Of a DNA stretch of 64,000 bases, positions 1 to 64,000 are shown in pieces. This DNA comes from Thermoplasmata archaeon (lineage in GTDB: Archaea > Thermoplasmatota > Thermoplasmata > Lutacidiplasmatales > UBA184): NCBI GenBank assembly GCA_035625165.1, contig DASPQC010000003.1, positions 2,101 through 66,100 of the forward strand, in the 5' to 3' direction. How positions within the stretch are numbered: position 1 is the stretch's first letter; the number at the start of each line of letters is the position of its first letter. A program made the position numbers and the translations under genes. The notes under the pieces are model-generated. The model had not been told where the DNA came from. It searched no databases and worked only from the letters and a program-made list of their open reading frames with translations.

Positions 1-1155
1 TACCTGAGAAACGTCCTCGCGCTCGGCTACCTCGAGGTGGGCCTCCTCGTTGCCCTGACGGGGGTCCCACCGCTCCTCATCGTGCCGTTTGCCGGACTGC
101 TCACGGACCGCATCGGGCGGCGTCGTATCTTTCTCGCCGCCCTCGTCGGCGAGGCCGTCGCGATCCTCGGCCTCGCCGGGGCGATGCACGCCCGCTCGCT
201 TCTCGGGGTGCTCGGACTCGCAACGACCGTCTCGGTGGTGGGGACGATCGCCGGCCCGGCGATCTCGGCCTACGTCGCGGACTTCGTTCAGGGGTCGGAC
301 CGGACGATGGGCTACACATGGGTCCGGGTCGGATGGAACGTCGGGTTCACGATCGGGGTGTTCGCGGGAGGTGCCCTCATCGGATGGTTCGGGTTCGTCC
401 CCGTCGCCCTCGGCGCGGGAGGAGTCCTCCTCGGGGGCACGGGGTTCCTCGCGGCCTTCCTCGACCCGTCACCGTACGACCTCTCTCGCGTCAAGACCCT
501 CGCCGGGGCCTCCGCGGGTCCCGCCCGGACCGGATCGGTCCGCCGAACCATCTCCGTCCTCTCCCGAGACCGCCCCTTCCTCGCGTTGTGCGGAGCGGTC
601 GCATTGGCCGAGCTCACGGTCGGCCAGTGGGGGACGATCTTCCCGCTCTACGTCAACACGGTGCTCGGAATCCCCTACAGCATTCTGGGCGCCGGACTCG
701 CGCTCAACGGGCTCGTGGTCGTCTTCGGACAGGCGCCGATGACCCGCGCCTCGCTGGGCACCCGCCACACCACGCTGTTCGTCGTCGGGCTCGCGCTCTA
801 CGCGGGCGGCTTCCTCCTCTTCGGAGTCGTCGGTCAGTTCGCTCTGGCCGTCGTCCCCGCATTCTTCGTGGTCGTCTTCATTCTCACGCTCGGTGAGAAC
901 TTCGGGTCGATCCCGAGCACCACCCTCCCGTCGAACCTCGCGCCGCCGACCGAGATCGGCGCGTACAACGGGGTGTTCGCGGCCATCGTCGGCACCGGTT
1001 ACCTGCTTTCGACCGCCCTCGGAGGCGCGGTGATCGCCCTGACGCCGAGCCCGATGATGGTGTGGGGGATTCTGGTCGCCCCGTCGGTGCCGGCGGGCGC
1101 CATCCTGACCCTCTACGTCGCACCGCGGATTCGTGCGGGGGCGAATCGGGCCTGA
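1..1155 (+). CDS. MFS transporter (5' end outside window)
   Basis: The reading frame is open to the window edge. It has about 10 hydrophobic spans. 'GLLTDRIGRRRIF' matches MFS motif A (D-R-x-G-R-R) between TM2 and TM3. Confidence 0.8.
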   Translation, partial: YLRNVLALGYLEVGLLVALTGVPPLLIVPFAGLLTDRIGRRRIFLAALVGEAVAILGLAGAMHARSLLGVLGLATTVSVVGTIAGPAISAYVADFVQGSDRTMGYTWVRVGWNVGFTIGVFAGGALIGWFGFVPVALGAGGVLLGGTGFLAAFLDPSPYDLSRVKTLAGASAGPARTGSVRRTISVLSRDRPFLALCGAVALAELTVGQWGTIFPLYVNTVLGIPYSILGAGLALNGLVVVFGQAPMTRASLGTRHTTLFVVGLALYAGGFLLFGVVGQFALAVVPAFFVVVFILTLGENFGSIPSTTLPSNLAPPTEIGAYNGVFAAIVGTGYLLSTALGGAVIALTPSPMMVWGILVAPSVPAGAILTLYVAPRIRAGANRA

Positions 1156-1176
1156 ATCCTCGGCGGGCGAGTCGCG

Positions 1177-2076
1177 CTACGTGAACTCCTCGCGCTCGAA
1201 CAGGAAGAGACCGGCGATGGCGCTCAGGATGAAGTAGCCGGCCATGATCACCAGCCCCTCCGGGTACGTGGGGTTGTAGGTGGTCGAGGTCGTCGTCCCG
1301 CCGCGCGGCCCGGTCGTCGTCACCGTCGTGACGTGCGGGGGCAGGGTCTGGAGGAACGGGTAGGTGATCGTGATCCGCGCGTAGTCGATGATGAACCAGG
1401 GCTCGATCTTGACGAGCGCGATGATCAGCTCCTCCACCAGGGTGAAGCCGAACAGGAACAGGATCGCGACCACGAGGACCGCGTAGAGGCTGTTCTTGAA
1501 CAGCGAGCTGAAGAGGAATACGGCCCCGAGGAGCGCGAGCAGGTAGAGCAGCGCGATCGCGAACGATTCGAGGAGCGCGACGGGGAAGAACCCGGTCCCG
1601 AGGTAGACCGCGCCGTTGGCCACCAAGATAACCAGATAGACCACCATCGCGACCACGGAGGCTCCGAGCGCGGCCAGGAACTTTCCCGCGTAGACGGTCG
1701 TCCGTCGGATCGGCAGTCCCATCAGGAAGTAGCCGGTCTTGTTCTGGAACTCGCCCGCGATCGCGTCGCCGCCGAAGATGATTCCCGCGAAGATGATCAC
1801 GACGTAGACCCCGCCGCCCCAGAGCGACCCGTAGAACGCGTCGGCGCTCGAGGTCAGCCCCGAGACCGTCGCCGTTCCGTGGAAGTACGCGAGAATGAAC
1901 GAGAGGATGGCGCCGATGGCCGCGACGATGATCATCATCAGGATGAACCGTCGCGACCGCAGGTAATCGCGGAGCTGGTAGCGGGAGAGGAGGAGGGCCT
2001 GCTGCCAGGTCCCGGGGACCACCGCGGAGGTCCCTCCGGTCATCGGACCGGGGATGGTTCGGGTCGGCGTCGCCAT
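1177..2076 (-). CDS. ABC-2 type transporter permease
   Basis: 299-aa polytopic membrane ORF with about 6 hydrophobic spans. It starts 3 nt downstream of the ABC ATPase gene on the same strand. Confidence 0.7.
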   Translation of the reverse strand: MATPTRTIPGPMTGGTSAVVPGTWQQALLLSRYQLRDYLRSRRFILMMIIVAAIGAILSFILAYFHGTATVSGLTSSADAFYGSLWGGGVYVVIIFAGIIFGGDAIAGEFQNKTGYFLMGLPIRRTTVYAGKFLAALGASVVAMVVYLVILVANGAVYLGTGFFPVALLESFAIALLYLLALLGAVFLFSSLFKNSLYAVLVVAILFLFGFTLVEELIIALVKIEPWFIIDYARITITYPFLQTLPPHVTTVTTTGPRGGTTTSTTYNPTYPEGLVIMAGYFILSAIAGLFLFEREEFT

Positions 2077-2079
2077 TCT

Positions 2080-3024
2080 TCAGTCCCCCTTCGAGATCTC
2101 CTGGAGGTAGAGTTCTTCGAGGGCGCTCTGGGAGGGCTCGAAACTCACGAGGCCGAGGTGGGCGGCCGCCAACTGCTCGAGCACCTGCGCCTGGCCCGCA
2201 GCTCCCCCCGAGATCATCACTCGAGCCCTTTGCGGGCCGGCGCGCGACACGCTCGAAATGCCGGAAATCTTGCCTACCCGGGTGGCCAGGGTCTCATCGC
2301 TCACGGGCCCGAGGAAGGTGAGGTCCACCGAAGTGGAGTTCGCGTTGAGGCGTTTCGAGACGTTCGCAAGCGTGTCGTAGAACAAGAGCTTCCCGCGGTC
2401 GATCAGCGCGACCTCGTCGCACACGTCGACGACCTCGCTCAGGATGTGGCTGCTCATGAAGACGAGGCGATTCTCCTTCTTGAGCCCGCGCACGATGTTC
2501 CGTACCTCGGCCATCCCCCGGGGGTCGAGTCCGGTGCTTGGTTCGTCGAGGATGACGACCTCAGGGTCGGAGAGGAGCGCCGCCGCGATGTTCACTCGCT
2601 GCTTCATCCCCTTCGAGAACCGGCCGACCTTCTGCGTGGCCCACTCGGACATCTTGACCTCGTCGAGCACGGTCGCGGCTCGCGAGGCAATCGCGTCCGG
2701 CGGCATTCCACGGAGGGCCCCGATCATTTCCATCGCCTCGAGCGGGGTGAGAGCCGGGTAGATCTCGGGAGATTCGATGAGGTCACCGCACACCGAGAGC
2801 GCGTTCTTTCGGTCCTCCTGGACCGAGATCCCGTTGATGAACGCCTCGCCCTCGGTGGGGAAGATGAGGTCGGTGAACATCTTCAGGGTGGTGGTCTTCC
2901 CGGCGCCGTTCGGGCCGAGGAAGCCGACGCACTTCGCGCCGTCCACTTTGAGGTTCAGGTGGTCGAGGGCGGTGAACGACCCGAACCGCTTCGTTAGACG
3001 GACCGCTTCGAGGCTCGGAGTCAT
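2080..3024 (-). CDS. ABC transporter ATP-binding protein
   Basis: Walker A GPNGAGKTT, signature-like FSKGMKQR, Walker B VVILDEPSTGLD, H-loop SSHIL. Start set at ATG 3024 (MTPSLEAVRLTKRFG). The longer track ORF (to 3294) looks like upstream read-through. Confidence 0.9.
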   Translation of the reverse strand: MTPSLEAVRLTKRFGSFTALDHLNLKVDGAKCVGFLGPNGAGKTTTLKMFTDLIFPTEGEAFINGISVQEDRKNALSVCGDLIESPEIYPALTPLEAMEMIGALRGMPPDAIASRAATVLDEVKMSEWATQKVGRFSKGMKQRVNIAAALLSDPEVVILDEPSTGLDPRGMAEVRNIVRGLKKENRLVFMSSHILSEVVDVCDEVALIDRGKLLFYDTLANVSKRLNANSTSVDLTFLGPVSDETLATRVGKISGISSVSRAGPQRARVMISGGAAGQAQVLEQLAAAHLGLVSFEPSQSALEELYLQEISKGD

Positions 3025-3077
3025 GAGTACCGGGTTCCGTTGGGACCGGGCAAGGCCGGGATTATAAGATGTGTTCC

Positions 3078-5189
3078 TTAGTGCGGAGGCGACGCACGCG
3101 GTCCGGTGCGCCGGGCCCTTCTCCGACCGCCGACCCAGCGCAGCGAGAGGGAGTTCGCCACGACGGCGGTCGATGAAAGGCCCATCGCGAGCGCGCCGGT
3201 AATCGGAAGCACCGAGTAGACGCCGAGCCCCCAAAGGGGAACGAGCGCGCCCATCGCTACCGGCAGGAGTATCGAGTTGTAGCCGATCGCCCACGTGAGG
3301 TTCCCGCGGACCTTGCGGACGGTCCGCCGTCCCAACCGGAGCGCGAGGGAGACTCCCCGAAGGTCCGACCGGAGGAGAATGACGCCGCCGGCTTCTCGCG
3401 CGACCTCCGTACCTGCGCCGATCGCGATACCGAGGTCGGCGGCAGCGAGGGCGGGGGCGTCGTTGATTCCGTCCCCGACGTAGGCGACGCGTCGCCCGCG
3501 AGCTTGGAATTCACGGATGAGGGCGAGCTTCCCTGGGGGGCTCACGCTGGCGTGGACCTCCCCGATACCGAGGGCCGCGGCGACCCTCTGGGCGGCGGCA
3601 GGGTGGTCTCCGGTGACCATGACGACCGGAAGCCCGTCCTCGGCGAGCGATCGCACGGCTTCGGCCGCTCCCGGCGCAATCTCGTCCGAGAATCCGAGCA
3701 GGCCGAGAGGCACCCCGCCGCGCAGAACGACCGAGCACGCCTTTCCGGCCGCGGTCAGCTGGTCGGCCACGGGTTGAACCGCACCGAGGTCGATGCCCTC
3801 CTCCTGAGCGGCGCGTTCGTTCAGCACGGCAATCGGGACTCCGTCCACCGACCCGCGAACCCCGCGACCGGGCTCCGAGCGGACCGCAACCGCCGGAGGA
3901 ACGGCGAGCTCACGCCTCGCCGCGGCCTCCGCGACCGCCCTCGAGTACGGATGCTCGGAGCCGGCCTCTACGGCGGCGGCCGTCGAGAGCAATTCCTCGG
4001 CAGAGGTGCGGCCGAAAGGCACGACATCGCTCAGCGAGGGTCGACCGCGAGTGAGCGTGCCGGTCTTGTCCATCAGGACGAGGTCTACGCGGTTCGCCCG
4101 CTCGATCGAGTCCTTTCCCTTGAACAGAATCCCTTCTTCAGCGGCCCGTCCCGTTCCCACCACGATCGCGGCGGGCGTGGCGATGCCAAAGGCACACGGG
4201 CAGGCCGTGATCGCCACCGAGACGAACACCAGCAGCGCGATGGTGAGGCCGGTACCCGCGACGAACCATCCGACCGCAGCGACGGCTGCGAGGAGAAACA
4301 CCACGGGGACGAAGGTAGCCGCGATCCGGTCGGCCAACTGCTGGAGCGGCACGCGGCTCGTCTCGGCCTCCGTGACTAGCTGACCGATCTGGGCGAGCAC
4401 CGAGTCCTCCCCAACGTTCGTCGCCTCGACCCAGAGGAACCCTTCACCGTTGACCGCGCCGGCGACCACCGGGTCGCCCGGGCCCCTCAGGACCGGGAGG
4501 CTCTCCCCGGTGATCAGGGCCTCGTTCACCGTCGAACGCCCATCCCTCACGACTCCGTCCGCCGGGAATCGACCCCCCGGTAGGATGCGACAACGGTCGC
4601 CGGGTCGGACCTCGGCCACCGGGACCTCGAGCTCCCGGCCGTCCCGGAGCACCGTCGCCGTCGACGGAAGGAGTTCGCTCAGCGCGCGCAGCGCCCCCCG
4701 GGCTCGCTCGCGGGTCAGATGTTCCAGGTAGTTTCCCGTGAGGATCAGGGTCACGATGAGCGCGGAGGCGTCAAAGTAGAGCGTCGGCGGCAGACGCCCA
4801 GGTAGGAACAGCACGGCGACGCTGTAGCCGTAGGCCACCGAGGTACCGACGGCGATGAGGACGTCCATGTTCCACGATCGATTCCGGACCGCGTCCCGAG
4901 TGCTCGCGAAGAACTGTAGACCGGGGTAGAACTCGACGATCGTCGCGAGGACCAGGACGATCCATGCGTCCCCCGGGATACGGACCAGGTAGGTCAGAAC
5001 GAGAATGGCGACGGAAGCGGTCCACGCGACCGCGAGCTTGAGACGAAGGCCGCGGAGCTCGCGCTCGGGCTCCGCGAACTCCCGAAGACAGTGGCTCGAG
5101 CAGAAGAAGTAGGTGCGGTTCTCGCGGACGAGCTTGAGTTCGGCGGATTGCTCGTCGACAAACATCCCGCAGACCGGGTCGGTCGCCAT
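3078..5189 (-). CDS. copA: Copper-translocating P1B-type ATPase with N-terminal YHS/TRASH metal-binding domain
   Basis: N-terminus MATDPVCGMFV...YFFCSSHC (YHS/TRASH), membrane CPC motif (ITACPCAFG), phosphorylation site DKTGTLT, hinge GDGINDAP. Start set at ATG 5189. Confidence 0.9.
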   Translation of the reverse strand: MATDPVCGMFVDEQSAELKLVRENRTYFFCSSHCLREFAEPERELRGLRLKLAVAWTASVAILVLTYLVRIPGDAWIVLVLATIVEFYPGLQFFASTRDAVRNRSWNMDVLIAVGTSVAYGYSVAVLFLPGRLPPTLYFDASALIVTLILTGNYLEHLTRERARGALRALSELLPSTATVLRDGRELEVPVAEVRPGDRCRILPGGRFPADGVVRDGRSTVNEALITGESLPVLRGPGDPVVAGAVNGEGFLWVEATNVGEDSVLAQIGQLVTEAETSRVPLQQLADRIAATFVPVVFLLAAVAAVGWFVAGTGLTIALLVFVSVAITACPCAFGIATPAAIVVGTGRAAEEGILFKGKDSIERANRVDLVLMDKTGTLTRGRPSLSDVVPFGRTSAEELLSTAAAVEAGSEHPYSRAVAEAAARRELAVPPAVAVRSEPGRGVRGSVDGVPIAVLNERAAQEEGIDLGAVQPVADQLTAAGKACSVVLRGGVPLGLLGFSDEIAPGAAEAVRSLAEDGLPVVMVTGDHPAAAQRVAAALGIGEVHASVSPPGKLALIREFQARGRRVAYVGDGINDAPALAAADLGIAIGAGTEVAREAGGVILLRSDLRGVSLALRLGRRTVRKVRGNLTWAIGYNSILLPVAMGALVPLWGLGVYSVLPITGALAMGLSSTAVVANSLSLRWVGGRRRARRTGPRASPPH

Positions 5190-5230
5190 CGCTCTCTGGG
5201 CCGGCCCAAGGCGGGGGCCGAACCGCCCCC

Positions 5231-5377
5231 TCAGGCCCCCGCCGCGGGGAACTTCTTCTCGTAGGTGGTCTTGCACCCGACGGAGCAGAAGTAGACCGTC
5301 TGGCCGCCGTAGGTCCCCTTCGCCGCCGCCCGCGTGTCCTCGATCGTCATCCCGCAGACTGGGTCTTTGACCTTCAT
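5231..5377 (-). CDS. Small YHS/TRASH-domain protein (putative copper metallochaperone), 48 aa, absent from the ORF track
   Basis: My own translation of the minus strand gives MKVKDPVCGMTIEDTRAAAKGTYGGQTVYFCSVGCKTTYEKKFPAAGA*. It shares the DPVCGM...YFCS..C pattern with the CopA N-terminus. It lies 41 nt upstream of copA on the same strand, with a TATA-like AATATA about 25 nt upstream. Confidence 0.6.
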   Translation of the reverse strand: MKVKDPVCGMTIEDTRAAAKGTYGGQTVYFCSVGCKTTYEKKFPAAGA

Positions 5378-5399
5378 CGGGAGCGCGAGCCCCTCGAGC

Positions 5400-5405
5400 A
5401 ATATA
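5400..5405 (-). promoter_or_regulatory. TATA-like box (AATATA/TATATT) for the YHS-copA unit
   Basis: AT-rich hexamer in a GC-rich context, centred about 25 nt upstream of ATG 5377. This geometry fits a leaderless archaeal transcript. Confidence 0.35.
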
Positions 5406-5528
5406 GGATGCTCGTCACGAAGGGATTCCTTGCGTCCCGAGTGGGCCGCTTCGCGGCCGATCGGGCGGGTCGATTCCTGGCGGATTCGGGCTCGCTAGCT
5501 CAAATGCGGGGTTCGCTCAGGGAACCCC

Positions 5529-5855
5529 ATGGTCCTCGAGCTTTCGCCAGAAGCGGTCGCCGACCGGATGGCGAAGGACGCTGCGCGCGTGCTGCTCCTC
5601 GACGTCCGCGAGCCCTTCGAGCGCCGTCTTGCGGTCATCGAGCCGTCGGTCCACATTCCGATGGGAGAGCTCCCGATGCGGGTGGACGAGCTTCCCCGCG
5701 ATCGGGACCTCATCGTCTACTGTCACACCGGGATTCGGTCGGCCGTCGTGGCGGGGTTCTTGGAGAGCCGAGGGTTCGCCTCGGTGGCGAACCTCGAGGG
5801 CGGGATCGACGCATGGTCGGTGGTTGTGGACCCAGACGTGCCGAGATACTGGTGA
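5529..5855 (+). CDS. Rhodanese-domain sulfurtransferase
   Basis: 108-aa single rhodanese domain with the active-site loop CHTGIRS. 'LLDVREPFE' is typical of the N-terminal strand. Confidence 0.8.
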   Translation: MVLELSPEAVADRMAKDAARVLLLDVREPFERRLAVIEPSVHIPMGELPMRVDELPRDRDLIVYCHTGIRSAVVAGFLESRGFASVANLEGGIDAWSVVVDPDVPRYW

Positions 5856-5874
5856 GCCCGCGCCTCCGTCGTGC

Positions 5875-6225
5875 CTATCGGCCGGCGGGTCGGCGGGAGC
5901 GTCCCCTCGACTCGGCCGGCTCGAGGACTTCAACGTACCCCCGCATCTTCCAGTACGTGTCGAGGAACTCCTGCCCGCGGGCGGTGATGTCGTAGACAGG
6001 CCGCCCGTCTGATTCCTCGCTCCGGAGAAGCCCCAGCTGAAGCAGGCGCTCGATGAAGCCGCGCAGCCGGTCGACCGGCATCCCGGCGCCGTACGACACG
6101 CGGGTGATCCGTGCCGCCCCGTGGTAGCGCTTCACGACCTCGAGGACCGTGGCGTAGAGGTCCGTCACCTCCCGCCGGCGCGGCCCTCGGCCGCGGCCGT
6201 CCGCCCCCTCGTTGAGCATCGTCAC
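5875..6225 (-). CDS. Winged-helix (HTH_45/COG3432-like) DNA-binding protein
   Basis: 116 aa. The pattern ...ARITRVSYGAGMPVDRLRGFIERLLQLGLLRSEE..YDITARGQEFL matches small archaeal wHTH regulators. It starts 8 nt after the stop of the beta-helix gene. Confidence 0.6.
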   Translation of the reverse strand: MTMLNEGADGRGRGPRRREVTDLYATVLEVVKRYHGAARITRVSYGAGMPVDRLRGFIERLLQLGLLRSEESDGRPVYDITARGQEFLDTYWKMRGYVEVLEPAESRGRSRRPAGR

Positions 6226-6233
6226 CTACCGGG

Positions 6234-7463
6234 CTAGAGGGGGGTCTTCGGCAGCTCGCTGACCTGTCGGGGAGGGCTCTTCACCTGGGCGCCGGAAGCG
6301 ATCTCGATGCGGTCGCGATAGACGACCTCCTCCGCCACCGCCTGCCGGTGGAGTCGGACGGTCGCTCCCACCACGCGGCGAGCGGTGGCGTGGTCTCCGA
6401 GCTCCACCTCCTCCCCGTAGATGTCCTCGACCTCGGCCCGGGAATCCACCCGGACTCTTCCACCGATGAGCGGCCCTACGACGCGACCCCTCCGACCGAC
6501 CTCGAGTTCGTCCGCCTTCAGGCCTTCCTGGGTCCGGATCTTTCCGCTCACCTCGGCGTGACGCGTGATCACGCCCCGCCGGGCCTCGAACTTGCCGCCG
6601 ATCTCGAGGGACCCTGAGGTGAGCAATCCACGGACGGTGAGCGACCCGCCCACTTCGATCGAGTCGGTCACGTCGAGCGACCCGCCGACCTCGAGCCGGC
6701 CTCCGACCTCCACCGATTCCCCCCGGCCGTTCCCTCGAATCTCTCCCAGTCCGCCGATCTCGAGATGGGTGAAGGCCAGGTCCTCGTCGGCACGGAACAT
6801 CCCCCCGACATCGATCGACCCTCCCCTCGAGGTCCGAGAGAGCTCGGCCACACCGCCGACATCGATCGAACCGAACTCGATCGGACCGTCCGCACGGAAG
6901 CGACCGCCGACGTCGACCTCCTTGCGGACGGTGCCACCGCCGATACGGACCGTTCCGCCGGCGGAGAGACCGTCGAGCTCGAAGTCGTGGATTTGGATCA
7001 TGCCCCCGGCTTCCACGGAACGGGCGGTCAGCTTTCCCTCCAGGAGGAATCGGCCCCCGACCGAAACCCGCTCGGCCGAGAGGGTCCCGTGCCCTTCGAG
7101 CGTCCCCCCGACGTCGAACGTTCGGGCGTCGGCCGCTCCGCCCACGTGGAGGCCGCGGTCCACATCCACGCGCCCGGCCTTCAGGTCTCGCGCGACGTGA
7201 ATCTCCGAATCGTCCCCATCCAGCGACTCTGCGACGCGGAGACTCCCGCGGATGTTGAGGTCGCCGTGGGATGCGGAGAGCGAACGGCAGTCGAGGTCGC
7301 CCGTGACCTCGGCGCTTCCGTCGAACTCGGCGTGGCCGGCGACCGTGACGGCGCCGTCGGCCTCGATCCGGGCGTTCTTTTCCACCCGGAGGTCCCCGTC
7401 CACGGCTCCCAGGCGGACCCGGCCTCCGCGGGGCACGTGCGTCTCGGTCATCGGAACGAGCAT
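6234..7463 (-). CDS. Beta-helix repeat protein, bactofilin-like (polymer-forming?)
   Basis: 409 aa, built almost entirely of ~17-residue repeats of the form (D/E)(V/I)GG(R/K/S)(F/L)x(A/V)xG (VGGRFLLEG, AGGMIQIHD, AGGTVRIGG, VGGRFRADG, VGGVAELSR, VGGMFRADE, IGGLGEIRG, VGGRLEVGG, VGGSLTVRG, IGGKFEARR...). Alternative start at ATG 7451. Confidence 0.7.
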   Translation of the reverse strand: MLVPMTETHVPRGGRVRLGAVDGDLRVEKNARIEADGAVTVAGHAEFDGSAEVTGDLDCRSLSASHGDLNIRGSLRVAESLDGDDSEIHVARDLKAGRVDVDRGLHVGGAADARTFDVGGTLEGHGTLSAERVSVGGRFLLEGKLTARSVEAGGMIQIHDFELDGLSAGGTVRIGGGTVRKEVDVGGRFRADGPIEFGSIDVGGVAELSRTSRGGSIDVGGMFRADEDLAFTHLEIGGLGEIRGNGRGESVEVGGRLEVGGSLDVTDSIEVGGSLTVRGLLTSGSLEIGGKFEARRGVITRHAEVSGKIRTQEGLKADELEVGRRGRVVGPLIGGRVRVDSRAEVEDIYGEEVELGDHATARRVVGATVRLHRQAVAEEVVYRDRIEIASGAQVKSPPRQVSELPKTPL

Positions 7464-7549
7464 TCCTCCCTCCTTCTATAGGGGTAGGTCACCGGGAGTG
7501 ACCACCGCTGGTCCCTTCCATCGACATCGATAAGGCAAGGACCCGGGTC

Positions 7550-8272
7550 GTGCTCCCAGTGACGGATTCGCTCGAACGCATCCGCTCGGAGGTTCTCGCC
7601 TGCTCGCGGTGCCCTCGCCTGGTCCGCTACCGCGAGCGAGTCGCTCGCGAGAAGAAGCGGGAGTTTCGAACCGAGGAGTACTGGGGTCGGCCGGTCCCGG
7701 GGTTCGGCGACCCCACGGCCCGCCTGGTCGTGGTCGGCCTCGCCCCGGCGGCCCACGGAGCGAACAGGACCGGCCGGGTCTTCACCGGAGATCGGTCGGC
7801 CGCCTTCCTCGTCCGCGCGTTCCACGCCGTCGGGTTCGCGAACCAGTCCACCTCGACCCATCGGGGAGACGGCCTCCGGTACTCCGACCTCTACCTCACG
7901 GCGGCCGTCCGATGTGTGCCTCCCGACAACCGCCCGCTGCCCGGCGAGCGGGCGCACTGCGCTCCGTTCCTCGAACGGGAGCTTCGCTGCTTAGCCGAAG
8001 CCCGGGCGATCCTCGCGCTCGGTGGGTTCGCCTGGGACGTCGTGCGGGAGGCGGCCTCCCGCGTGTACGGGGTCGGCCGACCGGCGACGCCGTTCTCCCA
8101 TGGGGCATGCGCAACCCTCGGACCCGGACGGCCGCTCCTGTGGGCGTCGTTCCACCCGAGTCCCCAGAACACCAACACCGGAAAGCTGACGGCTCCGATG
8201 CTGGTCGACCTGCTGCGCCGCATCCGCGCCTCCTACGAATCCACTCCCATGGTGAGTTCGCGCCATCCTTAA
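7550..8272 (+). CDS. Uracil-DNA glycosylase, family 4/5 (UdgB-like) with Fe-S cysteines
   Basis: CSRCPRL cysteines, GLAPAAHGANRTGRVFTGD motif, C-terminal FHPSPQN. An in-frame GTG at 7559 is an alternative start. Confidence 0.85.
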   Translation: MLPVTDSLERIRSEVLACSRCPRLVRYRERVAREKKREFRTEEYWGRPVPGFGDPTARLVVVGLAPAAHGANRTGRVFTGDRSAAFLVRAFHAVGFANQSTSTHRGDGLRYSDLYLTAAVRCVPPDNRPLPGERAHCAPFLERELRCLAEARAILALGGFAWDVVREAASRVYGVGRPATPFSHGACATLGPGRPLLWASFHPSPQNTNTGKLTAPMLVDLLRRIRASYESTPMVSSRHP

Positions 8273-8273
8273 T
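8269..8273 (+). promoter_or_regulatory. TATA-like element (CCTTAATCG) for tgtA
   Basis: The only AT-rich patch between the genes, centred about 26 nt upstream of ATG 8297. It overlaps the TAA stop of the UDG gene. Confidence 0.35.
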
Positions 8274-8296
8274 CGCCCCCGACCGCTCAGGGTCCG

Positions 8297-10252
8297 ATGG
8301 CCGGATTCGAGGTCCTTGAACGGGACGGACTCGCCCGTTTGGGGCGGTTCGACACCCCGCATGGAGCTGTCGATACCCCGGTCCTCCTACCGGTCGTGCA
8401 CCCCGACCCGGACCGGCAGCCGATTCCGCCTTCGGAGCTCTCGGCCCGACTCGGTCTGAAGGCTGTGATCACCTCCTCCTACATCACTTGGCGAACGCCT
8501 CCGCTGCGGGCGGTCGCCGAAAGCAGCGGGATCCACGGCCTCCTCCGGTTCTCGGGGCCGGTGATGACTGACTCCGGTGCCTTCCAGCAACACGCGTACG
8601 GGTCGGTCGAGGTCGATGCCGACGAGATCGTCGACTTCCAAGCGAAGATCGGCTCGGACATCGCGACCGTACTGGACGTCTTCACCGAACCGGACCTCCC
8701 GTTCGCCGAGGCCGAGGCGGCCCTCGCCACCACGGTAGAGCGCGCGCAACGGGCCCGAAAGCGATGGCCCGGTCTCCTCGCGGTGCCGGTCCAGGGAGGC
8801 GACCATGCCGAGCTCCGCGCCCGCTCCGCGGCGGCCGCGAGTGCCCTCGGCGACGTTCTCGCGGTCGGGGGGGTGGTGCCGCTGATGGAGCAGTACCGCT
8901 TCGCGGAGCTCGCCCGCGCGCTCGCCGCGGCGCGACCGGCGCTATCGCCCGGCGCCGCCCTTCACCTCTTTGGCACCGGCCACCCGATGACGTTCGCGTT
9001 CGCTGCGCTGTTCGGAGTCGACCTGTTCGATTCGTCGGCGTACCACAAGTTCGCTCGGCGGGACTCGCTCATGTTCCCGGAAGGCACGGTGACCCTCGAA
9101 GATATCCGCGAGCCGGTCTGCCACTGCGCCCTCTGCGCGGCCACTCCGCTCACCGAGGTCCGCGGGTGGGTCGCTCGCGACCGGGAGCGGCACCTCGCGT
9201 TCCACAACCTGGTCATGTCGGCAGAGGAGGTCGGCCGGGTCCGCCAGGCGATTCGGGACGGGACCCTCTGGGAGCTGGCCGAGCGCCGCGCGACCGCCCA
9301 CCCCGCGCTCCGCGCCGGTCTCGCCGAAGCTCGCCGGCACCTCGAGGTGTTCCTCCCGGCCGAACCGGAAAGCCGGCGGGCCTTCCGCGAGGTCGGACCC
9401 GAGAGCCGCGACCGACCCGCGGCGGTACGGTTCCGCGACCGCGTGAGCGCCTACCGGGCGGGGCGCGGGGCTCCGCTGAAGCTGCCCCGGGTCGCACTTC
9501 GCCCCGAGTACCTCCGCCACGTTCCGGCCGAGGATCGATCGGGCGCGCCGATCCACTGGGAGGTGCCGACGCCGCTCGGCGACGTGCCGCTGGAGCTCTC
9601 GGAGGTCTATCCCGTCGGGCCGTACCTCGGGATCGAGGAGTTCGTCCATCCTCCCCGCCACCACCCGCCCTCGGATGTCCCCCGCGCCGTCGCGGAACGG
9701 ACGGAGTTGGACGTCGAGACAGAGCGGGACTGGACGGACGCCTGGACCGATCGGCAGGTGGACGGGCTCCTGTCGTTCCAGTACGGGAGTTCGGTGGCGA
9801 ACGCCCTGAGGACGACCGTGCGCGGGGAGCGATCGCGCCGTTCCGGGCGACTGCGGGCGATCCTCGCGGACGAGGGGCCGCTGTTCATGGTCGGGACGGA
9901 CGGGCTCCCTCACCCAACCTTCCGTGGAGGGAAGCGCCTTCACCGGTTGCTGGGGGCCGGTCGCTGGCGGGTGGTCGCCACCGACGACGCCGTTCCGTTC
10001 GTGCGCGAGGGACGGAGCCTCTTCACCCGGTTCGTAGCCGGGGCCGACCGGTTGCTCTCTCCCGGGACGACCGCGCTGGTCGTGGATGCGAAGGACGAGC
10101 TCTTGGCGGTGGGACGCCTCGTTCTCGCGCCCCACGAGATGCCACAGATGAAACGGGGCGTGGCGGTCCGGATCACGGCCCACGCGGCGGAGCCGGTCCC
10201 TGCAGAACCGGAAGAGCCCGAGCTACCGGCCTGGCCGCCGGAGTCGGGTTGA
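8297..10252 (+). CDS. tgtA: Archaeosine tRNA-guanine transglycosylase (ArcTGT) with C-terminal PUA domain
   Basis: 651 aa. N-terminus FEVLERDGLARLGRFDTPHG, TIM-barrel TGT core, Zn site CHCALC...H, and long C-terminal extension domains ending in a PUA-like region (archaeal architecture). Confidence 0.9.
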   Translation: MAGFEVLERDGLARLGRFDTPHGAVDTPVLLPVVHPDPDRQPIPPSELSARLGLKAVITSSYITWRTPPLRAVAESSGIHGLLRFSGPVMTDSGAFQQHAYGSVEVDADEIVDFQAKIGSDIATVLDVFTEPDLPFAEAEAALATTVERAQRARKRWPGLLAVPVQGGDHAELRARSAAAASALGDVLAVGGVVPLMEQYRFAELARALAAARPALSPGAALHLFGTGHPMTFAFAALFGVDLFDSSAYHKFARRDSLMFPEGTVTLEDIREPVCHCALCAATPLTEVRGWVARDRERHLAFHNLVMSAEEVGRVRQAIRDGTLWELAERRATAHPALRAGLAEARRHLEVFLPAEPESRRAFREVGPESRDRPAAVRFRDRVSAYRAGRGAPLKLPRVALRPEYLRHVPAEDRSGAPIHWEVPTPLGDVPLELSEVYPVGPYLGIEEFVHPPRHHPPSDVPRAVAERTELDVETERDWTDAWTDRQVDGLLSFQYGSSVANALRTTVRGERSRRSGRLRAILADEGPLFMVGTDGLPHPTFRGGKRLHRLLGAGRWRVVATDDAVPFVREGRSLFTRFVAGADRLLSPGTTALVVDAKDELLAVGRLVLAPHEMPQMKRGVAVRITAHAAEPVPAEPEEPELPAWPPESG

Positions 10253-10315
10253 CCGAGTGAGCTTTTAATCGCCGGGGGCCCCTTACCGACGGCCGGCCGG
10301 GTCCGGTCGTTTCCG

Positions 10316-10546
10316 ATGACCAAGACGTTCCTCCTCCTCCAGCTCGACAGCGAAGGAGCCCCGTTCTCCGAGGTCGCTTCCCTTCTCGAGGACATGGGCT
10401 TCCGCCCCGAGAGCGAGGGGTACGACTTCGTCTATGACTGGGGCCGGCCGGTGACGGTCCACGAGTCCCTTGCGTTCGCGGACCGGATCCAGGCGGCGCT
10501 CCGAGGCTCTCGCGTCTGCTTTCGCCTGGAATCGACCGACGAGTGA
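10316..10546 (+). CDS. Hypothetical small acidic protein (76 aa)
   Basis: GC3-rich ORF in an otherwise empty gap. I recognise no family. Confidence 0.4.
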   Translation: MTKTFLLLQLDSEGAPFSEVASLLEDMGFRPESEGYDFVYDWGRPVTVHESLAFADRIQAALRGSRVCFRLESTDE

Positions 10547-10584
10547 CGGCGCAACCGACGGGACCCCTGGAGGGGCGCCGCGCA

Positions 10585-10962
10585 TTATATCCGGGAGTTC
10601 GGCGGACGGCGGCTGAGGTCGGTCATGATCCGGTCGTACTGCTCTCGGGTGATCTCCCCCCGGGCATACCGCGCTCGCGCGATCATCACCGCGCGGTCCC
10701 GATAAGGACCCCCCGGGCCGGCGCCCTGCCACCGGCGGGCCCGGCTCGTCCACCACGCCATCCGGACCGCGAAGAACGCGACCCACAGCACCAGGAAGAC
10801 CAGAAGGAGGCCGCCGAACGGCCAGAAGAACCGACCGTGGTCCGACGACGAGTAGGTCTGCCACTGCCAGATGACGAAGAACGCCACCACCGCCACGAGC
10901 GCGAGCGAGACTCCCAGGACCACCCACATCCATCCCGTTCGGCGCTGAGCGTAGGGACCCAT
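10585..10962 (-). CDS. Membrane protein with C-terminal SHOCT domain
   Basis: Two or three hydrophobic spans followed by ARYARGEITREQYDRIMTDL, the SHOCT short oligomerisation motif. Confidence 0.65.
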   Translation of the reverse strand: MGPYAQRRTGWMWVVLGVSLALVAVVAFFVIWQWQTYSSSDHGRFFWPFGGLLLVFLVLWVAFFAVRMAWWTSRARRWQGAGPGGPYRDRAVMIARARYARGEITREQYDRIMTDLSRRPPNSRI

Positions 10963-11048
10963 GTTTGTCAGGGAAGGATGGCGAGAGGAGGTATCTCAAG
11001 CTGTGTCCCGAGGAGCCGGACCGGCGCCCGGCCCCGGGCAGCCGCCCG

Positions 11049-11055
11049 TTATAAT
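11049..11055 (+). promoter_or_regulatory. TATA-like box (TTATAAT) for kae1
   Basis: Centred about 25 nt upstream of ATG 11077. Supports the internal start and a leaderless mRNA. Confidence 0.4.
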
Positions 11056-11076
11056 CGCAGCACCGCTCCCCCGGCG

Positions 11077-12063
11077 ATGGTCCTCCTCGGGATCGAATCG
11101 ACCGCGCACACCGCGTCGGTCGGCATCGTGGACGACCGCGCCCAGGTGCTGTCGCTCGCGACCGACATGTACCGCCCCGCCCAGGGAGGGATCCATCCGC
11201 GAGAGGCGGCGAACCACCACGTGGAGGTCCTCCCGCGCCTCGTGACGCAAGCGCTCGAGTCCGCCCACGTTCGTCCGTCGGAGGTCGAGGCGGTCGCCTT
11301 CTCCCAGGGACCCGGTCTCGGTCCCTGCCTCCGGGCGGGAGCGACCGTCGCCCGGATGCTCTCCCTCGCGTGGGAGCGACCGCTCGTGCCCGTGAACCAT
11401 TGCGTTGCGCACGTGGAGATCGCCCGGGTGCTGAGCGGGCTCGACGACCCCCTCCTCCTCTATGCGAGCGGGGGCAACACCCAGGTCATCGCCTACTTCA
11501 AGGGCCGTTACCGGGTCCTGGGCGAGACCCTCGACATCGGGATCGGGAATTTCATCGACAAGCTATGGATCGAGCTCGGCGGGACGTTCCCCGGCGGCCC
11601 GGCCCTCGAGCTCGAGGCAAGGCAGAGCTCTCACCTCCTCCCCCTCCCCTACTCGGTCCACGGAATGGACGTCGCCTTCTCGGGGATGCTGACCGCGAGC
11701 CTGGCGCTCTTTGGGAAAGGAGTCTCCCGCCCTGACCTCGCCTACTCGGTCGAAGTGACCGCGTACGCGATGCTCACGGAAATCACGGAGCGGGCGCTCG
11801 CTCACCGACGACGGGACTCGGTGGTCCTCGGGGGAGGGGTCGCCTGCAACGAACGTCTGCGCGAGATGGTACGGGCGATGGTCGAAGGGCGCGGAGGGCG
11901 GATGTTCGCCCCGCCGCGCGCGCTGTGCGTCGACAACGGCGCGATGATCGCCTGGACGGGCCGGTTGGCGCTCGCCTCCCACGTGACCGTGCCGATCGAG
12001 GCGTCCGCCGTTCAACCCCGGCAGCGGACCGACCTCGTCGACACGCCGTGGCGGGGAAGCTGA
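11077..12063 (+). CDS. kae1: tRNA N6-adenosine threonylcarbamoyltransferase Kae1
   Basis: MVLLGIESTAHTASVGIV start, metal-binding NHCVAHVE, GGGVACNERLREM near the C-terminus. No Bud32 fusion. The first 178 codons of the track ORF (10543..) are Arg/Pro-rich read-through. Confidence 0.9.
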   Translation: MVLLGIESTAHTASVGIVDDRAQVLSLATDMYRPAQGGIHPREAANHHVEVLPRLVTQALESAHVRPSEVEAVAFSQGPGLGPCLRAGATVARMLSLAWERPLVPVNHCVAHVEIARVLSGLDDPLLLYASGGNTQVIAYFKGRYRVLGETLDIGIGNFIDKLWIELGGTFPGGPALELEARQSSHLLPLPYSVHGMDVAFSGMLTASLALFGKGVSRPDLAYSVEVTAYAMLTEITERALAHRRRDSVVLGGGVACNERLREMVRAMVEGRGGRMFAPPRALCVDNGAMIAWTGRLALASHVTVPIEASAVQPRQRTDLVDTPWRGS

Positions 12064-12081
12064 GGGGCGAATCGGCGGGGG

Positions 12082-12087
12082 TTATTA
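12082..12087 (+). promoter_or_regulatory. TATA-like box (TTATTA)
   Basis: Centred about 25 nt upstream of GTG 12110. Confidence 0.35.
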
Positions 12088-12109
12088 CGCCCCCCGCGCT
12101 CGGCGCGCC

Positions 12110-13351
12110 GTGGACGAGGTCGACGTCCTCATCGTCGGCGCCGGTCCCGCGGGCTCCACCGCGGCGGCCCGACTCTCGGCCCGCGGTCACCGGGTGCTGG
12201 TCATCGAGGAACACGGGACGGTCGGCCAGCCGGTGCAATGCGCCGGCCTCGTCTCGCGTCGGGTCCTCGACCTCGCCGGCTCCACCTCGATGGTGCGGGC
12301 CCCGGTGCGGGGAGCGGCCGTCTTCGGTCCGAGCCTCGGCGACATCACGTTCCGCGCGGCGGAGCCGCGCGCTTTTGCCATCGACCGCGCGGGACTGGAC
12401 GTCTACCTCGCCGACCGCGCGGCAAAGGCCGGCGCCACCGTGGAGACCGGTACCCGTTTCGACGGGCTCTCGGGACCGGTGGACCGACGGGCCATGGCGC
12501 ACCTCACGATCGTACACGGCGGTACCCGCGAGGTCGCCGCGAAGCTGATCATCGGGGCCGACGGAGTCACGAGCGCGGTCGCCCGGGCCTTCCGACTGCG
12601 GCGGCCGGTCGAGATCCTACCGGCGTTCGAAGCGGAATATGGGAAGAGCCCGGGTGACCCCGAGCTGGTTGAGGTCTACCTGGGGCGGCGGTTCGCCCCG
12701 GGCCTCTTCGGCTGGTGGATTCCGGACGGGTCGGGCGGGGCCCGCATCGGTATTGCCGCCGACGCCGACGGCACGTCGGCCCGCGAGTACTTCGGTCGGT
12801 TGGTCACCCAGGTCGAGCGTCGGTTCGGACGGTCGCTCCCTCCCCCCGTCTCGTACCTCGCCTCGGGGATTCCCATCGGCGCCGTTCCCCGGACCTCGGG
12901 GCCTCGGGTCCTCCTGGTCGGGGACGCAGCCGCCCAGGTGAAGCCCCTCTCGGGCGGTGGGATTTTCACCGGCATGCGATGCGCGGAGATCGCCGCGGAC
13001 GTCGCCGACCGCGCGCTCCGCGCCGACGACCTCTCCGCCCACGCGCTCTCCGCGTACGAGCACGCATGGCGAGCGGAGTTCGGAGAGGAGTTCCGACGGG
13101 CCCTCTACCTCCGCCGGGTCTTCACCCGACTCTCGGACCGCGACCTGGACGCGCTCATCGCGGCGCTCAAGGGCGGGCGGCTCGCCGAGACGATCGTCGC
13201 GTTCGGCGACATCGACTTCCCGACCCACGTCGCGCGCGAGCTCCTCCGGGAGTCGCCCGCCCTGGTCCGCCTGCTCCCGAAGGCCCTCGGGGCCTGGATG
13301 GGTTCGGACGCCTACCGCGTCCCCCCGCTCGACCCGCCCCGACGGAAATAG
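12110..13351 (+). CDS. Geranylgeranyl reductase family flavoprotein
   Basis: FAD fingerprint VLIVGAGPAGS, VQCAGLVS, GDAAAQVKPLSGGGI. The length (413 aa) is typical of archaeal GGR. Confidence 0.85.
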   Translation: MDEVDVLIVGAGPAGSTAAARLSARGHRVLVIEEHGTVGQPVQCAGLVSRRVLDLAGSTSMVRAPVRGAAVFGPSLGDITFRAAEPRAFAIDRAGLDVYLADRAAKAGATVETGTRFDGLSGPVDRRAMAHLTIVHGGTREVAAKLIIGADGVTSAVARAFRLRRPVEILPAFEAEYGKSPGDPELVEVYLGRRFAPGLFGWWIPDGSGGARIGIAADADGTSAREYFGRLVTQVERRFGRSLPPPVSYLASGIPIGAVPRTSGPRVLLVGDAAAQVKPLSGGGIFTGMRCAEIAADVADRALRADDLSAHALSAYEHAWRAEFGEEFRRALYLRRVFTRLSDRDLDALIAALKGGRLAETIVAFGDIDFPTHVARELLRESPALVRLLPKALGAWMGSDAYRVPPLDPPRRK

Positions 13352-14106
13352 ACGTACGCCCCGGCGGCGATCAGCACCACCGCGGCCGCGAGGACCCCGG
13401 CGAGGACCCATTCGTACGTCGAGCTCGACACCAGCACGGCCGTCTCCGGGAGCACGCCCGAGACGCCCAGGATCGAGAGGTTGAGGGTCGCCGACCCGTT
13501 CGGAAGCTGGGTTGCGCGGTCCCAGAGGCTCGCGTTGAACCAGCCACGGGAGGCGAGCCGGTAGGCCGTCCCGTTCTCCTCGAACTCGAGAGCCACTCTC
13601 ACCGCGTAGGTCCCGCTCGGGGTGGACGACGAGGTCACGACCCCGATCAACCCCCGGAACGGAGCTCCAGGACCGAGGGTCCCCACCGTCACGTTCGCGG
13701 TCGGACCCGATGTCGTCGGGGTGGTGAGCACCGGGGCTCCCGCGACCGGGATGAACGAGGTCGCGTTGCCCGGGAATCCGTTGAACGCGTAGACCCCGAA
13801 CGAGAGCTGCACGGAGGACAGGGAGGCCGCCATCGGGTCGGAGACGGTGTACTCGAGGCTCCCCGTCGTCCCCGGGGCGAGGGAGGGGGCCGTCAGGTTC
13901 CCCACGAAATCGCGGTCGAGGCTCGTGTTGAGGGGTGGGTAGCCCCCAGAGGGCGAGGTGGCGGCCGCCGGGTCCGGAGCTGGCCGGAGCGTCGGGGCCC
14001 GTCCCGTGGTGACGGCGACGGCCGGAGCCGTACCGAGGAGGAGCGTGGCCGCGCAGAGGACGGCGAAGACGACCGTGAGGAAAGACATTCGAGACGAGCT
14101 ACTCAC
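13312..14106 (-). CDS. Secreted/anchored surface protein (signal peptide, N-x-S/T rich, C-terminal TM anchor)
   Basis: N-terminal MSFLTVVFAVLCAATLLLGTAPAVA, several sequons (NTS, NLT, NAT, NVT, NGT, NAS, NGS, NLS), C-terminal WVLAGVLAAAVVLIAAGAYVYFRR. Its start overlaps the stop of the upstream protease gene by 8 nt. Confidence 0.6.
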   Translation of the reverse strand: MSSSSRMSFLTVVFAVLCAATLLLGTAPAVAVTTGRAPTLRPAPDPAAATSPSGGYPPLNTSLDRDFVGNLTAPSLAPGTTGSLEYTVSDPMAASLSSVQLSFGVYAFNGFPGNATSFIPVAGAPVLTTPTTSGPTANVTVGTLGPGAPFRGLIGVVTSSSTPSGTYAVRVALEFEENGTAYRLASRGWFNASLWDRATQLPNGSATLNLSILGVSGVLPETAVLVSSSTYEWVLAGVLAAAVVLIAAGAYVYFRRGGSSGGTR

Positions 14107-15010
14107 CGCGTTCCTCCGGAAACTGGCCGCTCTCCGCGAGAGCGACCAGCCGGCGGATCCGCTCGACCGCCTGTCGACGGGCCCGCCGACCGCTGGTGCC
14201 GAGAAGGGCCGCCGCCCCGGTGGAACGGAACGGCGGCTCGGTGCTCACCTTGAACAGCGCTCGCGCGAGGGCGCGGGGTTTCTTCGTGATCGTGACCGCC
14301 TCAAGGTCCGCCCGGAACTCTTCGCGGACGGTGAGACGGTCCGAGAGGAGTGCGAGGACCGGGTCCCATCGCATCATCCGTGCGAAGGTCCGGAAGAAAG
14401 TGAGGTACCGACCATCGAGGCCCCTCACGTGCCCGAGCTCATGGGCGAGGACGGCCTGCCATTCCCGAGGTTCCAACCGGGCCAGGAGCCCTTCCGAGAC
14501 CATGATCACGTCCCGGCGGCGGGGCCGCCCCCTCGAGCCGAGCTCCACCAAGGTGAACGTGAACGCCTCGACCCGCGGAGTGCTGAAGACGAAGAGCGAG
14601 GTGGGAGCCGCGGGGACGGGAATCCCGCCCGGCCAGTTGAGAGGGCGGGGTCGGTAGAGGACGAGCAGGGCCCGAGCCACGCCCTGCGCGAGGAGGAAGG
14701 CGAGCGTGAAAACCAGGAGGGCGCCGACCGCTCCCCACTCCCACGTCGGGAGGGCGCTCGCGACGAAGAGGGAAGAGGGGGAATGGAGGAGCCGGACGAC
14801 CGCGGACCAACCACCGTTCGCGACCACCCAGACGAGCGCCGTGGTCGCGAGGAGCGCCCAGAACCCGAGGAAGGTCGCCGCCAAGCGGAAGACCGTCGCC
14901 GACGCGGACCGCCGGAATGCGATGAAGAGCACCACCCCGACCGCGACCCAGAGGGCGACGGGCAGGTAGAGCACGGCCACCAGGGCGTCCGCCATGAGGC
15001 GTGGGGTCAC
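14099..15010 (-). CDS. BlaR1-like M48/M56 membrane zinc metalloprotease (no extracellular sensor domain)
   Basis: Four or five TM spans, HELGHVRGLD (HExxH), downstream REEFRAD (Glu ligand). GTG start overlaps the BlaI stop (GTGA). Alternative start at ATG 14995. Confidence 0.75.
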   Translation of the reverse strand: MTPRLMADALVAVLYLPVALWVAVGVVLFIAFRRSASATVFRLAATFLGFWALLATTALVWVVANGGWSAVVRLLHSPSSLFVASALPTWEWGAVGALLVFTLAFLLAQGVARALLVLYRPRPLNWPGGIPVPAAPTSLFVFSTPRVEAFTFTLVELGSRGRPRRRDVIMVSEGLLARLEPREWQAVLAHELGHVRGLDGRYLTFFRTFARMMRWDPVLALLSDRLTVREEFRADLEAVTITKKPRALARALFKVSTEPPFRSTGAAALLGTSGRRARRQAVERIRRLVALAESGQFPEERGE

Positions 15011-15411
15011 TCGAGGCCGAGCCGACGGCGGAGCTCGCGCTCCTCCGAGGGGTTAAGCTTCGAGATCTCCTCGTCCAAGTGGACCACTCCGGCGGGGCCG
15101 AACATCGTCACGACGGCCCTGAGGAGGTTCTGGAGGTATTTCTGCTCGACGTCCGCGGGACGGTAAACGTACCGTTCTCCGCCGCGACAGGTCTCCCGCC
15201 GCCGGCGCACGTAGCCTTTGTCGAACAGACGGGAGAGGATGGTAGCGACCGTCGTGTACGCGACCCGGATCCCCCGCGACTCGAGCGAACGGCGGACCTC
15301 TCGTGCGGGCGCCTCGTTCAGCTCGCGGAGGGTCGCCAGAACTTCCGCCTCGAGCGACCCGAGCATCGCGCCTCGGGCGGGGGGAGCCCCTGAGGTTCGC
15401 TTAAGCCCCAC
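15007..15411 (-). CDS. BlaI/MecI/CopY-family (penicillinase-repressor type) wHTH regulator
   Basis: LGSLEAEVLATLREL..APAREVRRSLE...VAYTTVATILSRLFDKGYVRRRR...YVYRP is the family pattern. The start may be the internal Met at 15366. Confidence 0.8.
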   Translation of the reverse strand: MGLKRTSGAPPARGAMLGSLEAEVLATLRELNEAPAREVRRSLESRGIRVAYTTVATILSRLFDKGYVRRRRETCRGGERYVYRPADVEQKYLQNLLRAVVTMFGPAGVVHLDEEISKLNPSEERELRRRLGLE

Positions 15412-15480
15412 GGCCGAGGCGAACGAACGGGTACGAACCGACCGGACTCGGCGGTTCCCCTCGGCGGACCTCTCCCGACA

Positions 15481-15489
15481 AAAGTTAAT
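15481..15489 (+). promoter_or_regulatory. TATA-like box (AAAGTTAAT) for the CBS operon
   Basis: Centred about 26 nt upstream of ATG 15513. Confidence 0.4.
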
Positions 15490-15512
15490 GCGGCATCCCG
15501 GTTCGCTCGGCC

Positions 15513-16895
15513 ATGCCCATGAGCGGAAAGGCCCCCGAGTCGGTCCTCGACCTCATCGGAGACACCCCCCTCGTCCCGTTGAGGAAGGTCACGGCGGGCG
15601 TACCGTACCGCTTCCTCGCGAAGCTCGAGTTCCTGAACCCCGGCGGCTCGGTCAAGGACCGGATCGGACCGTCCATGATCGATGAAGCCGAACGGAAGGG
15701 CCTCCTGAAGCCCGGGGGAACGATTGTCGAGGCGACCAGCGGCAACACCGGTGTCGGGCTCGCGATGGTGGCCGCGGTCCGCGGATACAAGATCGTTTTC
15801 GTCATTCCCGATAAGATGAGCACGGAAAAGATTCGACTGCTCCGTGCGTACGGCGCTCGGGTGGTGGTCACTCCCACCGGGGTCCCTCCGGACCACCCGA
15901 TGAGCCACTACTCGACGGCAAAGCGGCTCGCCCGGGAGATACCGAACGCCTACTACCCGAACCAGTACGAGAACCCCGCCAACGCCGAGGCGCATTACCG
16001 CTCGACCGGCCCCGAGATCGACCGCGATGTTGGGCCGACCCTCGCGGCGGTGATCGGCACGGTCGGAACGGGGGGGACGCTCACCGGTGTTGGTCGGTAC
16101 CTGAAGGAGCATCGACCCTCAGTCAAGGTCGTCGCGGTCGACCCCGCCGGCTCGCTGCTCGGACCCTACTTCAAGACCCATACCCTCGCGACCCCGGTCC
16201 CATACCTCGTGGAGGGGATCGGTGAGGACATGGTCCCGAAGTCGATCGACTTCCAGTACATGGATGACTTCGTGGAAGTGAACGACCGCGAGTCGTTTCA
16301 CATGGCCCGACGCCTGGCCCGCGAGGAGGGCCTCTTCGTCGGTGGCTCCTCGGGGTCGGCGGTGGTCGGCGCGCTGAAGTGGCTGGCCGGCCGGCCCATC
16401 CCGGAGCAGTCCACCGTCGTGGTCCTCCTGCCGGACTCGGGTGACCGGTATCTCTCGAAGTTCTACTCCGACGACTGGATGCGGGAGAAGGGCTTCCTGG
16501 ACGCGGCGGCCTCGGTGCGGGAGCTCCTCTCCCGCAAGTCGCCGACTCCGGCCCTGGTCTCGGCGGACCCGACCACCAAGGTGCGGGACGCGCTCGCGCT
16601 CCTCCGCCGCCATGACATCGGACAGATGCCGGTCCTAGCGGGGCGGCAGAATGTCGGAAGCGTTCAGGAGGACGAGCTCCTCCGCCGGGGGCTCGTGGAC
16701 GAGACGGTTCTCGAACGAACGGTCTCCTCCGTCCTCTCCCCTCGGTTCTCCGAGATTTCCGCGGACGCCCCCGTGGCGGAGGTCCTCCGGACGCTGCGAG
16801 AGGAGCGGGCCCTGCTCGTCCGCGAGCCGGCGACCGGAGAGGCGATCGGGGTGCTCACCCGCCACGACCTGGTCGGCTACCTGTCGGAGGAGTGA
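15513..16895 (+). CDS. Cystathionine beta-synthase (PLP fold-II domain plus C-terminal CBS pair)
   Basis: LNPGGSVKDR (PLP Lys), ATSGNTGVGLA, GTGGT loop, then a ~130-aa Bateman (CBS-CBS) module. Confidence 0.88.
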   Translation: MPMSGKAPESVLDLIGDTPLVPLRKVTAGVPYRFLAKLEFLNPGGSVKDRIGPSMIDEAERKGLLKPGGTIVEATSGNTGVGLAMVAAVRGYKIVFVIPDKMSTEKIRLLRAYGARVVVTPTGVPPDHPMSHYSTAKRLAREIPNAYYPNQYENPANAEAHYRSTGPEIDRDVGPTLAAVIGTVGTGGTLTGVGRYLKEHRPSVKVVAVDPAGSLLGPYFKTHTLATPVPYLVEGIGEDMVPKSIDFQYMDDFVEVNDRESFHMARRLAREEGLFVGGSSGSAVVGALKWLAGRPIPEQSTVVVLLPDSGDRYLSKFYSDDWMREKGFLDAAASVRELLSRKSPTPALVSADPTTKVRDALALLRRHDIGQMPVLAGRQNVGSVQEDELLRRGLVDETVLERTVSSVLSPRFSEISADAPVAEVLRTLREERALLVREPATGEAIGVLTRHDLVGYLSEE

Positions 16896-16901
16896 GGGCC
16901 G

Positions 16902-18044
16902 ATGCGCTTCGACACCCGGCTCATCCACGCGCGGCAACCTCCCGACCCCCACACGGGGGCCGTGAACGTTCCCGTCTACCTGTCGAGCACCTTCCGCCAG
17001 TTCGCGCCGAACCGCCACCAGGGCTGGGTCTACGGCCGTAGCGGGAACCCCACCCGGGCCGTGCTGGAGGCGACCATCGGAGAGATCGAGTCCGGCAAGG
17101 CCGGGCTCGCCTTCTCTTCCGGTCTCGGGGCGCTGGTGACGCTGCTCGAGGACTTCCCGGCGGGGAGCCGCATCGTGGCGGGGGACGACCTCTACGGGGG
17201 GACGTGGCGCCTCCTCGACCACCACCGGCGGCAGTTCGGGGTAGAGGTCGAGTTCATCGACACGACTGACCTCTCCCGGGTTCGCCACGCCCTCGAGAAG
17301 AAGGCGGACATGGTCTACGTGGAGTCCCCGACCAACCCGTGCCTGCGGATCTCGGACCTTCGGGCGATCGCGAACCTCGCGCATCGACGGGGGGCCCGGG
17401 TCGTGGTCGACAACACCTTCGCCACCCCGGCCCTCCAGCGGCCGATCGAGCTCGGAGCCGACATCGTCCTCCATTCGACCACCAAGTACCTCGGCGGCCA
17501 CTCGGACGTGATCGGCGGCGCCCTCGCCTTCCGCGACCCGAAGCAGGCGGAGCGCTTCGCCTGGCTCCAGAACGCGGCGGGGGCCATCCCGAGTCCGTTC
17601 GATTGCTTCCTGGTGCTGCGCGGGATCCACACCCTGGGCGTCCGCATGCGCGCGCACATTGAGTCGGCCCGTGCGGTCGCGCGGGCCCTCGAAGGTCACC
17701 CCAAGGTGCGGACGGTTCACTACCCCGGACTCCCGTCCCATCCCCAGTACCGCCTCGCCCGACGGCAGATGGGCGGGGGCGGAGGAATCGTGAGCGTGGA
17801 ACTATCGGGCGGGATGCGAGCGGCCCGCCGATTCCTCGCAGGGCTCCGCGTCTTCACGCTGGCCGAAAGCCTCGGCGGGGTCGAGTCGCTGGTCGACCAC
17901 CCGGCGACCATGACCCACGCGAGCGTGCCGAGGAAGGAACGGGAGCGCCACGGTATCACGGACGGTCTGCTCCGGCTCTCCTGCGGAATCGAGGACCCGG
18001 CCGACCTCGCCGAGGACGTACGGTCGGCGCTGAAGGGGCTCTGA
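16902..18044 (+). CDS. Cystathionine gamma-lyase/synthase family PLP enzyme
   Basis: Cys/Met-metabolism PLP family: YGRSGNPTR, HSTTKYLGGHSDVIGG (PLP Lys), SLGGVESL. Lies 6 nt after CBS. Confidence 0.9.
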   Translation: MRFDTRLIHARQPPDPHTGAVNVPVYLSSTFRQFAPNRHQGWVYGRSGNPTRAVLEATIGEIESGKAGLAFSSGLGALVTLLEDFPAGSRIVAGDDLYGGTWRLLDHHRRQFGVEVEFIDTTDLSRVRHALEKKADMVYVESPTNPCLRISDLRAIANLAHRRGARVVVDNTFATPALQRPIELGADIVLHSTTKYLGGHSDVIGGALAFRDPKQAERFAWLQNAAGAIPSPFDCFLVLRGIHTLGVRMRAHIESARAVARALEGHPKVRTVHYPGLPSHPQYRLARRQMGGGGGIVSVELSGGMRAARRFLAGLRVFTLAESLGGVESLVDHPATMTHASVPRKERERHGITDGLLRLSCGIEDPADLAEDVRSALKGL

Positions 18045-18046
18045 CG

Positions 18047-19489
18047 ATGCGTCGGTTCACGGTCTACGACTCGATGACCCGGGAAACGCGGGTCTTCGCC
18101 CCGATCCACCCCCCGAGGGTCGGGCTCTACGTCTGCGGGATGACCCCCTACGCGCCCGCTCATGTTGGCCACGCGAGGACCATGGTCGTCTTCGATGTGG
18201 TCGCGCGCGCGATGCGCCGCTGGGGCTACCGGGTCTTCTACGTACAGAACGTCACCAACCTGGACGACAAGCTGATCGCCCGTGCGAGCGAGGAGGGGGT
18301 CGACCCGCTCGCCCTCGCGGAGCACCATTTCGCGGGCTACCTCCGGGCGATGGAGCGGCTCGGCGTACGCTCCGTGAACGTCTATCCCTTTGCGACCGAC
18401 TACATTCCCGAGATCGTGGCGCAGATCCGCCAGCTCTTCGACCGCGGGGTGGCCTACCGGTCCGACGACGGGTCGGTCTACTTTGAGGTCGCAAAGTTCC
18501 CGGGGTACGGGAAGCTCTCCGGCCAGCGAACGGACGCCCTCCGCCCCGGAGCTCGGGTCGAGCGAGACGAACGGAAGCGCTCGCCCGAGGATTTCGTCCT
18601 CTGGAAGGCGACCACCCCCGGAGAGCCGAGCTGGGAGAGCCCCTGGGGGCCCGGCCGGCCCGGCTGGCACATCGAGGACACCGCGATGACCGTACGGCTA
18701 CTGGGGGAGCGGTACGACCTCCACGGCGCCGCGATCGACCTCATCTTTCCGCATCACGAAGCGGAGATCGCTCAGGCGGAGTCCGCGACCGGCCAGGCGC
18801 CGCTCGTCAATTACTGGATGCACTCGGGACTGCTCCTGCTTGAGGGCACGAAGATGTCGAAGTCGATCGGAAACGTCGCCTCGATCGACGGCGCGCTCGA
18901 TGCGTTCGGGCCGATGACCCTCCGCCTCTACTACCTCAACGCCCTCTACCGGAGCCCGCTCGACTTCGACCCCGAGAAGAGCCTTCCCGAAGCGCGGGAG
19001 GCGTACCAGCGGCTCGCCCAGCCGGCGGACCGGCTCGCCGAGCTCCTCGACCGGGGAGGACCGGAACGCGCCGGCGATGAACTTCCGGCCGACCTCGAGG
19101 AAGAATCGGAGGCGCTGGTGGAGCGGTTGGACTCGACCCTCGCCGACGATTTCGACACCCGCGGGGCGATCGCGCTCCTGTTCGGGTGGACCCGCCGGAT
19201 CCAGGAATCCGGGGTCGCCCTCGACCGACTCAGCGGGGCGGCTCAGGAGAGCCTCCGAGCCCCCTACGACTGGGGCGAAGAGGTCCTCGGCCTGTTCGTC
19301 CGTCCGCCCTCGGGGCGGGGCGGCGCCTGGTCCGAGGTCGTCCCGGTGGCCATCGCCGCCCGGGCCCGGGCGAGGGCCCGAGGGGACTACGCGGAAGCGG
19401 ACCGCATCCGCGCGGAGCTCCGGGCGAAGGGGATCCGGCTCGAGGACGACGCGAAGGGCACCCGCTGGGAGTTCGCGGAACCGGAGTGA
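18047..19489 (+). CDS. cysS: Cysteinyl-tRNA synthetase
   Basis: HIGH-type motif (PAHVGHAR), WHIED, KMSKS present. Lies 2 nt after the upstream gene. Confidence 0.95.
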   Translation: MRRFTVYDSMTRETRVFAPIHPPRVGLYVCGMTPYAPAHVGHARTMVVFDVVARAMRRWGYRVFYVQNVTNLDDKLIARASEEGVDPLALAEHHFAGYLRAMERLGVRSVNVYPFATDYIPEIVAQIRQLFDRGVAYRSDDGSVYFEVAKFPGYGKLSGQRTDALRPGARVERDERKRSPEDFVLWKATTPGEPSWESPWGPGRPGWHIEDTAMTVRLLGERYDLHGAAIDLIFPHHEAEIAQAESATGQAPLVNYWMHSGLLLLEGTKMSKSIGNVASIDGALDAFGPMTLRLYYLNALYRSPLDFDPEKSLPEAREAYQRLAQPADRLAELLDRGGPERAGDELPADLEEESEALVERLDSTLADDFDTRGAIALLFGWTRRIQESGVALDRLSGAAQESLRAPYDWGEEVLGLFVRPPSGRGGAWSEVVPVAIAARARARARGDYAEADRIRAELRAKGIRLEDDAKGTRWEFAEPE

Positions 19490-19493
19490 GCCC

Positions 19494-20537
19494 GTGCGCG
19501 GCTTCGGCTTCGAAGAGCACGGCGGCCTCGACCGACTCCGCTTCGTGGAGGTTCCCGAGCCGACCGCGGGACCCGGCGAGGTCCGGGTCCGAATTCGCGC
19601 GGCCGGGTTCAACCACCTCGACCGCTTCGTTCTCGAGGGAATCCCGGGCGTACCCATCGAGCGACCGCACGTCCTCGGGTCGGACGGCGCCGGCGAGGTC
19701 GACTCCGTAGGCCCCGGCGTCGACGGCCTAGAACCGGGGACTCGGGTCCTCCTCAACCCGGGGCTCTGGGACGGAACCTGCGATGCGTGTCGCGCGGGCG
19801 ATGAGGCGCTCTGCCGGCGCTACCGCATCCTCGGAGAGCACACGCAAGGGTCGGCGACCGATTTCGTGGTCGTGCCCCGGCGCAACGTGCACCCGTTACC
19901 CGCCCACCTCACGTTCGCGGAGGGCGCGGCGGTGCCCCTCGTCTTCCTGACCGCGTGGAGAGCCCTCAAGACGGTCGGCCAGGTGAAGCCGGGTGAACGC
20001 GTGGCGGTCGTGGGTGCGGGCGGCGGGACCTCCACGGCCGCGGTCCAGATCGCAAAGCTGCTGGGCGCCCGCGTTGCCGTCGCGACCCGTTCCGCGGAGA
20101 AGGCGGAGCGGGTCCGACAGATCGGAGTGGCCGACGCCCTCGTGTTTGATGACACCGACCGCCCGCTCGACCGCGTCCTCTGGGAATGGAGCGAGAAGAA
20201 GGGGGTCGACGTGATCGTGGATTCCGTCGGGACTCCGACCGTTCCTCGCTCGCTGCGAGCCCTCGCCCGCGCCGGGCGGCTGGTCGTCTTCGGCGCGACC
20301 GCCGGCGGCGTCGCCGAGGTGGACCTGAGGATGCTCTTCTGGCGCCAGGGCTCCCTCCGGGGCACCACCATGGCGGGCGCGCGGGAGTTCGCGGAGGTCC
20401 TTGCGGAGATCGCGGCCGGGCGGCTCAGGGCCGTGATCGATTCCGAGCATCCGTTCGAGCACGCGGCGGAGGCGTTCCGACGATTCGACCAGCCGGACCT
20501 GTTCGGCAAGGTCGTGGTCCGGATGCCGAGCGGGTGA
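19494..20537 (+). CDS. Zinc-type alcohol dehydrogenase/quinone oxidoreductase (MDR family)
   Basis: GSDGAGEV, CDACRAGDEALC structural-Zn-like cysteines, VVGAGGGTSTAAVQIAK Rossmann segment. Start set at GTG 19494, 4 nt after the cysS stop. Confidence 0.8.
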   Translation: MRGFGFEEHGGLDRLRFVEVPEPTAGPGEVRVRIRAAGFNHLDRFVLEGIPGVPIERPHVLGSDGAGEVDSVGPGVDGLEPGTRVLLNPGLWDGTCDACRAGDEALCRRYRILGEHTQGSATDFVVVPRRNVHPLPAHLTFAEGAAVPLVFLTAWRALKTVGQVKPGERVAVVGAGGGTSTAAVQIAKLLGARVAVATRSAEKAERVRQIGVADALVFDDTDRPLDRVLWEWSEKKGVDVIVDSVGTPTVPRSLRALARAGRLVVFGATAGGVAEVDLRMLFWRQGSLRGTTMAGAREFAEVLAEIAAGRLRAVIDSEHPFEHAAEAFRRFDQPDLFGKVVVRMPSG

Positions 20538-20622
20538 GCGCCCGGAGCCGTCCCGCGGCGACCCGGCCTTGCCCTGGGCGCTCCCCGGGACGGATAATCC
20601 TCCCCGAAGTGGCAAAGTGACC

Positions 20623-20630
20623 TTTATGTA
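20623..20630 (+). promoter_or_regulatory. TATA-like box (TTTATGTA)
   Basis: Centred about 28 nt upstream of GTG 20655. Confidence 0.35.
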
Positions 20631-20654
20631 GGGGATGCCGGCCTTTCTTCGAAC

Positions 20655-23600
20655 GTGAGCCGTTTTTCGGGCCATCCTCCGGCGTCCGGGGGAACGGGAC
20701 GTCAGGCTAGCCGAACGATGCGAGGAGCCCTCATCGCCCTCGTGGTGGTGCTCGCCGTGGTCGCGAGCAGCTTCCTGGTGGTCGCCCAGCGACCGGTCCT
20801 GCTTCCGGGAACGGCGCCGTCCACCGCCCCCGGGTCGCACCTTTCACCGGCGGGAATCGTCACCCATGGCGACCTCGTGGTCCTGCCGGGCACTGTCTAC
20901 ACGATCCACCCGACGCCCGGTTCGTCGAACTTCTACATGGGCGGGAACATCACGGTGGAAGCGGGCGGGACCCTGATTGTCCGCAACGTCACCGTCTCCT
21001 TCGTGGAGTTCGTCGGCGTTTCCGGTACCCCGATCTCCCGTCTCTCGCACATCTACCACTTCAATGACTTCGGGACGGTCGACCTGTACAACTCGACCGT
21101 CACGACGGAGGTCCTCGCGCTCCCGGATGCCTACGCGAAGCTCGCCCTCACCGTCACCGGCTCGATGTCGCTCTGGAACTCCTCGCTCGCCTTCCCCGGG
21201 TGGGTGACGGTGAACGGGACCGGCGCGACCCTCTACCTCAACAACTCCGCGATCCGATCGAATCCTGAGGTCGCGAGCCTGGTCGAGCCGTCCGTCATCC
21301 TGGGCGACACCGAGTGGGCGCCGACCGTCAAGGTCGAAGGCGGCGGAACCCTCGACCTGTTCGGGAGCCTGGTCAACAACACCTACGCGGACGATAGCCA
21401 AGTGAACGGCCTTCCGGCCCCTGTTCCGCTGAACGTCACGAACGTCGATCTGACGGGCGGTCTCAATTTCACGAGTCTCTTCACCCCGAGCGACACGGTG
21501 AACCTCTCGCGCGACTGGCTGTATCCGTACGGCGTCGCGGGTGGGGAGGTCGGGGTCTACTACAACGATACGAACGCCCTCGTGACCACCGTGGGCATCA
21601 CGGTGTGGTACGCCGGCGTCGGCTATCCGTTGGGTACGCTCACGCTCCTGAACGACACCATCAACGGGTTCACGGCGGTACCATTCACCGCCGCCCTCAC
21701 CCAAGCCGTCAACAAGGCGGGCATGCTGAACTACCTCAATTACACCGGCGACTTCGGAGTCGGCCCGTCCCGGATCGCCGTCGAGACCACATCCAGCTCG
21801 GGCCCGACGGTCCCGGTGAGCCAACTGTTCTTCGCCCTCACGCCTCCGCTCTCCTACGACATCACCGTGACCGGAGCGGGCTCTCAGCTCAACTCGGTCG
21901 ACACACCGTTCGACCTCACGTTCGCCGACGTCCCGGCGTCCCCGGTCTCCCAGGTCTCGCCCTACCCGTGGTTCTCGAACAAGCTCCTCTTGACGGACGG
22001 AGCGACCGCCTATCTCGGGAACATGACCATCCTGAACCCGATCCCGGGCGTCTTCACCACGTCCGCCATCCTACCGGACGCGACCAGCAACGCCTACCTC
22101 TACCGCTGGACCGGCTTCAACATGACCGGGCTTGGCGGGGTCCTTCCCGTCCAGGGCGGCACGGTCCACGCCTACTCCTCACTCAACGAGAGCGAGACGA
22201 ACAACGCCACGGCGAACCACCTCAACAACCTGTCCAGCGCGAACCCGGCGATCTGGAGCTACCTCCAGTACTGGGACGCGAAGCACGGCCTCCCGGCCTA
22301 CGGGACCTCCGGCTTCAACGGCACGGCGTATCTCCTGCTGGCCTCGAGCCAGGTCAACGGCACGACCCTACCAGACGGGAACTTCATCGGAGGATACCAT
22401 CTGTTCATCAAGGTCCCCGCCTCGACCAACAGCACCCGCTCGTTCAACTGGTCGGGGGTCTCGCCCTACCCGTTCGGAGTCGCCTTCGGCACCCCGCGGT
22501 ACGGCATGCCGGACTTCGGCCCGGGCATCAACTTCCCGTCGTACTTCGTCGGCCTCTCCGCGACGGCGATCGTGACCGCGAACGCCACCGTCGCGCCGAA
22601 CGCGACCGTGCGCATCGGCCAGGTGTTCGGGGCCGAGATGGTGCTGAACGACACCGGGACCGGAAAGGTGTTCTACGTTCAGGCGTCCCTCTACTGGAAC
22701 GCGACCAGGGAGCTCACGCTCGACCGGGCGGCCTTCCCGGTCGACCTGGTCGCCCCGGGCCAGAAGTTCATCTTCAACCTCACTTGGATAATCAACGACA
22801 CGATCACGGGGCTCCAGGGGAAGCCGTTCGCCCACCAGTTCGAGGTCAACGTCACCGTCAACGAGGACCTCGCGAAGTACGGTGGCCGGAACTTCAGCCT
22901 GGGGGTGCCCTCCGTCATCAAGCAGTCCGAGGTCGGTCTCTTTAACCTGAGCCTCCCGCCCTCGCCCCTTTCGCTCGGCGGGACGTACTTTACGGACGGC
23001 GTCGTCCGGTACAACGGCTCGCAGCCGGCCACGCTCTACGTCATCGCAACCCCTGTGAACGGAGGGGGCCAGATCACGATCGGCATCGGAGCGGCGTTCG
23101 CCGGACCGTTCACCGTCCACTGGCTGCCGCTCTCGAACTACCTCTCCGCGGGCACGACCTACTACATCAGCGTGGAGGCGATCTACAACAACGTCACCAA
23201 CCTCACCCGGCTCAGCGGCGAGTACTCGGTGCCGCCGAGCTCGCCGTCGGTGAGCAACTTCCTGTTCGAGAAGTTCCTCGGACTGCCGCTGTGGGCCTGG
23301 CTCGCCATCGCCGCCGCGGTCGCGGTCGGCATCGTCGCGGTCCTCCTGGTCGCCCGCCGCCAGGCGGCGGGAAAGCTGGTCGAGTGCGGGGAGTGCGGCA
23401 ACCTGATCCCCGAAGACGCGACGACGTGTCCGAAGTGCGGTGCCGAGTTCGAGAGCGACCTCATCCGCTGCAGCCGGTGCGCGTCGACCATCCCCGCCGA
23501 CTCGAAGTTCTGCCCCGAGTGCGCCGCCCAGCTGCTGGGGAAGCCCGGCGAGGGGGAGGCCGACCCGGAGCGGCAAGGGTACGACGACTACACGCAGAAG

Positions 23601-23975
23601 TACCGCGCCGAGGCGAAGAAGGAGCTCGGTGAGAACTACAACGAGGGGTCGTTCTGGGACTGGTGGAAGCGCCAGCCGACCTACACGTCGTTCAGCCAGT
23701 GGAAGCTGCAGCAGGGCCAGGGGATCCCCCGCGCCGGCATGACGGCCCCGCCGCCCGGCGAGGTGAGCGCCCCCACGGGTGGTCCTCCGAAGCAGGGCGG
23801 CGGCGCCGCGCCTGCGCCCGGTGACACCGGAGCCCCGCTGCGGGCCGCCGCGCCGACTCCGCCCGTGACCCCGCCCCCGGCCGCCGCCGGCGCGATGAAG
23901 CCCTGCCCGAGCTGCGGGAAGGAGATCCCGACAGAGTATCTCATCTGTCCGTTCTGCAGCGCCGTGACCCAGTGA
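20655..23975 (+). CDS. Giant N-glycosylation-rich surface protein with beta-helix-like region, one C-terminal TM and three cytoplasmic zinc ribbons
   Basis: Signal-anchor MRGALIALVVVLAVVASSFLVVAQ (alternative start ATG 20718) and about 34 N-x-S/T sequons by my count. TM is LWAWLAIAAAVAVGIVAVLLVA. It is followed by CGECGN..CPKCG, CSRCAS..CPECA, a Pro/Ala-rich linker, and CPSCGK..CPFCS. Confidence 0.8.
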   Translation: MSRFSGHPPASGGTGRQASRTMRGALIALVVVLAVVASSFLVVAQRPVLLPGTAPSTAPGSHLSPAGIVTHGDLVVLPGTVYTIHPTPGSSNFYMGGNITVEAGGTLIVRNVTVSFVEFVGVSGTPISRLSHIYHFNDFGTVDLYNSTVTTEVLALPDAYAKLALTVTGSMSLWNSSLAFPGWVTVNGTGATLYLNNSAIRSNPEVASLVEPSVILGDTEWAPTVKVEGGGTLDLFGSLVNNTYADDSQVNGLPAPVPLNVTNVDLTGGLNFTSLFTPSDTVNLSRDWLYPYGVAGGEVGVYYNDTNALVTTVGITVWYAGVGYPLGTLTLLNDTINGFTAVPFTAALTQAVNKAGMLNYLNYTGDFGVGPSRIAVETTSSSGPTVPVSQLFFALTPPLSYDITVTGAGSQLNSVDTPFDLTFADVPASPVSQVSPYPWFSNKLLLTDGATAYLGNMTILNPIPGVFTTSAILPDATSNAYLYRWTGFNMTGLGGVLPVQGGTVHAYSSLNESETNNATANHLNNLSSANPAIWSYLQYWDAKHGLPAYGTSGFNGTAYLLLASSQVNGTTLPDGNFIGGYHLFIKVPASTNSTRSFNWSGVSPYPFGVAFGTPRYGMPDFGPGINFPSYFVGLSATAIVTANATVAPNATVRIGQVFGAEMVLNDTGTGKVFYVQASLYWNATRELTLDRAAFPVDLVAPGQKFIFNLTWIINDTITGLQGKPFAHQFEVNVTVNEDLAKYGGRNFSLGVPSVIKQSEVGLFNLSLPPSPLSLGGTYFTDGVVRYNGSQPATLYVIATPVNGGGQITIGIGAAFAGPFTVHWLPLSNYLSAGTTYYISVEAIYNNVTNLTRLSGEYSVPPSSPSVSNFLFEKFLGLPLWAWLAIAAAVAVGIVAVLLVARRQAAGKLVECGECGNLIPEDATTCPKCGAEFESDLIRCSRCASTIPADSKFCPECAAQLLGKPGEGEADPERQGYDDYTQKYRAEAKKELGENYNEGSFWDWWKRQPTYTSFSQWKLQQGQGIPRAGMTAPPPGEVSAPTGGPPKQGGGAAPAPGDTGAPLRAAAPTPPVTPPPAAAGAMKPCPSCGKEIPTEYLICPFCSAVTQ

Positions 23976-24052
23976 GCGGACAGCGCCTTCCGCGCCCAAC
24001 CCCTTCCGCGGTGTTTTAACTCGACCCCGGTTCGGTTCCGCGGGTCGGAGCC

Positions 24053-25285
24053 GTGGCCGGGGACGTGGCGCGAGGTCGCCTCAAGCTCGAGTGGGCCGAG
24101 TCGCACATGCCGGTGCTCGGCGCGGTTCGCCGCCGCTTCGAGACCGAACGCCCGTTCGCGGGGCTCACCATTTCGGCCGTCCTTCATGTCGAGGCGAAGA
24201 CGTGCGTCCTCGCCCTCGCCCTCCAAGCGGGCGGCGCGGACGTCCGACTCGCCGCCTCCAACCCGCTCTCGACCGACGACGACGCGGTCGCGGCCGTTCG
24301 CGAGGCCGGCGTGGAGACCCACGCCGAGAAGGGCGAATCGCTCGCCGCGTACCGCGCGGGGGTGGAGACGATGCTCGAGGCGAACCCCGACGTCATCATC
24401 GACGACGGCGCCGACCTGGTCGCCCTCTTCCACGGGAAGCGCCGGGAGCGCGGGAAGGTCCGGGGGTCGACCGAGGAGACGACCACCGGGGTCACCCGGC
24501 TCAAGGCCCTCGAGAAGGAGGGGCGGCTCCTCTTTCCCGCGGTCGACGTGAACGACGCCGAGATGAAGCACCTGTTCGACAACCGCTACGGGACCGGGCA
24601 ATCCACGATCGACGGGATCTTGAGCGCGACCAACCTCCTCATCGCGGGTCGGGAGGCCGTGGTCGCGGGCTACGGCTGGTGCGGGAAGGGCGTGGCCGCG
24701 CGGTTGCACGGCCTCGGAGCGACCGTGACGGTCACGGAAGTGGACCCGGTCCGCGCCCTCGAGGCGCGGCTGGACGGCTTCCGCGTGCGACCGATGCTGG
24801 ATGCCGCTCGGTCGGCCGACCTCATCGTGACGGTCACCGGCCAGACCGGGGTCGTCCGCGAGGAGCACTTGAAGGTCCTCAAGGACGGTTGTCTGCTGGC
24901 GAACGCGGGTCACTTCGACGTCGAGGTGTCGCGGAAGGACCTGGAGGGCCTCGCCGTCAGCCACCGCACGGCCCGCCCCAACGTAGAGGAATACCGTTTT
25001 GCCGACGGACGCCGCGCCTATCTCCTCGGCGAGGGCCGACTCATCAACCTGGCCGCCGGCCAGGGGCACCCGGTCGAGATCATGGACCTCTCCTTCGCGC
25101 TCCAAGCGCTGAGCGCCGAGCATCTGGCGCGGCACGGGCGGTCGATGGCGCCGCGGCTCACCGCGGTCCCCGCCGAGATCGACCGCGCGGTCGCGCGGGC
25201 CGCGCTCGAACCCCTCGGAGCGGGACTCGATGAGCCGACCGAGGAGCAGGTCCGATACCGCGACCACTGGGAGGGAGGAACGTGA
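24053..25285 (+). CDS. ahcY: Adenosylhomocysteinase
   Basis: LEWAESHMPVL, EETTTGV, NAD site VAGYGWCGKG, GHFDVE. Archaeal short form of about 410 aa. Confidence 0.95.
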   Translation: MAGDVARGRLKLEWAESHMPVLGAVRRRFETERPFAGLTISAVLHVEAKTCVLALALQAGGADVRLAASNPLSTDDDAVAAVREAGVETHAEKGESLAAYRAGVETMLEANPDVIIDDGADLVALFHGKRRERGKVRGSTEETTTGVTRLKALEKEGRLLFPAVDVNDAEMKHLFDNRYGTGQSTIDGILSATNLLIAGREAVVAGYGWCGKGVAARLHGLGATVTVTEVDPVRALEARLDGFRVRPMLDAARSADLIVTVTGQTGVVREEHLKVLKDGCLLANAGHFDVEVSRKDLEGLAVSHRTARPNVEEYRFADGRRAYLLGEGRLINLAAGQGHPVEIMDLSFALQALSAEHLARHGRSMAPRLTAVPAEIDRAVARAALEPLGAGLDEPTEEQVRYRDHWEGGT

Positions 25286-25677
25286 CCGACGTAGGGAAGG
25301 TACCAACGGAACTCAAGTACACGAAGAGCCACGAGTGGGTCCGCATCGAGGGGAATCGGGCGACGGTCGGCATCACCGACCACGCCCAGGCACAGCTCAC
25401 CGACATCGTCTTCGTTGACCTTCCCGCGGTCGGCAAGACGGTGGGAAAGGACCAGAGCGTCCTCGTCCTCGAGTCGGTGAAGACGGTCGCGGACGTCTAC
25501 GCGCCCGGTGCGGGGACGGTCGTCGAGGCGAACGCCGAACTCAAGACCCACCCCGAGTGGATCAATCAGGACCCGTACGGGAAGGGGTGGCTCTTCCGCC
25601 TCGAGCTCACGGGACCGGTCGATCCCGCGACGCTGCTGTCGGCCGAGGCGTACACGAAGCTCGCGGCGACCGGCTAA
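25282..25677 (+). CDS. gcvH: Glycine-cleavage H-type lipoyl carrier protein
   Basis: YTKSHEWVR, GITDHAQ, lipoyl-lysine context LESVKTVADVYAP. GTGA overlap with the ahcY stop. Confidence 0.9.
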   Translation: MTDVGKVPTELKYTKSHEWVRIEGNRATVGITDHAQAQLTDIVFVDLPAVGKTVGKDQSVLVLESVKTVADVYAPGAGTVVEANAELKTHPEWINQDPYGKGWLFRLELTGPVDPATLLSAEAYTKLAATG

Positions 25678-25687
25678 GCGGGTCGCA

Positions 25688-27595
25688 TCACTTTCCTTCG
25701 AAGCGCGGCTTCCGGCGCTCGAGGAACGCCCGCATCCCCTCGGTGCGGTCGGTCGTCGTGAACGTGCGCCCGGCGGAGTCGCCCTCGAGCTTCAGGGCGG
25801 CCTCCTCGGAGGTCTCGAGCCCCCGGTCGACCACCTGTTTGATCCACCGGACCGCGAGCGGCGCCCGGCTCGCGATCGTCTCGGCGAGCACCTGCGCGTC
25901 CGCGCGCGCCGTCGCCGCGGGCACGACCTTCGCAACGAACCCCTGGCGGTAGGCCTCCTCGGCGGTCACGGGGACGCCGCTGAAGGCGAGCAGCTTCGTC
26001 TTGGCGCCGCCGATGAGCCGGCTCACCCGGGTGGCGCCGCCCATCCCGGAATGGATGCCGACCGTCACCTCGGGGAACCCGAGGAGCGCCCCTTCGGCGG
26101 CGAGGATAAAGTCGGCCGAGAGCGCAAGCTCCAGCCCACCCCCGAGGGCGTAGCCCTCCACGAGCGCGATCACGGGGGCTGGGAACCGCGCGACCCGCGC
26201 CGCCACCCGCTGGCCGAGAAACCCGAAGTCGTTCCCCTCGGCCGGGTCCTTCTCGGCCATCTCGGCGATGTCGGCCCCGGCGGCGAAGACGGGGGAGGAG
26301 CCGGCGAGCACCACCGCGCGCACTCCCGCGGCGTCCTCGAGACGGTCGAACGCCTGCTCGACCTGACCCAACAGGTCGGAATTGAGCGAGTTCAGCACCT
26401 CCGGGCGGTCGAGGAGCACCCAGGCGACAGGACCCTTCTTCTCGACCCGGACGAGCGAGAGCGGCCAGACCTTTTCTCCGCGCTCCGCCCGGGCCTTGAG
26501 CTCTTTCGAGACGGGGAACTCGCCGGGCCACCGGCGGGCGTACTCCTCGACGAGACGCGCGCCCTCCGGCAGGCCGATCGAGGAGAGGAGCGCGAAGGGC
26601 CCCTGGCGGCGACGAAGACCGACCACCGCGCCGCGGTCGGTCGCTTCCGCGGTCGCGACGCCTTCTTCGACGAGGCGCGTGGCAATCCCGACCGTAAGGC
26701 CGACGAAACGGTCTCGGACCGCCGCCTTCTTTTCCGGCTCCACCGGGGTCCCCTTCCAGGCCCATGGCTTTCCCGAGCGGAACTGTTCGCCGAGGAGTTT
26801 CGATGGCGCGTAGGCCGGCCCGAAGGCCCGGTGGAGCGAGCTGTTCGCGTGGAAGGCGATCGGGATGCCCGTGACGTTCATCAGCTCGAACGGTCCCAGG
26901 GTCGCGCCGAACAGCTCGCGGCCGACCGCCTCGATCGTGCCGAGGCTCGCGACGCCCTCCTCGGCGAGCCGGGTCGCCTCGTTGAGGTAGGGCACGAAGT
27001 AGCGGTTGACGCAGAACCCCGCGACGTCCTTGGTCTCGATCGGAATCTTGCGGAGGAGGTAGCAGAATCGTTCGAGCTCGTCCAGGGTCGCGCGGTCGGT
27101 GGCTGCGCCCCCGATGATCTCGACCAGCTTGTTGATCGCGGCCGGATAGAAGAAATGGAGGCCCGCGAAGCGCTCGGGCCGAGGGAACCCTTCGGCGAGC
27201 TCCGTGACCGAAAGCGAGGAGGTGTTGGTCGCGACGATCACCTCCGGCCCCACCTGGGGAGCGAGCTCGGAGAAGAGCGAGCGCTTCACCGTCATTTCCT
27301 CGAAGACGGCCTCGACCACCAGCCCAGCGCCGCGCACGGCTTCCGCGAGGTCGGTCGTGAAGGTCAGCCGTCCGAGCACCTCGTCCCGCTTCGCCGGCGT
27401 CGTCTTCCTCCGTTCGATCGCCCCCGCGAGGGTCTTCTCGATCAGCCCGCGACCGCGGGCGATCGCGGCCGCGTCCACGTCGCGGACGCGTACCGTGAAA
27501 CCGGCCTGGGCGGCCGCTTGGGCGATCCCGCTTCCCATGTTCCCTCCGCCGAGCACGGCAACGGTCGCCGGCGGGCGGAGCACCGTAGCGCTCAT
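25688..27595 (-). CDS. Bifunctional 3-hydroxyacyl-CoA dehydrogenase (N-terminal) / enoyl-CoA hydratase (C-terminal)
   Basis: N-terminal Rossmann VAVLGGGNMGSGIAQ plus the HADH C-domain. The C-terminal crotonase fold has VVLAGSSPVFAAGADI and ALVEGYALGGGLELAL. Confidence 0.9.
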   Translation of the reverse strand: MSATVLRPPATVAVLGGGNMGSGIAQAAAQAGFTVRVRDVDAAAIARGRGLIEKTLAGAIERRKTTPAKRDEVLGRLTFTTDLAEAVRGAGLVVEAVFEEMTVKRSLFSELAPQVGPEVIVATNTSSLSVTELAEGFPRPERFAGLHFFYPAAINKLVEIIGGAATDRATLDELERFCYLLRKIPIETKDVAGFCVNRYFVPYLNEATRLAEEGVASLGTIEAVGRELFGATLGPFELMNVTGIPIAFHANSSLHRAFGPAYAPSKLLGEQFRSGKPWAWKGTPVEPEKKAAVRDRFVGLTVGIATRLVEEGVATAEATDRGAVVGLRRRQGPFALLSSIGLPEGARLVEEYARRWPGEFPVSKELKARAERGEKVWPLSLVRVEKKGPVAWVLLDRPEVLNSLNSDLLGQVEQAFDRLEDAAGVRAVVLAGSSPVFAAGADIAEMAEKDPAEGNDFGFLGQRVAARVARFPAPVIALVEGYALGGGLELALSADFILAAEGALLGFPEVTVGIHSGMGGATRVSRLIGGAKTKLLAFSGVPVTAEEAYRQGFVAKVVPAATARADAQVLAETIASRAPLAVRWIKQVVDRGLETSEEAALKLEGDSAGRTFTTTDRTEGMRAFLERRKPRFEGK

Positions 27596-27673
27596 CGCTC
27601 TCCTTCGGGAGGAGCCCTCCCGACCGGGGACGGGAACGCCTGCTTCTTAATGATGGATAGCCCGACCCACGAC

Positions 27674-27715
27674 CCCCGCGGGGGAGCAATGCCCCTTAAG
27701 GGGGGAGGCCTCCCC
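27674..27715. repeat. Three adjacent perfect GC-clamped palindromes (CCCCGCGGGG, CCCCTTAAGGGG, GGGGAGGCCTCCCC)
   Basis: Read directly at 27674-27683, 27692-27703 and 27702-27715. They lie in the divergent intergenic region immediately upstream of GTG 27721. Confidence 0.7.
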
Positions 27716-27720
27716 TCTCT

Positions 27721-28560
27721 GTGGCCGACCCCTCCGATGTCGAGGCGGCGCTCGACTCCGAGCGCCAGTTCATCCTGACGCTGGGCGGCTTCGCCCTCGA
27801 AGTGCCGGGGGCGACCCTCGTCACGCACGAGAAGATTCCGGTCCCCCGGTTCAACTTCGTCCAGGAGAAGGGGGTCGGAGCCGAGCGCCAGACCGCGTTC
27901 TTCGAACGGGCCCTCGACCACTACTTCCAGCGAGCGCTGCGCCCGACGTTCCGCGTCCCGGACCCGGCCCCTACGCATGTGGACGCGGGACTCCGTCGGT
28001 TCGGCTTCCGTCCCCGACCGTCCCCTCTGGTCCTGATGCTCGAGCGGCCCGATTCCGTCCTCGAGGAGCCCTCCGACATCGAGGTCCGCCCTGCCGAAGC
28101 CGGCGAGCTCGACCTCATCGCCTCGTTCTGGACCGGTGAGAAGGAACGGCCGGAGTTCCGGTCGGCGGTGGACATCGCATGGCACCACCCGAATCCGGAC
28201 GAACGGCTCGTCCCGCTCCTCGCCTTCCTCCACGAGAGAGCGGTCTCCGCCGCACTTCTCTACCGGTACCGCTCCGCGGCCGGGATCCACGCGGTCGCGA
28301 CCCGGGCGGACGCGCGCGGGAACCGGGCCGCCTCCCGCCTGGTCCAGTGGGCGCTCGCCCACCGTCCCACGGGGCCGGGGGCGCGCACCTCGATTTTCGC
28401 GGATTCGCCCCGCCTGCAGCACCGCCTCGAGGCACTAGGGTTCCTCCCCGCGAGATCGTTCCGAGTGTACGAACTCCCGCCCGAGGCAGAGCTCGCGCTT
28501 CCGCCGGTCGGCCCCCCGGGCCCGCCCCGGTGGCGACCTCCGCGGTCGAGCGCCCGGTGA
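27721..28560 (+). CDS. Putative GNAT-family acetyltransferase
   Basis: 279 aa. The GNAT motif-A-like segment AVATRADARGNRAASRLVQWAL is weak, so this is a family-level call only. Confidence 0.5.
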   Translation: MADPSDVEAALDSERQFILTLGGFALEVPGATLVTHEKIPVPRFNFVQEKGVGAERQTAFFERALDHYFQRALRPTFRVPDPAPTHVDAGLRRFGFRPRPSPLVLMLERPDSVLEEPSDIEVRPAEAGELDLIASFWTGEKERPEFRSAVDIAWHHPNPDERLVPLLAFLHERAVSAALLYRYRSAAGIHAVATRADARGNRAASRLVQWALAHRPTGPGARTSIFADSPRLQHRLEALGFLPARSFRVYELPPEAELALPPVGPPGPPRWRPPRSSAR

Positions 28561-28585
28561 ACCTTGCCGGGGCGGGGGCCTGATC

Positions 28586-30907
28586 CTACTCCCGCGGCCG
28601 GAGCCCCTCGAGCTTCATCCGCTGCTCGAGCGAGGCGATCGTGCGGGTGGTGGAGATGACCGTGTCCGCGTTGAGCGAGATCGAGTCGATCCCGCGGCGC
28701 ACGAGGAACTCGGCGAACTCGGGGTAGACGCTCGGTCCCTGGCCGCAGATCCCGACCGTACGCCCTTCGGCGTGGGCGCCCTCGAGCAGGAGCTCGATCG
28801 CGCGCTGCACGGCGGGGTCGCGCTCGTCGAAGTAGCCCATCCGTCCGAGCGTCTCCGAGTCGCGGTCGGCGCCCAGGACGAGTTGGGTCAGGTCGTTCGA
28901 CCAGATCGAGAAGCCGTCGCAGTGCTTCGAGAACTCGCGGGCGAGCAGAACGGTCGAGGGGACCTCGGCCATGAGGTAGAGCTTGAAGTCGCGCGAGCGC
29001 TTGAGCCCCTGGGCGCGCATCATCTCGACGATCTCCTCGAGCTCCCAGGTGTTGCGGACGAACGGCAGCATCACCATCGCATTCTTCAAGCCCATCTCGG
29101 TCCGCACGCGGTGGATCGCCTCGAGCTCACAGAGGAACGCCGGTCGGTAGACCGGGGAGATGTACCGGGAGCAGCCGCGCCAGCCGATCATCGGGTTCTC
29201 CTCGGTCGGCTCGAACTCCTCGCCGCCCGGCATGCCGCGGTATTCGTTCGTCTTGAAGTCGGAGGTGCGGATGATGACCGGCCGCGGATGGAACGCCTGG
29301 CAGACCTTGCCGATCCCCTCGGCCAGTCGGCGGACGAGCTCCTCCTTCCGGCCCTTCTTGAGCAGCGCGAGCGGGTGTTCGCGGACGTGCGCCGTGAAGA
29401 TGAACTCGATCCGGAGAAGCCCGACCCCGGCCACGGGCAGGCGGGCGTACTCTTCGGCCTTCTCGGGGACCCCGACGTTCACGAGGATCTTGGTGGCGGT
29501 GACCGGCGTCCCCTCGTGACCTCCGACTACCGTCGGAACGGCGGCGGGGGCCGCGGCGGCGGGTTTCGGATGGGCGCGGAGGCCGCGGAACACCGTCCCG
29601 GTCTTCCCGTCCACGGTCACCTCGGATCCGTCCTGGATCACCTTGGTCGCTTCCCGCGTCCCGACGACGCAGGGCACTCCGAGTTCGCGGGAGACGATCG
29701 CGGCGTGGCAGGTCATCCCGCCCTCGTCCGTGACAATCGCCGACGCCTGCGACATCGCCGGCACCATGTCGGGGGTCGTCATCGAGGTGATGAGGACCTC
29801 GCCGGCCTTGAGGCGGTCCATCTCCGCCGGCCCATGGAGGATCCGGGCGACGCCCGACGCGACCCCGGGGCTCGCGCCGAACCCCCGCAGGATCGGGGCA
29901 TTCTCGCCCTTGTCGGCGGCCGCTTCCCCTCCTGCGCCGGGAACGGTCGAGGTCGGGATGGTCGTCACAGGCCTCGCTTGGACGATGTAGAGCGATTCGG
30001 CATCGGCACACCATTCGACATCCATCGGGCGTCGGTAATGCGATTCGATGAGCCGGGCGAGGGAGACGAGGCGCTGGAGGCGTTGGTCGGACAGCTTCTG
30101 GCGCGAGCGCTCATCGGCCGGTACCTCTTCACGTCGGTTTCCTCCCTTCTCGGCGCGGACAACCCGCACCCGCTGCTCCGATATCTGCTTGTGGATGACC
30201 TTCAAGGTCGCGCCGTCGATCACGTAGTGGTCCGGCGTGACCTCGCCGCCGACGATCGCCTCGCCGAGGCCGAAGCCGGCCTCGACGATCATGTGGTTCT
30301 CGCCGGTGTTCGGGTCGCGGGTGAAGAGGATCCCGGAGACGGTCGAGTCGACCATCTTCTGGACGAGGACGGCGAGCTGAACAGTGGAGTGATCGAACCC
30401 CTTCTTCTGGCGGTACACGAGGACGCGCGGGGTGAACAGCGAGCCCCAGCATTTCCGTACGGCGTCGAGGACGTTGTCGACCCCCGTGACGTTGAGGTAC
30501 GTTTCCTGGAGTCCGGCGAACGACGCTCCTTCGAGGTCCTCCGCGGTCGCGCTCGAGCGTACCGCCGAAAAGCGGACGTCGTGGGTCCTGACGAACCGTT
30601 CGTAAGCCTCGGCGATCGTGCGCCGGAGCTCGGCCGGGAACTCAGTCGTCTCGAACGCGGTCCGGATCCGCGCGGAGGCGGCGTCGACCGTTTCGGAGCG
30701 GGCGAGGTCGATCGACCGCAGCGCGGCCGGTAGGACTTGCTTGAGGTCGGTCGAATCGACGAAGGCCTGGTAGGCTTCCGTCGTCACCACGAACCCCGGG
30801 GGCACCGGCAGCCCCTCGCGCACCAGCTCCCCGAGCTTTCCCGCCTTCCCTCCGACCAGCGGCAGGTCGGAGGCCGACGTCTCTTCAAGGCCGACGATGA
30901 TCGCCAT
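28586..30907 (-). CDS. ppsA: Phosphoenolpyruvate synthase (pyruvate, water dikinase)
   Basis: N-terminal ATP-grasp (LVGGKAGKLGEL), swivelling phospho-His domain (GGMTCHAAIVSRELGVPCVVG), C-terminal PEP-utilising TIM barrel. 773 aa. Confidence 0.95.
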   Translation of the reverse strand: MAIIVGLEETSASDLPLVGGKAGKLGELVREGLPVPPGFVVTTEAYQAFVDSTDLKQVLPAALRSIDLARSETVDAASARIRTAFETTEFPAELRRTIAEAYERFVRTHDVRFSAVRSSATAEDLEGASFAGLQETYLNVTGVDNVLDAVRKCWGSLFTPRVLVYRQKKGFDHSTVQLAVLVQKMVDSTVSGILFTRDPNTGENHMIVEAGFGLGEAIVGGEVTPDHYVIDGATLKVIHKQISEQRVRVVRAEKGGNRREEVPADERSRQKLSDQRLQRLVSLARLIESHYRRPMDVEWCADAESLYIVQARPVTTIPTSTVPGAGGEAAADKGENAPILRGFGASPGVASGVARILHGPAEMDRLKAGEVLITSMTTPDMVPAMSQASAIVTDEGGMTCHAAIVSRELGVPCVVGTREATKVIQDGSEVTVDGKTGTVFRGLRAHPKPAAAAPAAVPTVVGGHEGTPVTATKILVNVGVPEKAEEYARLPVAGVGLLRIEFIFTAHVREHPLALLKKGRKEELVRRLAEGIGKVCQAFHPRPVIIRTSDFKTNEYRGMPGGEEFEPTEENPMIGWRGCSRYISPVYRPAFLCELEAIHRVRTEMGLKNAMVMLPFVRNTWELEEIVEMMRAQGLKRSRDFKLYLMAEVPSTVLLAREFSKHCDGFSIWSNDLTQLVLGADRDSETLGRMGYFDERDPAVQRAIELLLEGAHAEGRTVGICGQGPSVYPEFAEFLVRRGIDSISLNADTVISTTRTIASLEQRMKLEGLRPRE

Positions 30908-30913
30908 CCGGAC

Positions 30914-31939
30914 TCACTCCCCCGACCGCTCGAGCGTGAAGGCTCGCAGGTCGGAGAGAGGGGAGTAGGGGTGAACCACGTGAGAATCGGCCACTTTCCA
31001 TCCGGTCGCGGGGCGCAGGGAGCTCACGACCTCCTCCGTTCGCTCCTCGACCTCAGTTCGGGGAACGACCTCGTAGTAGTACACACGCCCATGCGGCCGG
31101 ACGGCCGGTCCGACCAGGGGTAGGTACTTAATCCCTTCGTGAGGAAGATTGAGCACGACCCGCTCGACCGGTTCGGTGGAGGGCAGGAACTCCTCCACCC
31201 TCGACACGACCGGGGTCACGACCCGCCCGAACGGATACCGCGCGAGCGTGCTCCGGAGGAGCGCGATCGCGTCGGGGTTCGAGTCGACCGCCGTCACCCG
31301 CTCGGCCCGTCCGTCCCTCGCGATCGTCACGGAGAAGGGGCCGACCCCGCAGCAGAGGTCGAGAACCCGGTCGCCGTGACGCACCTGCTCCGCGACCGCG
31401 GCGTGCTCCCGCGCGAGACGTGGGGAAAAGTAGGCTCGCTCGAGGTCGACATCGAACTCGAGGTGGTTCTCTCGATGCCGGGTGGAGAAGTCACCGGACC
31501 CGGCGATCCGCTCGACCCGGCGGCGGCGCTCGGGGCCGTGCACCCCGTGGTCGGACCCCACGACCCGCGTTCCGGAGACGAACCGCAGCAGCGCTCGCCC
31601 GACCTCCTCCCGACGAACTTCGAGTTCCGGTGGCAGCCGGATGACCACTATGTCGCCGATGACGTCGAACGACCGCGGGAGCGCGTCTTTGAGCGGTTCC
31701 GGCCAGTCCAGGAGGTCTCGGTATTCCCGCGGACCCGCGGGAGACACCGCCTCAAACTCACGCTCTTCCACCCGCGAATCGTCCCGCGGAGAGGGGGGTG
31801 CTCCGTCCGTCAGCGGCAGGAGGAGATGGTCGCCCTCCGCCCGGATGGCGAGGTCCGTCCGTAGCCACCCGGATTCTGCGAGCGTTCGGCGCGTCGCCTC
31901 CCCCCGGTGGCGGGGGACGATGAGCGCCCGGCACTTCAT
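30914..31939 (-). CDS. trm5: tRNA (guanine37-N1)-methyltransferase Trm5 family (Trm5/Taw22-like)
   Basis: Class-I SAM methyltransferase fold (VLDLCCGVGPFS) with the Trm5-type NLPH motif (VVLNLPHEG) and an N-terminal D1-like domain. ATGA overlap with the apgM stop. Confidence 0.78.
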   Translation of the reverse strand: MKCRALIVPRHRGEATRRTLAESGWLRTDLAIRAEGDHLLLPLTDGAPPSPRDDSRVEEREFEAVSPAGPREYRDLLDWPEPLKDALPRSFDVIGDIVVIRLPPELEVRREEVGRALLRFVSGTRVVGSDHGVHGPERRRRVERIAGSGDFSTRHRENHLEFDVDLERAYFSPRLAREHAAVAEQVRHGDRVLDLCCGVGPFSVTIARDGRAERVTAVDSNPDAIALLRSTLARYPFGRVVTPVVSRVEEFLPSTEPVERVVLNLPHEGIKYLPLVGPAVRPHGRVYYYEVVPRTEVEERTEEVVSSLRPATGWKVADSHVVHPYSPLSDLRAFTLERSGE

Positions 31940-33267
31940 TTCGCGACCGCGGGCGGGTGGAGCAGGAGAGGAAGCACGTCCCCCCCGCGACGGAGCCCGA
32001 GAGCTCCGCGTGCGGCCGAACCCTCCCCGAACTTGGCCGGAGCACCGCCCGAACTGGAGGCGACCCCCGCTCCCGAGAGCAGGAACGGCACGGGGTCGTC
32101 CGAGTGGCCCTTGAGGACGGCCGGCGTCGCATGGTCGGCCGTCACCGCGAGCCGGACCTTCCCCAGGTCGAGGCCGTCCAGGAACGGCCCGAAGAACGAA
32201 CGGTCGATCGCTTCGATGACCTCCTTCTTCAGGAGGGCGTTGCCGTCGTGCCCCGGTTCGTCCGGCCCCTTGAGGTGCACGTACACAAACGGGGACCGCG
32301 CGACAAGCTCGCGGGTCGCCCGCGCCCGGTCGGCATAGCCGCGGTCGCGGTCCGCGCCCATCGGACCGACGTACCGGTCCTCGAGACCGAGGACTCGCGC
32401 AATGCCCCGTTCTACGGGCATCTCCGTGAGGGCCGCTCCATGGAGTCCGTACTTCGACTCGAAGGAGACGACCGGAGGGTCGGTGAGCGCCCCCGCGTTG
32501 CGCACCAGGAGGGCATTCGCGATCTTCTTACCCCCCATCGCCCGGCGCGCGTTCACGCGGTGACCGGCGAGCACGGCCGCCGCACGGTCGAGGAATCGAT
32601 TGACGGCCTCCGCGGTCCGCGCGGCCTCTGGGGTCCCGTCCAGCGGCGTCACGGCGAGGACCCGCGGTACCTCCGGCCGGCGAGCCTGGCCCATTCCGCC
32701 TACCTTCTCGTAGAACGGGTCGGCGTTCGAGATGTTCGGCGAGAGGCGGCCACCCGACGTCGGATGGAGCCAGAGCACGCCCCGGTGGCCGACCGTCGCC
32801 CGGACCTCGGCCCGGATCCCGACGTCCGCGAGAAGGTCCGCCGCGGTGACCGACCGAGCGAGGTCCTGGGCCTCGACGGTCGTGAGGGAGCGCCCCACCC
32901 GGGAATCGAGAATCGTCCCCGCGCCGTCCGAGGTGGCAAAGTTGAGACGGAGCGCAACGTCCCCCGGCGCCAGCGGCACCTCCACGCCAATCGCCTCCAA
33001 GACCCCGCGCCCGGGCGAATCGTGTACCGGGTCGTAGCCGAGGAGCGCGAAGACCCCCGCATCCGACTCGGGAGCGATGCCCGGCCCGACCACCACGACT
33101 TGTCCAATCTGACCGAAGGACAGAAGACGGTCCAGGTTCGGTGTCGCCGCCGCTTCCACCGGGCTCCGGCCGCCCGTGTCGGGGTGAGGGCGGTCCCCCA
33201 ACCCGTCGAGGACGATCAAGGCGAGGGCGGGCGCCGTCGTCGCGAAGGAGCTCGGTTGGGCGACCAT
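31936..33267 (-). CDS. apgM: 2,3-bisphosphoglycerate-independent phosphoglycerate mutase, archaeal type
   Basis: LALIVLDGLGD, ...VYVHLKGPDEPGHDGN, VTADHATP metal-site motifs. Start set at ATG 33267 (MVAQPSS...). Confidence 0.9.
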   Translation of the reverse strand: MVAQPSSFATTAPALALIVLDGLGDRPHPDTGGRSPVEAAATPNLDRLLSFGQIGQVVVVGPGIAPESDAGVFALLGYDPVHDSPGRGVLEAIGVEVPLAPGDVALRLNFATSDGAGTILDSRVGRSLTTVEAQDLARSVTAADLLADVGIRAEVRATVGHRGVLWLHPTSGGRLSPNISNADPFYEKVGGMGQARRPEVPRVLAVTPLDGTPEAARTAEAVNRFLDRAAAVLAGHRVNARRAMGGKKIANALLVRNAGALTDPPVVSFESKYGLHGAALTEMPVERGIARVLGLEDRYVGPMGADRDRGYADRARATRELVARSPFVYVHLKGPDEPGHDGNALLKKEVIEAIDRSFFGPFLDGLDLGKVRLAVTADHATPAVLKGHSDDPVPFLLSGAGVASSSGGAPAKFGEGSAARGALGLRRGGDVLPLLLHPPAVAK

Positions 33268-33280
33268 CAGGTAATTAGGG

Positions 33281-34378
33281 ATGCGCGGTCTTGCCGGCCG
33301 TCCCGTGCAGCAAGAGAAGGCCCGCGGCTTTAGGGGTTTCGTCCAGACGGCCGCTGGCCGGGCGTTCCTGATCGCGCTGTCCCTCGTTCTGGTGTTCGCG
33401 ACGTTCACTTACGTCACTCCGCTGCTCGCGATCCCGGTCTTCCTGATCGTCGGTCTCGCGCTACCGATCTACTCCGGCCTCAAGCGCCCTCGATTCCTCG
33501 CCCTCTCTGGACTGGTCGTCATCCTGCTGCTGGCTCCGGTCGCGACCGCGGTCCTGAGCAGCGAGATCATGAGCCCGACCCCGGCCGCCAGCTCGAGCCC
33601 GGATCTTCCCGAGGGACACGGAGGGGCCGTGTTGCAGAACGCGTCCGTCGGCCCCTTCCTCGGCTCGACCTCGACCAACTTCACCTGGAACGTGACGATC
33701 TATCCCCAGTACCTCTCGCCGGACAACTCGTCGCCGCTCTGGCTCAGCCTCTACATCAGCACCTGTCCGGGCGCCACGGGTAACAGTTCACCCGTGTGCA
33801 GTGCGGGCTATCCGTTCTACAACCGCACGATCACCTTCCCCTCGGGGTACTGGGCCAATCACACCGGCCCGACGCGGGAGAGCTTCCGCTTCACGATCGG
33901 TTCGAATGGAATCTGGGATTGGCAGATGGGCCTCGCGATGGAGAACCTGTCCACCCACGGCCTCGAGTGGATTTTCCTCGTGGGGGACCCGCAATACGAC
34001 GGAATCGAAGGGCCCGTAATCGGCGGGTATGGCACCGTCTACTTCGCGCTCATCGGGTCAGTCTACCTTGAGTCGGCGCTCTACCTCGGCGCGCCCTACT
34101 TCATCGTCCTCCTCATCTACGTGGCGTTCAAGAACCGCGAGCGCCGACGGGCCGACAGCCAGCGGCGGCGGGCGGGGCCGGTGCCGCCGACCTCTCCGCC
34201 TCCCGCCGGGCCCAAGACCCCGCTACCGTCCGGCCCCCCGCCCGAATCGTCGGCGGCGGCCACCGCGGCCGCGGCGGCGGCCGCGGGAGAGATGACGTGC
34301 CCGAACTGCCACGCGGTGGTCTATGCGAACGAGGCCACCTGCTGGAAGTGCGGAACCGCGCTGAACCCCAAGGGCTGA
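33281..34378 (+). CDS. Membrane glycoprotein with cytoplasmic Pro/Ala-rich linker and C-terminal zinc ribbon
   Basis: N-terminal TM spans, extracellular part with NAS, NFT, NVT, NSS, NRT, NHT, NLS sequons, then a TM. The tail is RRRADSQRRR, Pro/Ala-rich, and ends in CPNCHAVVYANEATCWKCG. In-frame GTG 33305 fits the TAATTA box at 33272-33277 better than ATG 33281. Confidence 0.7.
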   Translation: MRGLAGRPVQQEKARGFRGFVQTAAGRAFLIALSLVLVFATFTYVTPLLAIPVFLIVGLALPIYSGLKRPRFLALSGLVVILLLAPVATAVLSSEIMSPTPAASSSPDLPEGHGGAVLQNASVGPFLGSTSTNFTWNVTIYPQYLSPDNSSPLWLSLYISTCPGATGNSSPVCSAGYPFYNRTITFPSGYWANHTGPTRESFRFTIGSNGIWDWQMGLAMENLSTHGLEWIFLVGDPQYDGIEGPVIGGYGTVYFALIGSVYLESALYLGAPYFIVLLIYVAFKNRERRRADSQRRRAGPVPPTSPPPAGPKTPLPSGPPPESSAAATAAAAAAAGEMTCPNCHAVVYANEATCWKCGTALNPKG

Positions 34379-34486
34379 ACCGGTGGTGAATCCTCGGTCC
34401 GGAGATTTCCCGGCGTCCGAGGCTCTACCCTGGCCCTCGGGGGCGCGGTGACGAACGGGAAGCCAACGGGCGGGTCGGACGCTCCG

Positions 34487-36079
34487 CTAGTGCACGACGA
34501 TCGAGTACCCATCCCAGATGAGCGCCACCACGGTCCCGCTGGACGTGACCGTGAGGACGTCGATCATCGTGTACGTCCCCGCGACCGTGGGAACCCACCG
34601 GGTCTTCGACCCGACCGGGTCGACCACGACAGAAGAACCGGAGTTCACCGTCGTGGCACCGACCGAGTAGCTGTACGACTTACCGCTCGAGTTTGCGTAG
34701 ACCATCCCCGAGAAGGAGAGCGAGGCCGGCGCGCCGGTGCCTGTCCAGTTGTCCCAGACCGTGATGTTGAGGTACGGGCAGTACGGGGAGGCGGTCGCCG
34801 AGCACCCGCCCACGCCACCGCTGTGGGTGAAGGTGGTCGTGGGGACCGTGTAGACCTCGGTCTGGACCAGGTTGGCCGTCTTGAAGAGGGTTGAGCCCGA
34901 CGCGCTCCCGACCCCGGTGACGGTTGCCGAGGCCGTGACCAGAATGGTCGAGTTGAGGATCCATCCACTGTACGTGAGCGGGGTGGCGCTGTAGATCGTG
35001 ACAGACGATGGCCCCGTGATAGTGTACCCCGTCGCGCCGGCGAGGCTGACCGATTGCGGCTTCCACGGGCCGCCCACGGTCTGATTCACCCAGAAGGTGG
35101 CGGTCACCGGTTCGCCCGCGAGTGACCCGAGATAGGTCACGACCGCCGCAAAGTACCCGCTCGTGCCGGGGAGCACGGGGGGCTGCGGGATCATGACCAG
35201 GGAAACGGAAAGGACGGCGCCCGTCGTCAGCTTGTTCGCGATAGTGATCGTGACCTGGGCCGTCGTGTTCTGACCGGCGCCTCCCGCGGTAATGAACCCG
35301 TAGAACGTGCCCGACGTGTTGGTCGCACTGGCCGGGACCGTGTAGGTCCAGAGACCCTGAGCGTTCAGCGACATCGATTGAGAGACTGCAGAAAGGCCTG
35401 GAACCCCGCCCAGGTTCACGTAGACCGAGCCCGCCGTCACGGTGCCCGTGATCACGGCCCAGACTTGGAAGGTCGCTCCGAGGTAGGGCGACGCCGGGTT
35501 GGTGCCCGTCTGGGTAATGGTCGGTCCGACGGAGATAGCTAGACCGGGCAGGATCACACTGAAGTAGAGCTGGGTCGGCGAGACGATGAAGACCGTGATG
35601 TTGTCGGGGAGCGTCGGTTGCTGGTGGATCGGGAAGTAGTAGATCCATGTCTGCCCGAGATTCCAGGAACTCGCGTTGTTGATCCCCCAGGCCACGGGGA
35701 TCGGGGTTTGGAACTCCGGGGCGGTCGGGTTGCGTGCGGACTTGAAGTAGACCAGCAGGTTTCCGCCAGCGCCGGGGAGCGATGGCCCGGTCAGATGGAG
35801 GATCGAGATCCCCTTCAGTGAGGTCCCGTTCGAGGTCTTGATCAGGGCGGCTTGGAAGGAGTTCGAGTTCTGGGGAGGAGGGGATGGGAAGGTCGTCACC
35901 CATGCAAAGATCGAAGCGAACAAGGTTACCGTGAGGGCGAGGAGGATGATCGTCGCGACCACATCGGAAACTCCTCGCTGACGCGAGCGGAACCGGAGCG
36001 GGGCAAGTCGTCCCCTTGGGGTGTTCGAAAAGAGGAAGCCCGCGGCAGGGCGATGGCGGTTGACGCGCATATCGCCCAT
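34487..36079 (-). CDS. Large (530 aa) archaeal type-IV-pilin-like surface protein (class III signal peptide)
   Basis: ...RSRQRG|VSDVVATIILLALTVTLFASIFAWV is a basic leader, G/V cleavage context and hydrophobic helix (archaeal pilin/flagellin N-terminal type). The remainder is Thr/Ser/Gly/Val-rich beta sequence with many sequons (NGT, NAS, NIT, NTS, NTT, NQT, NST, NWT, NSS). Confidence 0.75.
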   Translation of the reverse strand: MGDMRVNRHRPAAGFLFSNTPRGRLAPLRFRSRQRGVSDVVATIILLALTVTLFASIFAWVTTFPSPPPQNSNSFQAALIKTSNGTSLKGISILHLTGPSLPGAGGNLLVYFKSARNPTAPEFQTPIPVAWGINNASSWNLGQTWIYYFPIHQQPTLPDNITVFIVSPTQLYFSVILPGLAISVGPTITQTGTNPASPYLGATFQVWAVITGTVTAGSVYVNLGGVPGLSAVSQSMSLNAQGLWTYTVPASATNTSGTFYGFITAGGAGQNTTAQVTITIANKLTTGAVLSVSLVMIPQPPVLPGTSGYFAAVVTYLGSLAGEPVTATFWVNQTVGGPWKPQSVSLAGATGYTITGPSSVTIYSATPLTYSGWILNSTILVTASATVTGVGSASGSTLFKTANLVQTEVYTVPTTTFTHSGGVGGCSATASPYCPYLNITVWDNWTGTGAPASLSFSGMVYANSSGKSYSYSVGATTVNSGSSVVVDPVGSKTRWVPTVAGTYTMIDVLTVTSSGTVVALIWDGYSIVVH

Positions 36080-36170
36080 TAATCAGCAGGGGAGGCCTAT
36101 TTAGTCGTTTGCGGAAGGCTGACCGATTTCGGTTTCTCCGCACCGAGCTGGGTGTGGGATACTCACACCT

Positions 36171-36213
36171 CTCGAAACAAGTCCCCGAAACCCCCTTGCC
36201 CTCACGGGCAGGG
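36171..36213 (-). terminator. Possible terminator: bulged GC hairpin with GTGA loop followed by T-rich tract
   Basis: The minus strand reads CCCTGCCC-GTGA-GGGCAAGGG then GGTTTCGGGGACTTGTTTCG, about 55 nt after the stop of the 205-aa pilin gene. Sequence inspection only. Confidence 0.25.
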
Positions 36214-36267
36214 AGGTTTCCGAGGTGGGGAAAGGGTTAGTCTCGTGTCTCAGAGCGACTGCGCTGT

Positions 36268-36885
36268 CTACGGGAGGCTGGCGGGCGCAGTGTTGCCCGA
36301 GTAGGACCCCGTGCCGATCGCGATGAGCGAATAGCCGAGACCCGTGGTGGCCGTGGTCGTCCCCATGTCCACGATGACGTTGAACACGTTCGTGAGGGGA
36401 GTGGCCGACGTGTAGGTTCCCGTCGTGGTGCAGACCGCGCTCATCACCAGGGCCGTGGTCGCCGCGATGGCCGAGTAGCAGGCCGGAGTGCCTCCCGCGA
36501 GCGGCTCAACGGCGAACCCGCCCGCGTTCGCGCCGGTCGACACGACACCGCCCGCGGCTGTCTTGACCTCAAACAACACACTGCCGAGCGAGACCGTTGA
36601 AGTCTCGACCGTCAGGGTGTAGATGAAGTCGCCCTGCGTGCAGCCCTTGGTAGCGACAGTTCCACCGGCTCCGACGGAACACGTGGAACTAACCGCAGCT
36701 CCCATGCTGAACGCCGACCCGATCGGTGTGGACCCGGGTCCGTGCGTCAGCCCAGAGATCAGCACGTAGAGCACAGCGGCCAGCACGACCGTAATCGCGA
36801 CCAGTAGAATCGTCGCGATGATCGGCGATACCCCGCGCTTCCGCGCTTTTCTCCAGCTTCGCTCTCGCTTGCCGAATACGTTCAT
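36268..36885 (-). CDS. Archaeal type-IV pilin-like protein (class III signal peptide), 205 aa
   Basis: MNVFGKRERSWRKARKRG|VSPIIATILLVAITVVLAAVLYVLISGL is a canonical archaeal prepilin N-terminus. The C-terminal globular part is Thr/Gly/Ala-rich and contains cysteines. Confidence 0.8.
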   Translation of the reverse strand: MNVFGKRERSWRKARKRGVSPIIATILLVAITVVLAAVLYVLISGLTHGPGSTPIGSAFSMGAAVSSTCSVGAGGTVATKGCTQGDFIYTLTVETSTVSLGSVLFEVKTAAGGVVSTGANAGGFAVEPLAGGTPACYSAIAATTALVMSAVCTTTGTYTSATPLTNVFNVIVDMGTTTATTGLGYSLIAIGTGSYSGNTAPASLP

Positions 36886-36990
36886 TCGCTTCTTCCTCCG
36901 ATGGGTCGGATGACCCGCGGGTGTCGCTATGCGCGAGCACCGGTATATGAAGCCCTATGGTTCATCAGCCGGCAACAAGCGAACTGTAAT

Positions 36991-37004
36991 ACGTCAATTG
37001 ACGT
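36991..37004. repeat. Perfect 14-bp palindrome ACGTCAATTGACGT, with ACGTCA(AT) half-sites at 37040-37047 and 37390-37395 and CGTCA inside the inverted repeat GAACCGTCAGGTTC at 37107-37120
   Basis: Read directly from the sequence. All copies lie inside the ~575-bp spacer between the divergent pilin and RHH genes. Confidence 0.7.
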
Positions 37005-37359
37005 GATACACACTAATGCGCATAGTGACACACCTCCGCACGTCAATGCGGCGCACGCGGGGGGAGGGCCCTCGGCCGATGCTGCGCTCGTTTTCGGTCC
37101 GGAAACGAACCGTCAGGTTCAAAAACTATTGTCTCGGCAAGCAACGGGGCGTTTTGGGGTCGAACAGTGCGAGCAGTTTCGCCCACCGCCCAGTCGCATT
37201 GGACCAGGCGGGAACGGCATCTCAGCTACCGAGCCGGACCCGCCCGATCTCCCTCAGTAGGAAGCCGCGGAGCCGAGAGATCGAGCGCAAACGGCGTAGC
37301 CACGAACGATTACGTGTACGCAGAGGGAAGTTATACTCAGTGAATGGGACACTTGCGGA

Positions 37360-37389
37360 GCGTTCGACGCGATCGCGGTTGCGTTCGAC
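37360..37389 (+). repeat. Direct repeat GCGTTCGAC x2 (37360-37368 and 37381-37389, 21-bp register) flanking the palindrome CGCGATCGCG (37368-37377)
   Basis: Read directly. Further GTTCGAC copies lie at 37489-37495 and, inverted as GTCGAAC, at 37159-37165. Confidence 0.7.
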
Positions 37390-37450
37390 ACGTCAGAAAT
37401 TCCACACGATAAGTGTGCTGGCCAGAAAGCGAGAGAGTCGCGTGCTCCGG

Positions 37451-37458
37451 TTTAAGTA
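37451..37458 (+). promoter_or_regulatory. TATA-like box (TTTAAGTA) for the RHH / FtsZ-like unit
   Basis: AT-rich octamer. If it is used, the transcript would start near 37480, which favours in-frame GTG 37487 over GTG 37460 as the start codon. Confidence 0.35.
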
Positions 37459-37459
37459 G

Positions 37460-37987
37460 GTGAAACTAACATCCCTTTGCTCGACTGTGTTCGACAACGC
37501 TCCGAAAGGGAAACCGGACCGCGCTCGCGAGCCGGAGGTACCTCGGGAGACCGCCGAGGACGCGCGCATCGCCCTACGGTGCAACCGCAAGGAGCTCCAG
37601 CTGGTCGACTCGTTCGTGGCAAGCGGCGAGTTCACGACCCGCTCCGAGCTCATGCGGGCGGCGCTGCATGCGTTCCTGCAGTCCCGGGCGCTGTCGACGG
37701 CCCCCACTCCCCCTGTGGACGCCGAGGGCTTCATCGAGGTCCCCGTGCGCCTGCGACCGGAGGAGTACGCCGACCTCGAGGCCTACGCCCGGTTGGTCGC
37801 GAACGGCCGGAAGGCGAGCGACGTGCTCGCCGAGTTCGTCCGCCGCGGCGAGATCGAGCTCAAGGCCCGGGAGCTCGCGCAGCGTGCGCGGGCCTCCGTC
37901 CGCGAGGCGGTCGAGACCCGCACCCAGGTCGGCGAGCTCGTCCAAAGCGGCAAGGAGCTGGAGCGGAAAGGGGTCGTCGGGCGGTAG
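37460..37987 (+). CDS. Ribbon-helix-helix (CopG/Arc/MetJ-type) DNA-binding protein with a second RHH-like repeat and C-terminal coiled coil
   Basis: RHH-1 is ARIALRCNRKELQLVDSFVASGEFTTRSELMRAALHAFL. A second similar unit is IEVPVRLRPEEYADLEAYARLVANGRKASDVLAEFVRRG. The charged heptad-like tail is IELKARELAQRARASVREAVETRTQVGELVQSGKELERKG. Start is uncertain (37460 or 37487). Confidence 0.7.
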   Translation: MKLTSLCSTVFDNAPKGKPDRAREPEVPRETAEDARIALRCNRKELQLVDSFVASGEFTTRSELMRAALHAFLQSRALSTAPTPPVDAEGFIEVPVRLRPEEYADLEAYARLVANGRKASDVLAEFVRRGEIELKARELAQRARASVREAVETRTQVGELVQSGKELERKGVVGR

Positions 37988-38020
37988 GAGGAGCATGCCG
38001 AACGTGGTCGAGGGGGGGTT

Positions 38021-38941
38021 GTGGGGACCTACGAGGCCGAGCGCGCGAACGGAGAACGACCAGTAACGCAGTCGAACGGCGGACCCAGAGAGGACGCGTG
38101 GCCCGCCCACCTGCGGCTGGGCCAGGAGGTCCGGGTCGTCCTCGCGGCCGTCGGGGGCGGAGCCATCCGCATCGGCGCGGAGATCGCGCGCCGTCACATT
38201 CGTCACCTGGAAACGGTCGCCATCAACTGCGACCCGAAGGTCCAGTCCTACGAGGAGTTCGACCGGAGGGTGTACCTAGGCCCTGATACCGGCACCGAAG
38301 GAGATACCGGCGGCTCTCCCGTCGTCGGGGGTACTCTCGCCGGAGCGGCCGAGCCAGCCCTCGAGCGAATCTTCCGCGGCGCGACCTTCGTGATCCTCGT
38401 GGGAAGCCTCGGCGGAGGCGCGGGCAGCGGCGCCCTCCCGTACATCCTCGAGGTGGCGAGCCGGAATGCCGAGGTCGTGAGCGTCTTCGTGGTGAAGCCG
38501 TTCCGATGCGAGGGCGACCGACGTGCGCTCGCGGACCGGGCCATCGGCCGACTGCATCTGATTTCGGCCTTCGTCGAGAAGCGGGAGCGCGGGCGGGCGA
38601 CCTTCCAGACGCTCGACAACGAGAGCCTGGTCGCGACCCAGGCCCACCTTGCCTTCTCGCGGGTGACGGCCCACTGGGCCCACGTCATCGAGACCCACAT
38701 CCAGCGGTCCTACCTGGACCCGGCCGAAGCGATGATCGAGGCTGCGCATGCGGCAGAGATTTCAATGCTCGCGGAGGCGACGGTCACGGAGCCCCCGGCC
38801 GTCTTTGCCCCGCCCGAATCCCCGCTCCCCGCCCCACCCGTCCCTCTGCCCCCCTTGGTTCCGGCCGCCCCAGCGACGGGGGCCGAAGTGGAGCTGACCT
38901 TCGAGGTCGTGCCCGAGGCCCGGTCCCCCTCTGCGTCCTAA
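38021..38941 (+). CDS. FtsZ/tubulin-superfamily GTPase, N-terminal domain only, with Pro-rich tail
   Basis: It aligns by eye to the FtsZ N-domain. Matches are VVLAAVGGGAIRIG (G1/T1), ETVAINCD (cf. VAINTD), FVILVGSLGGGAGSGALP (T4 GGGTGSG signature) and VVKPFRCEGDRR (cf. PFxFEGxxR). Further matches are LDNESL (cf. IPNDxL), LAF... (H7) and YLDPAEAM (cf. T7 NVDFADV). About 75 Pro/Ala-rich residues then end in AEVELTFEVVPE, and no FtsZ C-terminal domain is present. Confidence 0.8.
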   Translation: MGTYEAERANGERPVTQSNGGPREDAWPAHLRLGQEVRVVLAAVGGGAIRIGAEIARRHIRHLETVAINCDPKVQSYEEFDRRVYLGPDTGTEGDTGGSPVVGGTLAGAAEPALERIFRGATFVILVGSLGGGAGSGALPYILEVASRNAEVVSVFVVKPFRCEGDRRALADRAIGRLHLISAFVEKRERGRATFQTLDNESLVATQAHLAFSRVTAHWAHVIETHIQRSYLDPAEAMIEAAHAAEISMLAEATVTEPPAVFAPPESPLPAPPVPLPPLVPAAPATGAEVELTFEVVPEARSPSAS

Positions 38942-39005
38942 CCCTTTCCCGGGCGAGCGCCGGCCTCCTTGGGCGCTCGCCCCTTAATGTTAAGACGGGG
39001 GTCGT

Positions 39006-39188
39006 TTGCGTCCAAGGGCGATGAACGGTCGGCTCGCGACGGTCCTCTTGACGCTCGTGCTGCCGGCCGCCCTCATCGGAGTGACGATCTACCGATTCGC
39101 GTCAAACCCAATCGCGATCCTCGTCCTGGTCGCGGTCATGGTTGGCGGCAGCTTCTACCTCTTGACCTACCAAGAGACGTTCGCGTAG
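39006..39188 (+). CDS. Hypothetical 60-aa two-TM membrane protein
   Basis: Two hydrophobic helices (LATVLLTLVLPAALIGVTIY and IAILVLVAVMVGGSFYLL). Co-directional, 64 nt after the FtsZ-like gene. Confidence 0.4.
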   Translation: MRPRAMNGRLATVLLTLVLPAALIGVTIYRFASNPIAILVLVAVMVGGSFYLLTYQETFA

Positions 39189-39232
39189 CCCGCGGGCCTC
39201 CCCTGGCTCCCGCCTGGACGAGCCTCGGCTGC

Positions 39233-40057
39233 TCAGCGGTACATTTCGCCGACCGGAGTGGTGGGGGTCTCCGGGTGCGCCTGCCGGTGGGCCTTCAGGG
39301 CGGCGCGGAGGGCCTTCTCGATCTCCTCCGCCTGCGCGCGCAGGGGGCCGGTGTCGATCTTAATCTCGGGGAGCAGACGGTCGAGGGTTTCGATCAGCGC
39401 CGCGGCTGCCCGATGGTCGGGTAGTCCCTCGGCGAGCCGTGTGCTCACCAGCAGGACCGCGACCGGGATTGTCCGGCCGATCCCCTGCACCAGGAGGGAG
39501 CCGGACACCCCCCCGATCACGCCGTCCTCGAGCGCCCGCGCGCGGGTCGGCTCAAAGGCCTTGAGCACGCCCGCATCCCGCCGGGAGTAGGCGACCCATA
39601 CCTGCTCGGGGGCCGCGTCGGTCCGGGCCTCGGCCGTGGGCTCGGCCGAGCCTTCCGCACCACCGCCCTCCGACTCCTCTTCCTCGGTGATGGGGTGGGG
39701 TACGACTCCTTCGAGCCCGACGATCAGGCGGACCTTCCGGCGCTCGGCATTGTCCAGGATCGTCTTCGCGATCGCGTTCGCTTGGGCCGGGGAAGGAGGG
39801 AACTCCGAGATCACCAGTCCCACGTTTCCGCGCCCGTAGACCCGGACCGCCGGGTGGACGATGCCACCCTGAATGACCGCGATCGGGGAGAGGTCGGGGG
39901 ACTCGAACCGGCCGACGCGCGGGAGCGTGAGCGAGCGCACCATGTAGTGCCCGGCGACAATCGATGCGAGGCCTGCGCTCGGGAACGCCGTGATCATCAC
40001 GGACCCGGGGCTGGGACCCACGCTGGACGGACCTTCCTCGCGCCAGACGAACTCCAT
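39233..40057 (-). CDS. PAC2-family proteasome assembly chaperone (PbaA/PbaB-like)
   Basis: VMITAFPSAGLASIVAGHYMV... and LIVGLEGV match the PAC2 core. The C-terminus ...GEMYR is an HbYX motif (M-Y-R). Start set at ATG 40057, and the 645-aa track ORF is upstream read-through. Confidence 0.75.
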   Translation of the reverse strand: MEFVWREEGPSSVGPSPGSVMITAFPSAGLASIVAGHYMVRSLTLPRVGRFESPDLSPIAVIQGGIVHPAVRVYGRGNVGLVISEFPPSPAQANAIAKTILDNAERRKVRLIVGLEGVVPHPITEEEESEGGGAEGSAEPTAEARTDAAPEQVWVAYSRRDAGVLKAFEPTRARALEDGVIGGVSGSLLVQGIGRTIPVAVLLVSTRLAEGLPDHRAAAALIETLDRLLPEIKIDTGPLRAQAEEIEKALRAALKAHRQAHPETPTTPVGEMYR

Positions 40058-40174
40058 TGGTGGCCACCGCGGGACCGATGACGCTGCTCCTAAAGAGCGT
40101 CGGGGTTCACTCGCCGCGCTCCGGCGGCCTCGCGCGACGCCAAACCCAAGTACTCTTCCCCGCTCCTCGGCGAC

Positions 40175-41209
40175 GTGGGGCTCCCACTCAAGGACCTCGT
40201 GACGGCACAGGAGCTGCCGTGGGAGGCGCTCGCGGGTCGCACGCTCGCGGTCGACGGGTACAACGCCGCCTATCAGTTCCTCGCGACCATCCGACAGCGG
40301 GACGGCCAGCTGTTCTCCGACCCGGACGGGCGAGTGACGAGCCACCTTATGGGCGTCTTCTACCGGACGACGGCCCTCCTGAGGGAGGGAGTACTGCCGG
40401 TCTGGGTCTTCGATGGGCGACCGCCGGAGCGGAAGGCCGGCACCATCCGTGCCCGAATCGCCGCCAAGGAACGGGCGGAAGGGGAGTGGCAGGCGGCACT
40501 GGCCGTGGGGGACCTCGAGACCGCCCGGCGCAAGGCCGCGCAGACCTCCCGCCTCACGCGCGAGATGGTCGAGGAGCTCAAGGAGCTGCTCGGGGCACTC
40601 GGTGTGCCGGCGCTTCAGGCCCCCGGGGAAGGGGAGGCCCAGGCCGCCCAGATGGCCGCGCGGGGAGCGGTCTGGGCGAGCGCGTCGGAGGACTACGACA
40701 GCCTTCTGTTCGGCGCTCCTCGCCTCGTTCGCGGACTGGCGGCTCGCGGCCGCGCGGGCACGAGCCCCGGGGCCCAGCTGGTCGTGCGAGAGGACCTGCT
40801 CGCGACTCTCGGCATCGACGGGGAGGAACTCATCCTCCTCGGCATCATCGTCGGCACGGACTTCAACGACGGCGTGCGAGGGTACGGTCCGAAGAAGGCG
40901 TTGAAGCTCGTGAAGGACCACCTGGGATTCGAGGCGACCGTGAAGAAGGTCGGCCTCGACCTCGCCGAGTCGACCGAGGTCGCGGAGATCTTCCGTCATC
41001 CCAGCGCCGCCGAGATGCCGGCGCCATCGTTCGGGCCGGTGGACGAGGCGAAGGTGCTGAAGGTCCTCGTGGAAGGACACGGGTTCGCGGAGGCTCGGGT
41101 CCGGGCGGCGATCGCCCGGGCCCGGCAGCGTCCCTCCTCCGGCGCGACGCCGGCCGAGACCCGCGGACACCAGACCCTTCTCGAGACGTTCGGAGGTTCC
41201 CCTCCATGA
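40175..41209 (+). CDS. fen: Flap endonuclease 1
   Basis: LAVDGYNAAYQFL, VWVFDGRPPERK, GEGEAQAAQMA, EDYDSLLFGAP, GTDFN. C-terminal PIP-like tail QTLLETF. Confidence 0.92.
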   Translation: MGLPLKDLVTAQELPWEALAGRTLAVDGYNAAYQFLATIRQRDGQLFSDPDGRVTSHLMGVFYRTTALLREGVLPVWVFDGRPPERKAGTIRARIAAKERAEGEWQAALAVGDLETARRKAAQTSRLTREMVEELKELLGALGVPALQAPGEGEAQAAQMAARGAVWASASEDYDSLLFGAPRLVRGLAARGRAGTSPGAQLVVREDLLATLGIDGEELILLGIIVGTDFNDGVRGYGPKKALKLVKDHLGFEATVKKVGLDLAESTEVAEIFRHPSAAEMPAPSFGPVDEAKVLKVLVEGHGFAEARVRAAIARARQRPSSGATPAETRGHQTLLETFGGSPP

Positions 41210-42681
41210 CTCGGTTCGAGTGTGTCCCCAATTTCTCGGAGGGACGAGACGAGACGAAGATCGGACGGATCACCGCGGCCGCGCGAGAGGTTCCGGGCGT
41301 GACCGTCCTGGACGCGGAACGGAACGCCGACCACAATCGCTGCGTCATCAGCCTGGTAGGGGAGGGCGATGCGCTCCTCGAGGCCGTGGTCCGCATGATG
41401 AAGGTCGCGACCGCGACCATCGACCTCACTCACCACCAGGGGGAGCATCCCCGCATGGGGGCGACCGACGTCGTCCCCTTCGTCCCCCTCGGCGAATCGA
41501 CCATGGCGGACGCGGTGAAGCTCGCCGAACGGCTCGGCGAGCGGGTCGCTCGCGAACTCGAGATCCCCGTCTACCTCTACGGCCGAGCGGCCCGTCGACC
41601 CGAACGGACGGACCTCGCGAAGGTGCGTGAGGGGCAGTTCGAGGGAATCCGTGCGTCCATCGCGACCGACCCTGCGCGGGCCCCCGACTTCGGCCCCTCC
41701 CGAGTTCACCCGACCGCCGGGGCGGTCGCGATCGGGGCTCGGCCCGTCCTCATCGCCTACAACGCCTACCTTACCACCCCGGACGTCGCGGTCGCGAAAC
41801 GGATCGCCAAGGCCGTGCGCGCCCGCGACGGGGGGCTTCCCGAGGTGAAGGCGCTGGGCTTCGAGATCCGCGAGCGCAACCGGGCCCAGGTGTCGATGAA
41901 CCTGACCGACTACCGCATTACCCCCGTCCATCGCGCGTTCGAGGCGGTTAGGCTCGAGGCGGCGCGGTACGGCGTCGACATCGAGGAGTCCGAGGTGGTG
42001 GGCCTCATTCCCGAGGACGCGCTGTTCGATGCTTCCGAGTACTACCTTCGGCTCCACGGCTTTGACCGCGCCAACGTGCTCGAGCGGAAGGTCCGCGCGG
42101 TAGACACCTCGGGCCCCGGTCACGAGTCGATCGCGTCGTTCGCTGCCCGGCTCGCGGCCCGAACTCCGACCCCGGGCGGCGGGAGCGCGGCGGCCCTGGT
42201 CGCCGCCCTCGCCTGCGCCCTCGGGGAGATGGTCCTCGCCTACTCGATCGACCCGGCGAAACCGTCGGAAGAGCTTCGCGCCCTCTCCGAGCGACTGACG
42301 GTCGCGCGGACCCGGTTCCTCGACCGGATGGACGAAGACGCGCGCTCCTACGACGCCGTCCGCAGTGCGCGCCGGGCGCGCAAGGAACACCCGGACGACC
42401 CGGCGGCGAAGGCGACGGTCCTCGCCGCGATCCGAGGCGCGGCGGAGGTGCCGCTCGGCACCGCGCGCGACGCCGTCGAGCTCGCGAAGCAGCTCGCGAG
42501 CGTGCGAGAGCACACCAAGGCGGCGCTCGGGAGCGACCTCGTCACCTCGCTGGCGATGTTCCGGGCGGCGGCCGAAGGGGCGCTCGCCAACGTTTCGATC
42601 AACCTCGACGACCTCAGGGCGGCGGGCGAACCGACCGCGGAGATGGAGGCGGAGGTCGCGCGGCTCCGGCCGACGGAGTGA
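41206..42681 (+). CDS. Glutamate formimidoyltransferase fused to formiminotetrahydrofolate cyclodeaminase domain
   Basis: MTRFECVPNFSEGRD...NRCVISLVGE...HPRMGATDVVPF is the FT domain. The C-terminal TPGGGSAAALVAALACALGEMV is cyclodeaminase-type. ATGA overlap with the fen stop. Confidence 0.88.
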   Translation: MTRFECVPNFSEGRDETKIGRITAAAREVPGVTVLDAERNADHNRCVISLVGEGDALLEAVVRMMKVATATIDLTHHQGEHPRMGATDVVPFVPLGESTMADAVKLAERLGERVARELEIPVYLYGRAARRPERTDLAKVREGQFEGIRASIATDPARAPDFGPSRVHPTAGAVAIGARPVLIAYNAYLTTPDVAVAKRIAKAVRARDGGLPEVKALGFEIRERNRAQVSMNLTDYRITPVHRAFEAVRLEAARYGVDIEESEVVGLIPEDALFDASEYYLRLHGFDRANVLERKVRAVDTSGPGHESIASFAARLAARTPTPGGGSAAALVAALACALGEMVLAYSIDPAKPSEELRALSERLTVARTRFLDRMDEDARSYDAVRSARRARKEHPDDPAAKATVLAAIRGAAEVPLGTARDAVELAKQLASVREHTKAALGSDLVTSLAMFRAAAEGALANVSINLDDLRAAGEPTAEMEAEVARLRPTE

Positions 42682-43403
42682 TGGGAGCCGCCGAAGCCGC
42701 CGCCCCGGGGCCCCATCGTCCCGCCGTCTGGGTCAACTGCGCGGTCTCCCTGGACGGGCGCCTCGCGTTTGCCGGGGGCGAGCGCGCGCGGCTCTCGTCG
42801 GAGGCGGACCTCTACCGAGTGCAGCGCCTCCGGGCCCACTCGGAGGCGATCCTGGTGGGCGTCGGCACGGTCATCAAGGACGACCCCTCCCTGCGGGTCC
42901 ACTGGGAGCTCCTCGGGGAACCCGAGGGAACAAACCCGACCCGCGTCATCGTCGACGGAAGTGGCCGCACCCCGGAGCGGGCACGGGTCCTGGACGGGAA
43001 GGCTCCCACCATTCTCGCGACGAGCGAGCGGTCGACCCGCTCGTTCCCGCCGCACGTGCGCACCGTGGTCGCCGGACGAGACCGGGTCGACCTCGAGGTC
43101 CTCTTCCTCCGCCTCTACGAGTTCGGCATCCGCCGGCTGATGGTCGAGGGAGGCTCGGGGATCCTCTCGAGCGTCCTCCGCGGTCAGCTCTTCGACCGCC
43201 TCACCGTCTACTTCGCCCCCGTCCTCATCGGGGGGACGACCGCGCCGCCGATGCTCGCGGGTCCGGAGACCAAAGGGACGGACCCGCTCACCGAGCTCGC
43301 TCTCGTGAGCGTCGAGCGTCTCGGTCCGGGATACGTCGCCACCTACGTCCCGAAGGACCGGGGGGAGCCGGATGCTTCCCACGCGGCGATTCGACCCCCC
43401 TGA
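42678..43403 (+). CDS. 2,5-diamino-6-ribosylamino-4(3H)-pyrimidinone 5'-phosphate reductase (RibD C-terminal domain family)
   Basis: VWVNCAVSLDGRLA, ILVGVGTVIKDDPSL, RLMVEGGSGILSS. The start overlaps the FTCD stop (alternative ATG 42681). Confidence 0.85.
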   Translation: MMGAAEAAAPGPHRPAVWVNCAVSLDGRLAFAGGERARLSSEADLYRVQRLRAHSEAILVGVGTVIKDDPSLRVHWELLGEPEGTNPTRVIVDGSGRTPERARVLDGKAPTILATSERSTRSFPPHVRTVVAGRDRVDLEVLFLRLYEFGIRRLMVEGGSGILSSVLRGQLFDRLTVYFAPVLIGGTTAPPMLAGPETKGTDPLTELALVSVERLGPGYVATYVPKDRGEPDASHAAIRPP

Positions 43404-43470
43404 CATCGAAACGCACCTTCATATCCCACCGCCCCGGTGAATCTCGGGAGGTCTCCCTCGGAGCATCGGT

Positions 43471-43860
43471 ATGAGCGCCCCCAGTTACGCACCGGCGCCG
43501 TCGCGGCCCATCGGCGTTTCCATCCTCGCCTTCCTGGTCGGACTGTTTGGCGTCCTCTGGATCGTGCTCGGGGCGTTCGTCCTCGCCGGTGCCGCCGCTC
43601 CGGCCTTACTCGGTGCGGGGAACGTCCTCGGGCTCTCCGGCGTGATCGCGGGTGCGGTCATCCTCATCCTCGGCCTCATCATCCTCGGCCTCGCGCTCGG
43701 GCTCTGGCACCTCCGCCTCTGGGCGCTGGTCCTCACTCTGCTCTTCATGATCTTCGAGATGGTGAGCTACGGCCTCGCCGGTCGGTTCGTGAGCCTGGGC
43801 TTCATCCTCGCGGCACTTCTGTTCATCTATCTCCTCGCGGTCTCCCGTCACTTCCGGTAA
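43471..43860 (+). CDS. Hypothetical 4-TM membrane protein
   Basis: 129 aa, four hydrophobic spans. No family recognised. Confidence 0.55.
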   Translation: MSAPSYAPAPSRPIGVSILAFLVGLFGVLWIVLGAFVLAGAAAPALLGAGNVLGLSGVIAGAVILILGLIILGLALGLWHLRLWALVLTLLFMIFEMVSYGLAGRFVSLGFILAALLFIYLLAVSRHFR

Positions 43861-43935
43861 GACCGCCCCCCGCCCCGGAACGGTCTGCGCGCACCGTTAT
43901 CAACCCGGAGGCTTCCCCGGTCCGCGAGGGCTCCG

Positions 43936-44913
43936 ATGAAGCTGGTACACTTCACCCTCCAGGATCAGTTCCATTTCGGGATGATCACGGACGCCAACGA
44001 GTTCATCGACCTCGACATCGCCTGCCGCGACTACTTCGGGGTCAACCCCGTGAAGGGCGCCGACCCGAGCCGGTTCCGCGACATGCAGGCCTTCTTCCGA
44101 GGGGGCGCCGACTCGGTCGAGCTGACGAAGAAGATCACCGACTACATCGACCGGCGGCGGTCGATGGGCTGGACGCCGCGGGCGGCCACCGGCGCGCGTT
44201 TTCTGTTCAAGGCCGAGGAGGGCGTGAAGCTCGCGGCGCCGGTCGTCCGCGGCCAGAAGATCTACTGCCTCGCCTCCAACTCGAAGAGCCACCTCGCGGA
44301 GCAGCAGAAGCCGACCCCGAAGCAGCCGTACGTCTTCACGCGGTTTTCGAACAGCCTGGTCGGCCCGAGCGAGGCGCTCATCCTCAACCCGGCCGGCGCG
44401 TTCCCGGACGTCGAACTGGAGCTCGCCGCCGTCATCGGCCGTCGGGGAAAGCACATCGCGCCCGAGCAGGCGATGGAGTACGTCGCGGGCTACACGATCG
44501 CCCTCGACATGGGCTACCGCGACCTCCAGTATCCCGGTGAAGGGCCGACCGACTGGGTGATGGGCAAGGGGTTCGACTCGACCATGGCGGTCGGCCCGTG
44601 GGTCGTGCCGAAGGAGGAGGTCGGTGACCCCTACCCGCTCGCGATGGAGCTCAAGGTCGGCGGGACCGTCCGCCAGAAAGGCGACAGCTCCGACTACGTC
44701 TTCCGCATCCCACAGATCGTCGCTCACCTCTCGACGGGGATCACGCTCGAGCCGGGAGACCTGCTCTCGCTGGGGAGTCTCGGGGGCGTACCGGGCTATG
44801 AGTTCGGGAACGAGTCGCGGAAGCTGAAGGCGGGGGACCAGGTGGAAGCGTCGATCGAAAAGATCGGACGGCTCCTCATCCCGGTGAAGGCCGAAGCTCC
44901 GCCTCCCCCCTGA
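43936..44913 (+). CDS. Fumarylacetoacetate hydrolase (FAH) family protein
   Basis: The C-terminal FAH fold has VELELAAVIG...A..YV.GYT...D...RD and PGDLLSLGSLGGV. Confidence 0.85.
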   Translation: MKLVHFTLQDQFHFGMITDANEFIDLDIACRDYFGVNPVKGADPSRFRDMQAFFRGGADSVELTKKITDYIDRRRSMGWTPRAATGARFLFKAEEGVKLAAPVVRGQKIYCLASNSKSHLAEQQKPTPKQPYVFTRFSNSLVGPSEALILNPAGAFPDVELELAAVIGRRGKHIAPEQAMEYVAGYTIALDMGYRDLQYPGEGPTDWVMGKGFDSTMAVGPWVVPKEEVGDPYPLAMELKVGGTVRQKGDSSDYVFRIPQIVAHLSTGITLEPGDLLSLGSLGGVPGYEFGNESRKLKAGDQVEASIEKIGRLLIPVKAEAPPPP

Positions 44914-46144
44914 GGACCAGGAACAGCGCGACGGGGAGGGGCAGCTCGTCCGTCCCCTCGGGGTGGCCGGTCACGCCGTTGCCGGGAAACGAGTAGCGGA
45001 CCTCCTCGAGGTACTTCACGGCGGTGCGGTCCCCGTCGAGCGGGAACGCGACCGCGTCCCGGAACGGGTCGAAGCCGTCGATCGCGTCGCGCGAGAGGGG
45101 AACGACCCGGAACCCCGTTCCCCCGTGGAGGGATCCGGGAAGACGGATGAGGCGGTGGATGTCCGTCGTGACCGGGGCGTCCGTCTCTCCCTGGACGTCG
45201 ACCGAGGCCCCCGCGATGACCGCTTCGAGAAAGCCGGACGGGAGCTTCTGCTTGAAGACGTCGAGGGAGAGGGAGGAACGGATCTTGGCCGCGCCCCCTT
45301 TCGTGACGAGCAGTCGCGCGACCCGGTGCGCCTCCGCGGCTTCGAGGCCGTACCCCCGAAGGTCCTGCTCCGCGGCCCCGACCCCGGAGCGCTCCCATCG
45401 CTCGAGGGCCTGAAGCAGGGCTCGGGTCGTGCGACCGCGCCACCCGGGGGCGTCCGGCGGGGCGAGCGTCACAAGACGCGGGGCCGACCGGGCGGCGGAC
45501 GACGACCCGTCGTCGTCCAGCACCTGGGCCGTCCGCCCCCGGCGGACATCCTCCCGTCGGCGCTCGACGGCGCGCAGGGGGTCAACCCCCGTGCCCAGAA
45601 CGTAGTCGACCAGCTCGCGGCGCTCCGGGCTGGTCAGCGAAAGGAACCGATCGTCGCGCACGTGGACATGGTAGCCTCGACCTCCCGAGAAGACGAACTC
45701 CGTGGACGCCGGGTCGATGCCGAAGTCACCGAGGAGGAAGTCGTCCACGAGGTCGATGAGGCGGGACTTCACGAGGGCGAGCTGGCCGGCGTAGTCGAGG
45801 GTCGCGGCGCCGCGGAGGTGGTCGGAATCGAGGTCGAAGATCAGGTCGGCGCCGAGCCACTCCTTGGCCGCCATGTTCGGCGCCTCGGGATGGCGGTAGT
45901 AGGCCGAGGAGTAGTAGACGTGGCGCGGCACCTGCCGGCGGAGGAAGTCGCGGAACGCGTCGGCCGTGGCCAGGGTCGCATGGCGGCGCATCAGCGTCTC
46001 CGTCAGGAACGGGAACGCGGCGAACTCGCGGCGGGCCAGCCGGTAGGGGGGCTCGACCGCGGCCCCCGCGTAGTACCGCTGGAACGCCGCGCGCGCCCAG
46101 CCCAGGGTCGCGGAGTCCAGGGGGACGTTCTTCGCCACCGTCAC
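44876..46144 (-). CDS. priS: DNA primase small (catalytic) subunit PriS
   Basis: YYSSAYY, catalytic LIFDLDSDH, FSGGRGYHVHV. Start set at GTG 46144, overlapping the KH gene stop (GTGA). Confidence 0.9.
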   Translation of the reverse strand: MTVAKNVPLDSATLGWARAAFQRYYAGAAVEPPYRLARREFAAFPFLTETLMRRHATLATADAFRDFLRRQVPRHVYYSSAYYRHPEAPNMAAKEWLGADLIFDLDSDHLRGAATLDYAGQLALVKSRLIDLVDDFLLGDFGIDPASTEFVFSGGRGYHVHVRDDRFLSLTSPERRELVDYVLGTGVDPLRAVERRREDVRRGRTAQVLDDDGSSSAARSAPRLVTLAPPDAPGWRGRTTRALLQALERWERSGVGAAEQDLRGYGLEAAEAHRVARLLVTKGGAAKIRSSLSLDVFKQKLPSGFLEAVIAGASVDVQGETDAPVTTDIHRLIRLPGSLHGGTGFRVVPLSRDAIDGFDPFRDAVAFPLDGDRTAVKYLEEVRYSFPGNGVTGHPEGTDELPLPVALFLVLRGEAELRPSPG

Positions 46145-46713
46145 TCCGGTGGGGCCCCGGCATCGACGGGCGCCGTCGCCTCGGCGACGGCGGCGTCCCG
46201 CTTGAGCCGGGTCAGCAGATGGAAGACGGTCGAATGTTCGCTTCCCTTCAGGAGGAGCTCCACCGCTCGGGTCGCCCGGTCGAGCTGCTCCTCGGTTCCG
46301 ATGAGCGCGACGGTCGAACCGTAGACACTGACGGAGCAACCGGACAGCTCCTCGATCCGCTCCCGGGCGCGGCCGCCCGTGCCGATCACTCTCGACCGGA
46401 TCCGCCGGAGCGCCGCCTTCTCCTTGTGGCCGGTGGTGAACTTGATGTCGAGAATCGCGAGGAACGTGTTCTCCTTGAGGAGCCGCATCGCGCGCCCCGG
46501 CGAGAACCCCCTCCCGATCGCGAGCACGATGTCCCGGGCGGTGAGCACGCTCATCGGGTCGGTGTCGGGCCCGGTGAGGCGGACCTCGCCTTCCTCGGCG
46601 TCCACGACGACCTCGGTGGAGGTCTGCCGCGCGATGTCCCGGCGGGTGCGGCCCCCCGCTCCGATCACGACCCCCACTCGGTCCTCCGGGATTCGCGCAT
46701 AGAGCGTCGGCAT
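46141..46713 (-). CDS. Two-KH-domain RNA-binding protein (Dim2/Pno1-like)
   Basis: Two GxxG KH loops (VIGAGGRTRRDI and VIGTGGRARERI). ATG 46713 lies 2 nt after the rio1 stop. The track start at 46719 is a TTG. Confidence 0.85.
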   Translation of the reverse strand: MPTLYARIPEDRVGVVIGAGGRTRRDIARQTSTEVVVDAEEGEVRLTGPDTDPMSVLTARDIVLAIGRGFSPGRAMRLLKENTFLAILDIKFTTGHKEKAALRRIRSRVIGTGGRARERIEELSGCSVSVYGSTVALIGTEEQLDRATRAVELLLKGSEHSTVFHLLTRLKRDAAVAEATAPVDAGAPPE

Positions 46714-46715
46714 CG

Positions 46716-47501
46716 TCAAGCCTCCCGCACCGGCGGACCGACCGTGTCGCCGCCGACCGCCCGGAGGAACTCGGAAGGCTCCACGGGATGGCCCAAGCGC
46801 TCGATGAACCGGGCGAAGTTCTCGACGTCCCGCTCGAGGAGGTGGCGCGCCGAAGGGTGGTCGGTCGCCACCGCCTGGGCGACGTCGATCAAGACGACCT
46901 TCCCGTCGTGGTAGAGCGTGTTGTAGGGGGAGAGGTCGCCGTGGACGAGCTTTGCCTCGCGCACCATCCGACCGATCTCCCCGACCAGGTCCTCGTAGAG
47001 CGCCGCGGGGTCGTCCACCACTGAATCGCGAAGACGGGGCGCCGCCCCCTCGGCGCTTCCGATGAACTCCATCACGAGGACGTTCTTGTAATGGCCGTAC
47101 GGCCTCGGCGCTCGGACGCCCGCCGCTTCGAGGCGCGAGAGGATGGTGTGTTCCCGCCGGGTCCAGGCGTAGATGAGTCCCCCGAAGTTCCGCACGCTGG
47201 TTTCGCGCCGAAGCTCGTCGACCGCGTAGGCGGGGAGGTTACGGAAGGTCGTGTTCGCGATGCGGTAGATCTTGACGGCGCGATACTCCTCGCCCTTGGT
47301 CGCCCGGAAGACCCCACCCTCCTTCCCCGTCGATATCGGGAAGTCGACCGCGTCGAACAGCCCCTGGTTCACGAGCCGGGAGACCGCGAGCAGGGTGGCG
47401 TGGTCGAAGAACTGGTCGACCACCTTCCGCTGCTGGCGCTCCTTGCGGCGGTCCTCGAACCGCTCGCGTCGCGGGAAGACGACGTCCTCGCTCCTCGGCA
47501 T
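46716..47501 (-). CDS. rio1: RIO-type serine kinase (Rio1)
   Basis: ISTGKEGGVF (P-loop-like), AVKIYR, LVHGDLSPYN catalytic loop, IDVAQAV metal-binding loop. Confidence 0.9.
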   Translation of the reverse strand: MPRSEDVVFPRRERFEDRRKERQQRKVVDQFFDHATLLAVSRLVNQGLFDAVDFPISTGKEGGVFRATKGEEYRAVKIYRIANTTFRNLPAYAVDELRRETSVRNFGGLIYAWTRREHTILSRLEAAGVRAPRPYGHYKNVLVMEFIGSAEGAAPRLRDSVVDDPAALYEDLVGEIGRMVREAKLVHGDLSPYNTLYHDGKVVLIDVAQAVATDHPSARHLLERDVENFARFIERLGHPVEPSEFLRAVGGDTVGPPVREA

Positions 47502-47601
47502 CCTCCCCCGGGGACCCCAAGCGACACTTAGGTTCTCGCTCGACCATCCCTCCGGCGGCGAGGAGGGCCAGGTATCCAGCTGGCGTGCGCGCCAGTGACT
47601 C

Positions 47602-47607
47602 TATAAA
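47602..47607 (+). promoter_or_regulatory. TATA box (TATAAA)
   Basis: Centred about 27 nt upstream of ATG 47632. Confidence 0.45.
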
Positions 47608-47631
47608 CCCCCCGGCAACGTAGAGCGCACA

Positions 47632-48195
47632 ATGGCCGCCTTCCTGGGCCCGACCCCCCGCCCCAGCCCTCCGCCGGCGAGCCCTCCCGAGGGACCCGTG
47701 CCGCTGCGGCCCGAGCTCGCTCGGCGACTCGAAAGCCCGGCGAGCTACGACGCCATCTTCCAGGTGGTCCGGGAGGCCGTCCGTCGGGTCCTCGGGATCG
47801 AGCGGCCCGGATTGGGACTCGGCCTCTCCGACCTCCCACCGGGGCTCGGGGCCTACTGGCAGGTCACCGGCAACCTCATCGTGATGAACGAGGGGTTGGT
47901 CGAAGTGATGCGCGACCGGGCCGGCTCCCCGGCGGAGTTCAACTCGTTCGTCTATGTCATCCTCGCGCACGAGTACCTTCATGCGTTGGGGTACCTGGAC
48001 GAGCGGTCGGTGCGCCAGGTGACGGCCCGGGTGACGAGGACCGCCTTCGGACCGAACCACATCGCGACGCGGATGGCCGAGGGTGACCTCTGGCGTCTCT
48101 ATCCGTTCCTGGCGTACGCTCCCGGCGGCCACGGTCGGCACCTTCGGGTCGTTCCGCGGTTCGACCTCGCGACCACGGACCAGTACATCCGGTAG
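47632..48195 (+). CDS. Hypothetical protein with HExxHxxGxxD zinc-peptidase-like motif
   Basis: 187 aa. VYVILAHEYLHALGYLDE is the only recognisable motif. The N-terminus is Pro-rich. Confidence 0.5.
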   Translation: MAAFLGPTPRPSPPPASPPEGPVPLRPELARRLESPASYDAIFQVVREAVRRVLGIERPGLGLGLSDLPPGLGAYWQVTGNLIVMNEGLVEVMRDRAGSPAEFNSFVYVILAHEYLHALGYLDERSVRQVTARVTRTAFGPNHIATRMAEGDLWRLYPFLAYAPGGHGRHLRVVPRFDLATTDQYIR

Positions 48196-48257
48196 CGGTC
48201 CGCGAGCGCCCCTCCGTCTTTATCTCGACCCCGGTCCTCCCCGACCGAGCGAGGACT

Positions 48258-48728
48258 GTGACGGAAGTAGTAGCGTCGTTCGGGATTGCCCTCATCATCC
48301 TCGGCATCATCCTCTTCGCGTTCGAGCTGATCCACCCGGGGGCGCTCCTCCTCATCCCCGGGTCGATCCTTCTGGTCGCGGGTTTCCTCTACCTGTTCCT
48401 CCCGGACACCCTGCTGGACAGCTGGGTCGGACCGTTCGCCATCGTCCTCGCCGCGGTGGTCGCGGGGCTCGTCGAGATCCCGTACTATCGTTGGGTCGCG
48501 CCGACGCATCGACCGCTCTCCACGACGAGCGGGGGACTGGTCGGCGAGGAGGCGATCGTCATCACGGCCGTGGAACCGAACAACCTCCGGGGAAAGGTGA
48601 GGGTCCGCTCGGAGATCTGGTCGGCGAGGGCCGACCGCCCGATTCCCGCAGGAACCCGGGTACGGATCGTCCACGGCGAGGGGGTCTCGGTCTCCGTCGT
48701 TCCTATCGAACCACCGAAGGCCCCATGA
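48258..48728 (+). CDS. NfeD-family membrane protein
   Basis: Three or four N-terminal TM spans, then a C-terminal OB-like segment GKVRVRSEIWSARAD..IPAGTRVRIVHGEGVSVSV. It lies upstream of an SPFH gene, the classic pairing. Confidence 0.78.
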   Translation: MTEVVASFGIALIILGIILFAFELIHPGALLLIPGSILLVAGFLYLFLPDTLLDSWVGPFAIVLAAVVAGLVEIPYYRWVAPTHRPLSTTSGGLVGEEAIVITAVEPNNLRGKVRVRSEIWSARADRPIPAGTRVRIVHGEGVSVSVVPIEPPKAP

Positions 48729-48820
48729 GACCCGAGGGGCGTTCGGAAAGGGTTACAGGTCGGGATGGATTGCCGGGGAGTGCGGAGAGCTGACGGGTCG
48801 GAGAGAAGGGGGTACTCACG

Positions 48821-50104
48821 ATGGACTACACGGTCATCGTCCTGGTGACGGTCTTCGCCGCGATCATCATCCTCGTCATCCTGACGCGGATGATCTACAC
48901 GATCCAGCCGTACCAGCAGGGGATTGTCACCCTGCTCGGGTCGTACAAGCGGATGATCAACCCCGGGTTCAACCTCGTGAGCCCGCTTGCGAGCGTCCTC
49001 AAGATCGACCTGCGGACGCAGGTGCTCGAGGTGCCCCGCCAGGAGGTCATCACGAAGGACAACTCGCCGACCAACGTCGACGCGATCATCTACATCAAGG
49101 TCGTCGACGCCCCGAAGGCGATCTTCCAAGTCCAGGACTACCACATCGCGACGGTCGCGCTCGCTCAGACGACCCTACGTTCGATCATCGGCGACATGGA
49201 ACTGGATGAGATTCTCTACAACCGGGAACGGATCAACACGCGCCTCCGAGATATCCTGGACGAGGCGACCGACAAGTGGGGCGTACGGGTCGATGCGGTC
49301 GAGATCAAGGAGGTCGACCCGGTGGGTCCTGTCAAGACCGCGATGGAGGAGCAGACGGCGGCCGAGCGTCAACGCCGGGCCGCGGTCCTGCGGGCCGACG
49401 GGGAGAAGCGGAGCGCGATCCTGGTCGCCGAGGGGCAGAAGCGGTCCCGTATCCTGCAGGCCGAGGGAGTCCGTCAGTCCCAGATTCTGGAGGCCGAAGG
49501 AGCCCGGGTCGCCACCATCCTGCAGGCCCAGGGAGAGTCCCAGCGCCTGCGCATCCTGTCGCTCGGAGCCGGCGTCCTCGACTCGAAGGCCTTGACCGTG
49601 CTCTCCCTGGACACGGTCGCGAAGGTCGGAGACGGCCAGGCGACCAAGATCCTCTTCCCGTTCGAGTTCTCGCGCCTCGTGGAAGGGGCGAGCGAGTACA
49701 TGGGCACGAGCCGGCAGGTGCCGGACCGCGCCCTCAGCACGCTGGACGAGCTCGAGAAGCGCATCGGTACGATGGACGACATCCTAGGCCCCATCCCCCG
49801 CCAGGAGGAGCTCCTGACCGAGATCAAGTCGATCGAGGACGAGATCAAGGCCGAATCGGACGAGTCCACCTCCCTCGTCTCCCCCTACGGTGGCAAGGCC
49901 GTGAAGGGCTCCCCGGCCCCCGAGCTCCCCAACGCGGACGAGATCGCTCCGCCGCCGTCCGGGACGGAAGGCAGGAGCCGGGGCATGCAAGCGCCGTCCG
50001 CTCCGTCGGCCGGCCCGCCCCCTTCGTCCGGCCCCGGGCAGTCCCCGGGCGCTCCTCCCGCCACGACGGACCCCCGGCGACGGCCTCCGCCGCCCTCCAC
50101 GTGA
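48821..50104 (+). CDS. SPFH/band-7 (stomatin-like) protein with long disordered Pro/Ser-rich tail
   Basis: N-terminal TM, PYQQGIVTLLGSYKR..., QEVITKDN, coiled-coil AAERQRRAAVLRADGEKRSAIL, and a low-complexity tail of about 100 aa. Confidence 0.9.
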   Translation: MDYTVIVLVTVFAAIIILVILTRMIYTIQPYQQGIVTLLGSYKRMINPGFNLVSPLASVLKIDLRTQVLEVPRQEVITKDNSPTNVDAIIYIKVVDAPKAIFQVQDYHIATVALAQTTLRSIIGDMELDEILYNRERINTRLRDILDEATDKWGVRVDAVEIKEVDPVGPVKTAMEEQTAAERQRRAAVLRADGEKRSAILVAEGQKRSRILQAEGVRQSQILEAEGARVATILQAQGESQRLRILSLGAGVLDSKALTVLSLDTVAKVGDGQATKILFPFEFSRLVEGASEYMGTSRQVPDRALSTLDELEKRIGTMDDILGPIPRQEELLTEIKSIEDEIKAESDESTSLVSPYGGKAVKGSPAPELPNADEIAPPPSGTEGRSRGMQAPSAPSAGPPPSSGPGQSPGAPPATTDPRRRPPPPST

Positions 50105-50152
50105 CCCTCGGGGCGCAGGATTATCCCCCGGCACGCGGTCCGCCGCGCCGCC

Positions 50153-50938
50153 ATGCCGAGCTGTATCGTCGAGGAACGGAAGGGCTCCGTCCTCGAGATT
50201 CGAATCGCCCGCCCCGACCGCCTAAACGCCCTGGACGCACCGATGTTCGGAGAGCTGCGCCACGCCCTGGAACGCGCGGCGCTCGACCCCGCGCTCCGCG
50301 CGGTCCTACTGACCGGCGAGGGGCGCGCGTTCAGCGCGGGCGGGGACGTGGGCGCGATGGAGGAGCACATGGCCCGCGGCGAGCTTCCGCGGGTCTTCCA
50401 CGAGATTTCCGGGGAGCTCGAGCACTCCGTCCGGGAGGTCGTCGGGATGCGTAAGCCGGTGCTGGCCGCGTTGCCCGGGGTCGCGGCGGGGGGAGGGCTT
50501 TCGCTGGCGCTCGCGTGCGACTGGCGGATCGCGTCGGAAGAGGCGGTCCTCGTCCCGGCGTTCCCGGCGCTCGGAGCGGTTCCCGATGGGGGTCTCACCT
50601 ACTTCCTTCCCCACTACCTCGGACTCGGGCTTGCCCAGGAGCTTCTGTTCACGAACGCCCGCATCGGAGCGGCCCGTGCGAAGGAGCTGGGGCTGGTCCA
50701 CGAGGTCGTGCCGGCCGCGGACCTGCGGCGGCGGGCGGCCGAGCGGGCGGAGGAGCTGGCCCACGGACCGACCTTCGCCTACGGCTGGATGAAGCAGCTC
50801 TTGAACTCAGCGTTCACCGGAAGCCTTGAGACCCAGATGATGCTCGAGCGGAGGGGCGCGGTGGAGGCCGCCCGAGGCAGCGAGCTGCCCGAGGGGGTCC
50901 GGGCGTTCCGCGAGAAGCGCCCTCCGAAGTTCTCCTGA
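50153..50938 (+). CDS. Enoyl-CoA hydratase/isomerase (crotonase) family protein
   Basis: LTGEGRAFSAGGDV, AALPGVAAGGGLSLALACD, ...GVRAFREKRPPKF. Confidence 0.88.
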   Translation: MPSCIVEERKGSVLEIRIARPDRLNALDAPMFGELRHALERAALDPALRAVLLTGEGRAFSAGGDVGAMEEHMARGELPRVFHEISGELEHSVREVVGMRKPVLAALPGVAAGGGLSLALACDWRIASEEAVLVPAFPALGAVPDGGLTYFLPHYLGLGLAQELLFTNARIGAARAKELGLVHEVVPAADLRRRAAERAEELAHGPTFAYGWMKQLLNSAFTGSLETQMMLERRGAVEAARGSELPEGVRAFREKRPPKFS

Positions 50939-50971
50939 GGGAACGCCACCGGTACTCCCCGGCCGGGCAGG

Positions 50972-51589
50972 TCACGGGGTTTGGGGGATCTCCCCGGCCC
51001 AAGGGCGCGCGAGGAAGCGTTCCAGCCGGTCGCGGATGGTCGGCCACTCGCTCGCGAGGACACTATAGTAGACGGAGGACCGCATCGTCCCGTCCTTCAG
51101 CCGGATGTGCTCCCGGAGCACTCCCTCGCGTACGGCCCCCAGTCGCTCGATCGAGACCGCCGACCGGACGTTGCGAATGTCGGTCTTGAGCTGGACGCGA
51201 TGGGCTCCCTCGCCCTCGAAAGCGTGACGAAAGGCGAGGAGTTTGATCTCGGTGTTGATCGGCGTGCGCCACCACGGTCGCCCGATCCACGTTCCGAGTT
51301 CGACCGACTCGTTCGGTCGGTCGATCTCGAGGTAGCGAAAGACCCCGATCGGGATCCCGTTCGACGCGAGTCGGACGGTGAACGGGAGCAGCTTTCCCGC
51401 GGCCTGTAGGGCGAGGAGCTGCTCGACCACCGGGGTCATCTCCTCGACCGTACGGCCCGGCCCGATGCGGAGGACGCGCCAGACCTCCGGGTCCTTGCAC
51501 GCGGAGGCGAGCCCGGCGATGTCGGCCCGGTCGAGCGGGTCCAGCGTCACGTACCGTCCTCGGAGCGACACCGGGGGCCGGAACGCCAT
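50972..51589 (-). CDS. GNAT (RimJ/RimL-like) N-acetyltransferase, copy 1
   Basis: Start set at MAFRPPVSLRGRYVTLDPLD. Contains FRHAFEGEGAHRVQLKTDIRNVRS...LGAVREGVLREH. Confidence 0.78.
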   Translation of the reverse strand: MAFRPPVSLRGRYVTLDPLDRADIAGLASACKDPEVWRVLRIGPGRTVEEMTPVVEQLLALQAAGKLLPFTVRLASNGIPIGVFRYLEIDRPNESVELGTWIGRPWWRTPINTEIKLLAFRHAFEGEGAHRVQLKTDIRNVRSAVSIERLGAVREGVLREHIRLKDGTMRSSVYYSVLASEWPTIRDRLERFLARPWAGEIPQTP

Positions 51590-51594
51590 CGGGC

Positions 51595-52215
51595 TCACGG
51601 CGTCCCCCGGGCCGGCGCGGTCCACGGCTGCCGGATCTTCGCCTCGAGCCGCGCCCGCACCTCTGGCCATTCGCCCGCGAGCACGCTGAAGTAGATCGAC
51701 GACCGGTAGAATCCGTCGCGCCGTTTGAGGTGCTCCCGCATCTCCGCCTCGCGGATCGCCCCCAAGGCGGCGATCGCCCGTTGCGAGCGGACGTTCCGGG
51801 CATCGGTGCGCAGCCACACGCGATGCGCTCCCTCGACCTCGAAGGCGTGCCGGAACATGAGCCACTTCGCCTCGGTGTTGACCGGCGAGCCCCAGTAGAC
51901 CGGATCGAGCCAGCTCCCGCCGATCTCGACTGCGCCGTTGTCGCGGTCGATCTCCATGAACCGCGTCATTCCGATTGGGGTTCGGTCGGGCAGACGGGTC
52001 GTGGTGAAGGCCAGGTCGACGCCCGACGCTTGCCGGCCGAGGACCGTCGTGATCATCTCGTCGAACTCGGGGCGCGTTTCCCCGGGTCCAAGCAGCATGT
52101 AGCGGCCCACCTCCGGGTCACGCGACGCCCGCCAGAGCGCCTCCGAGTGTGCTCGGTCGAGCGGGAGCAGCGCGACCCGCCCCCCCATGAGTGAGACGGG
52201 CGGACGGAACTCCAT
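51595..52215 (-). CDS. GNAT (RimJ/RimL-like) N-acetyltransferase, copy 2 (tandem paralogue)
   Basis: MEFRPPVSLMGGRVALLPLD...FRHAFEVEGAHRVWLRTDARNVRS. About half of the positions are identical to copy 1 by eye. Alternative starts at 52224 and 52245. Confidence 0.75.
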   Translation of the reverse strand: MEFRPPVSLMGGRVALLPLDRAHSEALWRASRDPEVGRYMLLGPGETRPEFDEMITTVLGRQASGVDLAFTTTRLPDRTPIGMTRFMEIDRDNGAVEIGGSWLDPVYWGSPVNTEAKWLMFRHAFEVEGAHRVWLRTDARNVRSQRAIAALGAIREAEMREHLKRRDGFYRSSIYFSVLAGEWPEVRARLEAKIRQPWTAPARGTP

Positions 52216-52291
52216 TCGGCCCATCGCGGCGGGGACCCGAGGCAACTCCTTAAGCTTCGAGGGCCGCCGGACGGATTTGTCCCGAATGAGG

Positions 52292-52299
52292 TTAAATAA
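52292..52299 (+). promoter_or_regulatory. TATA-like box (TTAAATAA) for the nuo operon
   Basis: The only AT-rich octamer in the 52216-52346 gap. GAGGTG lies 7 nt before ATG 52347. Confidence 0.4.
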
Positions 52300-52346
52300 C
52301 GCCGGCGGGTCTCATCGACACTAATCCCCGCCTCGAGGTGGAAACG

Positions 52347-52712
52347 ATGGAAGCAGGGGTCACTACGTTCCTCGTCTTCGTGGTGGTCGCCGCCATCTTT
52401 GGCGGGGGTTCGCTCGCCGCGAACCACTGGATCGGGGCGCGGCGACGGCAGTCGTACCTCCAGCTCACGACCTACGAGTGCGGCGAAGAGGCCGAAGGGG
52501 AGGCTCAGATCGATTTCCCAACCCAGCACTACACGTTCGCGATCGTCTTCGTCGCGGTCGACATCTTGGGCTTCCTCCTCGCGCTCTGGGCCCTCACGTT
52601 CCGCGCGGCGAACTCCGCCTGGTACCCCGTGTTCATCGCGGCCGGCTTCACCGCGCTCGCCATCACGGGCATCTACTACGCGCTGAGCGGCGAGAAGAGG
52701 TGGGTGGTGTGA
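52347..52712 (+). CDS. nuoA: NADH:quinone oxidoreductase (complex I-like) subunit A
   Basis: Three TM spans, YECGEE motif. First gene of the cluster. Alternative GTG start at 52338. Confidence 0.85.
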
Positions 52713-53326
52713 CGACACCGGCCTCCGCCACGTCGCCGCCCAAGTCCTCCGCCGGGGAGCTCGCGCTGGGGAAAGAGCTCCCGATGGCCGGGCAACCCGC
52801 GGTCCCGTTCCTCGAGATCGAGGCGCTCCGGTCGAAGGAGTTCATCCCGGCGGCCAAGGAGGCGCTCTCGTCGCTCCTCGCCGAGCAGGGCAACGCGAAG
52901 GTGGTCGACCCCTTGTTCAACTGGGCCGGGAGGAACTCCCTCTTCCCGCTCCACTGGGGGCTCGCCTGCTGCGCGATCGAGTTCGCCGCCGCGTTCGGCG
53001 CCCGCTGGGATGCGGAGCGGTTCGGAGTCGTCCCGCGCTCTTCGCCCCGCCAATGCGACCTCATGATCGTCAACGGGACGGTGACGTGGAAGGTCGCGCA
53101 CAAGCTGATCACGCTCTACGAGCAGATCCCCGAGCCGAAGTGGGTCATCGCGATGGGCAACTGCGCGACCGGCGGGGGGCCGTTCCGAACCGCCTACTCG
53201 GTCGTGCCGGGGGTCGACAAGCTCGTCCCCGTCGACGTCTACATCGCCGGGTGCCCACCCCGGCCGGAGGCGATGCTGGACGGCATCCTCCGACTCGAGA
53301 ACCTCATCCGGGAGCGCAAGGAGTGA
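52709..53326 (+). CDS. nuoB: Complex I-like subunit B (N2 Fe-S subunit)
   Basis: GLACCAIEF, ...[20 protein letters not shown] cluster-N2 cysteines. GTG 52709 overlaps the nuoA stop. The N-terminal ~45 aa are uncertain. Confidence 0.88.
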
Positions 53327-53363
53327 CCCCTTCCCGGAGGAATGGCACCGCACGGAGGCAAGC

Positions 53364-53840
53364 GTGGAACCGAGCGACCTCGAGCGGGCCCTCGCCCCCC
53401 GCGTCGGTGAACGCCTGATCGGAGTCGAACCGTTCGAGGGCACCGCCGGGCGCGTGCGCTTCCGACGGGAGGGAGCGGTCGACGCCTTCCGCACGATGCG
53501 GGACGAGCTCGGGTTCTCCCACCTCTCCATGGTCGGTGCGATCGACTGGGTCGACCATCGCGAGGTCTTCTACGTCGTCTGGTCGGACGAAGCGAAGCAG
53601 TACGCCTTCCTTTCCACGGACGTCCCGGCCGACGACCCGCGCGTCGAGACGGCCTCCGAGGTCTGGCCGAGCGCGAACTGGCACGAGCGGGAGGCGTGGG
53701 AGCTGGTCGGCATCACCTTCGACCACCACCCGGACCTACGGCATCTTCTGACGCCGGACGGGTACGCTTTCCACCCGCTCCTGCGGTCGTTCAAGATCCA
53801 CGAGCCCGAGGAGCTGGAGGTGAAGTCGCGCCGTGTCTGA
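53364..53840 (+). CDS. nuoC: Complex I-like subunit C
   Basis: SANWHEREAWELVGITFDHHPDLRHLL is the NuoC signature region. Confidence 0.88.
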   Translation: MEPSDLERALAPRVGERLIGVEPFEGTAGRVRFRREGAVDAFRTMRDELGFSHLSMVGAIDWVDHREVFYVVWSDEAKQYAFLSTDVPADDPRVETASEVWPSANWHEREAWELVGITFDHHPDLRHLLTPDGYAFHPLLRSFKIHEPEELEVKSRRV

Positions 53841-54978
53841 GATGTGGATCAACATGGGGCCCCAGCACCCCATGACGCACGGCCTCTGGAACCTCCGGGT
53901 CCACATCGACGGCGAAGTGGTGCTGGACGTCGACCCCGAGATGGGCTACCTCCACCGCGGGATCGAGAAGATCAGCGAGGACCGCCACTACAACGAGGTC
54001 GTGACACTGATGGACCGGACGTGCTACGTCGCGGGTCTCGCCTGGGAGCATCTCTACGTCCTCGCCTCGGAACGGGCGCTCCACATCGACCCGCCGGAGC
54101 GGGCCGAGTACATCCGCACGATGTGCGACGAGTTCCAGCGGATCGGCTCGCACATCATGTGGTACGCTGCGTTCGTCCAGGACATCGGCCTGATGAGCCC
54201 GTTCCTCTACGGGATGCGCGACCGCGACCTGATCCTCGACCTGTTCCAGAGCTACACCGGCGCGCGCATGACCTACGAGTACATGCGGGTGGGCGGCGTG
54301 CGGAACGACCTCCCGCCCGGGTTCACGGACCGGGCCCGGAAGGTCCTTGACTGGCTCGTCGACCGCTTCGTCGAGTACGACCAGCTGTGCCTCGGGTCGG
54401 CGATCTTCCACAAGCGGTGCGACGGGCTAGGGATCTTGAAGGCCGACGACTGCGTCACGCACGGAGTTACCGGCCCGATGCTCAGGTCCGCCGGGCTGAA
54501 GCGCGACCTGCGCAAGGACCGGCCGTACTCCGTCTACGACCAGTTGGAGTTCGATGTCGCGCTCGCGGACACCGCGGACGTCACCGGGCGCTACCTCGTG
54601 CGCATGGAGGAGATGCGCCAGTCGGTCCGCATCCTCCGGCAGGTGCTCGACTGGCTCGACCGCCATCCCGGCCCGGTCATGGCGGACAGCCTTCCGCGAT
54701 GGCTCGGCGCCCCGTACGCGCCGGTCGGCAAGGAGGGCTACCTCCTCAAGAGGAACTACCCGAAGGGCGTCGGGTTCTCGTCGGTCGAGGAGCCCCACGG
54801 GGAAGCTCAGGCCTACGTCGTGAACGAGGGCACCGAGCATCCCTACCGAGTGAAGTTCCGGTCCCCGGTGTTCGCCAACGTCAGCGCGGCGCGCCAGTAC
54901 CTGGTCGGCTACCGCGTCGCGGACATCCCCCCGATCATGGGAAGCGTCGACGTCTGCATCGGCGAGGTCGACCGCTGA
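53833..54978 (+). CDS. nuoD: Complex I-like subunit D
   Basis: NMGPQHPMTHG, YLHRGIEK, MDRTCYV, ...GSVDVCIGEVDR. Alternative ATG start at 53842. Confidence 0.92.
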   Translation: MSEMWINMGPQHPMTHGLWNLRVHIDGEVVLDVDPEMGYLHRGIEKISEDRHYNEVVTLMDRTCYVAGLAWEHLYVLASERALHIDPPERAEYIRTMCDEFQRIGSHIMWYAAFVQDIGLMSPFLYGMRDRDLILDLFQSYTGARMTYEYMRVGGVRNDLPPGFTDRARKVLDWLVDRFVEYDQLCLGSAIFHKRCDGLGILKADDCVTHGVTGPMLRSAGLKRDLRKDRPYSVYDQLEFDVALADTADVTGRYLVRMEEMRQSVRILRQVLDWLDRHPGPVMADSLPRWLGAPYAPVGKEGYLLKRNYPKGVGFSSVEEPHGEAQAYVVNEGTEHPYRVKFRSPVFANVSAARQYLVGYRVADIPPIMGSVDVCIGEVDR

Positions 54979-54990
54979 GGGGGATATCGA

Positions 54991-56121
54991 ATGTCGAGCT
55001 ACACGCTCTACTCGGTCTCCGACCTCCTCTCCGTCACGATCCTCGGGGCCATCGGCTCGATCTTCCCGCAGCCGGTGCGTGGATGGATCACCTACCCGGC
55101 CTTCGAGACGACCATTGCGGTACTGATCTTCGCAGCGATCCTCCTCGCGGCGAGCATGCTCAACACGATCTTCCTGATCTGGGTCGAGCGGAAGCTCCTC
55201 GGCCGGATCATGGACCGGCGTGGCGCGATGCACGTCGGCTACGCCGGGCTCCTCCAGAACTTCGCCGACGGGTTCAAGCTGTTCCGCAAGGACACGGTCC
55301 GTCCGCGCGAGGCCGACCCCCTCGGATTCTGGTCCGGCCCGACCGTCTACATGGTCACGTCCATCATCCTCTTCGGAATCCTGCCGTTCTCGTCGGGCTG
55401 GAACTCGGGGGCCCTCCCGCTCACCCTCCTCCTCGCCCTCGCGATCTTCTCGTTCGCCCCCCTCTTCATTTTCATCAGCGCCTGGTCGAGCAACAACAAG
55501 TACTCGCTGATGGGCGGGATGCGCTCCGCCGCCCAGATGATCGCCTACGAGGTGCCGATCCTCCTCGCGGTCGTGGCGGTCGTCATCGTCGCGGGGAGCT
55601 TCGACCTCACGACCATCGTCACGGAGCAGCAGAACTACTGGTTCTGGATCCCGCTCTTCCTCGCGCTCATCGTGTTCGTCACCGGGATGCTCGCGGAGAT
55701 GGAGCGGATCCCGTTCGACCTGCCCGAGGCGGAAGCCGAGCTGGTCGAGGGGTGGAACACGGAGTACGGTGGGATGCTGTTCGCCTTCTTCATGTTCACC
55801 GACTACCTCCGCGCCCTGGTCGGGAGCGTGCTGGTGGTGCTCCTGTTCCTCGGGGGATGGACGATGCCGTCGTGGATCCCGAGCGCACTGACCACCTTCC
55901 CGCTCGCCGGGATCTTCTGGTTCGTCCTCAAGACCTACATCGTCTTCGCGGTGTTCGTCTGGATCCGGGCCTCGCTCCCCCGGGTACGGACCGACCAGCT
56001 GCTCCGCGTCGGCTGGAACCGGATGATTCCGCTCTCGTTGCTCGCGGTCTTCCTCGCGGCGGTGCTGGTGACCGTGAAGTGCCTCCCGGGAATCGGCTGC
56101 GTGCCGTCCGTCGGGGTGTAG
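54991..56121 (+). CDS. nuoH: Complex I-like subunit H
   Basis: WVERKLLGRIMDRRG, LLQNFADGFKLF, PFDLPEAEAELVEGWNTEYGG. Confidence 0.92.
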   Translation: MSSYTLYSVSDLLSVTILGAIGSIFPQPVRGWITYPAFETTIAVLIFAAILLAASMLNTIFLIWVERKLLGRIMDRRGAMHVGYAGLLQNFADGFKLFRKDTVRPREADPLGFWSGPTVYMVTSIILFGILPFSSGWNSGALPLTLLLALAIFSFAPLFIFISAWSSNNKYSLMGGMRSAAQMIAYEVPILLAVVAVVIVAGSFDLTTIVTEQQNYWFWIPLFLALIVFVTGMLAEMERIPFDLPEAEAELVEGWNTEYGGMLFAFFMFTDYLRALVGSVLVVLLFLGGWTMPSWIPSALTTFPLAGIFWFVLKTYIVFAVFVWIRASLPRVRTDQLLRVGWNRMIPLSLLAVFLAAVLVTVKCLPGIGCVPSVGV

Positions 56122-56137
56122 GAGGGTCGATCGTTCG

Positions 56138-56917
56138 ATGGCGAGCGAAGTGAACGCCAAGGAAAAGCCGAACGAGAACCCGATCCTCTGGGTCGCCCGC
56201 CCGATGGCCACCGCCGCCCGACAGTTCGCCCGGAGCCTCGTGCGACCCTCCACCATCGTCTTCCCCTACGAGCGGCTCGAGGACCCGAAGTTCCGCGAGC
56301 GGGTCGGGGTCGCCTCCGGCCGACCGATCGGCGTCGGTCCGGTCTGGGACAACTATCGGGGCGTCCACGCGCTCAACATCGCCACCTGCATCAGCTGCAA
56401 CCTCTGCCAGTTCTCCTGCCCGGACCTGTGCATCGACATGGTCACGGTGCCCGGCGGCGACCCGAAGCACCCGAAGAAGTGCCCCCAGATCGACTACGGG
56501 AAATGCAGCTACTGCGGCTTCTGCTCGGACGCCTGCCCCGAGGGGTGCCTCACCATGACGACCCGCTACGAGCTTTCGGTGACGAAGCGGTCCGACATGG
56601 TCTACTCGCCCGAACGCCTCTACCAGAACTTCCACTCGAAGCTCCCGATGAACCCGATCCGGCTCGCGCGGCCGGCGAACGAGGACGCGATCCTCCTCGA
56701 CCCGCCGCTGTGCATCGGATGCAACGCCTGCGCGCGTGACTGCCCCACGCAGTGCATCACGATGCTCGACATCCCGAAGCCTGAGGCGAAACCCGGCGAG
56801 AAGGTCCCGAAGCGGATCTGGAAGGAGCCGGTCGTCAACGACTCGGACTGCGTGCGCTGCGGTACCTGCATCAGCGTCTGTCCCAAAGAGTGCCTCTTCT
56901 GGGGGACTCGCAAGTGA
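56138..56917 (+). CDS. nuoI: Complex I-like subunit I with an extra C-terminal 2x[4Fe-4S] ferredoxin module (four CxxCxxCxxxCP motifs)
   Basis: CISCNLCQFSCP and CSYCGFCSDACP form the canonical NuoI pair. CIGCNACARDCP and CVRCGTCISVCP are additional. 259 aa. Confidence 0.88.
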   Translation: MASEVNAKEKPNENPILWVARPMATAARQFARSLVRPSTIVFPYERLEDPKFRERVGVASGRPIGVGPVWDNYRGVHALNIATCISCNLCQFSCPDLCIDMVTVPGGDPKHPKKCPQIDYGKCSYCGFCSDACPEGCLTMTTRYELSVTKRSDMVYSPERLYQNFHSKLPMNPIRLARPANEDAILLDPPLCIGCNACARDCPTQCITMLDIPKPEAKPGEKVPKRIWKEPVVNDSDCVRCGTCISVCPKECLFWGTRK

Positions 56918-57402
56918 GCGTCGAGGAACTCGCATTCCTGGCCCTCGCCGGGGTCGCCCTCGTCACCGGCGTTGCCGCCCTGCTCGTGCGGGAGCTCGTC
57001 CACACCATCCTGTGGATCGCCCTCTTCTTCATCGACCTCGCGGCGATCTACTTCCTGCTCTCGGCCCCGTTCCTGGGGGTCCTCCAGCTCGGCGTCTACG
57101 CGGGAGCGGTCACCGTCCTCCTCCTCTTCGGCGTCATGGTCACGCGGAAGCGGATCTTCTCTCGCGAGGCGGCGACGGGCCTGGGGGCGGTCCCGCTCGC
57201 GCTCGCGGTGGTGACGTTCATCTTCGTGGTCGCGACCGTCGGGGAATTCCCGCAGGGACAGCTCCCCGTCCGCTCGGTCGACCCCTCCGCCCTCTCGGAG
57301 GCGCTGTTCGGTACGTACGGGCCGTGGCTGCTGCTGCTCGGCCTCGTGATGCTGAGCGCGGTCTCGGGGGCGATCTACCTCGTCCGGGAGGGCCGAGAAT
57401 GA
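56914..57402 (+). CDS. nuoJ: Complex I-like subunit J
   Basis: About five TM spans, YAGAVTVLLLFGVMV. GTG 56914 overlaps the nuoI stop (GTGA). The track start is 56890. Confidence 0.85.
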   Translation: MSVEELAFLALAGVALVTGVAALLVRELVHTILWIALFFIDLAAIYFLLSAPFLGVLQLGVYAGAVTVLLLFGVMVTRKRIFSREAATGLGAVPLALAVVTFIFVVATVGEFPQGQLPVRSVDPSALSEALFGTYGPWLLLLGLVMLSAVSGAIYLVREGRE

Positions 57403-57716
57403 CGGCCCTGCCCATCGTCGGGTTCCTCGCGCTCTCCGCCGCCTTGGTCGCGGTCGGCCTTTTCGGGATTCTGACCCGCCGGAACTTCATCCTGCTGCTG
57501 ATCGCGATCGAGATCGCCATGAGCGCGGCGATCCTGAACTTCGTCTACTTCGCCGCGTTCGAAGGCGGGCCGGTCGCAGTGATGGGCCAGTCGATCGCGA
57601 TCGTCGTGATCGGCTTCGCCGCCACCGAGGTGGCGGTCGGCCTGGGGATCGTCCTCGCGCTCAACCGCGTCCGCCGATCGATCAACGTCGCCGAGGCGAA
57701 CGAGCTCAAGCTCTGA
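57399..57716 (+). CDS. nuoK: Complex I-like subunit K
   Basis: MTALPIVGFLALSAALVAVGLFGIL..., three TM spans, conserved Glu in TM2/3 (IEIAMSAA, ATEVAVG). ATGA overlap with the nuoJ stop. Confidence 0.88.
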   Translation: MTALPIVGFLALSAALVAVGLFGILTRRNFILLLIAIEIAMSAAILNFVYFAAFEGGPVAVMGQSIAIVVIGFAATEVAVGLGIVLALNRVRRSINVAEANELKL

Positions 57717-57725
57717 GGGAGGACG

Positions 57726-59723
57726 ATGAGCGTTCTCAACGGGCTGTTCGGCTACGCCTTCCTCGTCCCCCTCCTGATGGTCCTGTCGTTCGTCATCGTC
57801 GGCCTCGGCGGGACGCGGATGAAGCGCCTCGAGTGGGGCGGCTGGGTTGCGGTCGCCTTCTCAGGCGCGGCGATGGTCGTGGGGGTGCTGATCGGCGCCG
57901 GCGAGATGATGTCGCCGGGCTCGTGGACCAACGTCCAGTACACTTGGTTCACCCTCCCCGGGGCAGGCCCGTTCCCGAACGGCTTCACGCTCGTGGTCGG
58001 GACCCTGGTCGACCCGATCTCCGCGTTGATGCTGATCGTCGTGACGGTGGTCGGCTTCCTCGTGATGCTCTACTCGATCGAGTACATGCACCACGACCGC
58101 GGCCTGCCGCGGTACTACTCGGAGCTCTCGCTGTTCCTCGCCGCGATGAACGGCCTCGTCATCTCGAACAACCTGCTCGAGTTCTTCCTCTTCTGGGAGC
58201 TGGTCGGCCTCTGCTCCTACTTCTTGATCGGCTTCTACTACGAGAAGCCGAGCGCCTCGAGCGCCGCGAAGGAGGCGTTCCTGGTCACGCGCGTCGGCGA
58301 CGTGATGTTCCTCCTCGGGATCTTCATCCTCTTCTCCACCTACGCGACCGCCGGTCCGCTGGGCTCCGGCGGCTGGGCCGCGAACGGGTTCGTCTTCGCG
58401 AACGGCTCCCAGCCGTTCCTCGCCGGCGCGACCGCGAACTCGACCACCCTCACCGTCGCCGGGATCATGATCCTCGGCGGGGCCGCGGGAAAGAGCGCGC
58501 AGTTCCCGCTCCACGTCTGGTTGCCGGACGCGATGGAGGGCCCGACCACCGTCTCCGCGCTCATCCACGCCGCGACCATGGTCGCCGCGGGTGTCTACCT
58601 CCTCGCGGTCACCTCCGTCTTCATCGGGTTCACGTCGTTCGTGAGTCTCGTCATCGTCGGCATCGGCGGGTTCACGGCCTTCTTCGCGGCGACCATGGCG
58701 GTCGTCCACCCGGACATCAAGCGCGTGATCGCCTACTCGACCGTGAGCCAGCTCGGCTACATGGTGCTCGCCGTCGGCGCCGGGTTCACGATGGTCGGGC
58801 TCTACCACCTCTTCACCCACGCGTTCTTCAAGGCGCTCCTCTTCCTCGCCGCCGGCTCGGTCATCCACGCCATCGGCACCCAGGACCTGTTCAAGATGGG
58901 CGGGCTCCGACGCGCGATGCCGCTCACGGCGACCGCCTTCGCGGTCGGGGGGCTCGCGCTGTCCGGGATTCCCCCGTTCGCCGGATTCTGGTCGAAGGAC
59001 GATATCCTCGCCTCCGTCTACTCCCAGCTTGGCGCCCATCCGGCGTACTGGCCGTTCTTCCTGCTCGCCTTTGCGGCGGTCTTCCTCACGGCCTACTACA
59101 TCTTCCGCGCCTGGTTCCTCGCCTTTTCCGGGGAGAAGACCCGCGACCCGACCCTCCCGCACCCCCACGAGGGCCCGTGGGTGATGCAGGTGCCGCTCAT
59201 CGTCCTCTCAGCGTTCGCGGTCGGCGCCGGCCTCTTCGTCTTCTGGCCCAACTTCCAGGGCCTCCTCTTCCACGGCTACGGAGTGGGCGGCATCCCGCCG
59301 ACGTACGGGACCACCGACCTCCTCCTCTCGGCCGTCAGCGTCGGCCTCGCGGGCAGCGGCATCGGCGTCGCCTGGCTCCTCTGGGGGAACGGCCGGGTCG
59401 TCGACCTCCCCTCCACAAGCGCCGCCCAGCCGGTGCGACGGCTCCTCCTCAACCGGTACTACTTCAAAGTCACCTACGACTGGATCGGGGCGAAGGGCGT
59501 CTACACGGTCGCCCGCGCCGCGGACTTCTTCGACCAGTACGTGATCGACGGCACGGTCCACGGCTTCGAGCGAGGATTCGCCTGGACGAGCGACCGCCTG
59601 CGTCGGATCCAGTCGGGAGTCGTCTCCGATTACGCGGCCTACGTGGTCGCGGGCCTCCTGGCGCTGTTCGTGCTGCTGCTCGTCGTCGCGCCCTACGTCG
59701 TCGCCCACTTTGGAGGTACGTAG
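57726..59723 (+). CDS. nuoL: Complex I-like subunit L (antiporter-like)
   Basis: FWELVGLCSYFLIGF, GKSAQFPLHVWLPDAMEGPT, and a long C-terminal lateral helix region. 665 aa. Confidence 0.92.
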   Translation: MSVLNGLFGYAFLVPLLMVLSFVIVGLGGTRMKRLEWGGWVAVAFSGAAMVVGVLIGAGEMMSPGSWTNVQYTWFTLPGAGPFPNGFTLVVGTLVDPISALMLIVVTVVGFLVMLYSIEYMHHDRGLPRYYSELSLFLAAMNGLVISNNLLEFFLFWELVGLCSYFLIGFYYEKPSASSAAKEAFLVTRVGDVMFLLGIFILFSTYATAGPLGSGGWAANGFVFANGSQPFLAGATANSTTLTVAGIMILGGAAGKSAQFPLHVWLPDAMEGPTTVSALIHAATMVAAGVYLLAVTSVFIGFTSFVSLVIVGIGGFTAFFAATMAVVHPDIKRVIAYSTVSQLGYMVLAVGAGFTMVGLYHLFTHAFFKALLFLAAGSVIHAIGTQDLFKMGGLRRAMPLTATAFAVGGLALSGIPPFAGFWSKDDILASVYSQLGAHPAYWPFFLLAFAAVFLTAYYIFRAWFLAFSGEKTRDPTLPHPHEGPWVMQVPLIVLSAFAVGAGLFVFWPNFQGLLFHGYGVGGIPPTYGTTDLLLSAVSVGLAGSGIGVAWLLWGNGRVVDLPSTSAAQPVRRLLLNRYYFKVTYDWIGAKGVYTVARAADFFDQYVIDGTVHGFERGFAWTSDRLRRIQSGVVSDYAAYVVAGLLALFVLLLVVAPYVVAHFGGT

Positions 59724-59724
59724 G

Positions 59725-61212
59725 ATGCTCCCGTGGATCTCGATCGTCCTCGGGACCCTGCTCGCCGGGACCGTCCTCACGTTCGCCTCGGGCCGGTACG
59801 CCCGCTGGGTCGCCCTCGCGACGTCGGCCGTGTTCCTCCTCGAGGTGTCGGCGCTCCTCCTGGTCTACCCCGGCTGGCCGGGCTACGCGAACGGCATCCC
59901 GGGGTTCGCGCTCTCGGAGTCGCACCCGTGGATCCACTTGGGCTGGCTCCAGGTGAACTACACGGTCGGGGTGGACGGCATCTCCCTCGTCCTGATCCTC
60001 CTCACGGCGATCCTGCAGATCGCGACGGTCGTCTACTCGTGGGGCGAGGAGAAGCGGCCGGCCGCCTACTTCGGCCTCGTCCTGTTGACGTGCCTGGGCT
60101 GCGCCGGGGTCTTCGTCGCGCTCGACATCCTCCTCTTCTTCCTGTTCTGGGAGGCCGTCCTCGTCCCGATGTTCTTCCTGATCGGTTTCTGGGGAGGACC
60201 GCGGCGCCGCTACGCCGCGCTCAAGTTCTTCGTCTACACCCACGTCGCCTCGATCTCGATGCTGGTGGGGCTGCTCGCGCTCGCCTTCTACTCCGGCGCG
60301 ACCTCCTTCGACTTCTCGGCCGTCTACGCGGCGGCCCCCTCCCTCTCCCCGGTCGTCCAGTCGTTCCTGTTCCTCGCGCTGTTCTTCGGCTTCGGGGTCA
60401 AGTTCCCGATCGTCCCGTTCCACACCTGGCTCCCCGACGCCCACGTCGAAGCGCCGACGGGAGGGTCGGTGCTGCTCGCCGGGCTCCTCTTGAAGCTCGG
60501 CGGCTACGGGCTCATCCGCTGGGCGGTCGAGATCCTGGGGAGCCCCGGGCGGGTGGGGCTCCACAACGTCCAGCCGATCCTGTTCTTCGTCGCCTTCCTC
60601 TCGATCGCCTGGGGGTCGATCGTCTCCCTCTCCCAGCGGGACCTCAAACGGCTGGTCGCCTACTCGTCCATCAACCACATGGGCATCGTACTGCTCGCGA
60701 TCGCCCTCGACTCCTCCCTCGGGCTCCTGGCCGCGGTCCTCCTCATGTTCGCCCACGGGGTCGTGAGCGGTCTCATGTTCATGACCGCCGGGACCGTTCA
60801 CCACACGTTCGGCTCCCGCGACATCCCCTCGATCGGCGGAATCACCCCGACCACCCCCGCGCTTTCCACCATGATCATGGTGGGGTCGCTCGCCTCGCTC
60901 GGGCTCCCGGCGCTCATCAGCTTCCCCGCCGAATTCGCCGCCCTGCTCGCGACCTGGGACGGCCTCACCTACTGGGTGTTCATTCCGCTCATCATCCTGG
61001 TCGTCACCGCGGCGTTCTACCTCTGGATGATGCAGCGGATGCTCTTCGGACCGCCGAAGGGCGTGCCGCTCGAGACCCAGGACGTGAACTGGTACGAAGG
61101 GGCCGGGATGGGCCTCCTGGTCGCGATGACCGTCCTGTTCGGGATCCTGCCCGGGTTGCTCGTGAACGTCATCACGAGCTCCCCGGTGAAGGGCTTCCCC
61201 GGAGGGCCGTAG
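59725..61212 (+). CDS. nuoM: Complex I-like subunit M (antiporter-like)
   Basis: FWEAVLVPMFFLIGFWGG, KFPIVPFHTWLPDAHVEAPT. ATG 59725 is preceded by GGAGGT. Confidence 0.92.
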   Translation: MLPWISIVLGTLLAGTVLTFASGRYARWVALATSAVFLLEVSALLLVYPGWPGYANGIPGFALSESHPWIHLGWLQVNYTVGVDGISLVLILLTAILQIATVVYSWGEEKRPAAYFGLVLLTCLGCAGVFVALDILLFFLFWEAVLVPMFFLIGFWGGPRRRYAALKFFVYTHVASISMLVGLLALAFYSGATSFDFSAVYAAAPSLSPVVQSFLFLALFFGFGVKFPIVPFHTWLPDAHVEAPTGGSVLLAGLLLKLGGYGLIRWAVEILGSPGRVGLHNVQPILFFVAFLSIAWGSIVSLSQRDLKRLVAYSSINHMGIVLLAIALDSSLGLLAAVLLMFAHGVVSGLMFMTAGTVHHTFGSRDIPSIGGITPTTPALSTMIMVGSLASLGLPALISFPAEFAALLATWDGLTYWVFIPLIILVVTAAFYLWMMQRMLFGPPKGVPLETQDVNWYEGAGMGLLVAMTVLFGILPGLLVNVITSSPVKGFPGGP

Positions 61213-61216
61213 CCCG

Positions 61217-62821
61217 ATGGCGCTCGCGTCGTTCGTCGGGCCATGGGTCCCCGAGCTCATCCTCCTCGGGGCCGCCCTCCTCATCTTCCTCTTCGATGTG
61301 GTCGGGGTGCGTCGGCTCGAGGCGGTGGGCGCGGTCGCCGTCGGCGGGACGGCGCTCGCGCTGCTGTTCGTGGTCGCCGACCTGGGGTTCGCGCCGATCG
61401 CTGGCCTCGCGACCGTCCCCGCGGGACAGGTCGACCCGGCCCCTGCGCTCCGCACGGCCTCTCTCTACACCTTCACCTCGCTCGGCCTCGTCTTCCAGGC
61501 GATCTTCCTCCTCGCCGCGTTGCTGGTCTCGGTCGCCTCGTTGAGCCGACCGAGCCGAGAGAAGGGCGCTCCGATCTTCTTCGGGCTCCTCTCGCTCGCG
61601 ACCCTCGGCATGCTCTTGGTCGCGGTCGCCTCCGACCTCATCTTCCTCCTCCTGTCGATCGAGGTCACCAGCATCTCGACCTACCTCCTGGTCGCCTATT
61701 CGCGCCGGGACGCCCGCTCGCTCGAGGCGGCGATGAAGTTCTACATCATCGGCGCCCTCTCGACCACCCTCTCGTTCTTCGGGGCTTCCCTGCTCTTCGG
61801 CGCCTACGGGACGACCAACCTCTACCTCATCCACTCGCAGGCGGCCGCCGGGACGACGATCGCCGGCGGACCGGTCCTCGTCCTCCTCGGCTACGCCTTC
61901 TTGATCGCCGGGCTCGCGTTCAAGGCGACCCTCGTGCCGTTCCACGCCTGGGCGGTGGACGTCTACGACGGCGCGCCGACCGACGTCACCGCCTTCCTCG
62001 CGGGCGCTTCGAAGAAGGTCGGCATCTTCGCCTTCTTCCTCGTCCTCATCGGCCCGGTCCTCGTCGTCACGTCGACCGGGTGGTCGCCGTTCGCCGGCGG
62101 CTCGGCCGCCCTGGGGCCGGTGGTGCAGATCGTCCTCGCCGTGGTCGCGGTCCTCACGATGACGGTGGGCAACGTGCTCGCGCTCCTCCAGAAGGAGATG
62201 AAGCGGATGCTCGCCTACTCCTCGATCAGCCAGGCCGGCTACATGCTGATCGGGATCACGGTCGGCACGGCGCCGGCGATCGCGGGTGCGACGCTCCAGG
62301 TCTTCGCCCACGTGTTCATGAAGGGCGGCGCGTTCCTCGTGGTCGCGGGGGTCGCCGGCCTCGGCGTCGGCCCCCTCATCGACGACTGGCGGGGGCTCGG
62401 CGCGCGGCGGCCGCTCCTCGGTACGGCCTTCGGCCTGATGCTGCTCTCGCTCGCCGGCGTGCCGTTCACGATCGGGTTCTGGTCGAAGTTCATCCTGTTC
62501 AGCTCGGCCGTCCAAGCCCAGGGCTACTTCGTCTGGCTCGCGGTGGCGGGGCTGCTCAACAGCGCCCTCTCGGTATTCTACTACGCCCGCGTCCTCAAGG
62601 TGATGTTCTTCGACACCCCGCCCGCCCCGGCCCCTCTACCGGCGGGCGCGGTGGTCGGCGGTTCGGAGCCGCCGGTCCTGGGGGCCGGCGGGTTCGGCTG
62701 GGGCCGGGCCGTCGCGGTCGGGATCGCCGCGGTGGCGATCGTGGCGCTCGGGGTCTACCCCCAGCCGATCTTCGGCGCCGTCCAGACGGCGGCCCAGCAC
62801 TTCGTGGCGACCGGGGCGTAA
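61217..62821 (+). CDS. nuoN: Complex I-like subunit N (antiporter-like)
   Basis: FKATLVPFHAWAVDVYDGAPT, AYSSISQAGYML. 534 aa. Confidence 0.9.
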   Translation: MALASFVGPWVPELILLGAALLIFLFDVVGVRRLEAVGAVAVGGTALALLFVVADLGFAPIAGLATVPAGQVDPAPALRTASLYTFTSLGLVFQAIFLLAALLVSVASLSRPSREKGAPIFFGLLSLATLGMLLVAVASDLIFLLLSIEVTSISTYLLVAYSRRDARSLEAAMKFYIIGALSTTLSFFGASLLFGAYGTTNLYLIHSQAAAGTTIAGGPVLVLLGYAFLIAGLAFKATLVPFHAWAVDVYDGAPTDVTAFLAGASKKVGIFAFFLVLIGPVLVVTSTGWSPFAGGSAALGPVVQIVLAVVAVLTMTVGNVLALLQKEMKRMLAYSSISQAGYMLIGITVGTAPAIAGATLQVFAHVFMKGGAFLVVAGVAGLGVGPLIDDWRGLGARRPLLGTAFGLMLLSLAGVPFTIGFWSKFILFSSAVQAQGYFVWLAVAGLLNSALSVFYYARVLKVMFFDTPPAPAPLPAGAVVGGSEPPVLGAGGFGWGRAVAVGIAAVAIVALGVYPQPIFGAVQTAAQHFVATGA

Positions 62822-62826
62822 GGCCC

Positions 62827-63927
62827 ATGGAACGGTTCGACGTCGTCGTCGTCGGGGCGGGACCCGCCGGGTCGCTCGCGGCCCGCGCCGCCGCTCAGGG
62901 CGGGGCCCGTACCCTGCTCCTCGACCATCGCGAGGAGCTCGGTCACCCGGTCCAGTGCGGGGAGTTCGTCCCCGCCCCGCGCGAGCTCATCGACCTCTTC
63001 GGTTGCCCGGAGCTGGTCGCGGCCGCCTACGAGATCCCGCCGGAAACCGTCCTCCGCGAGACCCGGTACATGACGTGCATCTCCCCCTACGGACACCGGT
63101 TCCGGTTCCCCCTCGCCGGTGCGACCGTCTCCCGCCGGGCGTTCGACAAGGCCCTTGCCATCGAGGCCGAGGGGGCCGGTGCCCAGCTCCGGTACCCCGT
63201 GGGGGTCACCGGCGTCTTCGACGACGAGGTCCGGCTCGCCGACCGGACGAGCATCCGGGCCGAAGTCGTGGTCGGGGCGGACGGCCCGATCTCGACGGTC
63301 GGCCGATCGGTCGGCTTCCGACCGGCGCGCGTCCTGTTCCGCATGATCACGGCGACCGTGGATGGTCCGCTGGACGAGGACATCGACGTCTATTTCGGTC
63401 GGACGGCCCACCACGGCTACGCGTGGCGGTTCCCGAGGGCCCACGACGCGAACGTCGGGCTGGGCGTCCAGCGGCTCCGGCCGGGGGAGACGCTGGGGGG
63501 ACTGCTCCACCGGTTCCTCGAGCGGACGGGGCTCGGACCGTCCCGCGCCCCGACCACGTGGTGGGTCCCGATCGGCCCCCCGCCGGAGAGCCTCGTCTTC
63601 GGCCGCGCGCTCCTCGCCGGGGACGCCGCGAACCTGGTGATGGCGACCAACGGCGGCGGGATCCCGACGGCGATGCTGAGCGGCTGGCTCGCCGGAGGGG
63701 CCGCCGCCCGCCACGTCCGCGAGGGGCGACCGCTCTCGGACTACGACCCGGCCTGGCGGGCTGCGCTCCACCATCCGCTCGACCGGGCCGCCCGGCTACA
63801 ACGGTTCGCCGACCGGATCAGCGGGAACGACCCCCTCTTGGCGCTGGGTATGCGATATATCGGGGTGTCGGGTCTCGACGCGATGATGCGGCTGCGTTGG
63901 CCCGCCCGGCTGGGGAGGAACTCGTGA
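62827..63927 (+). CDS. Geranylgeranyl reductase family flavoprotein (second copy), directly after nuoN
   Basis: VVVVGAGPAGS, HPVQCGEFVP, LLAGDAANLVMATNGGGI. ATG lies 5 nt after the nuoN stop. Its own stop overlaps a following GTG (63924). Confidence 0.85.
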   Translation: MERFDVVVVGAGPAGSLAARAAAQGGARTLLLDHREELGHPVQCGEFVPAPRELIDLFGCPELVAAAYEIPPETVLRETRYMTCISPYGHRFRFPLAGATVSRRAFDKALAIEAEGAGAQLRYPVGVTGVFDDEVRLADRTSIRAEVVVGADGPISTVGRSVGFRPARVLFRMITATVDGPLDEDIDVYFGRTAHHGYAWRFPRAHDANVGLGVQRLRPGETLGGLLHRFLERTGLGPSRAPTTWWVPIGPPPESLVFGRALLAGDAANLVMATNGGGIPTAMLSGWLAGGAAARHVREGRPLSDYDPAWRAALHHPLDRAARLQRFADRISGNDPLLALGMRYIGVSGLDAMMRLRWPARLGRNS

Positions 63928-64000
63928 CGGTCGGCCCCGGCCCGGACGCCGCCGAAGCGTCCCTCGAGGCGCTGGTCACGCAGACGCTCGGCGCCGCGAC

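Follow-up and report, generated by a model that had tools for sequence, protein, structure and literature searches.

The locus described here raises the question of what an FtsZ-type GTPase that ends before its C-terminal domain could be doing between an RHH regulator and a very small membrane protein, and of whether such a cassette constitutes a system of its own or a form of one already known. It lies in the window, by which we mean the whole 64,000-nucleotide stretch of Thermoplasmata archaeon DNA that was analyzed. Three co-directional open reading frames on the plus strand (RHH, FtsZ-like, and small TM gene) were confirmed at the coordinates and with the gaps of 33 nt and 64 nt given in the preliminary description, and profile searches together with the hydrophobic helices upheld the gene identities proposed there (RHH, FtsZ-type GTPase, and two-TM protein). 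The third-position GC of the three genes (0.84-0.89, compared to 0.69 for the whole window) was coding-like. The most likely translation starts are GTG at 37487 for the RHH gene, on which the NCBI record and most homologues agree, and ATG at 39021 for the small gene; with these revisions the gap between the FtsZ-like and small genes becomes 79 nt. The three genes are as follows.

37487 to 37987, plus strand: RHH regulator, 166 aa (reading frame open from 37460; 423 homologues)
38021 to 38941, plus strand: truncated FtsZ, 306 aa
39021 to 39188, plus strand: 55-aa two-TM protein, pattern MDGR..T.LL...LPA.LIGVTV..F.SNP.AI..L..VM..G.FYLLTY.E.F

The Pfam Tubulin profile (PF00091) matched residues 42-175 of the FtsZ-like protein with 47.6 bits against a cut-off of 33. 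The AF2 model displayed a GTPase domain followed by a long helix at residues 212-255 (core pLDDT 86-97), and its top 50 Foldseek matches were all FtsZ (probability 1.00, TM ∼0.55), aligned over ∼195 columns at an rmsd of ∼2.5 Å. The tubulin-like fold anticipated for the 306-aa protein was thereby tested, and the AF2 and Foldseek results show an FtsZ GTPase fold; with a PF00091 score above the gathering threshold and the core helix H7 following the GTPase fold, the protein belongs to the tubulin/FtsZ superfamily. Its parts, all on the plus strand, are listed below.

38126 to 38620: GTPase domain (residues ∼36-200)
38654 to 38785: helix H7 and degenerate T7 region (residues 212-255)
Following these, ahead of the C-terminal peptide: variable Pro-rich linker
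38885 to 38911: conserved C-terminal peptide EVELTFEVV (residues 289-297)

Against TIGR00065 the same protein scored 65.8 bits, where the cut-off is 295, and the match was confined to profile positions 18-160 of 353; Pfam FtsZ_C (PF12327) was not matched, and tblastn searches with the C-terminal domains of FtsZ from M. jannaschii (FtsZ1) and Natronoplasma gave no hits to the window or to 80 related loci in any reading frame. The Pfam, TIGR00065, and tblastn results thus bear out the claim that this FtsZ homologue has no C-terminal domain. Canonical FtsZ (TIGR00065; PDB 1FSZ, 6UMK, and 3VO8) shares with it the nucleotide loops T1-T6 and H7, whereas ∼100 residues of the C-terminal domain (S7-S10, H9-H10) are missing and a 10-residue helical insertion precedes S6. 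The GTP motifs were retained (GGGA, NCD, DTGGSP, GGGAGSG, PFRCEG, and LDNE), with SLGGGAGSGALP invariant in alignment A1 of the close family where the superfamily signature is GGGTG[ST]G. The T7 region consists of [FY]L[AD]PxE plus a deletion in place of NxDxxD, and the Glu alone is invariant. W219 was nearly invariant, H226 and P234 were conserved, and E236 was invariant in alignment A1; among the more divergent members in alignment A4, E236 was the only one of these four residues still invariant. The FtsZ-like gene is under strong purifying selection. A disordered linker followed by a conserved C-terminal peptide is the layout of the normal FtsZ linker and tail, and the GID-type SepF-binding motif is absent from the EVELTFEV tail. 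In archaeal FtsZ, the GID motif binds SepF (PMC8178401).

Could the short protein come from an ordinary ftsZ2 that is frameshifted, broken in the assembly, or assigned a wrong 3' end? More than 120 independent protein clusters at 60-74% identity, drawn from 80 species genomes and many assemblies, were all 302-323 aa in length, and several independent contigs carried the identical 306-aa protein (five carriers examined). In addition, the conserved C-terminal peptide stands after the linker, no remnant of the C-terminal domain was detected in any frame, and the third-position GC of the gene is coding-like at 0.84. We consider artefact or decay extremely improbable on these grounds; a canonical ftsZ2 with a mis-assembled or mis-called 3' end is refuted by the constant length and the missing C-domain remnant.

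The trio was found in ∼73 of 80 species-level genomes of the UBA184 / Ca. Lutacidiplasma lineage of Thermoplasmata, an order of uncultured soil archaea. Among the remaining loci, several are cut by a contig end (L087, L091, and L096), L074 has a broken FtsZ-like match, and at least one, L030, has space downstream, yet no detectable small gene. Two distant members, L011 and L012, carried the trio in a different gene neighborhood, so that the check for synteny outside the source genome was positive. The locus is single-copy and chromosomal, sits in a housekeeping-like context, and is vertically inherited; no viral or defense-system relatives and no mobile-element context were found for it. The nearby pilin-like genes, which the preliminary description had mentioned, were detectable in 29 of the 80 genomes and absent in the distant members, and this neighborhood is incidental. 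A literature search returned no description of the truncated-FtsZ trio form.

For the RHH protein, the best NCBIfam match was CdrS (NF058555; E 2.3e-5, 24.3 bits), far below the equivalog cut-off of ≥100 bits, and Pfam RHH_1 matched residues 36-73 just under its cut-off (E 0.003). The AF2 model (pLDDT 70) retrieved ParD RHH domains as its top Foldseek matches (probability 0.97, TM(target) 0.74, rmsd 0.9 Å); by profile and by fold, unit 1 belongs to the RHH superfamily. Within the 166 residues we distinguish three parts.

Residues ∼25-68: unit 1, CdrS-like RHH
Residues ∼84-125: second unit, predicted strand-helix-helix
Residues 110-160: long C-terminal helix

Comparison of unit 1 with the partner proteins from Natronoplasma and the Methanomassiliicoccales gave hhalign probabilities of 94-95%. 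As for the second RHH-like unit that had been suggested, the secondary-structure pattern was indeed predicted, but the unit was undetectable by sequence in the RHH family of the window (unit 1 versus unit 2, E 0.17); the case for a second RHH unit is a structural one, from the predicted fold.

The relatives of these two proteins point to the origin of the locus. CdrS was the top NCBIfam match for the RHH proteins of Natronoplasma (8e-22, two stretches), the Methanomassiliicoccales (7e-7), and the L011 clade (3e-3). In Ca. Natronoplasma, another member of the Thermoplasmatota, a tandem CdrS-like RHH gene precedes a full-length 336-aa FtsZ with FtsZ_C, and the nearest full-length relatives fall with the FtsZ2 of haloarchaea and not with FtsZ1. 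Some relatives of the Natronoplasma FtsZ terminate in ...NNGLDVIR, a close match to the C-terminal peptide of H. volcanii FtsZ2, SDGGRDEVEKNNGLDVIR, as quoted in 10.1101/2020.06.04.133736. A neighbor-joining tree (187 columns, modest support, and a long high-GC branch) placed the truncated forms within the FtsZ2-like assemblage and not with M. jannaschii FtsZ1 or the "IPN" group; in this simple tree the truncated forms were monophyletic in 60 of 100 bootstraps. The T6 motif xDN[NDE] is common to the family of the window and the FtsZ2-like assemblage, and a cdrS/parD-type RHH gene lies directly upstream of the FtsZ-like gene, as expected for the FtsZ2 lineage. Pairing of ftsZ2 with cdrS/parD has been reported across archaea (PMC7439475, PMC8178401), with the parD pairing described as frequent (PMC8178401), and CdrS and FtsZ2 have a demonstrated role in cell division (PMC7439475).

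Shorter FtsZ-like proteins of 266-303 aa with the same arrangement of GTPase domain, H7, and disordered tail occur in the Methanomassiliicoccales and other Thermoplasmatota MAGs (P0285, P0272, P0284, P0298, P0299, and P0344), and they possibly correspond to arCOG14071. These are much less diverged from FtsZ2 (229 bits to TIGR00065, with the match extending through position 229) and group with the family of the window in 60% of bootstraps. The Methanomassiliicoccales-type locus L008 has an RHH gene upstream, as in the window, and differs in that it lacks the two-TM partner gene and the EVELTFEV tail and has another repeat motif, TATGACA. Because both truncated, RHH-paired Methanomassiliicoccales forms and the Natronoplasma tandem RHH/full-length FtsZ pair exist, sequence comparison indicates that the locus derives from archaeal cdrS-ftsZ2, a known cell-division locus, in a form specific to this lineage, and is not a separate system. 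The preliminary description had pointed to cdrS-ftsZ2 and had also set the locus apart from it; with CdrS as the best-matching family and FtsZ2-like relatives, the former stands and the latter does not.

The likeness to the cdrS-ftsZ2/cdrL arrangement of Halobacteria and other Euryarchaeota (PMC7439475, 10.1101/2020.06.04.133736) extends to the co-oriented RHH gene directly upstream of an FtsZ2-lineage gene, the chromosomal, vertically inherited, housekeeping character, and a promoter region with a conserved architecture resembling regulator-binding sites. The differences are nevertheless considerable. CdrS has ∼60 aa and a single RHH, whereas the RHH protein of the window has 166 aa, a predicted second strand-helix-helix unit, and a 50-residue helix; the FtsZ of the window has neither the C-terminal domain nor the NxDxxD T7 motif nor a GID tail; the locus adds a conserved 55-aa two-TM gene; and the curated cut-offs for CdrS and FtsZ are both missed by wide margins.

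Upstream of the RHH gene, the spacer spans 36886-37486 with the revised start (601 bp). Its GC content of 0.57-0.62, compared to ∼0.69-0.74 in the flanks, and its rank as the largest intergenic gap in the annotated parts of the window agree with the long, GC-poorer non-coding stretch noted previously. GTTCGAC occurs on the plus strand at 37362, 37383, and 37489 and once on the minus strand at 37159, and ACGTCA occurs at 36991, 37040, and 37390. GTTCGAC is not rare by itself (30 copies in the window versus 18.9 expected); the cluster is more than chance because the same positions, -125/-104/+2 from the start codon, are kept in 61-64 related species. It is this conservation of position that substantiates the clustered cis repeats claimed for the spacer. 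The elements of the region are these.

37330 to 37336, plus strand: GTTATAC, TATA-like, candidate distal promoter ∼30 nt 5' of box 1
37360 to 37369, plus strand: box 1, GCGTTCGACG (core GTTCGAC at 37362-37368)
37380 to 37397, plus strand: box 2, TGCGTTCGACACGTCAGA (core at 37383-37389), 21 nt 3' of box 1
37450 to 37459, plus strand: GTTTAAGTAG, TATA-like box, 36-28 nt 5' of the GTG start
37484 to 37499, plus strand: box 3, CTGTGTTCGACAACGC, overlapping the GTG start codon at 37487

GTTATAC was at least 90% conserved across 61 species and invariant in the five-sequence alignment A3. Box 1 stood at -125/-124 in most of 64 genomes (column conservation of at least 75%) and box 2 at -104/-103 in nearly all of them (core at least 90% conserved). 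GTTTAAGTAG kept a constant distance to the start in 61 species, with conservation of at least 90%; a promoter role for it is suggested by the usual geometry of archaeal promoters, and its position would imply a leaderless or near-leaderless mRNA. All 64 of the 64 genomes had GTGTTCGACAA at the position of box 3, with GTG as start codon in every case; part of this conservation could be coding constraint, because the conserved protein start MFDN is encoded within box 3. In the L011 clade, TTTAAATA precedes two TGTCCGACAAAA boxes 24 nt apart, and the Methanomassiliicoccales have five or six TATGACA repeats around the TATA box. Since their positions are fixed beside TATA-like boxes in 61-64 genomes, the GTTCGAC boxes are probably RHH operators.

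A partition logic of the ParMRC/TubZRC type had also been suggested. On such a reading, the boxes would be a centromere recognized by the RHH adaptor, whose C-terminal region would link them to FtsZ-like filaments for chromosomal segregation. ParR is an RHH protein, and parC repeats overlap the promoter. By analogy the parts list is alike, with a DNA-binding RHH protein, a filament-superfamily NTPase with a conserved tail, and promoter-overlapping repeats. In the RHH protein, an interaction surface might be provided by its long C-terminal helix together with its conserved C-terminus. Those systems, however, have iteron arrays and reside on plasmids or phages, whereas the window has three boxes only, all in promoter/transcription-start geometry, in a single-copy chromosomal locus that is housekeeping-like, vertically inherited, and without viral or defense relatives. 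The NTPase showed no specific homology to ParM or TubZ and no TubZ/PhuZ similarity beyond the common GTPase fold (PHROG PhuZ, E 1e-4; PDB matches all FtsZ), and the homology of the locus is to CdrS and FtsZ2, which are cell-division proteins (PMC7439475). The partition logic was not sustained beyond analogy, given the promoter-placed boxes, the lack of TubZ similarity, and the lack of mobile-element context, and we judge a segregation function very unlikely.

Two further families were considered for the FtsZ-like protein. FtsZl1 and FtsZl2 are, like it, divergent members of the FtsZ superfamily with the canonical C-domain absent or unrecognizable. FtsZl1 has ∼1000 aa with a coiled coil, an alpha-helical C-domain, and vWA/OmpA/kinase contexts, and FtsZl2 has a 300-aa C-region (PMC2875224). 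Membership in either was rejected (Tubulin_2 E 0.36, only 306 aa, H7 clearly kept, and unrelated neighbors). A PDB profile search with the FtsZ-like family matched 49 sequences, all FtsZ; CetZ membership was rejected as only these FtsZ-annotated chains reached E 0.001. CetZ structures are present in the PDB.

The 75 distinct sequences of the third gene, whose product has two hydrophobic helices, aligned gap-free with an invariant SNP loop and a YLLTY motif common to all; the gene lies mostly 59-135 nt 3' of the FtsZ-like gene, and it is also present in the distant clade L011/L012. The two-TM protein had no match in any family library searched, and it exposes only ∼5 cytoplasmic residues per end. 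The region ahead of it contains two elements.

38951 to 38982, plus strand: GC-rich hairpin in the gap between the FtsZ-like and small genes, read from the sequence (11-bp stem, 38951-38961 / 38972-38982)
38984 to 38995, plus strand: TTAATGTTAAG, TATA-like box, with TTAAG at -31 to -27 from the small-gene ATG

A TTAAG/TTATG element was found ∼27-33 nt 5' of the small-gene ATG in most of ∼70 loci, and the two-TM gene thus apparently has its own promoter, judging from this motif. By eye, several related loci show similar GC-rich inverted repeats at the hairpin position.

As the best explanation overall we favor a cdrS-ftsZ2 derivative in which the half-FtsZ is a partner-dependent, GTP-dependent membrane or division factor, a reading to which we give about an even chance of being correct. 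The RHH protein would bind the near-palindromic TGTTCGACA boxes, as their position and conservation suggest: two boxes 21 nt apart, just 3' of the distal TATA-like box, and one at the proximal, putatively leaderless promoter, where it overlaps both the start codon and the site of transcription initiation. Such binding may regulate the RHH and FtsZ-like genes at the level of transcription, in the way that CdrS/CdrL act on ftsZ2. The half-FtsZ would bind GTP and would no longer form the canonical head-to-tail interface alone; it would most likely be a GTP-dependent, membrane-associated division or membrane-remodeling factor that acts upon or together with other machinery; its intact nucleotide face might, for instance, dock on a full-length FtsZ1 filament. 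The reduced ESCRT system of the Thermoplasmata may be an alternative partner, and the two-TM protein would be the membrane partner. This partner-dependent mechanism is a conjecture. Against the explanation as a whole, the two-TM protein offers almost no soluble surface to bind the EVELTFEV peptide, and that tail is without the archaeal GID motif.

A different possibility, which we hold to be unlikely but worth weighing, is that the protein is a minimal FtsZ forming self-sufficient cytomotive filaments, with a new longitudinal interface made from the extended H7 and the T7 remnant, the invariant Glu236 as a catalytic residue, and the two-TM protein as an anchor replacing SepF. In canonical FtsZ, the lower face of the subunit interface comes mostly from the C-terminal domain, all of which is missing here, as is the NxDxxD motif. 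The strong constraint on the H7/T7 region and the tight linkage of the TM and FtsZ-like genes would fit such a filament, as would the linker and conserved tail, which is the FtsZ layout for reaching membrane anchors (PMC12583498), and the reports of some Thermoplasmata with FtsZ but without SepF or PRC-barrel proteins (PMC10936438). The Methanomassiliicoccales form has no TM partner, however, and the ∼5 cytoplasmic residues at each end of the TM protein likewise argue against this proposal.

The partner-dependent derivative of cdrS-ftsZ2 remains our preferred reading. To our knowledge, all well-studied FtsZ/tubulin filaments need both protein halves; the T7 loop, a part of the C-terminal domain, is what completes the GTPase site of the neighboring subunit. 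Here, in 80 species or more, an FtsZ2 paralogue that has stably dispensed with the C-terminal half stands beside its regulator and a new membrane partner, and it represents a natural experiment on what the GTPase domain is capable of alone. In the boldest form, which we regard as improbable, division or membrane remodeling throughout an order of archaea would rely on a "half tubulin", a GTPase-only FtsZ2 acting as a novel-interface polymer or a GTP-regulated FtsZ1 cap and tethered by a 55-aa two-TM partner instead of SepF. With its conserved boxes and promoter elements, the locus offers a direct way to test CdrS-type regulation outside the haloarchaea. It would also inform the understanding of how division works in the Thermoplasmata, a group with a reduced ESCRT system in which the presence of SepF, PRC-barrel proteins, and FtsZ itself varies (PMC10936438).

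The window is a chromosomal segment of 69% GC from an uncultured Thermoplasmata archaeon. The three co-directional open reading frames proposed in the preliminary description were confirmed, with coding-like third-position GC of 0.84-0.89, and NCBI assigns locus tags VEH57_00660 and VEH57_00665 to the two larger genes. Homologue lengths and nucleotide conservation favored GTG 37487 over 37460 as the RHH start, because the stretch before MFDNA lacks protein-level conservation and holds an invariant TATA-like box; the spacer upstream is therefore 601 bp. Its lower GC content was also verified (57-62%, versus ∼70% on both flanks). The genes discussed here are as follows.

20655-23975 (+), protein of ∼1085-1106 aa whose family matches are zinc-ribbon/DZR domains only
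33281-34378 (+), 365-aa multi-pass membrane protein with a C-terminal zinc ribbon/double-zinc-ribbon-like motif (weak Pfam matches)
34487-36079 (-) and 36268-36885 (-), two archaeal type IV pilin-like genes with class III signal peptide, divergent from the trio
37487-37987 (+), RHH gene, 166 aa
38021-38941 (+), truncated FtsZ (half-FtsZ), 306 aa
39021-39188 (+), small two-TM gene starting at ATG 39021, 55 aa
39233-40057 (-), PAC2-family (proteasome assembly chaperone-like) gene, convergent with the small gene

In half-FtsZ, the Pfam Tubulin domain covered residues 42-175 above threshold, the TIGR00065 match was limited to profile positions 18-160 of 353, and no FtsZ_C domain was found in the Pfam/family-model search. 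Alignment of 32 sequences revealed that the family keeps all nucleotide-binding motifs (GGGA, NCD, DTGGSP, SLGGGAGSGALP, KPFRCEG.RR, and TLDNE), then a highly conserved helix (HWA..IE.HIE.SFLAP.EA), a variable linker rich in Pro, and a conserved terminal tail, E[VA]ELTFE[VI]. Where full-length archaeal FtsZ has its T7 loop (sLINlDfaD), half-FtsZ has the shorter [FY]L[AD]P.E, and homology ends there. AlphaFold2 yielded a confident GTPase domain, a single long helix (212-255), and a disordered tail. The anticipated tubulin-like fold was supported by Foldseek, which matched FtsZ structures only (∼195 columns aligned), and a PDB profile search likewise returned only FtsZ. Cys70 (38228-38230; NCD, loop T2) and Cys163 (38507-38509; FRCEG, loop T5) are invariant in the close half-FtsZ family, whereas canonical FtsZ has Thr and Phe at these positions; Cys70 is ∼90% conserved in the wider family. 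Possibly the two residues give the nucleotide pocket a redox or metal feature.

The truncation might have reflected a mis-assembled ftsZ2, as the preliminary description allowed. That scenario was rejected because the protein is 302-323 aa in all of >120 clusters at 60-74% identity, the same truncated form is present in 80 species-level genomes, and queries with the C-domains of two archaeal FtsZs, run against all frames, detected no C-terminal domain remnant in the window or in 80 related loci. An artefact or pseudogene is thereby refuted.

All 80 genome matches were labeled Thermoplasmata, including UBA184 and Ca. Lutacidiplasma silvani, members of the Lutacidiplasmatales/TMEG lineage (PMC9287336). 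Carriers of the trio include near-complete MAGs, with contigs such as CAVTJV010000007.1 (1.8 Mb), CAWEHV010000002.1 (2.3 Mb), and JAKIWE010000001.1 (1.2 Mb). The trio proved syntenic in related genomes by tblastn, which placed the RHH gene ∼40-50 nt before half-FtsZ and the 55-aa gene mostly 59-135 nt beyond it in ∼73 of 80, several of the remaining loci ending at a contig edge; in a few genomes an additional gene separates the FtsZ-like and small genes (gaps of 660-1315 nt). The distant clade L011/L012 (35% identity) keeps all three genes, with NDK, Sua5, and a peptidase upstream and RNA polymerase downstream, and the linkage thus exceeds frozen gene order since these loci hold the trio in another neighborhood. 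A full-library profile search resolved the half-FtsZ family into about ten 50%-identity clusters and, past a score gap, shorter truncated FtsZ-like proteins (266-303 aa). One of these, from Methanomassiliicoccales MAGs, has an RHH gene upstream and scored 229 bits to the FtsZ model, with a match extending through position 229; the small two-TM gene is absent at this locus.

Housekeeping genes surround the trio in the window (phosphoglycerate mutase, TYW2, PEP synthase, PAC2, FEN1, primase, RIO kinase, and an NADH dehydrogenase operon), and no further FtsZ, SepF, or Cdv gene occurs within its 64 kb. The PAC2-family gene keeps its position beside the small gene in 74/80 related genomes, though not in the distant L011 clade; a 645-aa open reading frame listed at 39233-41170 was rejected as an over-extension across FEN1 on the opposite strand. 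An adjacent pilin was detectable in only 29/80 related loci, so this neighbor does not count as a component of the module. The gene for the 365-aa zinc-ribbon membrane protein is syntenic across L001-L006, loci of related genomes, and it may merit attention because two division proteins of haloarchaea, CdrL and CdpC, have zinc ribbons.

The top-scoring full-length relatives of half-FtsZ were the FtsZs of Altiarchaeum, Nanoarchaeum (NEQ473), and Ca. Natronoplasma (Thermoplasmatota), in which the T6 motif is xDN[ND] rather than IPN. P0268 from Ca. Altiarchaeum hamiconexum (826 aa), which among full-length relatives is closest to the half-FtsZ profile, is a single-chain fusion of two complete FtsZ units and is conserved across many Altiarchaeum assemblies. 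The Natronoplasma locus reads L7Ae-S28e-L24e-NDK, then a 106-aa RHH protein with two significant RHH_1/CdrS stretches, then a 336-aa FtsZ in which the FtsZ_C domain is present. Some homologues of this FtsZ terminate in ...NNGLDVIR, closely matching the C-terminal peptide of H. volcanii FtsZ2, SDGGRDEVEKNNGLDVIR (Liao et al., 10.1101/2020.06.04.133736), which places the set in the FtsZ2 family. A simple NJ tree was built from 187 N-terminal columns; M. jannaschii FtsZ1 (verified identical to PDB 1W58/1FSZ) served as the labeled FtsZ1. All truncated forms fell within the FtsZ2-like assemblage. They grouped together in 60/100 bootstraps, and the high-GC family, comprising the window's protein and its close relatives, was monophyletic in 100/100. 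CdrS was the top NCBIfam match of the RHH partner in 4/4 lineages examined. The cdrS-ftsZ2 division locus is widely conserved in archaea (PMC7439475), and ftsZ2 is found "frequently with parD" (PMC8178401). On these sequence comparisons, namely the full-length relatives, the Natronoplasma gene order, the tree placement, the CdrS matches, and the published cdrS/parD-ftsZ2 pairing, the RHH/half-FtsZ pair most likely derives from a cdrS-ftsZ2 locus. The protein was probably truncated before the Lutacidiplasmatales-type clade and the Methanomassiliicoccales-type forms diverged.

Unit 1 (∼25-68), the first RHH-like stretch of the RHH protein, was confirmed as RHH by hhalign to the partner proteins (probability 94-95%), and Foldseek with the model found ParD RHH domains. 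The second RHH-like unit that had been proposed was borne out in part. The model contains a second strand-helix-helix pattern (∼84-125) and a final helix running to residue 160, and unit 2 lies where the Natronoplasma protein has its second RHH, a significant one, but sequence comparison gave no support for it as an RHH: hhalign was not significant for unit 1 versus unit 2 (E 0.17) or for unit 2 versus the second RHH of the Natronoplasma or Methanomassiliicoccales protein. The modeled architecture is likely a tandem RHH plus long helix.

Footprinting of the spacer across 61-64 species identified the following elements.

37330, conserved element GTTATAC
-125 and -104, GTTCGAC boxes 1 and 2, 21 nt apart
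-36 to -28, TATA-like box GTTTAAGTA
around 37487-37497, box 3, GTGTTCGACAA, in which the RHH start codon is embedded in 64/64 genomes, with a GTG start in every one

The clustered GTTCGAC motifs of the preliminary description thus stand on their conserved positions and not on over-representation, the heptamer being common in this genome (30 copies in the window versus 18.9 expected). Over 64 related loci the DNA of the RHH gene does not vary in the start codon or the first four codons while the proteins are just 50-75% identical, which suggests that GTGTTCGACAA is under dual coding and operator constraint. From the usual archaeal promoter geometry, the proximal TATA-like box is predicted to give a near-leaderless transcript with its first base a few bases ahead of box 3 (near 37482), and the distal element a transcript starting immediately ahead of box 1 (near 37358). 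Related clades share this layout. In the L011 clade, TTTAAATA precedes two TGTCCGACAAAA boxes spaced 24 nt. At the Methanomassiliicoccales locus (L008 7380-7500), the TTAAATA box ahead of the RHH/truncated-FtsZ pair is surrounded by five or six copies of TATGACA, a lineage-specific counterpart of the GTTCGAC boxes. We infer that the RHH protein may autoregulate, since a conserved architecture with lineage-specific boxes is expected if the protein and its operators co-evolve; the candidate operator DNA is TGTTCGACA. A known RNA in the spacer was rejected, as Rfam yielded no family for the whole window at gathering thresholds or for the spacer at E≤1.

A 57-nt nested palindrome containing ACGTCA (ACGTCAATTGACGT ... 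AATGCGCAT ... ACGTCAAT; 36991-37047) occupies the region ∼105-160 nt ahead of the divergent pilin gene. L004-L007 retain it with hardly a base changed, and since its substitutions are not compensatory, it resembles a protein operator more than an RNA. Confined to a subclade (12/61 related genomes), it was rejected as part of the trio and probably belongs to the pilin-side promoter.

The 75 distinct small-protein sequences share the consensus MDGR..T.LL...LPA.LIGVTV..F.SNP.AI..L..VM..G.FYLLTY.E.F, with two TM helices linked by an invariant SNP loop and few residues exposed at either end. The protein was unmatched in every library searched (Pfam, NCBIfam, defence-system, and phage libraries). 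A TTAAG/TTATG element ∼30 nt upstream of its ATG and a preceding GC-rich hairpin suggest a separate leaderless transcript.

ParMRC/TubZRC-like partition logic had also been put forward; what favors it is analogy, and a partition-type role of the trio appears highly improbable. The defence-system library gave no support for the trio proteins, the viral-contig scan found no relatives, and phage-library matches were weak (a transcriptional-repressor PHROG for the RHH protein, E 5e-5; a PhuZ PHROG, E 1e-4). Building on the observed homology, architecture, linkage, and conserved cis elements of the trio, we propose that the RHH protein would control the operon via the boxes and that half-FtsZ would bind GTP. 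With the C-terminal domain and NxDxxD motif missing, half-FtsZ alone could not form the canonical interface. The main alternative, a self-sufficient minimal filament that would use the conserved H7/T7-remnant surface, seems rather unlikely.

Full-text searches on FtsZ in Thermoplasmata, Methanomassiliicoccales, or Lutacidiplasmatales and on truncated FtsZ generally, and the main FtsZ, tubulin-family, and ESCRT surveys, yielded no account of the half-FtsZ form; a table entry in Makarova et al. may be the Methanomassiliicoccales truncated form. We prefer, at about even chances, the reading of half-FtsZ as a GTP-dependent, membrane-associated division factor that would act with other machinery, the two-TM protein being its membrane partner. 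The survey by Makarova et al. also reports FtsZ without SepF or PRC-barrel proteins in several Thermoplasmata (PMC10936438), which fits a re-wired system.

Follow-up and report, generated by a model that had tools for sequence, protein, structure and literature searches.

The product of a gene at positions 38021..38941 (plus strand, GTG start, 306 aa plus stop) of the window, i.e. the whole stretch of 64,000 nucleotides that was analysed, is a genuine FtsZ/tubulin-superfamily protein, with a similarity well above chance. Its sequence and setting mostly show that the gene represents archaeal ftsZ2 in Lutacidiplasmatales (UBA184), placed at an ftsZ2-type locus and deprived of the globular C-terminal domain. 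We consider it fairly probable that the protein is a truncated positional orthologue of FtsZ2, which probably binds GTP, does not polymerise in the canonical manner and may act as a cap or as a switch.

The protein matched the Pfam Tubulin family (PF00091) with an E-value of 3e-12 and 47.6 bits (cut-off 33), and the FtsZ chains of the PDB at E ~1e-12, against merely 0.04 for PhuZ. Profile-profile alignment (hhalign) to 20 canonical FtsZ gave a probability of 99.6% and an E-value of 7e-25 over aa 34-212, and the Foldseek comparison with FtsZ structures gave a probability of 1.0, with ~195 aligned columns and an rmsd of 2.7-3.0 Å. The homology is confined to the N-terminal nucleotide-binding domain (aa ~34-212). 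On the TIGR00065 (ftsZ) model, aa 37-178 align with positions 18-160 only, with an E-value of 4e-18 and 65.8 bits, so that the full-length equivalog cut-off of 295.2 is not reached, while a full-length Thermoplasmata FtsZ (P0349) reaches 333.5 bits. The scores on this model form a graded series, from 333 bits for the full-length protein, through 229 for a short form found in Methanomassiliicoccales (aligned up to model position 229) and 95 for the P0159 type, down to 66 for the family studied here, called below the UBA184-type family. Pfam, TIGR00065, PDB, hhalign and Foldseek agree with the preliminary description of this DNA, where an FtsZ/tubulin homologue that retains the nucleotide-binding loops had been proposed from motifs that are all present in the sequence. 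A six-frame regex search found no second tubulin signature in the window, and no RNA family of Rfam was found in it; a sigma-70-type promoter and terminator scan of 37.0-39.6 kb, a scan type unsuited to archaea, returned nothing.

All parts of the protein given below are encoded on the plus strand. The N-terminal tail (aa 1-30, 38021..38110) has a YEAER-like start, is otherwise weakly conserved, the frequency of the commonest residue averaging 0.56, and is predicted to be disordered (AlphaFold pLDDT <50). The FtsZ-type nucleotide-binding N-domain (aa 31-211, 38111..38653), with S1-S6 and H1-H6, shows a column conservation of 0.90 and a pLDDT mostly >90 in the AlphaFold model, and carries, relative to FtsZ, an extra insert of ~10 aa at aa ~181-190. 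Loops T1-T6, the superfamily signature, align in order with those of FtsZ: T1 is GGG (aa 45-47, within GGGAIRIG, aa 45-52), T2 is NCD (aa 69-71, within VAINCD, aa 66-71), T3 is DTGGSP (aa 95-100), T4 is SLGGGAGSGA (aa 129-138, with GGGAGSG at aa 131-137), T5 is PFRCEG (aa 160-165, within KPFRCEGDRR, aa 159-168) and T6 is LDNESL (aa 198-203). They are followed by LAF (aa 210-212) and YLDPAE (aa 231-236). T4 departs from GGGTG[ST]G by a Thr to Ala change at A134, which is invariant in 120 close members of the family; T4 is degenerate in a few distant members, and nucleotide binding may thus be dispensable for the conserved function.

After the N-domain, the AlphaFold model presents one long helix (aa 212-255, 38654..38785) and an unstructured region at aa 256-306 (pLDDT 48-59). 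The first part of the helix, aa 212-233, is the H7 equivalent and has a conservation of 0.77, and its continuation up to aa ~255 is weakly conserved (0.53 over aa 234-255). The Pro/Ala-rich disordered linker (aa 256-287, 38786..38881) is variable, with a conservation of 0.51 and a length that differs between members, and leads to a conserved C-terminal peptide, A-E-V-E-L-T-F-E-V-V (aa 288-297, 38882..38911; aa 288-299 read AEVELTFEVVPE). The consensus of this peptide, E(V/A)ELTFE(V/I), is nearly invariant across the family, with a conservation of 0.81 and values of 0.9-1.0 at the core positions; E291, F294 and E295 are invariant, and E295 is kept also in distant members. Its alternating acidic and hydrophobic pattern suggests a beta-strand docking motif. 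With a threshold as lenient as E<=10, Pfam matched no FtsZ_C domain (PF12327), either in the protein or in the four alternative-frame ORFs overlapping at 38.25-39.42 kb, and all the homologues listed have PF00091 alone in the precomputed Pfam assignments. The absence of the globular C-terminal domain, as well as the layout of a linker with an end peptide, stands as it had been described from the letters of the sequence.

An unusual length is the one feature that would speak for a frameshifted or truncated pseudogene, or for an assembly artefact, and we regard this explanation as having practically no chance of being right. Length and frame agree across more than 120 orthologue clusters of Lutacidiplasmatales/UBA184 type and across 123 GTDB species, from many independent assemblies, and the reading frame is held across the variable linker into the invariant end peptide; on these comparative grounds, the gene is a real, selected one. 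FtsZ_C was found in no alternative frame downstream, the Pro-rich region stays unfolded in the predicted structure instead of forming the missing domain, and the orthologues are all alike in length within the lineage, none being full length. The orthologue lengths, the species spread and the absence of FtsZ_C in other frames refute the pseudogene reading. The homologues number at least 424; the 120 best share 60-74% identity with the protein and measure 285-323 aa, with a single one outside 302-323 aa. All the species that carry the gene are represented by Thermoplasmata MAGs of soil or peat, UBA184 and Ca. Lutacidiplasma among them. A search among representatives delimited a compact family, with 20 representatives at E<1e-30 before the scores fall to the generic FtsZ level. 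NCBI holds the identical protein under the label 'hypothetical protein [Thermoplasmata archaeon]' (P0001), while such proteins are named 'cell division protein FtsZ' at JGI, a mismatch that amounts to an annotation gap for short FtsZ-like proteins.

The segment that follows the H7 equivalent bears on whether the protein could assemble by itself. YLDPAE had been taken in the preliminary description for a T7-like DxxE, and this assignment is not supported: D233 is replaced by Ala in most family members, NxDxxD is absent, no profile aligns P234/E236 to NxDxxD, and aa 212-255 are predicted by AlphaFold as one unbroken helix and not as a loop, as is also the case in the Methanomassiliicoccales short form. 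P234 and E236 (38720-38728) are nevertheless invariant, the sole such residues of the segment even among members of 33-48% identity, and they stand at the position where T7 would start. Profile-profile alignments to FtsZ stop at aa 212-229 and that to the Methanomassiliicoccales short form extends to aa 235; transitive alignment through the latter places E236 near the first Asp of the FtsZ2 NLDFAD.

P234 and E236 could, from this placement, be a working substitute for T7 that allows self-assembly. A minimal self-polymerising tubulin, in which the N-domain, H7 and the T7-like Pro-x-Glu are enough and E236 enters the pocket of the next subunit, would be consistent with the conserved T1-T6 loops, with P234/E236 being invariant even at 33% identity where the H7-equivalent helix ends, and with the transitive alignment of E236. 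We hold it to be unlikely, considering the missing NxDxxD, the unconserved D233, the failure of the profile alignments to reach the post-H7 segment confidently and the continuous helix of both structural models. The bottom polymerisation face of FtsZ is largely supplied by the C-terminal domain, and this domain, the source of much of that interface, is absent here. The invariant Ala of T4, moreover, corresponds to the T108A change of E. coli FtsZ, with which GTPase activity is absent and assembly is retained (10.1101/079533). Self-polymerisation and GTP hydrolysis of the FtsZ type are structurally doubtful for this protein, because most of the bottom face is missing and the T4 Ala equals a GTPase-dead change.

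The FtsZ-like gene is preceded, 33 nt from its start, by the stop of a tandem ribbon-helix-helix (RHH; CdrS/ParD-like) gene (37460..37987, plus strand, 175 aa), whose product has an extra C-terminal helical extension of ~50 aa. This product matched Pfam RHH_1 at E 0.003 (aa 36-73), and its top NCBIfam match, below cut-off, was NF058555 'transcriptional regulator CdrS' at E 2.3e-5. Downstream lies a gene for a 55-aa protein (39021..39188, plus strand) with two predicted TM helices, a conserved SNP turn and a YLL(S/T)Y.E C-terminus, for which Pfam, NCBIfam and PADLOC returned no match. The 2-TM gene was tblastn-positive ~0.9-1.1 kb downstream in 82/83 related loci, and the RHH / FtsZ-like / 2-TM trio was present in the same proportion of loci (82/83). 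It was found additionally with members of 34-41% identity (L084, L086 and L106), where the 2-TM homologues have 56 aa. As judged from gene order, the trio is a conserved three-gene module. Part of this conservation is mere shared ancestry, because the whole region, in which PAC2 and FEN1 are further neighbours of the FtsZ-like gene, is syntenic across the order; L086 alone breaks the wider synteny, its neighbourhood being different and the trio kept. NDK lies upstream both in L086 and in L091, a locus with full-length FtsZ. The PADLOC defence-system models matched none of the three module proteins, and an anti-phage defence system was rejected on this ground. The preliminary description did not mention the operon with the CdrS-like RHH and 2-TM micro-protein genes at an ftsZ2-type locus, nor the full-length positional orthologues of other Thermoplasmatota, nor the Methanomassiliicoccales short form.

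This gene arrangement might be read as a GTP switch without a cytoskeletal role, by analogy with the adaptor-NTPase pairs ParR-ParM and TubR-TubZ: the extended C-terminus of the CdrS-like RHH protein would be the docking site of the short FtsZ, which would alter the DNA binding of that regulator; or, with the 2-TM protein as a link, the short FtsZ would hold DNA at the membrane. The RHH partner has 120-175 aa beside short forms versus 104-106 aa beside full-length FtsZ, an RHH-FtsZ fusion exists (P0162), and the gene order is tight, with the 33-nt gap. The length correlation comes, however, from few independent lineages, and the haloarchaeal CdrS works as a transcription factor of ftsZ2 and is not a known binding partner (PMC7439475). 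We judge such a switch improbable.

The origin from FtsZ2 is drawn from synteny, from the RHH partner and from one signature residue, and not from a tree. In archaea, an RHH/ParD/CdrS gene is the usual companion of ftsZ2 (PMC9871819, PMC8178401, PMC7439475). Full-length Thermoplasmatota FtsZ (Tubulin plus FtsZ_C, 336-384 aa) with a homologous tandem-RHH gene upstream were found at L091, L093, L094 and L096, and both RHH repeats of the present product align with the 104-106-aa RHH products upstream of such genes (repeat 1, BLAST E 2e-6). The signature is the 'DN' of T6: DNE occurs in 143/148 of the UBA184-type family and DNN in 116 of the 117 RHH-linked full-length FtsZ, 'DN' is found also in the Methanomassiliicoccales short forms, and 'PN' in 7/16 representatives with the bacterial-type C-terminal peptide, P being the commonest residue there.

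The profile scores are less telling, since the hhalign score of the family was 144 with Thermoplasmata FtsZ2, 161 with bacterial FtsZ and 168 with the Methanomassiliicoccales short form, so that FtsZ2 does not stand out over bacterial FtsZ as its closer relative, as far as such alignments go. These similar scores would suit an independent, fast-evolving FtsZ-like paralogue that is not derived from FtsZ2 and lies beside the RHH gene by chance, as would the T6 motif DNE, which we take to be tubulin/CetZ-like. One candidate for it is an uncharacterised 'FtsZ-like' clade between FtsZ2 and CetZ, a deep-branching FtsZ-like clade with Thermoplasmata sequences having been reported (PMC9723716). The RHH partner, however, shares homology and a tandem architecture with those found before full-length FtsZ2-type genes, and the Methanomassiliicoccales short form, with the same predicted architecture as the UBA184-type family, is clearly FtsZ2-like (hhalign 463 against FtsZ2 versus 327 against bacterial FtsZ). 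We regard the independent paralogue as very unlikely, and the truncated FtsZ2 as the reading to be followed below.

According to this preferred reading, the globular C-terminal domain, which activates the GTPase and forms the 'bottom face', would have been lost during evolution, and the family would have kept the nucleotide-binding N-domain, a core of H7 ending in Pro-x-Glu and a disordered linker, with a new conserved docking peptide at the C-terminus. With loops T1-T6 intact, GTP binding by the N-domain is probably retained; lacking most of the lower polymerisation face, the protein alone would not form head-to-tail filaments of the FtsZ type. Since the invariant Ala of T4 would represent a change that is GTPase-dead and still assembly-competent, and since the nucleotide (top) face is intact, the protein could dock on a canonical FtsZ filament at its plus end, the one that bears T7, and block further growth there as a stable cap or anchor. 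In FtsZ filaments, the C-terminal globular face is the plus end, at which cappers act (PMC11938149). Capping would presuppose a canonical FtsZ in the same genome; a search with a high-GC archaeal query (P0247) returned canonical FtsZ from other Thermoplasmata lineages, which have no WGS prefix in common with the UBA184-type family, with a GC content of 50-55% at the loci checked and the prefix VBLS01 for the P0429 lineage. As an alternative to capping, the protein may be a GTP-dependent switch. In either case, the C-terminal peptide would serve as a tether, with the adjacent membrane micro-protein, the extended RHH protein or a SepF-like anchor as candidate partners.

The function of FtsZ is thought to need both the N-domain, for GTP binding, and T7 with the C-domain, for the activation of hydrolysis and the lower face of the polymer, and to our knowledge the splitting of the two halves is known only from laboratory experiments. 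Here, the N-half alone appears under strong purifying selection at the ftsZ2 locus, in an abundant order of soil archaea and with a parallel form in Methanomassiliicoccales. If confirmed, this would mean that an FtsZ2-type protein is reducible to a nucleotide-binding module with a tethering peptide, and would suggest that such a module caps, anchors or switches in archaeal division; a natural 'top-face-only' FtsZ would also be of use for dissecting filament polarity. More tentatively, as a possibility that we would not bet on, FtsZ2 derivatives without the C-domain, together with the extended CdrS-like RHH protein and, in Lutacidiplasmatales, the 2-TM micro-protein, may replace canonical FtsZ2 across whole Thermoplasmatota orders, as a non-polymerising, GTP-locked cap or switch module for division or membrane remodelling, and in some lineages scored as FtsZ-poor may be the sole FtsZ2-type protein or even the sole tubulin homologue.

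Among the known systems, CetZ and tubulin differ by their second domain, which is absent here, and the best sequence and structure matches of the protein are FtsZ. FtsZl1 and FtsZl2 have divergent FtsZ-like N-domains and no recognisable canonical C-terminal domain (Makarova & Koonin 2010, PMC2875224), a feature that they share with the UBA184-type family. FtsZl1, however, has ~1000 aa, a coiled coil, an alpha-helical C-domain and vWA/OmpA/GTPase neighbours, against 306 aa and a disordered tail, and FtsZl2 is proteobacterial, with an alpha/beta C-region of ~300 aa and T1-T7 kept, whereas the present family is archaeal and has no added structured region; membership was rejected on architecture and gene context. 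The engineered or mutant FtsZ cappers (PMC11938149) follow the same plus-end logic, in which the nucleotide face is intact and the bottom face is defective or missing. E. coli FtsZ T108A has Thr to Ala at the matching place of GGGTGTG; both are laboratory mutants of full-length FtsZ, and for the natural protein capping is a proposed role. The truncated FtsZ paralogues of Hyphomicrobiales, e.g. A. tumefaciens FtsZ1, are selected and proposed to tune division and not to build rings (10.1101/2025.09.29.679267). They are likewise naturally truncated and maintained by selection, and they keep the GTPase core and lose the linker and peptide, the opposite of the UBA184-type family.

The nearest relatives are archaeal. 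Methanomassiliicoccales carry short FtsZ of 257-310 aa with PF00091 only, which are the best hhalign partner of the family and resemble it by the N-domain, the long helix, the disordered tail, the lack of FtsZ_C and the tandem-RHH gene upstream. They differ in being far nearer to canonical FtsZ2 (229 bits on TIGR00065; T4 GGGTGTG), in having some GID-like tails ending in ...LG, in the lack of a 2-TM gene downstream and in an identity to the UBA184-type family of only ~25%. Cultured strains of Methanomassiliicoccus exist. In the literature, we found no paper on FtsZ without the C-domain in Methanomassiliicoccales, and FtsZ is not mentioned in PMC9287336 or PMC12220078, from the Lutacidiplasmatales/Thermoplasmatota literature on cell division. 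Compared with archaeal FtsZ2 itself, the UBA184-type family lacks FtsZ_C and the NxDxxD T7, has the Thr to Ala change in T4 and ends in E(V/A)ELTFE(V/I), where the archaeal protein has a GID-type motif that binds SepF (PMC8178401); the G[IL]D[ED][VI]G tails of canonical Thermoplasmata FtsZ are absent from it. It shares with archaeal FtsZ2 the FtsZ-type N-domain, the T6 'DN', a linker with an end peptide and a CdrS-like RHH gene directly upstream, the tandem-RHH partners being homologous within Thermoplasmatota.

The open reading frame at 38021-38941 (+), which opens with a GTG start and encodes 306 aa, had been read from its motifs as an FtsZ/tubulin homologue, and all the strings named in that preliminary description were found (aa 45-52, 66-71, 131-137, 159-168, 198-203, 210-212, 231-236 and 288-299). 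The homology is borne out by Pfam, TIGR00065, PDB chain and hhalign matches far above chance. The Pfam Tubulin/FtsZ GTPase domain matched with an E value of 3e-12, which exceeds the gathering score, about 50 solved FtsZ chains matched at E 1e-12 to 2e-8, and hhalign of the family (the protein and its orthologues) against 20 canonical FtsZ gave a probability of 99.6% over aa 34-212. The TIGR00065 ftsZ model reached E 4e-18 and 66 bits, for a cut-off of 295 bits, over aa 37-178 only; every FtsZ profile match to the protein ends early. The protein is a member of the FtsZ/tubulin superfamily that falls short of a canonical FtsZ in score, FtsZ_C domain and GID tail, and it has no NxDxxD motif at the T7 position.

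The AlphaFold2 model, built from a 120-sequence alignment (pLDDT 79.8, pTM 0.73), presents a complete FtsZ N-domain with six strands and helices H1-H6, mostly at pLDDT >90, then a single long helix at aa 212-255, beyond which the chain is unstructured (pLDDT 48-59). The top Foldseek matches in the PDB were FtsZ only, with ~195 aligned columns, an rmsd of 2.7-3.0 Å and a probability of 1.0. The globular C-terminal domain is absent, as had been proposed: the protein contains no FtsZ_C, and since no structure is modelled after aa 255, the Pro-rich region is predicted not to form a folded replacement of that domain.

The gene is not a pseudogene. A frameshift could have moved the missing domain into another frame, and no Pfam match was found in any alternative-frame ORF at 38.25-39.42 kb, even at E<=10. 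The homologues returned by a search of 5.8 billion proteins number at least 424, and the top 120 share 60-74% identity over the whole length and carry PF00091 alone; they measure 302-323 aa except one (285 aa), include no full-length FtsZ and, where named, are all 'Thermoplasmata archaeon'. Conservation, taken as the mean frequency of the commonest residue per region in 120 sequences, is 0.90 in the N-domain, 0.77 at aa 212-233, ~0.5 at aa 234-287 and 0.81 in the C-terminal peptide, whose core E-(V/A)-E-L-T-F-E is near-invariant. The proposed layout of a linker followed by a C-terminal peptide is thereby upheld, and an invariant peptide kept in frame beyond a variable linker shows that the reading frame is used to its end. 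In full-length members down to 33% identity, G45, G46, E64, G131, G132, G135, P160, F161, E164, R167, R168, L198, D199, N200, E236 and E295 are kept. The family is compact: when 1.84 billion cluster representatives were searched exhaustively with its profile, ~20 fell below 1e-30, several of them fragments, after which scores drop to the generic FtsZ level (1e-15). Relatives occur in 123 species among the GTDB species representatives. The 80 of these that were listed are nearly all soil or peat Thermoplasmata MAGs; the presence of UBA184 and Ca. Lutacidiplasma silvani among them is an indication that the order is Lutacidiplasmatales (PMC9287336).

The YLDPAE segment had been taken for a T7-like DxxE. 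The family consensus over it is HIERSFLAPxEA. Most members have Ala where the window protein has D233, so DxxE is not a family feature; P234 and E236 are kept without exception, the most distant members included. Profile-profile alignments of the family with canonical FtsZ stop at aa 212-229, and the alignment with a short form from Methanomassiliicoccales extends to aa 235. A weak transitive alignment through this form to full-length FtsZ2 puts E236 near the first Asp of NLDFAD. The segment at the T7 position is helical in the AlphaFold models of both the family and the Methanomassiliicoccales form. A T7 loop is not demonstrated in the family; a conserved acidic residue is present at the bottom end of H7.

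In the nucleotide pocket, T1 (GGG), T2 (NCD), T3 (DTGGSP), T5 (PFRCEG..RR) and T6 (LDNESL) each align with FtsZ at every residue by hhalign, so that the protein likely binds GTP/GDP. The T4 loop is SLGGGAGSGA, with Ala134 invariant in 120 close members. In E. coli FtsZ the identical substitution, T108A (GGGTGTG to GGGAGTG), abolishes GTPase activity, and static rings are still formed with GTP (bioRxiv 10.1101/079533). A distant subclade (P0125, P0131 and P0136; loci L084/L085 for the P0131 type) has the degenerate T4 sequences TLGGRSGTG, SLGGEAGTE and SLGGETGSS and retains E236 and the C-terminal peptide. Judging from this subclade, the conserved function of the family may not require nucleotide binding.

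The gene lies within a conserved trio. A tandem-RHH gene (37460-37987, +), encoding two ribbon-helix-helix (RHH) repeats and a ~50-aa helical extension, ends 33 nt 5' of the FtsZ-like start; in NCBIfam its product matches the model for haloarchaeal CdrS best (E 2.3e-5, under the cut-off) and ParD next. On the 3' side, a gene at 39021-39188 (+) encodes a 55-aa protein that has a pair of hydrophobic helices, contains a conserved SNP turn and ends in YLL(S/T)Y.E; it gave no family match in Pfam, NCBIfam or PADLOC. Of 83 related loci, 82 have the FtsZ-like gene between these two genes, and the trio is also kept at L084, L086 and L106, beside members of merely 34-41% identity; at L086 the remaining neighbourhood differs. 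The other neighbours, PAC2 (39233-40060, -), FEN1 (40175-41209), formiminotransferase-cyclodeaminase (FTCD, 41200-42681) and archaeal pilin-like genes, reflect order-wide synteny and no functional relation.

The Pilin_N type IV pilin-like genes lie directly upstream of the module (34487-36079, -; 36268-36885, -), and in relatives they reach a giant size of 1,698-1,795 aa (L084, 1818-6914; L106, 1-5081). A 365-aa protein at 33281-34378 (+), with a weak C-terminal zinc-ribbon match only, is syntenic in 52 of the 83 related loci. The GC content of the window is ~69%, and the very long ORFs at 39233-41170 (-), 40057-42681 (+) and 61243-63927 (+) are artefacts that arise where an alternative frame stays open or a frame is extended. 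The genuine genes are PAC2, FEN1 and FTCD, at the coordinates given above, nuoN (61217-62821) and the gene of a geranylgeranyl-reductase-family FAD protein (62839-63927, +), within which ARAGORN called a tRNA-Ser(cga) at 63261-63353 (+); Rfam at the gathering threshold gave no tRNA there, and the call is probably a false positive.

Linkage to an RHH/ParD/CdrS gene is typical of archaeal ftsZ2 and not of ftsZ1 (PMC7439475; PMC8178401; PMC9871819). Full-length Thermoplasmatota FtsZ (Tubulin+FtsZ_C, 336-384 aa) have a 104-106-aa gene immediately 5' in four cases, namely Ca. Natronoplasma (L091), two other Thermoplasmata lineages (L093, L094) and a high-GC soil lineage (L096). The window RHH protein aligns over both repeats with the protein preceding full-length FtsZ (BLAST repeat 1, E 2e-6), and NDK lies just 5' both in L091 and in L086. 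Asp directly precedes the T6 Asn in the family (DNE, 143/148), in RHH-linked full-length FtsZ (DNN, 116/117) and in most short Methanomassiliicoccales forms; Pro is commonest at this position (7/16) in the representatives whose C-terminal peptide is of bacterial type. Additionally, P0162 (461 aa, from a Logan contig) fuses an N-terminal RHH domain to a full-length FtsZ with T6 'FDNN', a Rosetta-stone fusion which suggests that the CdrS-like regulator and FtsZ2 act together physically. Taken together, the RHH partner of full-length FtsZ, NDK, the T6 Asp and this fusion make a positional orthologue of ftsZ2, with its C-domain presumably lost, the best reading of the gene. The hhalign scores of the family (Thermoplasmata FtsZ2 144, bacterial FtsZ 161, Methanomassiliicoccales short form 168) do not alone put it within FtsZ2.

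Other FtsZ forms lacking FtsZ_C also occur 3' of a tandem-RHH gene. Methanomassiliicoccales have 257-310-aa proteins with PF00091 alone (at least 120 clusters, some on Mb-scale contigs) that are clearly FtsZ2-like by sequence: hhalign scores are 463 for FtsZ2 vs 327 for bacterial FtsZ, and the TIGR00065 match, which extends to model position 229, scores 229 bits. Their AlphaFold model has the family architecture: the N-domain is followed by two helices, one of 41 residues and then a short one, and by a disordered tail. A third short group (P0152/P0159, 296-303 aa, locus 48% GC) follows a 139-aa tandem-RHH gene. We compared the tandem-RHH genes of the window, L088 (5506-5868) and L095 (4539-4958) with those by full-length FtsZ at L091 (3622-3942), L093 (3607-3921), L094 (3580-3897) and L096 (4680-4997). 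Beside full-length FtsZ the partner measures 104-106 aa; beside short forms it has an additional C-terminal helix and measures 120-175 aa. This suggests, across few independent lineages, that partner length and FtsZ form co-evolve. Separately, the full-length FtsZ P0157 (Tubulin+FtsZ_C, 321 aa) lies at L092 (2011-7645) amid SLATT_1, TIR_2 and TIR genes, a locus that looks like a conflict/defence island and not a division locus.

The plus end of an FtsZ filament is the C-terminal globular face and the minus end the N-terminal face, and known inhibitors, e.g. the capper MciZ, work at the plus end (PMC11938149); incoming subunits should therefore dock there by their N-terminal, nucleotide face. 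The FtsZ-like protein combines an intact nucleotide face and a T108A-like pocket with the lack of a bottom face, so it should bind GTP and attach a single time to a canonical FtsZ filament at its plus end, halting further growth without turnover. The end peptide, on its flexible linker, would hold the complex to a partner, for which the candidates are the adjacent membrane micro-protein, the extended RHH protein and a SepF-like anchor. We infer this plus-end capping on condition that a canonical FtsZ is present in the same cells. In protein searches for one, the proteins found were all of FtsZ2 type and came from other Thermoplasmata lineages, and the published FtsZ/SepF table contains no Lutacidiplasmatales genome (PMC8178401, Supplementary Data 1). 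The same table, in which short forms may have been either counted or overlooked, gives Methanomassiliicoccaceae 3-6 FtsZ-family proteins and SepF, and lists neither FtsZ nor SepF for Methanomethylophilaceae (Ca. Methanomethylophilus alvus and another genome) (PMC8178401).

Uncharacterised 'FtsZ-like' Thermoplasmata sequences figure in a published tree (PMC9723716), and our literature searches turned up no account of an FtsZ2 lineage without the C-domain, of its RHH/2-TM module or of its conserved peptide. Of the families to which an alignment had been proposed as a check, FtsZl1 and FtsZl2 differ from the protein in architecture and context, and CetZ does not fit it either. Canonical Thermoplasmata FtsZ end in G[IL]D[ED][VI]G, the archaeal GID-type SepF-binding motif (PMC8178401), whereas the family carries E(V/A)ELTFE(V/I) in its place. 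The truncated Hyphomicrobiales FtsZ paralogues, in contrast, lose the linker and peptide, i.e. the opposite parts to those lost by the family.
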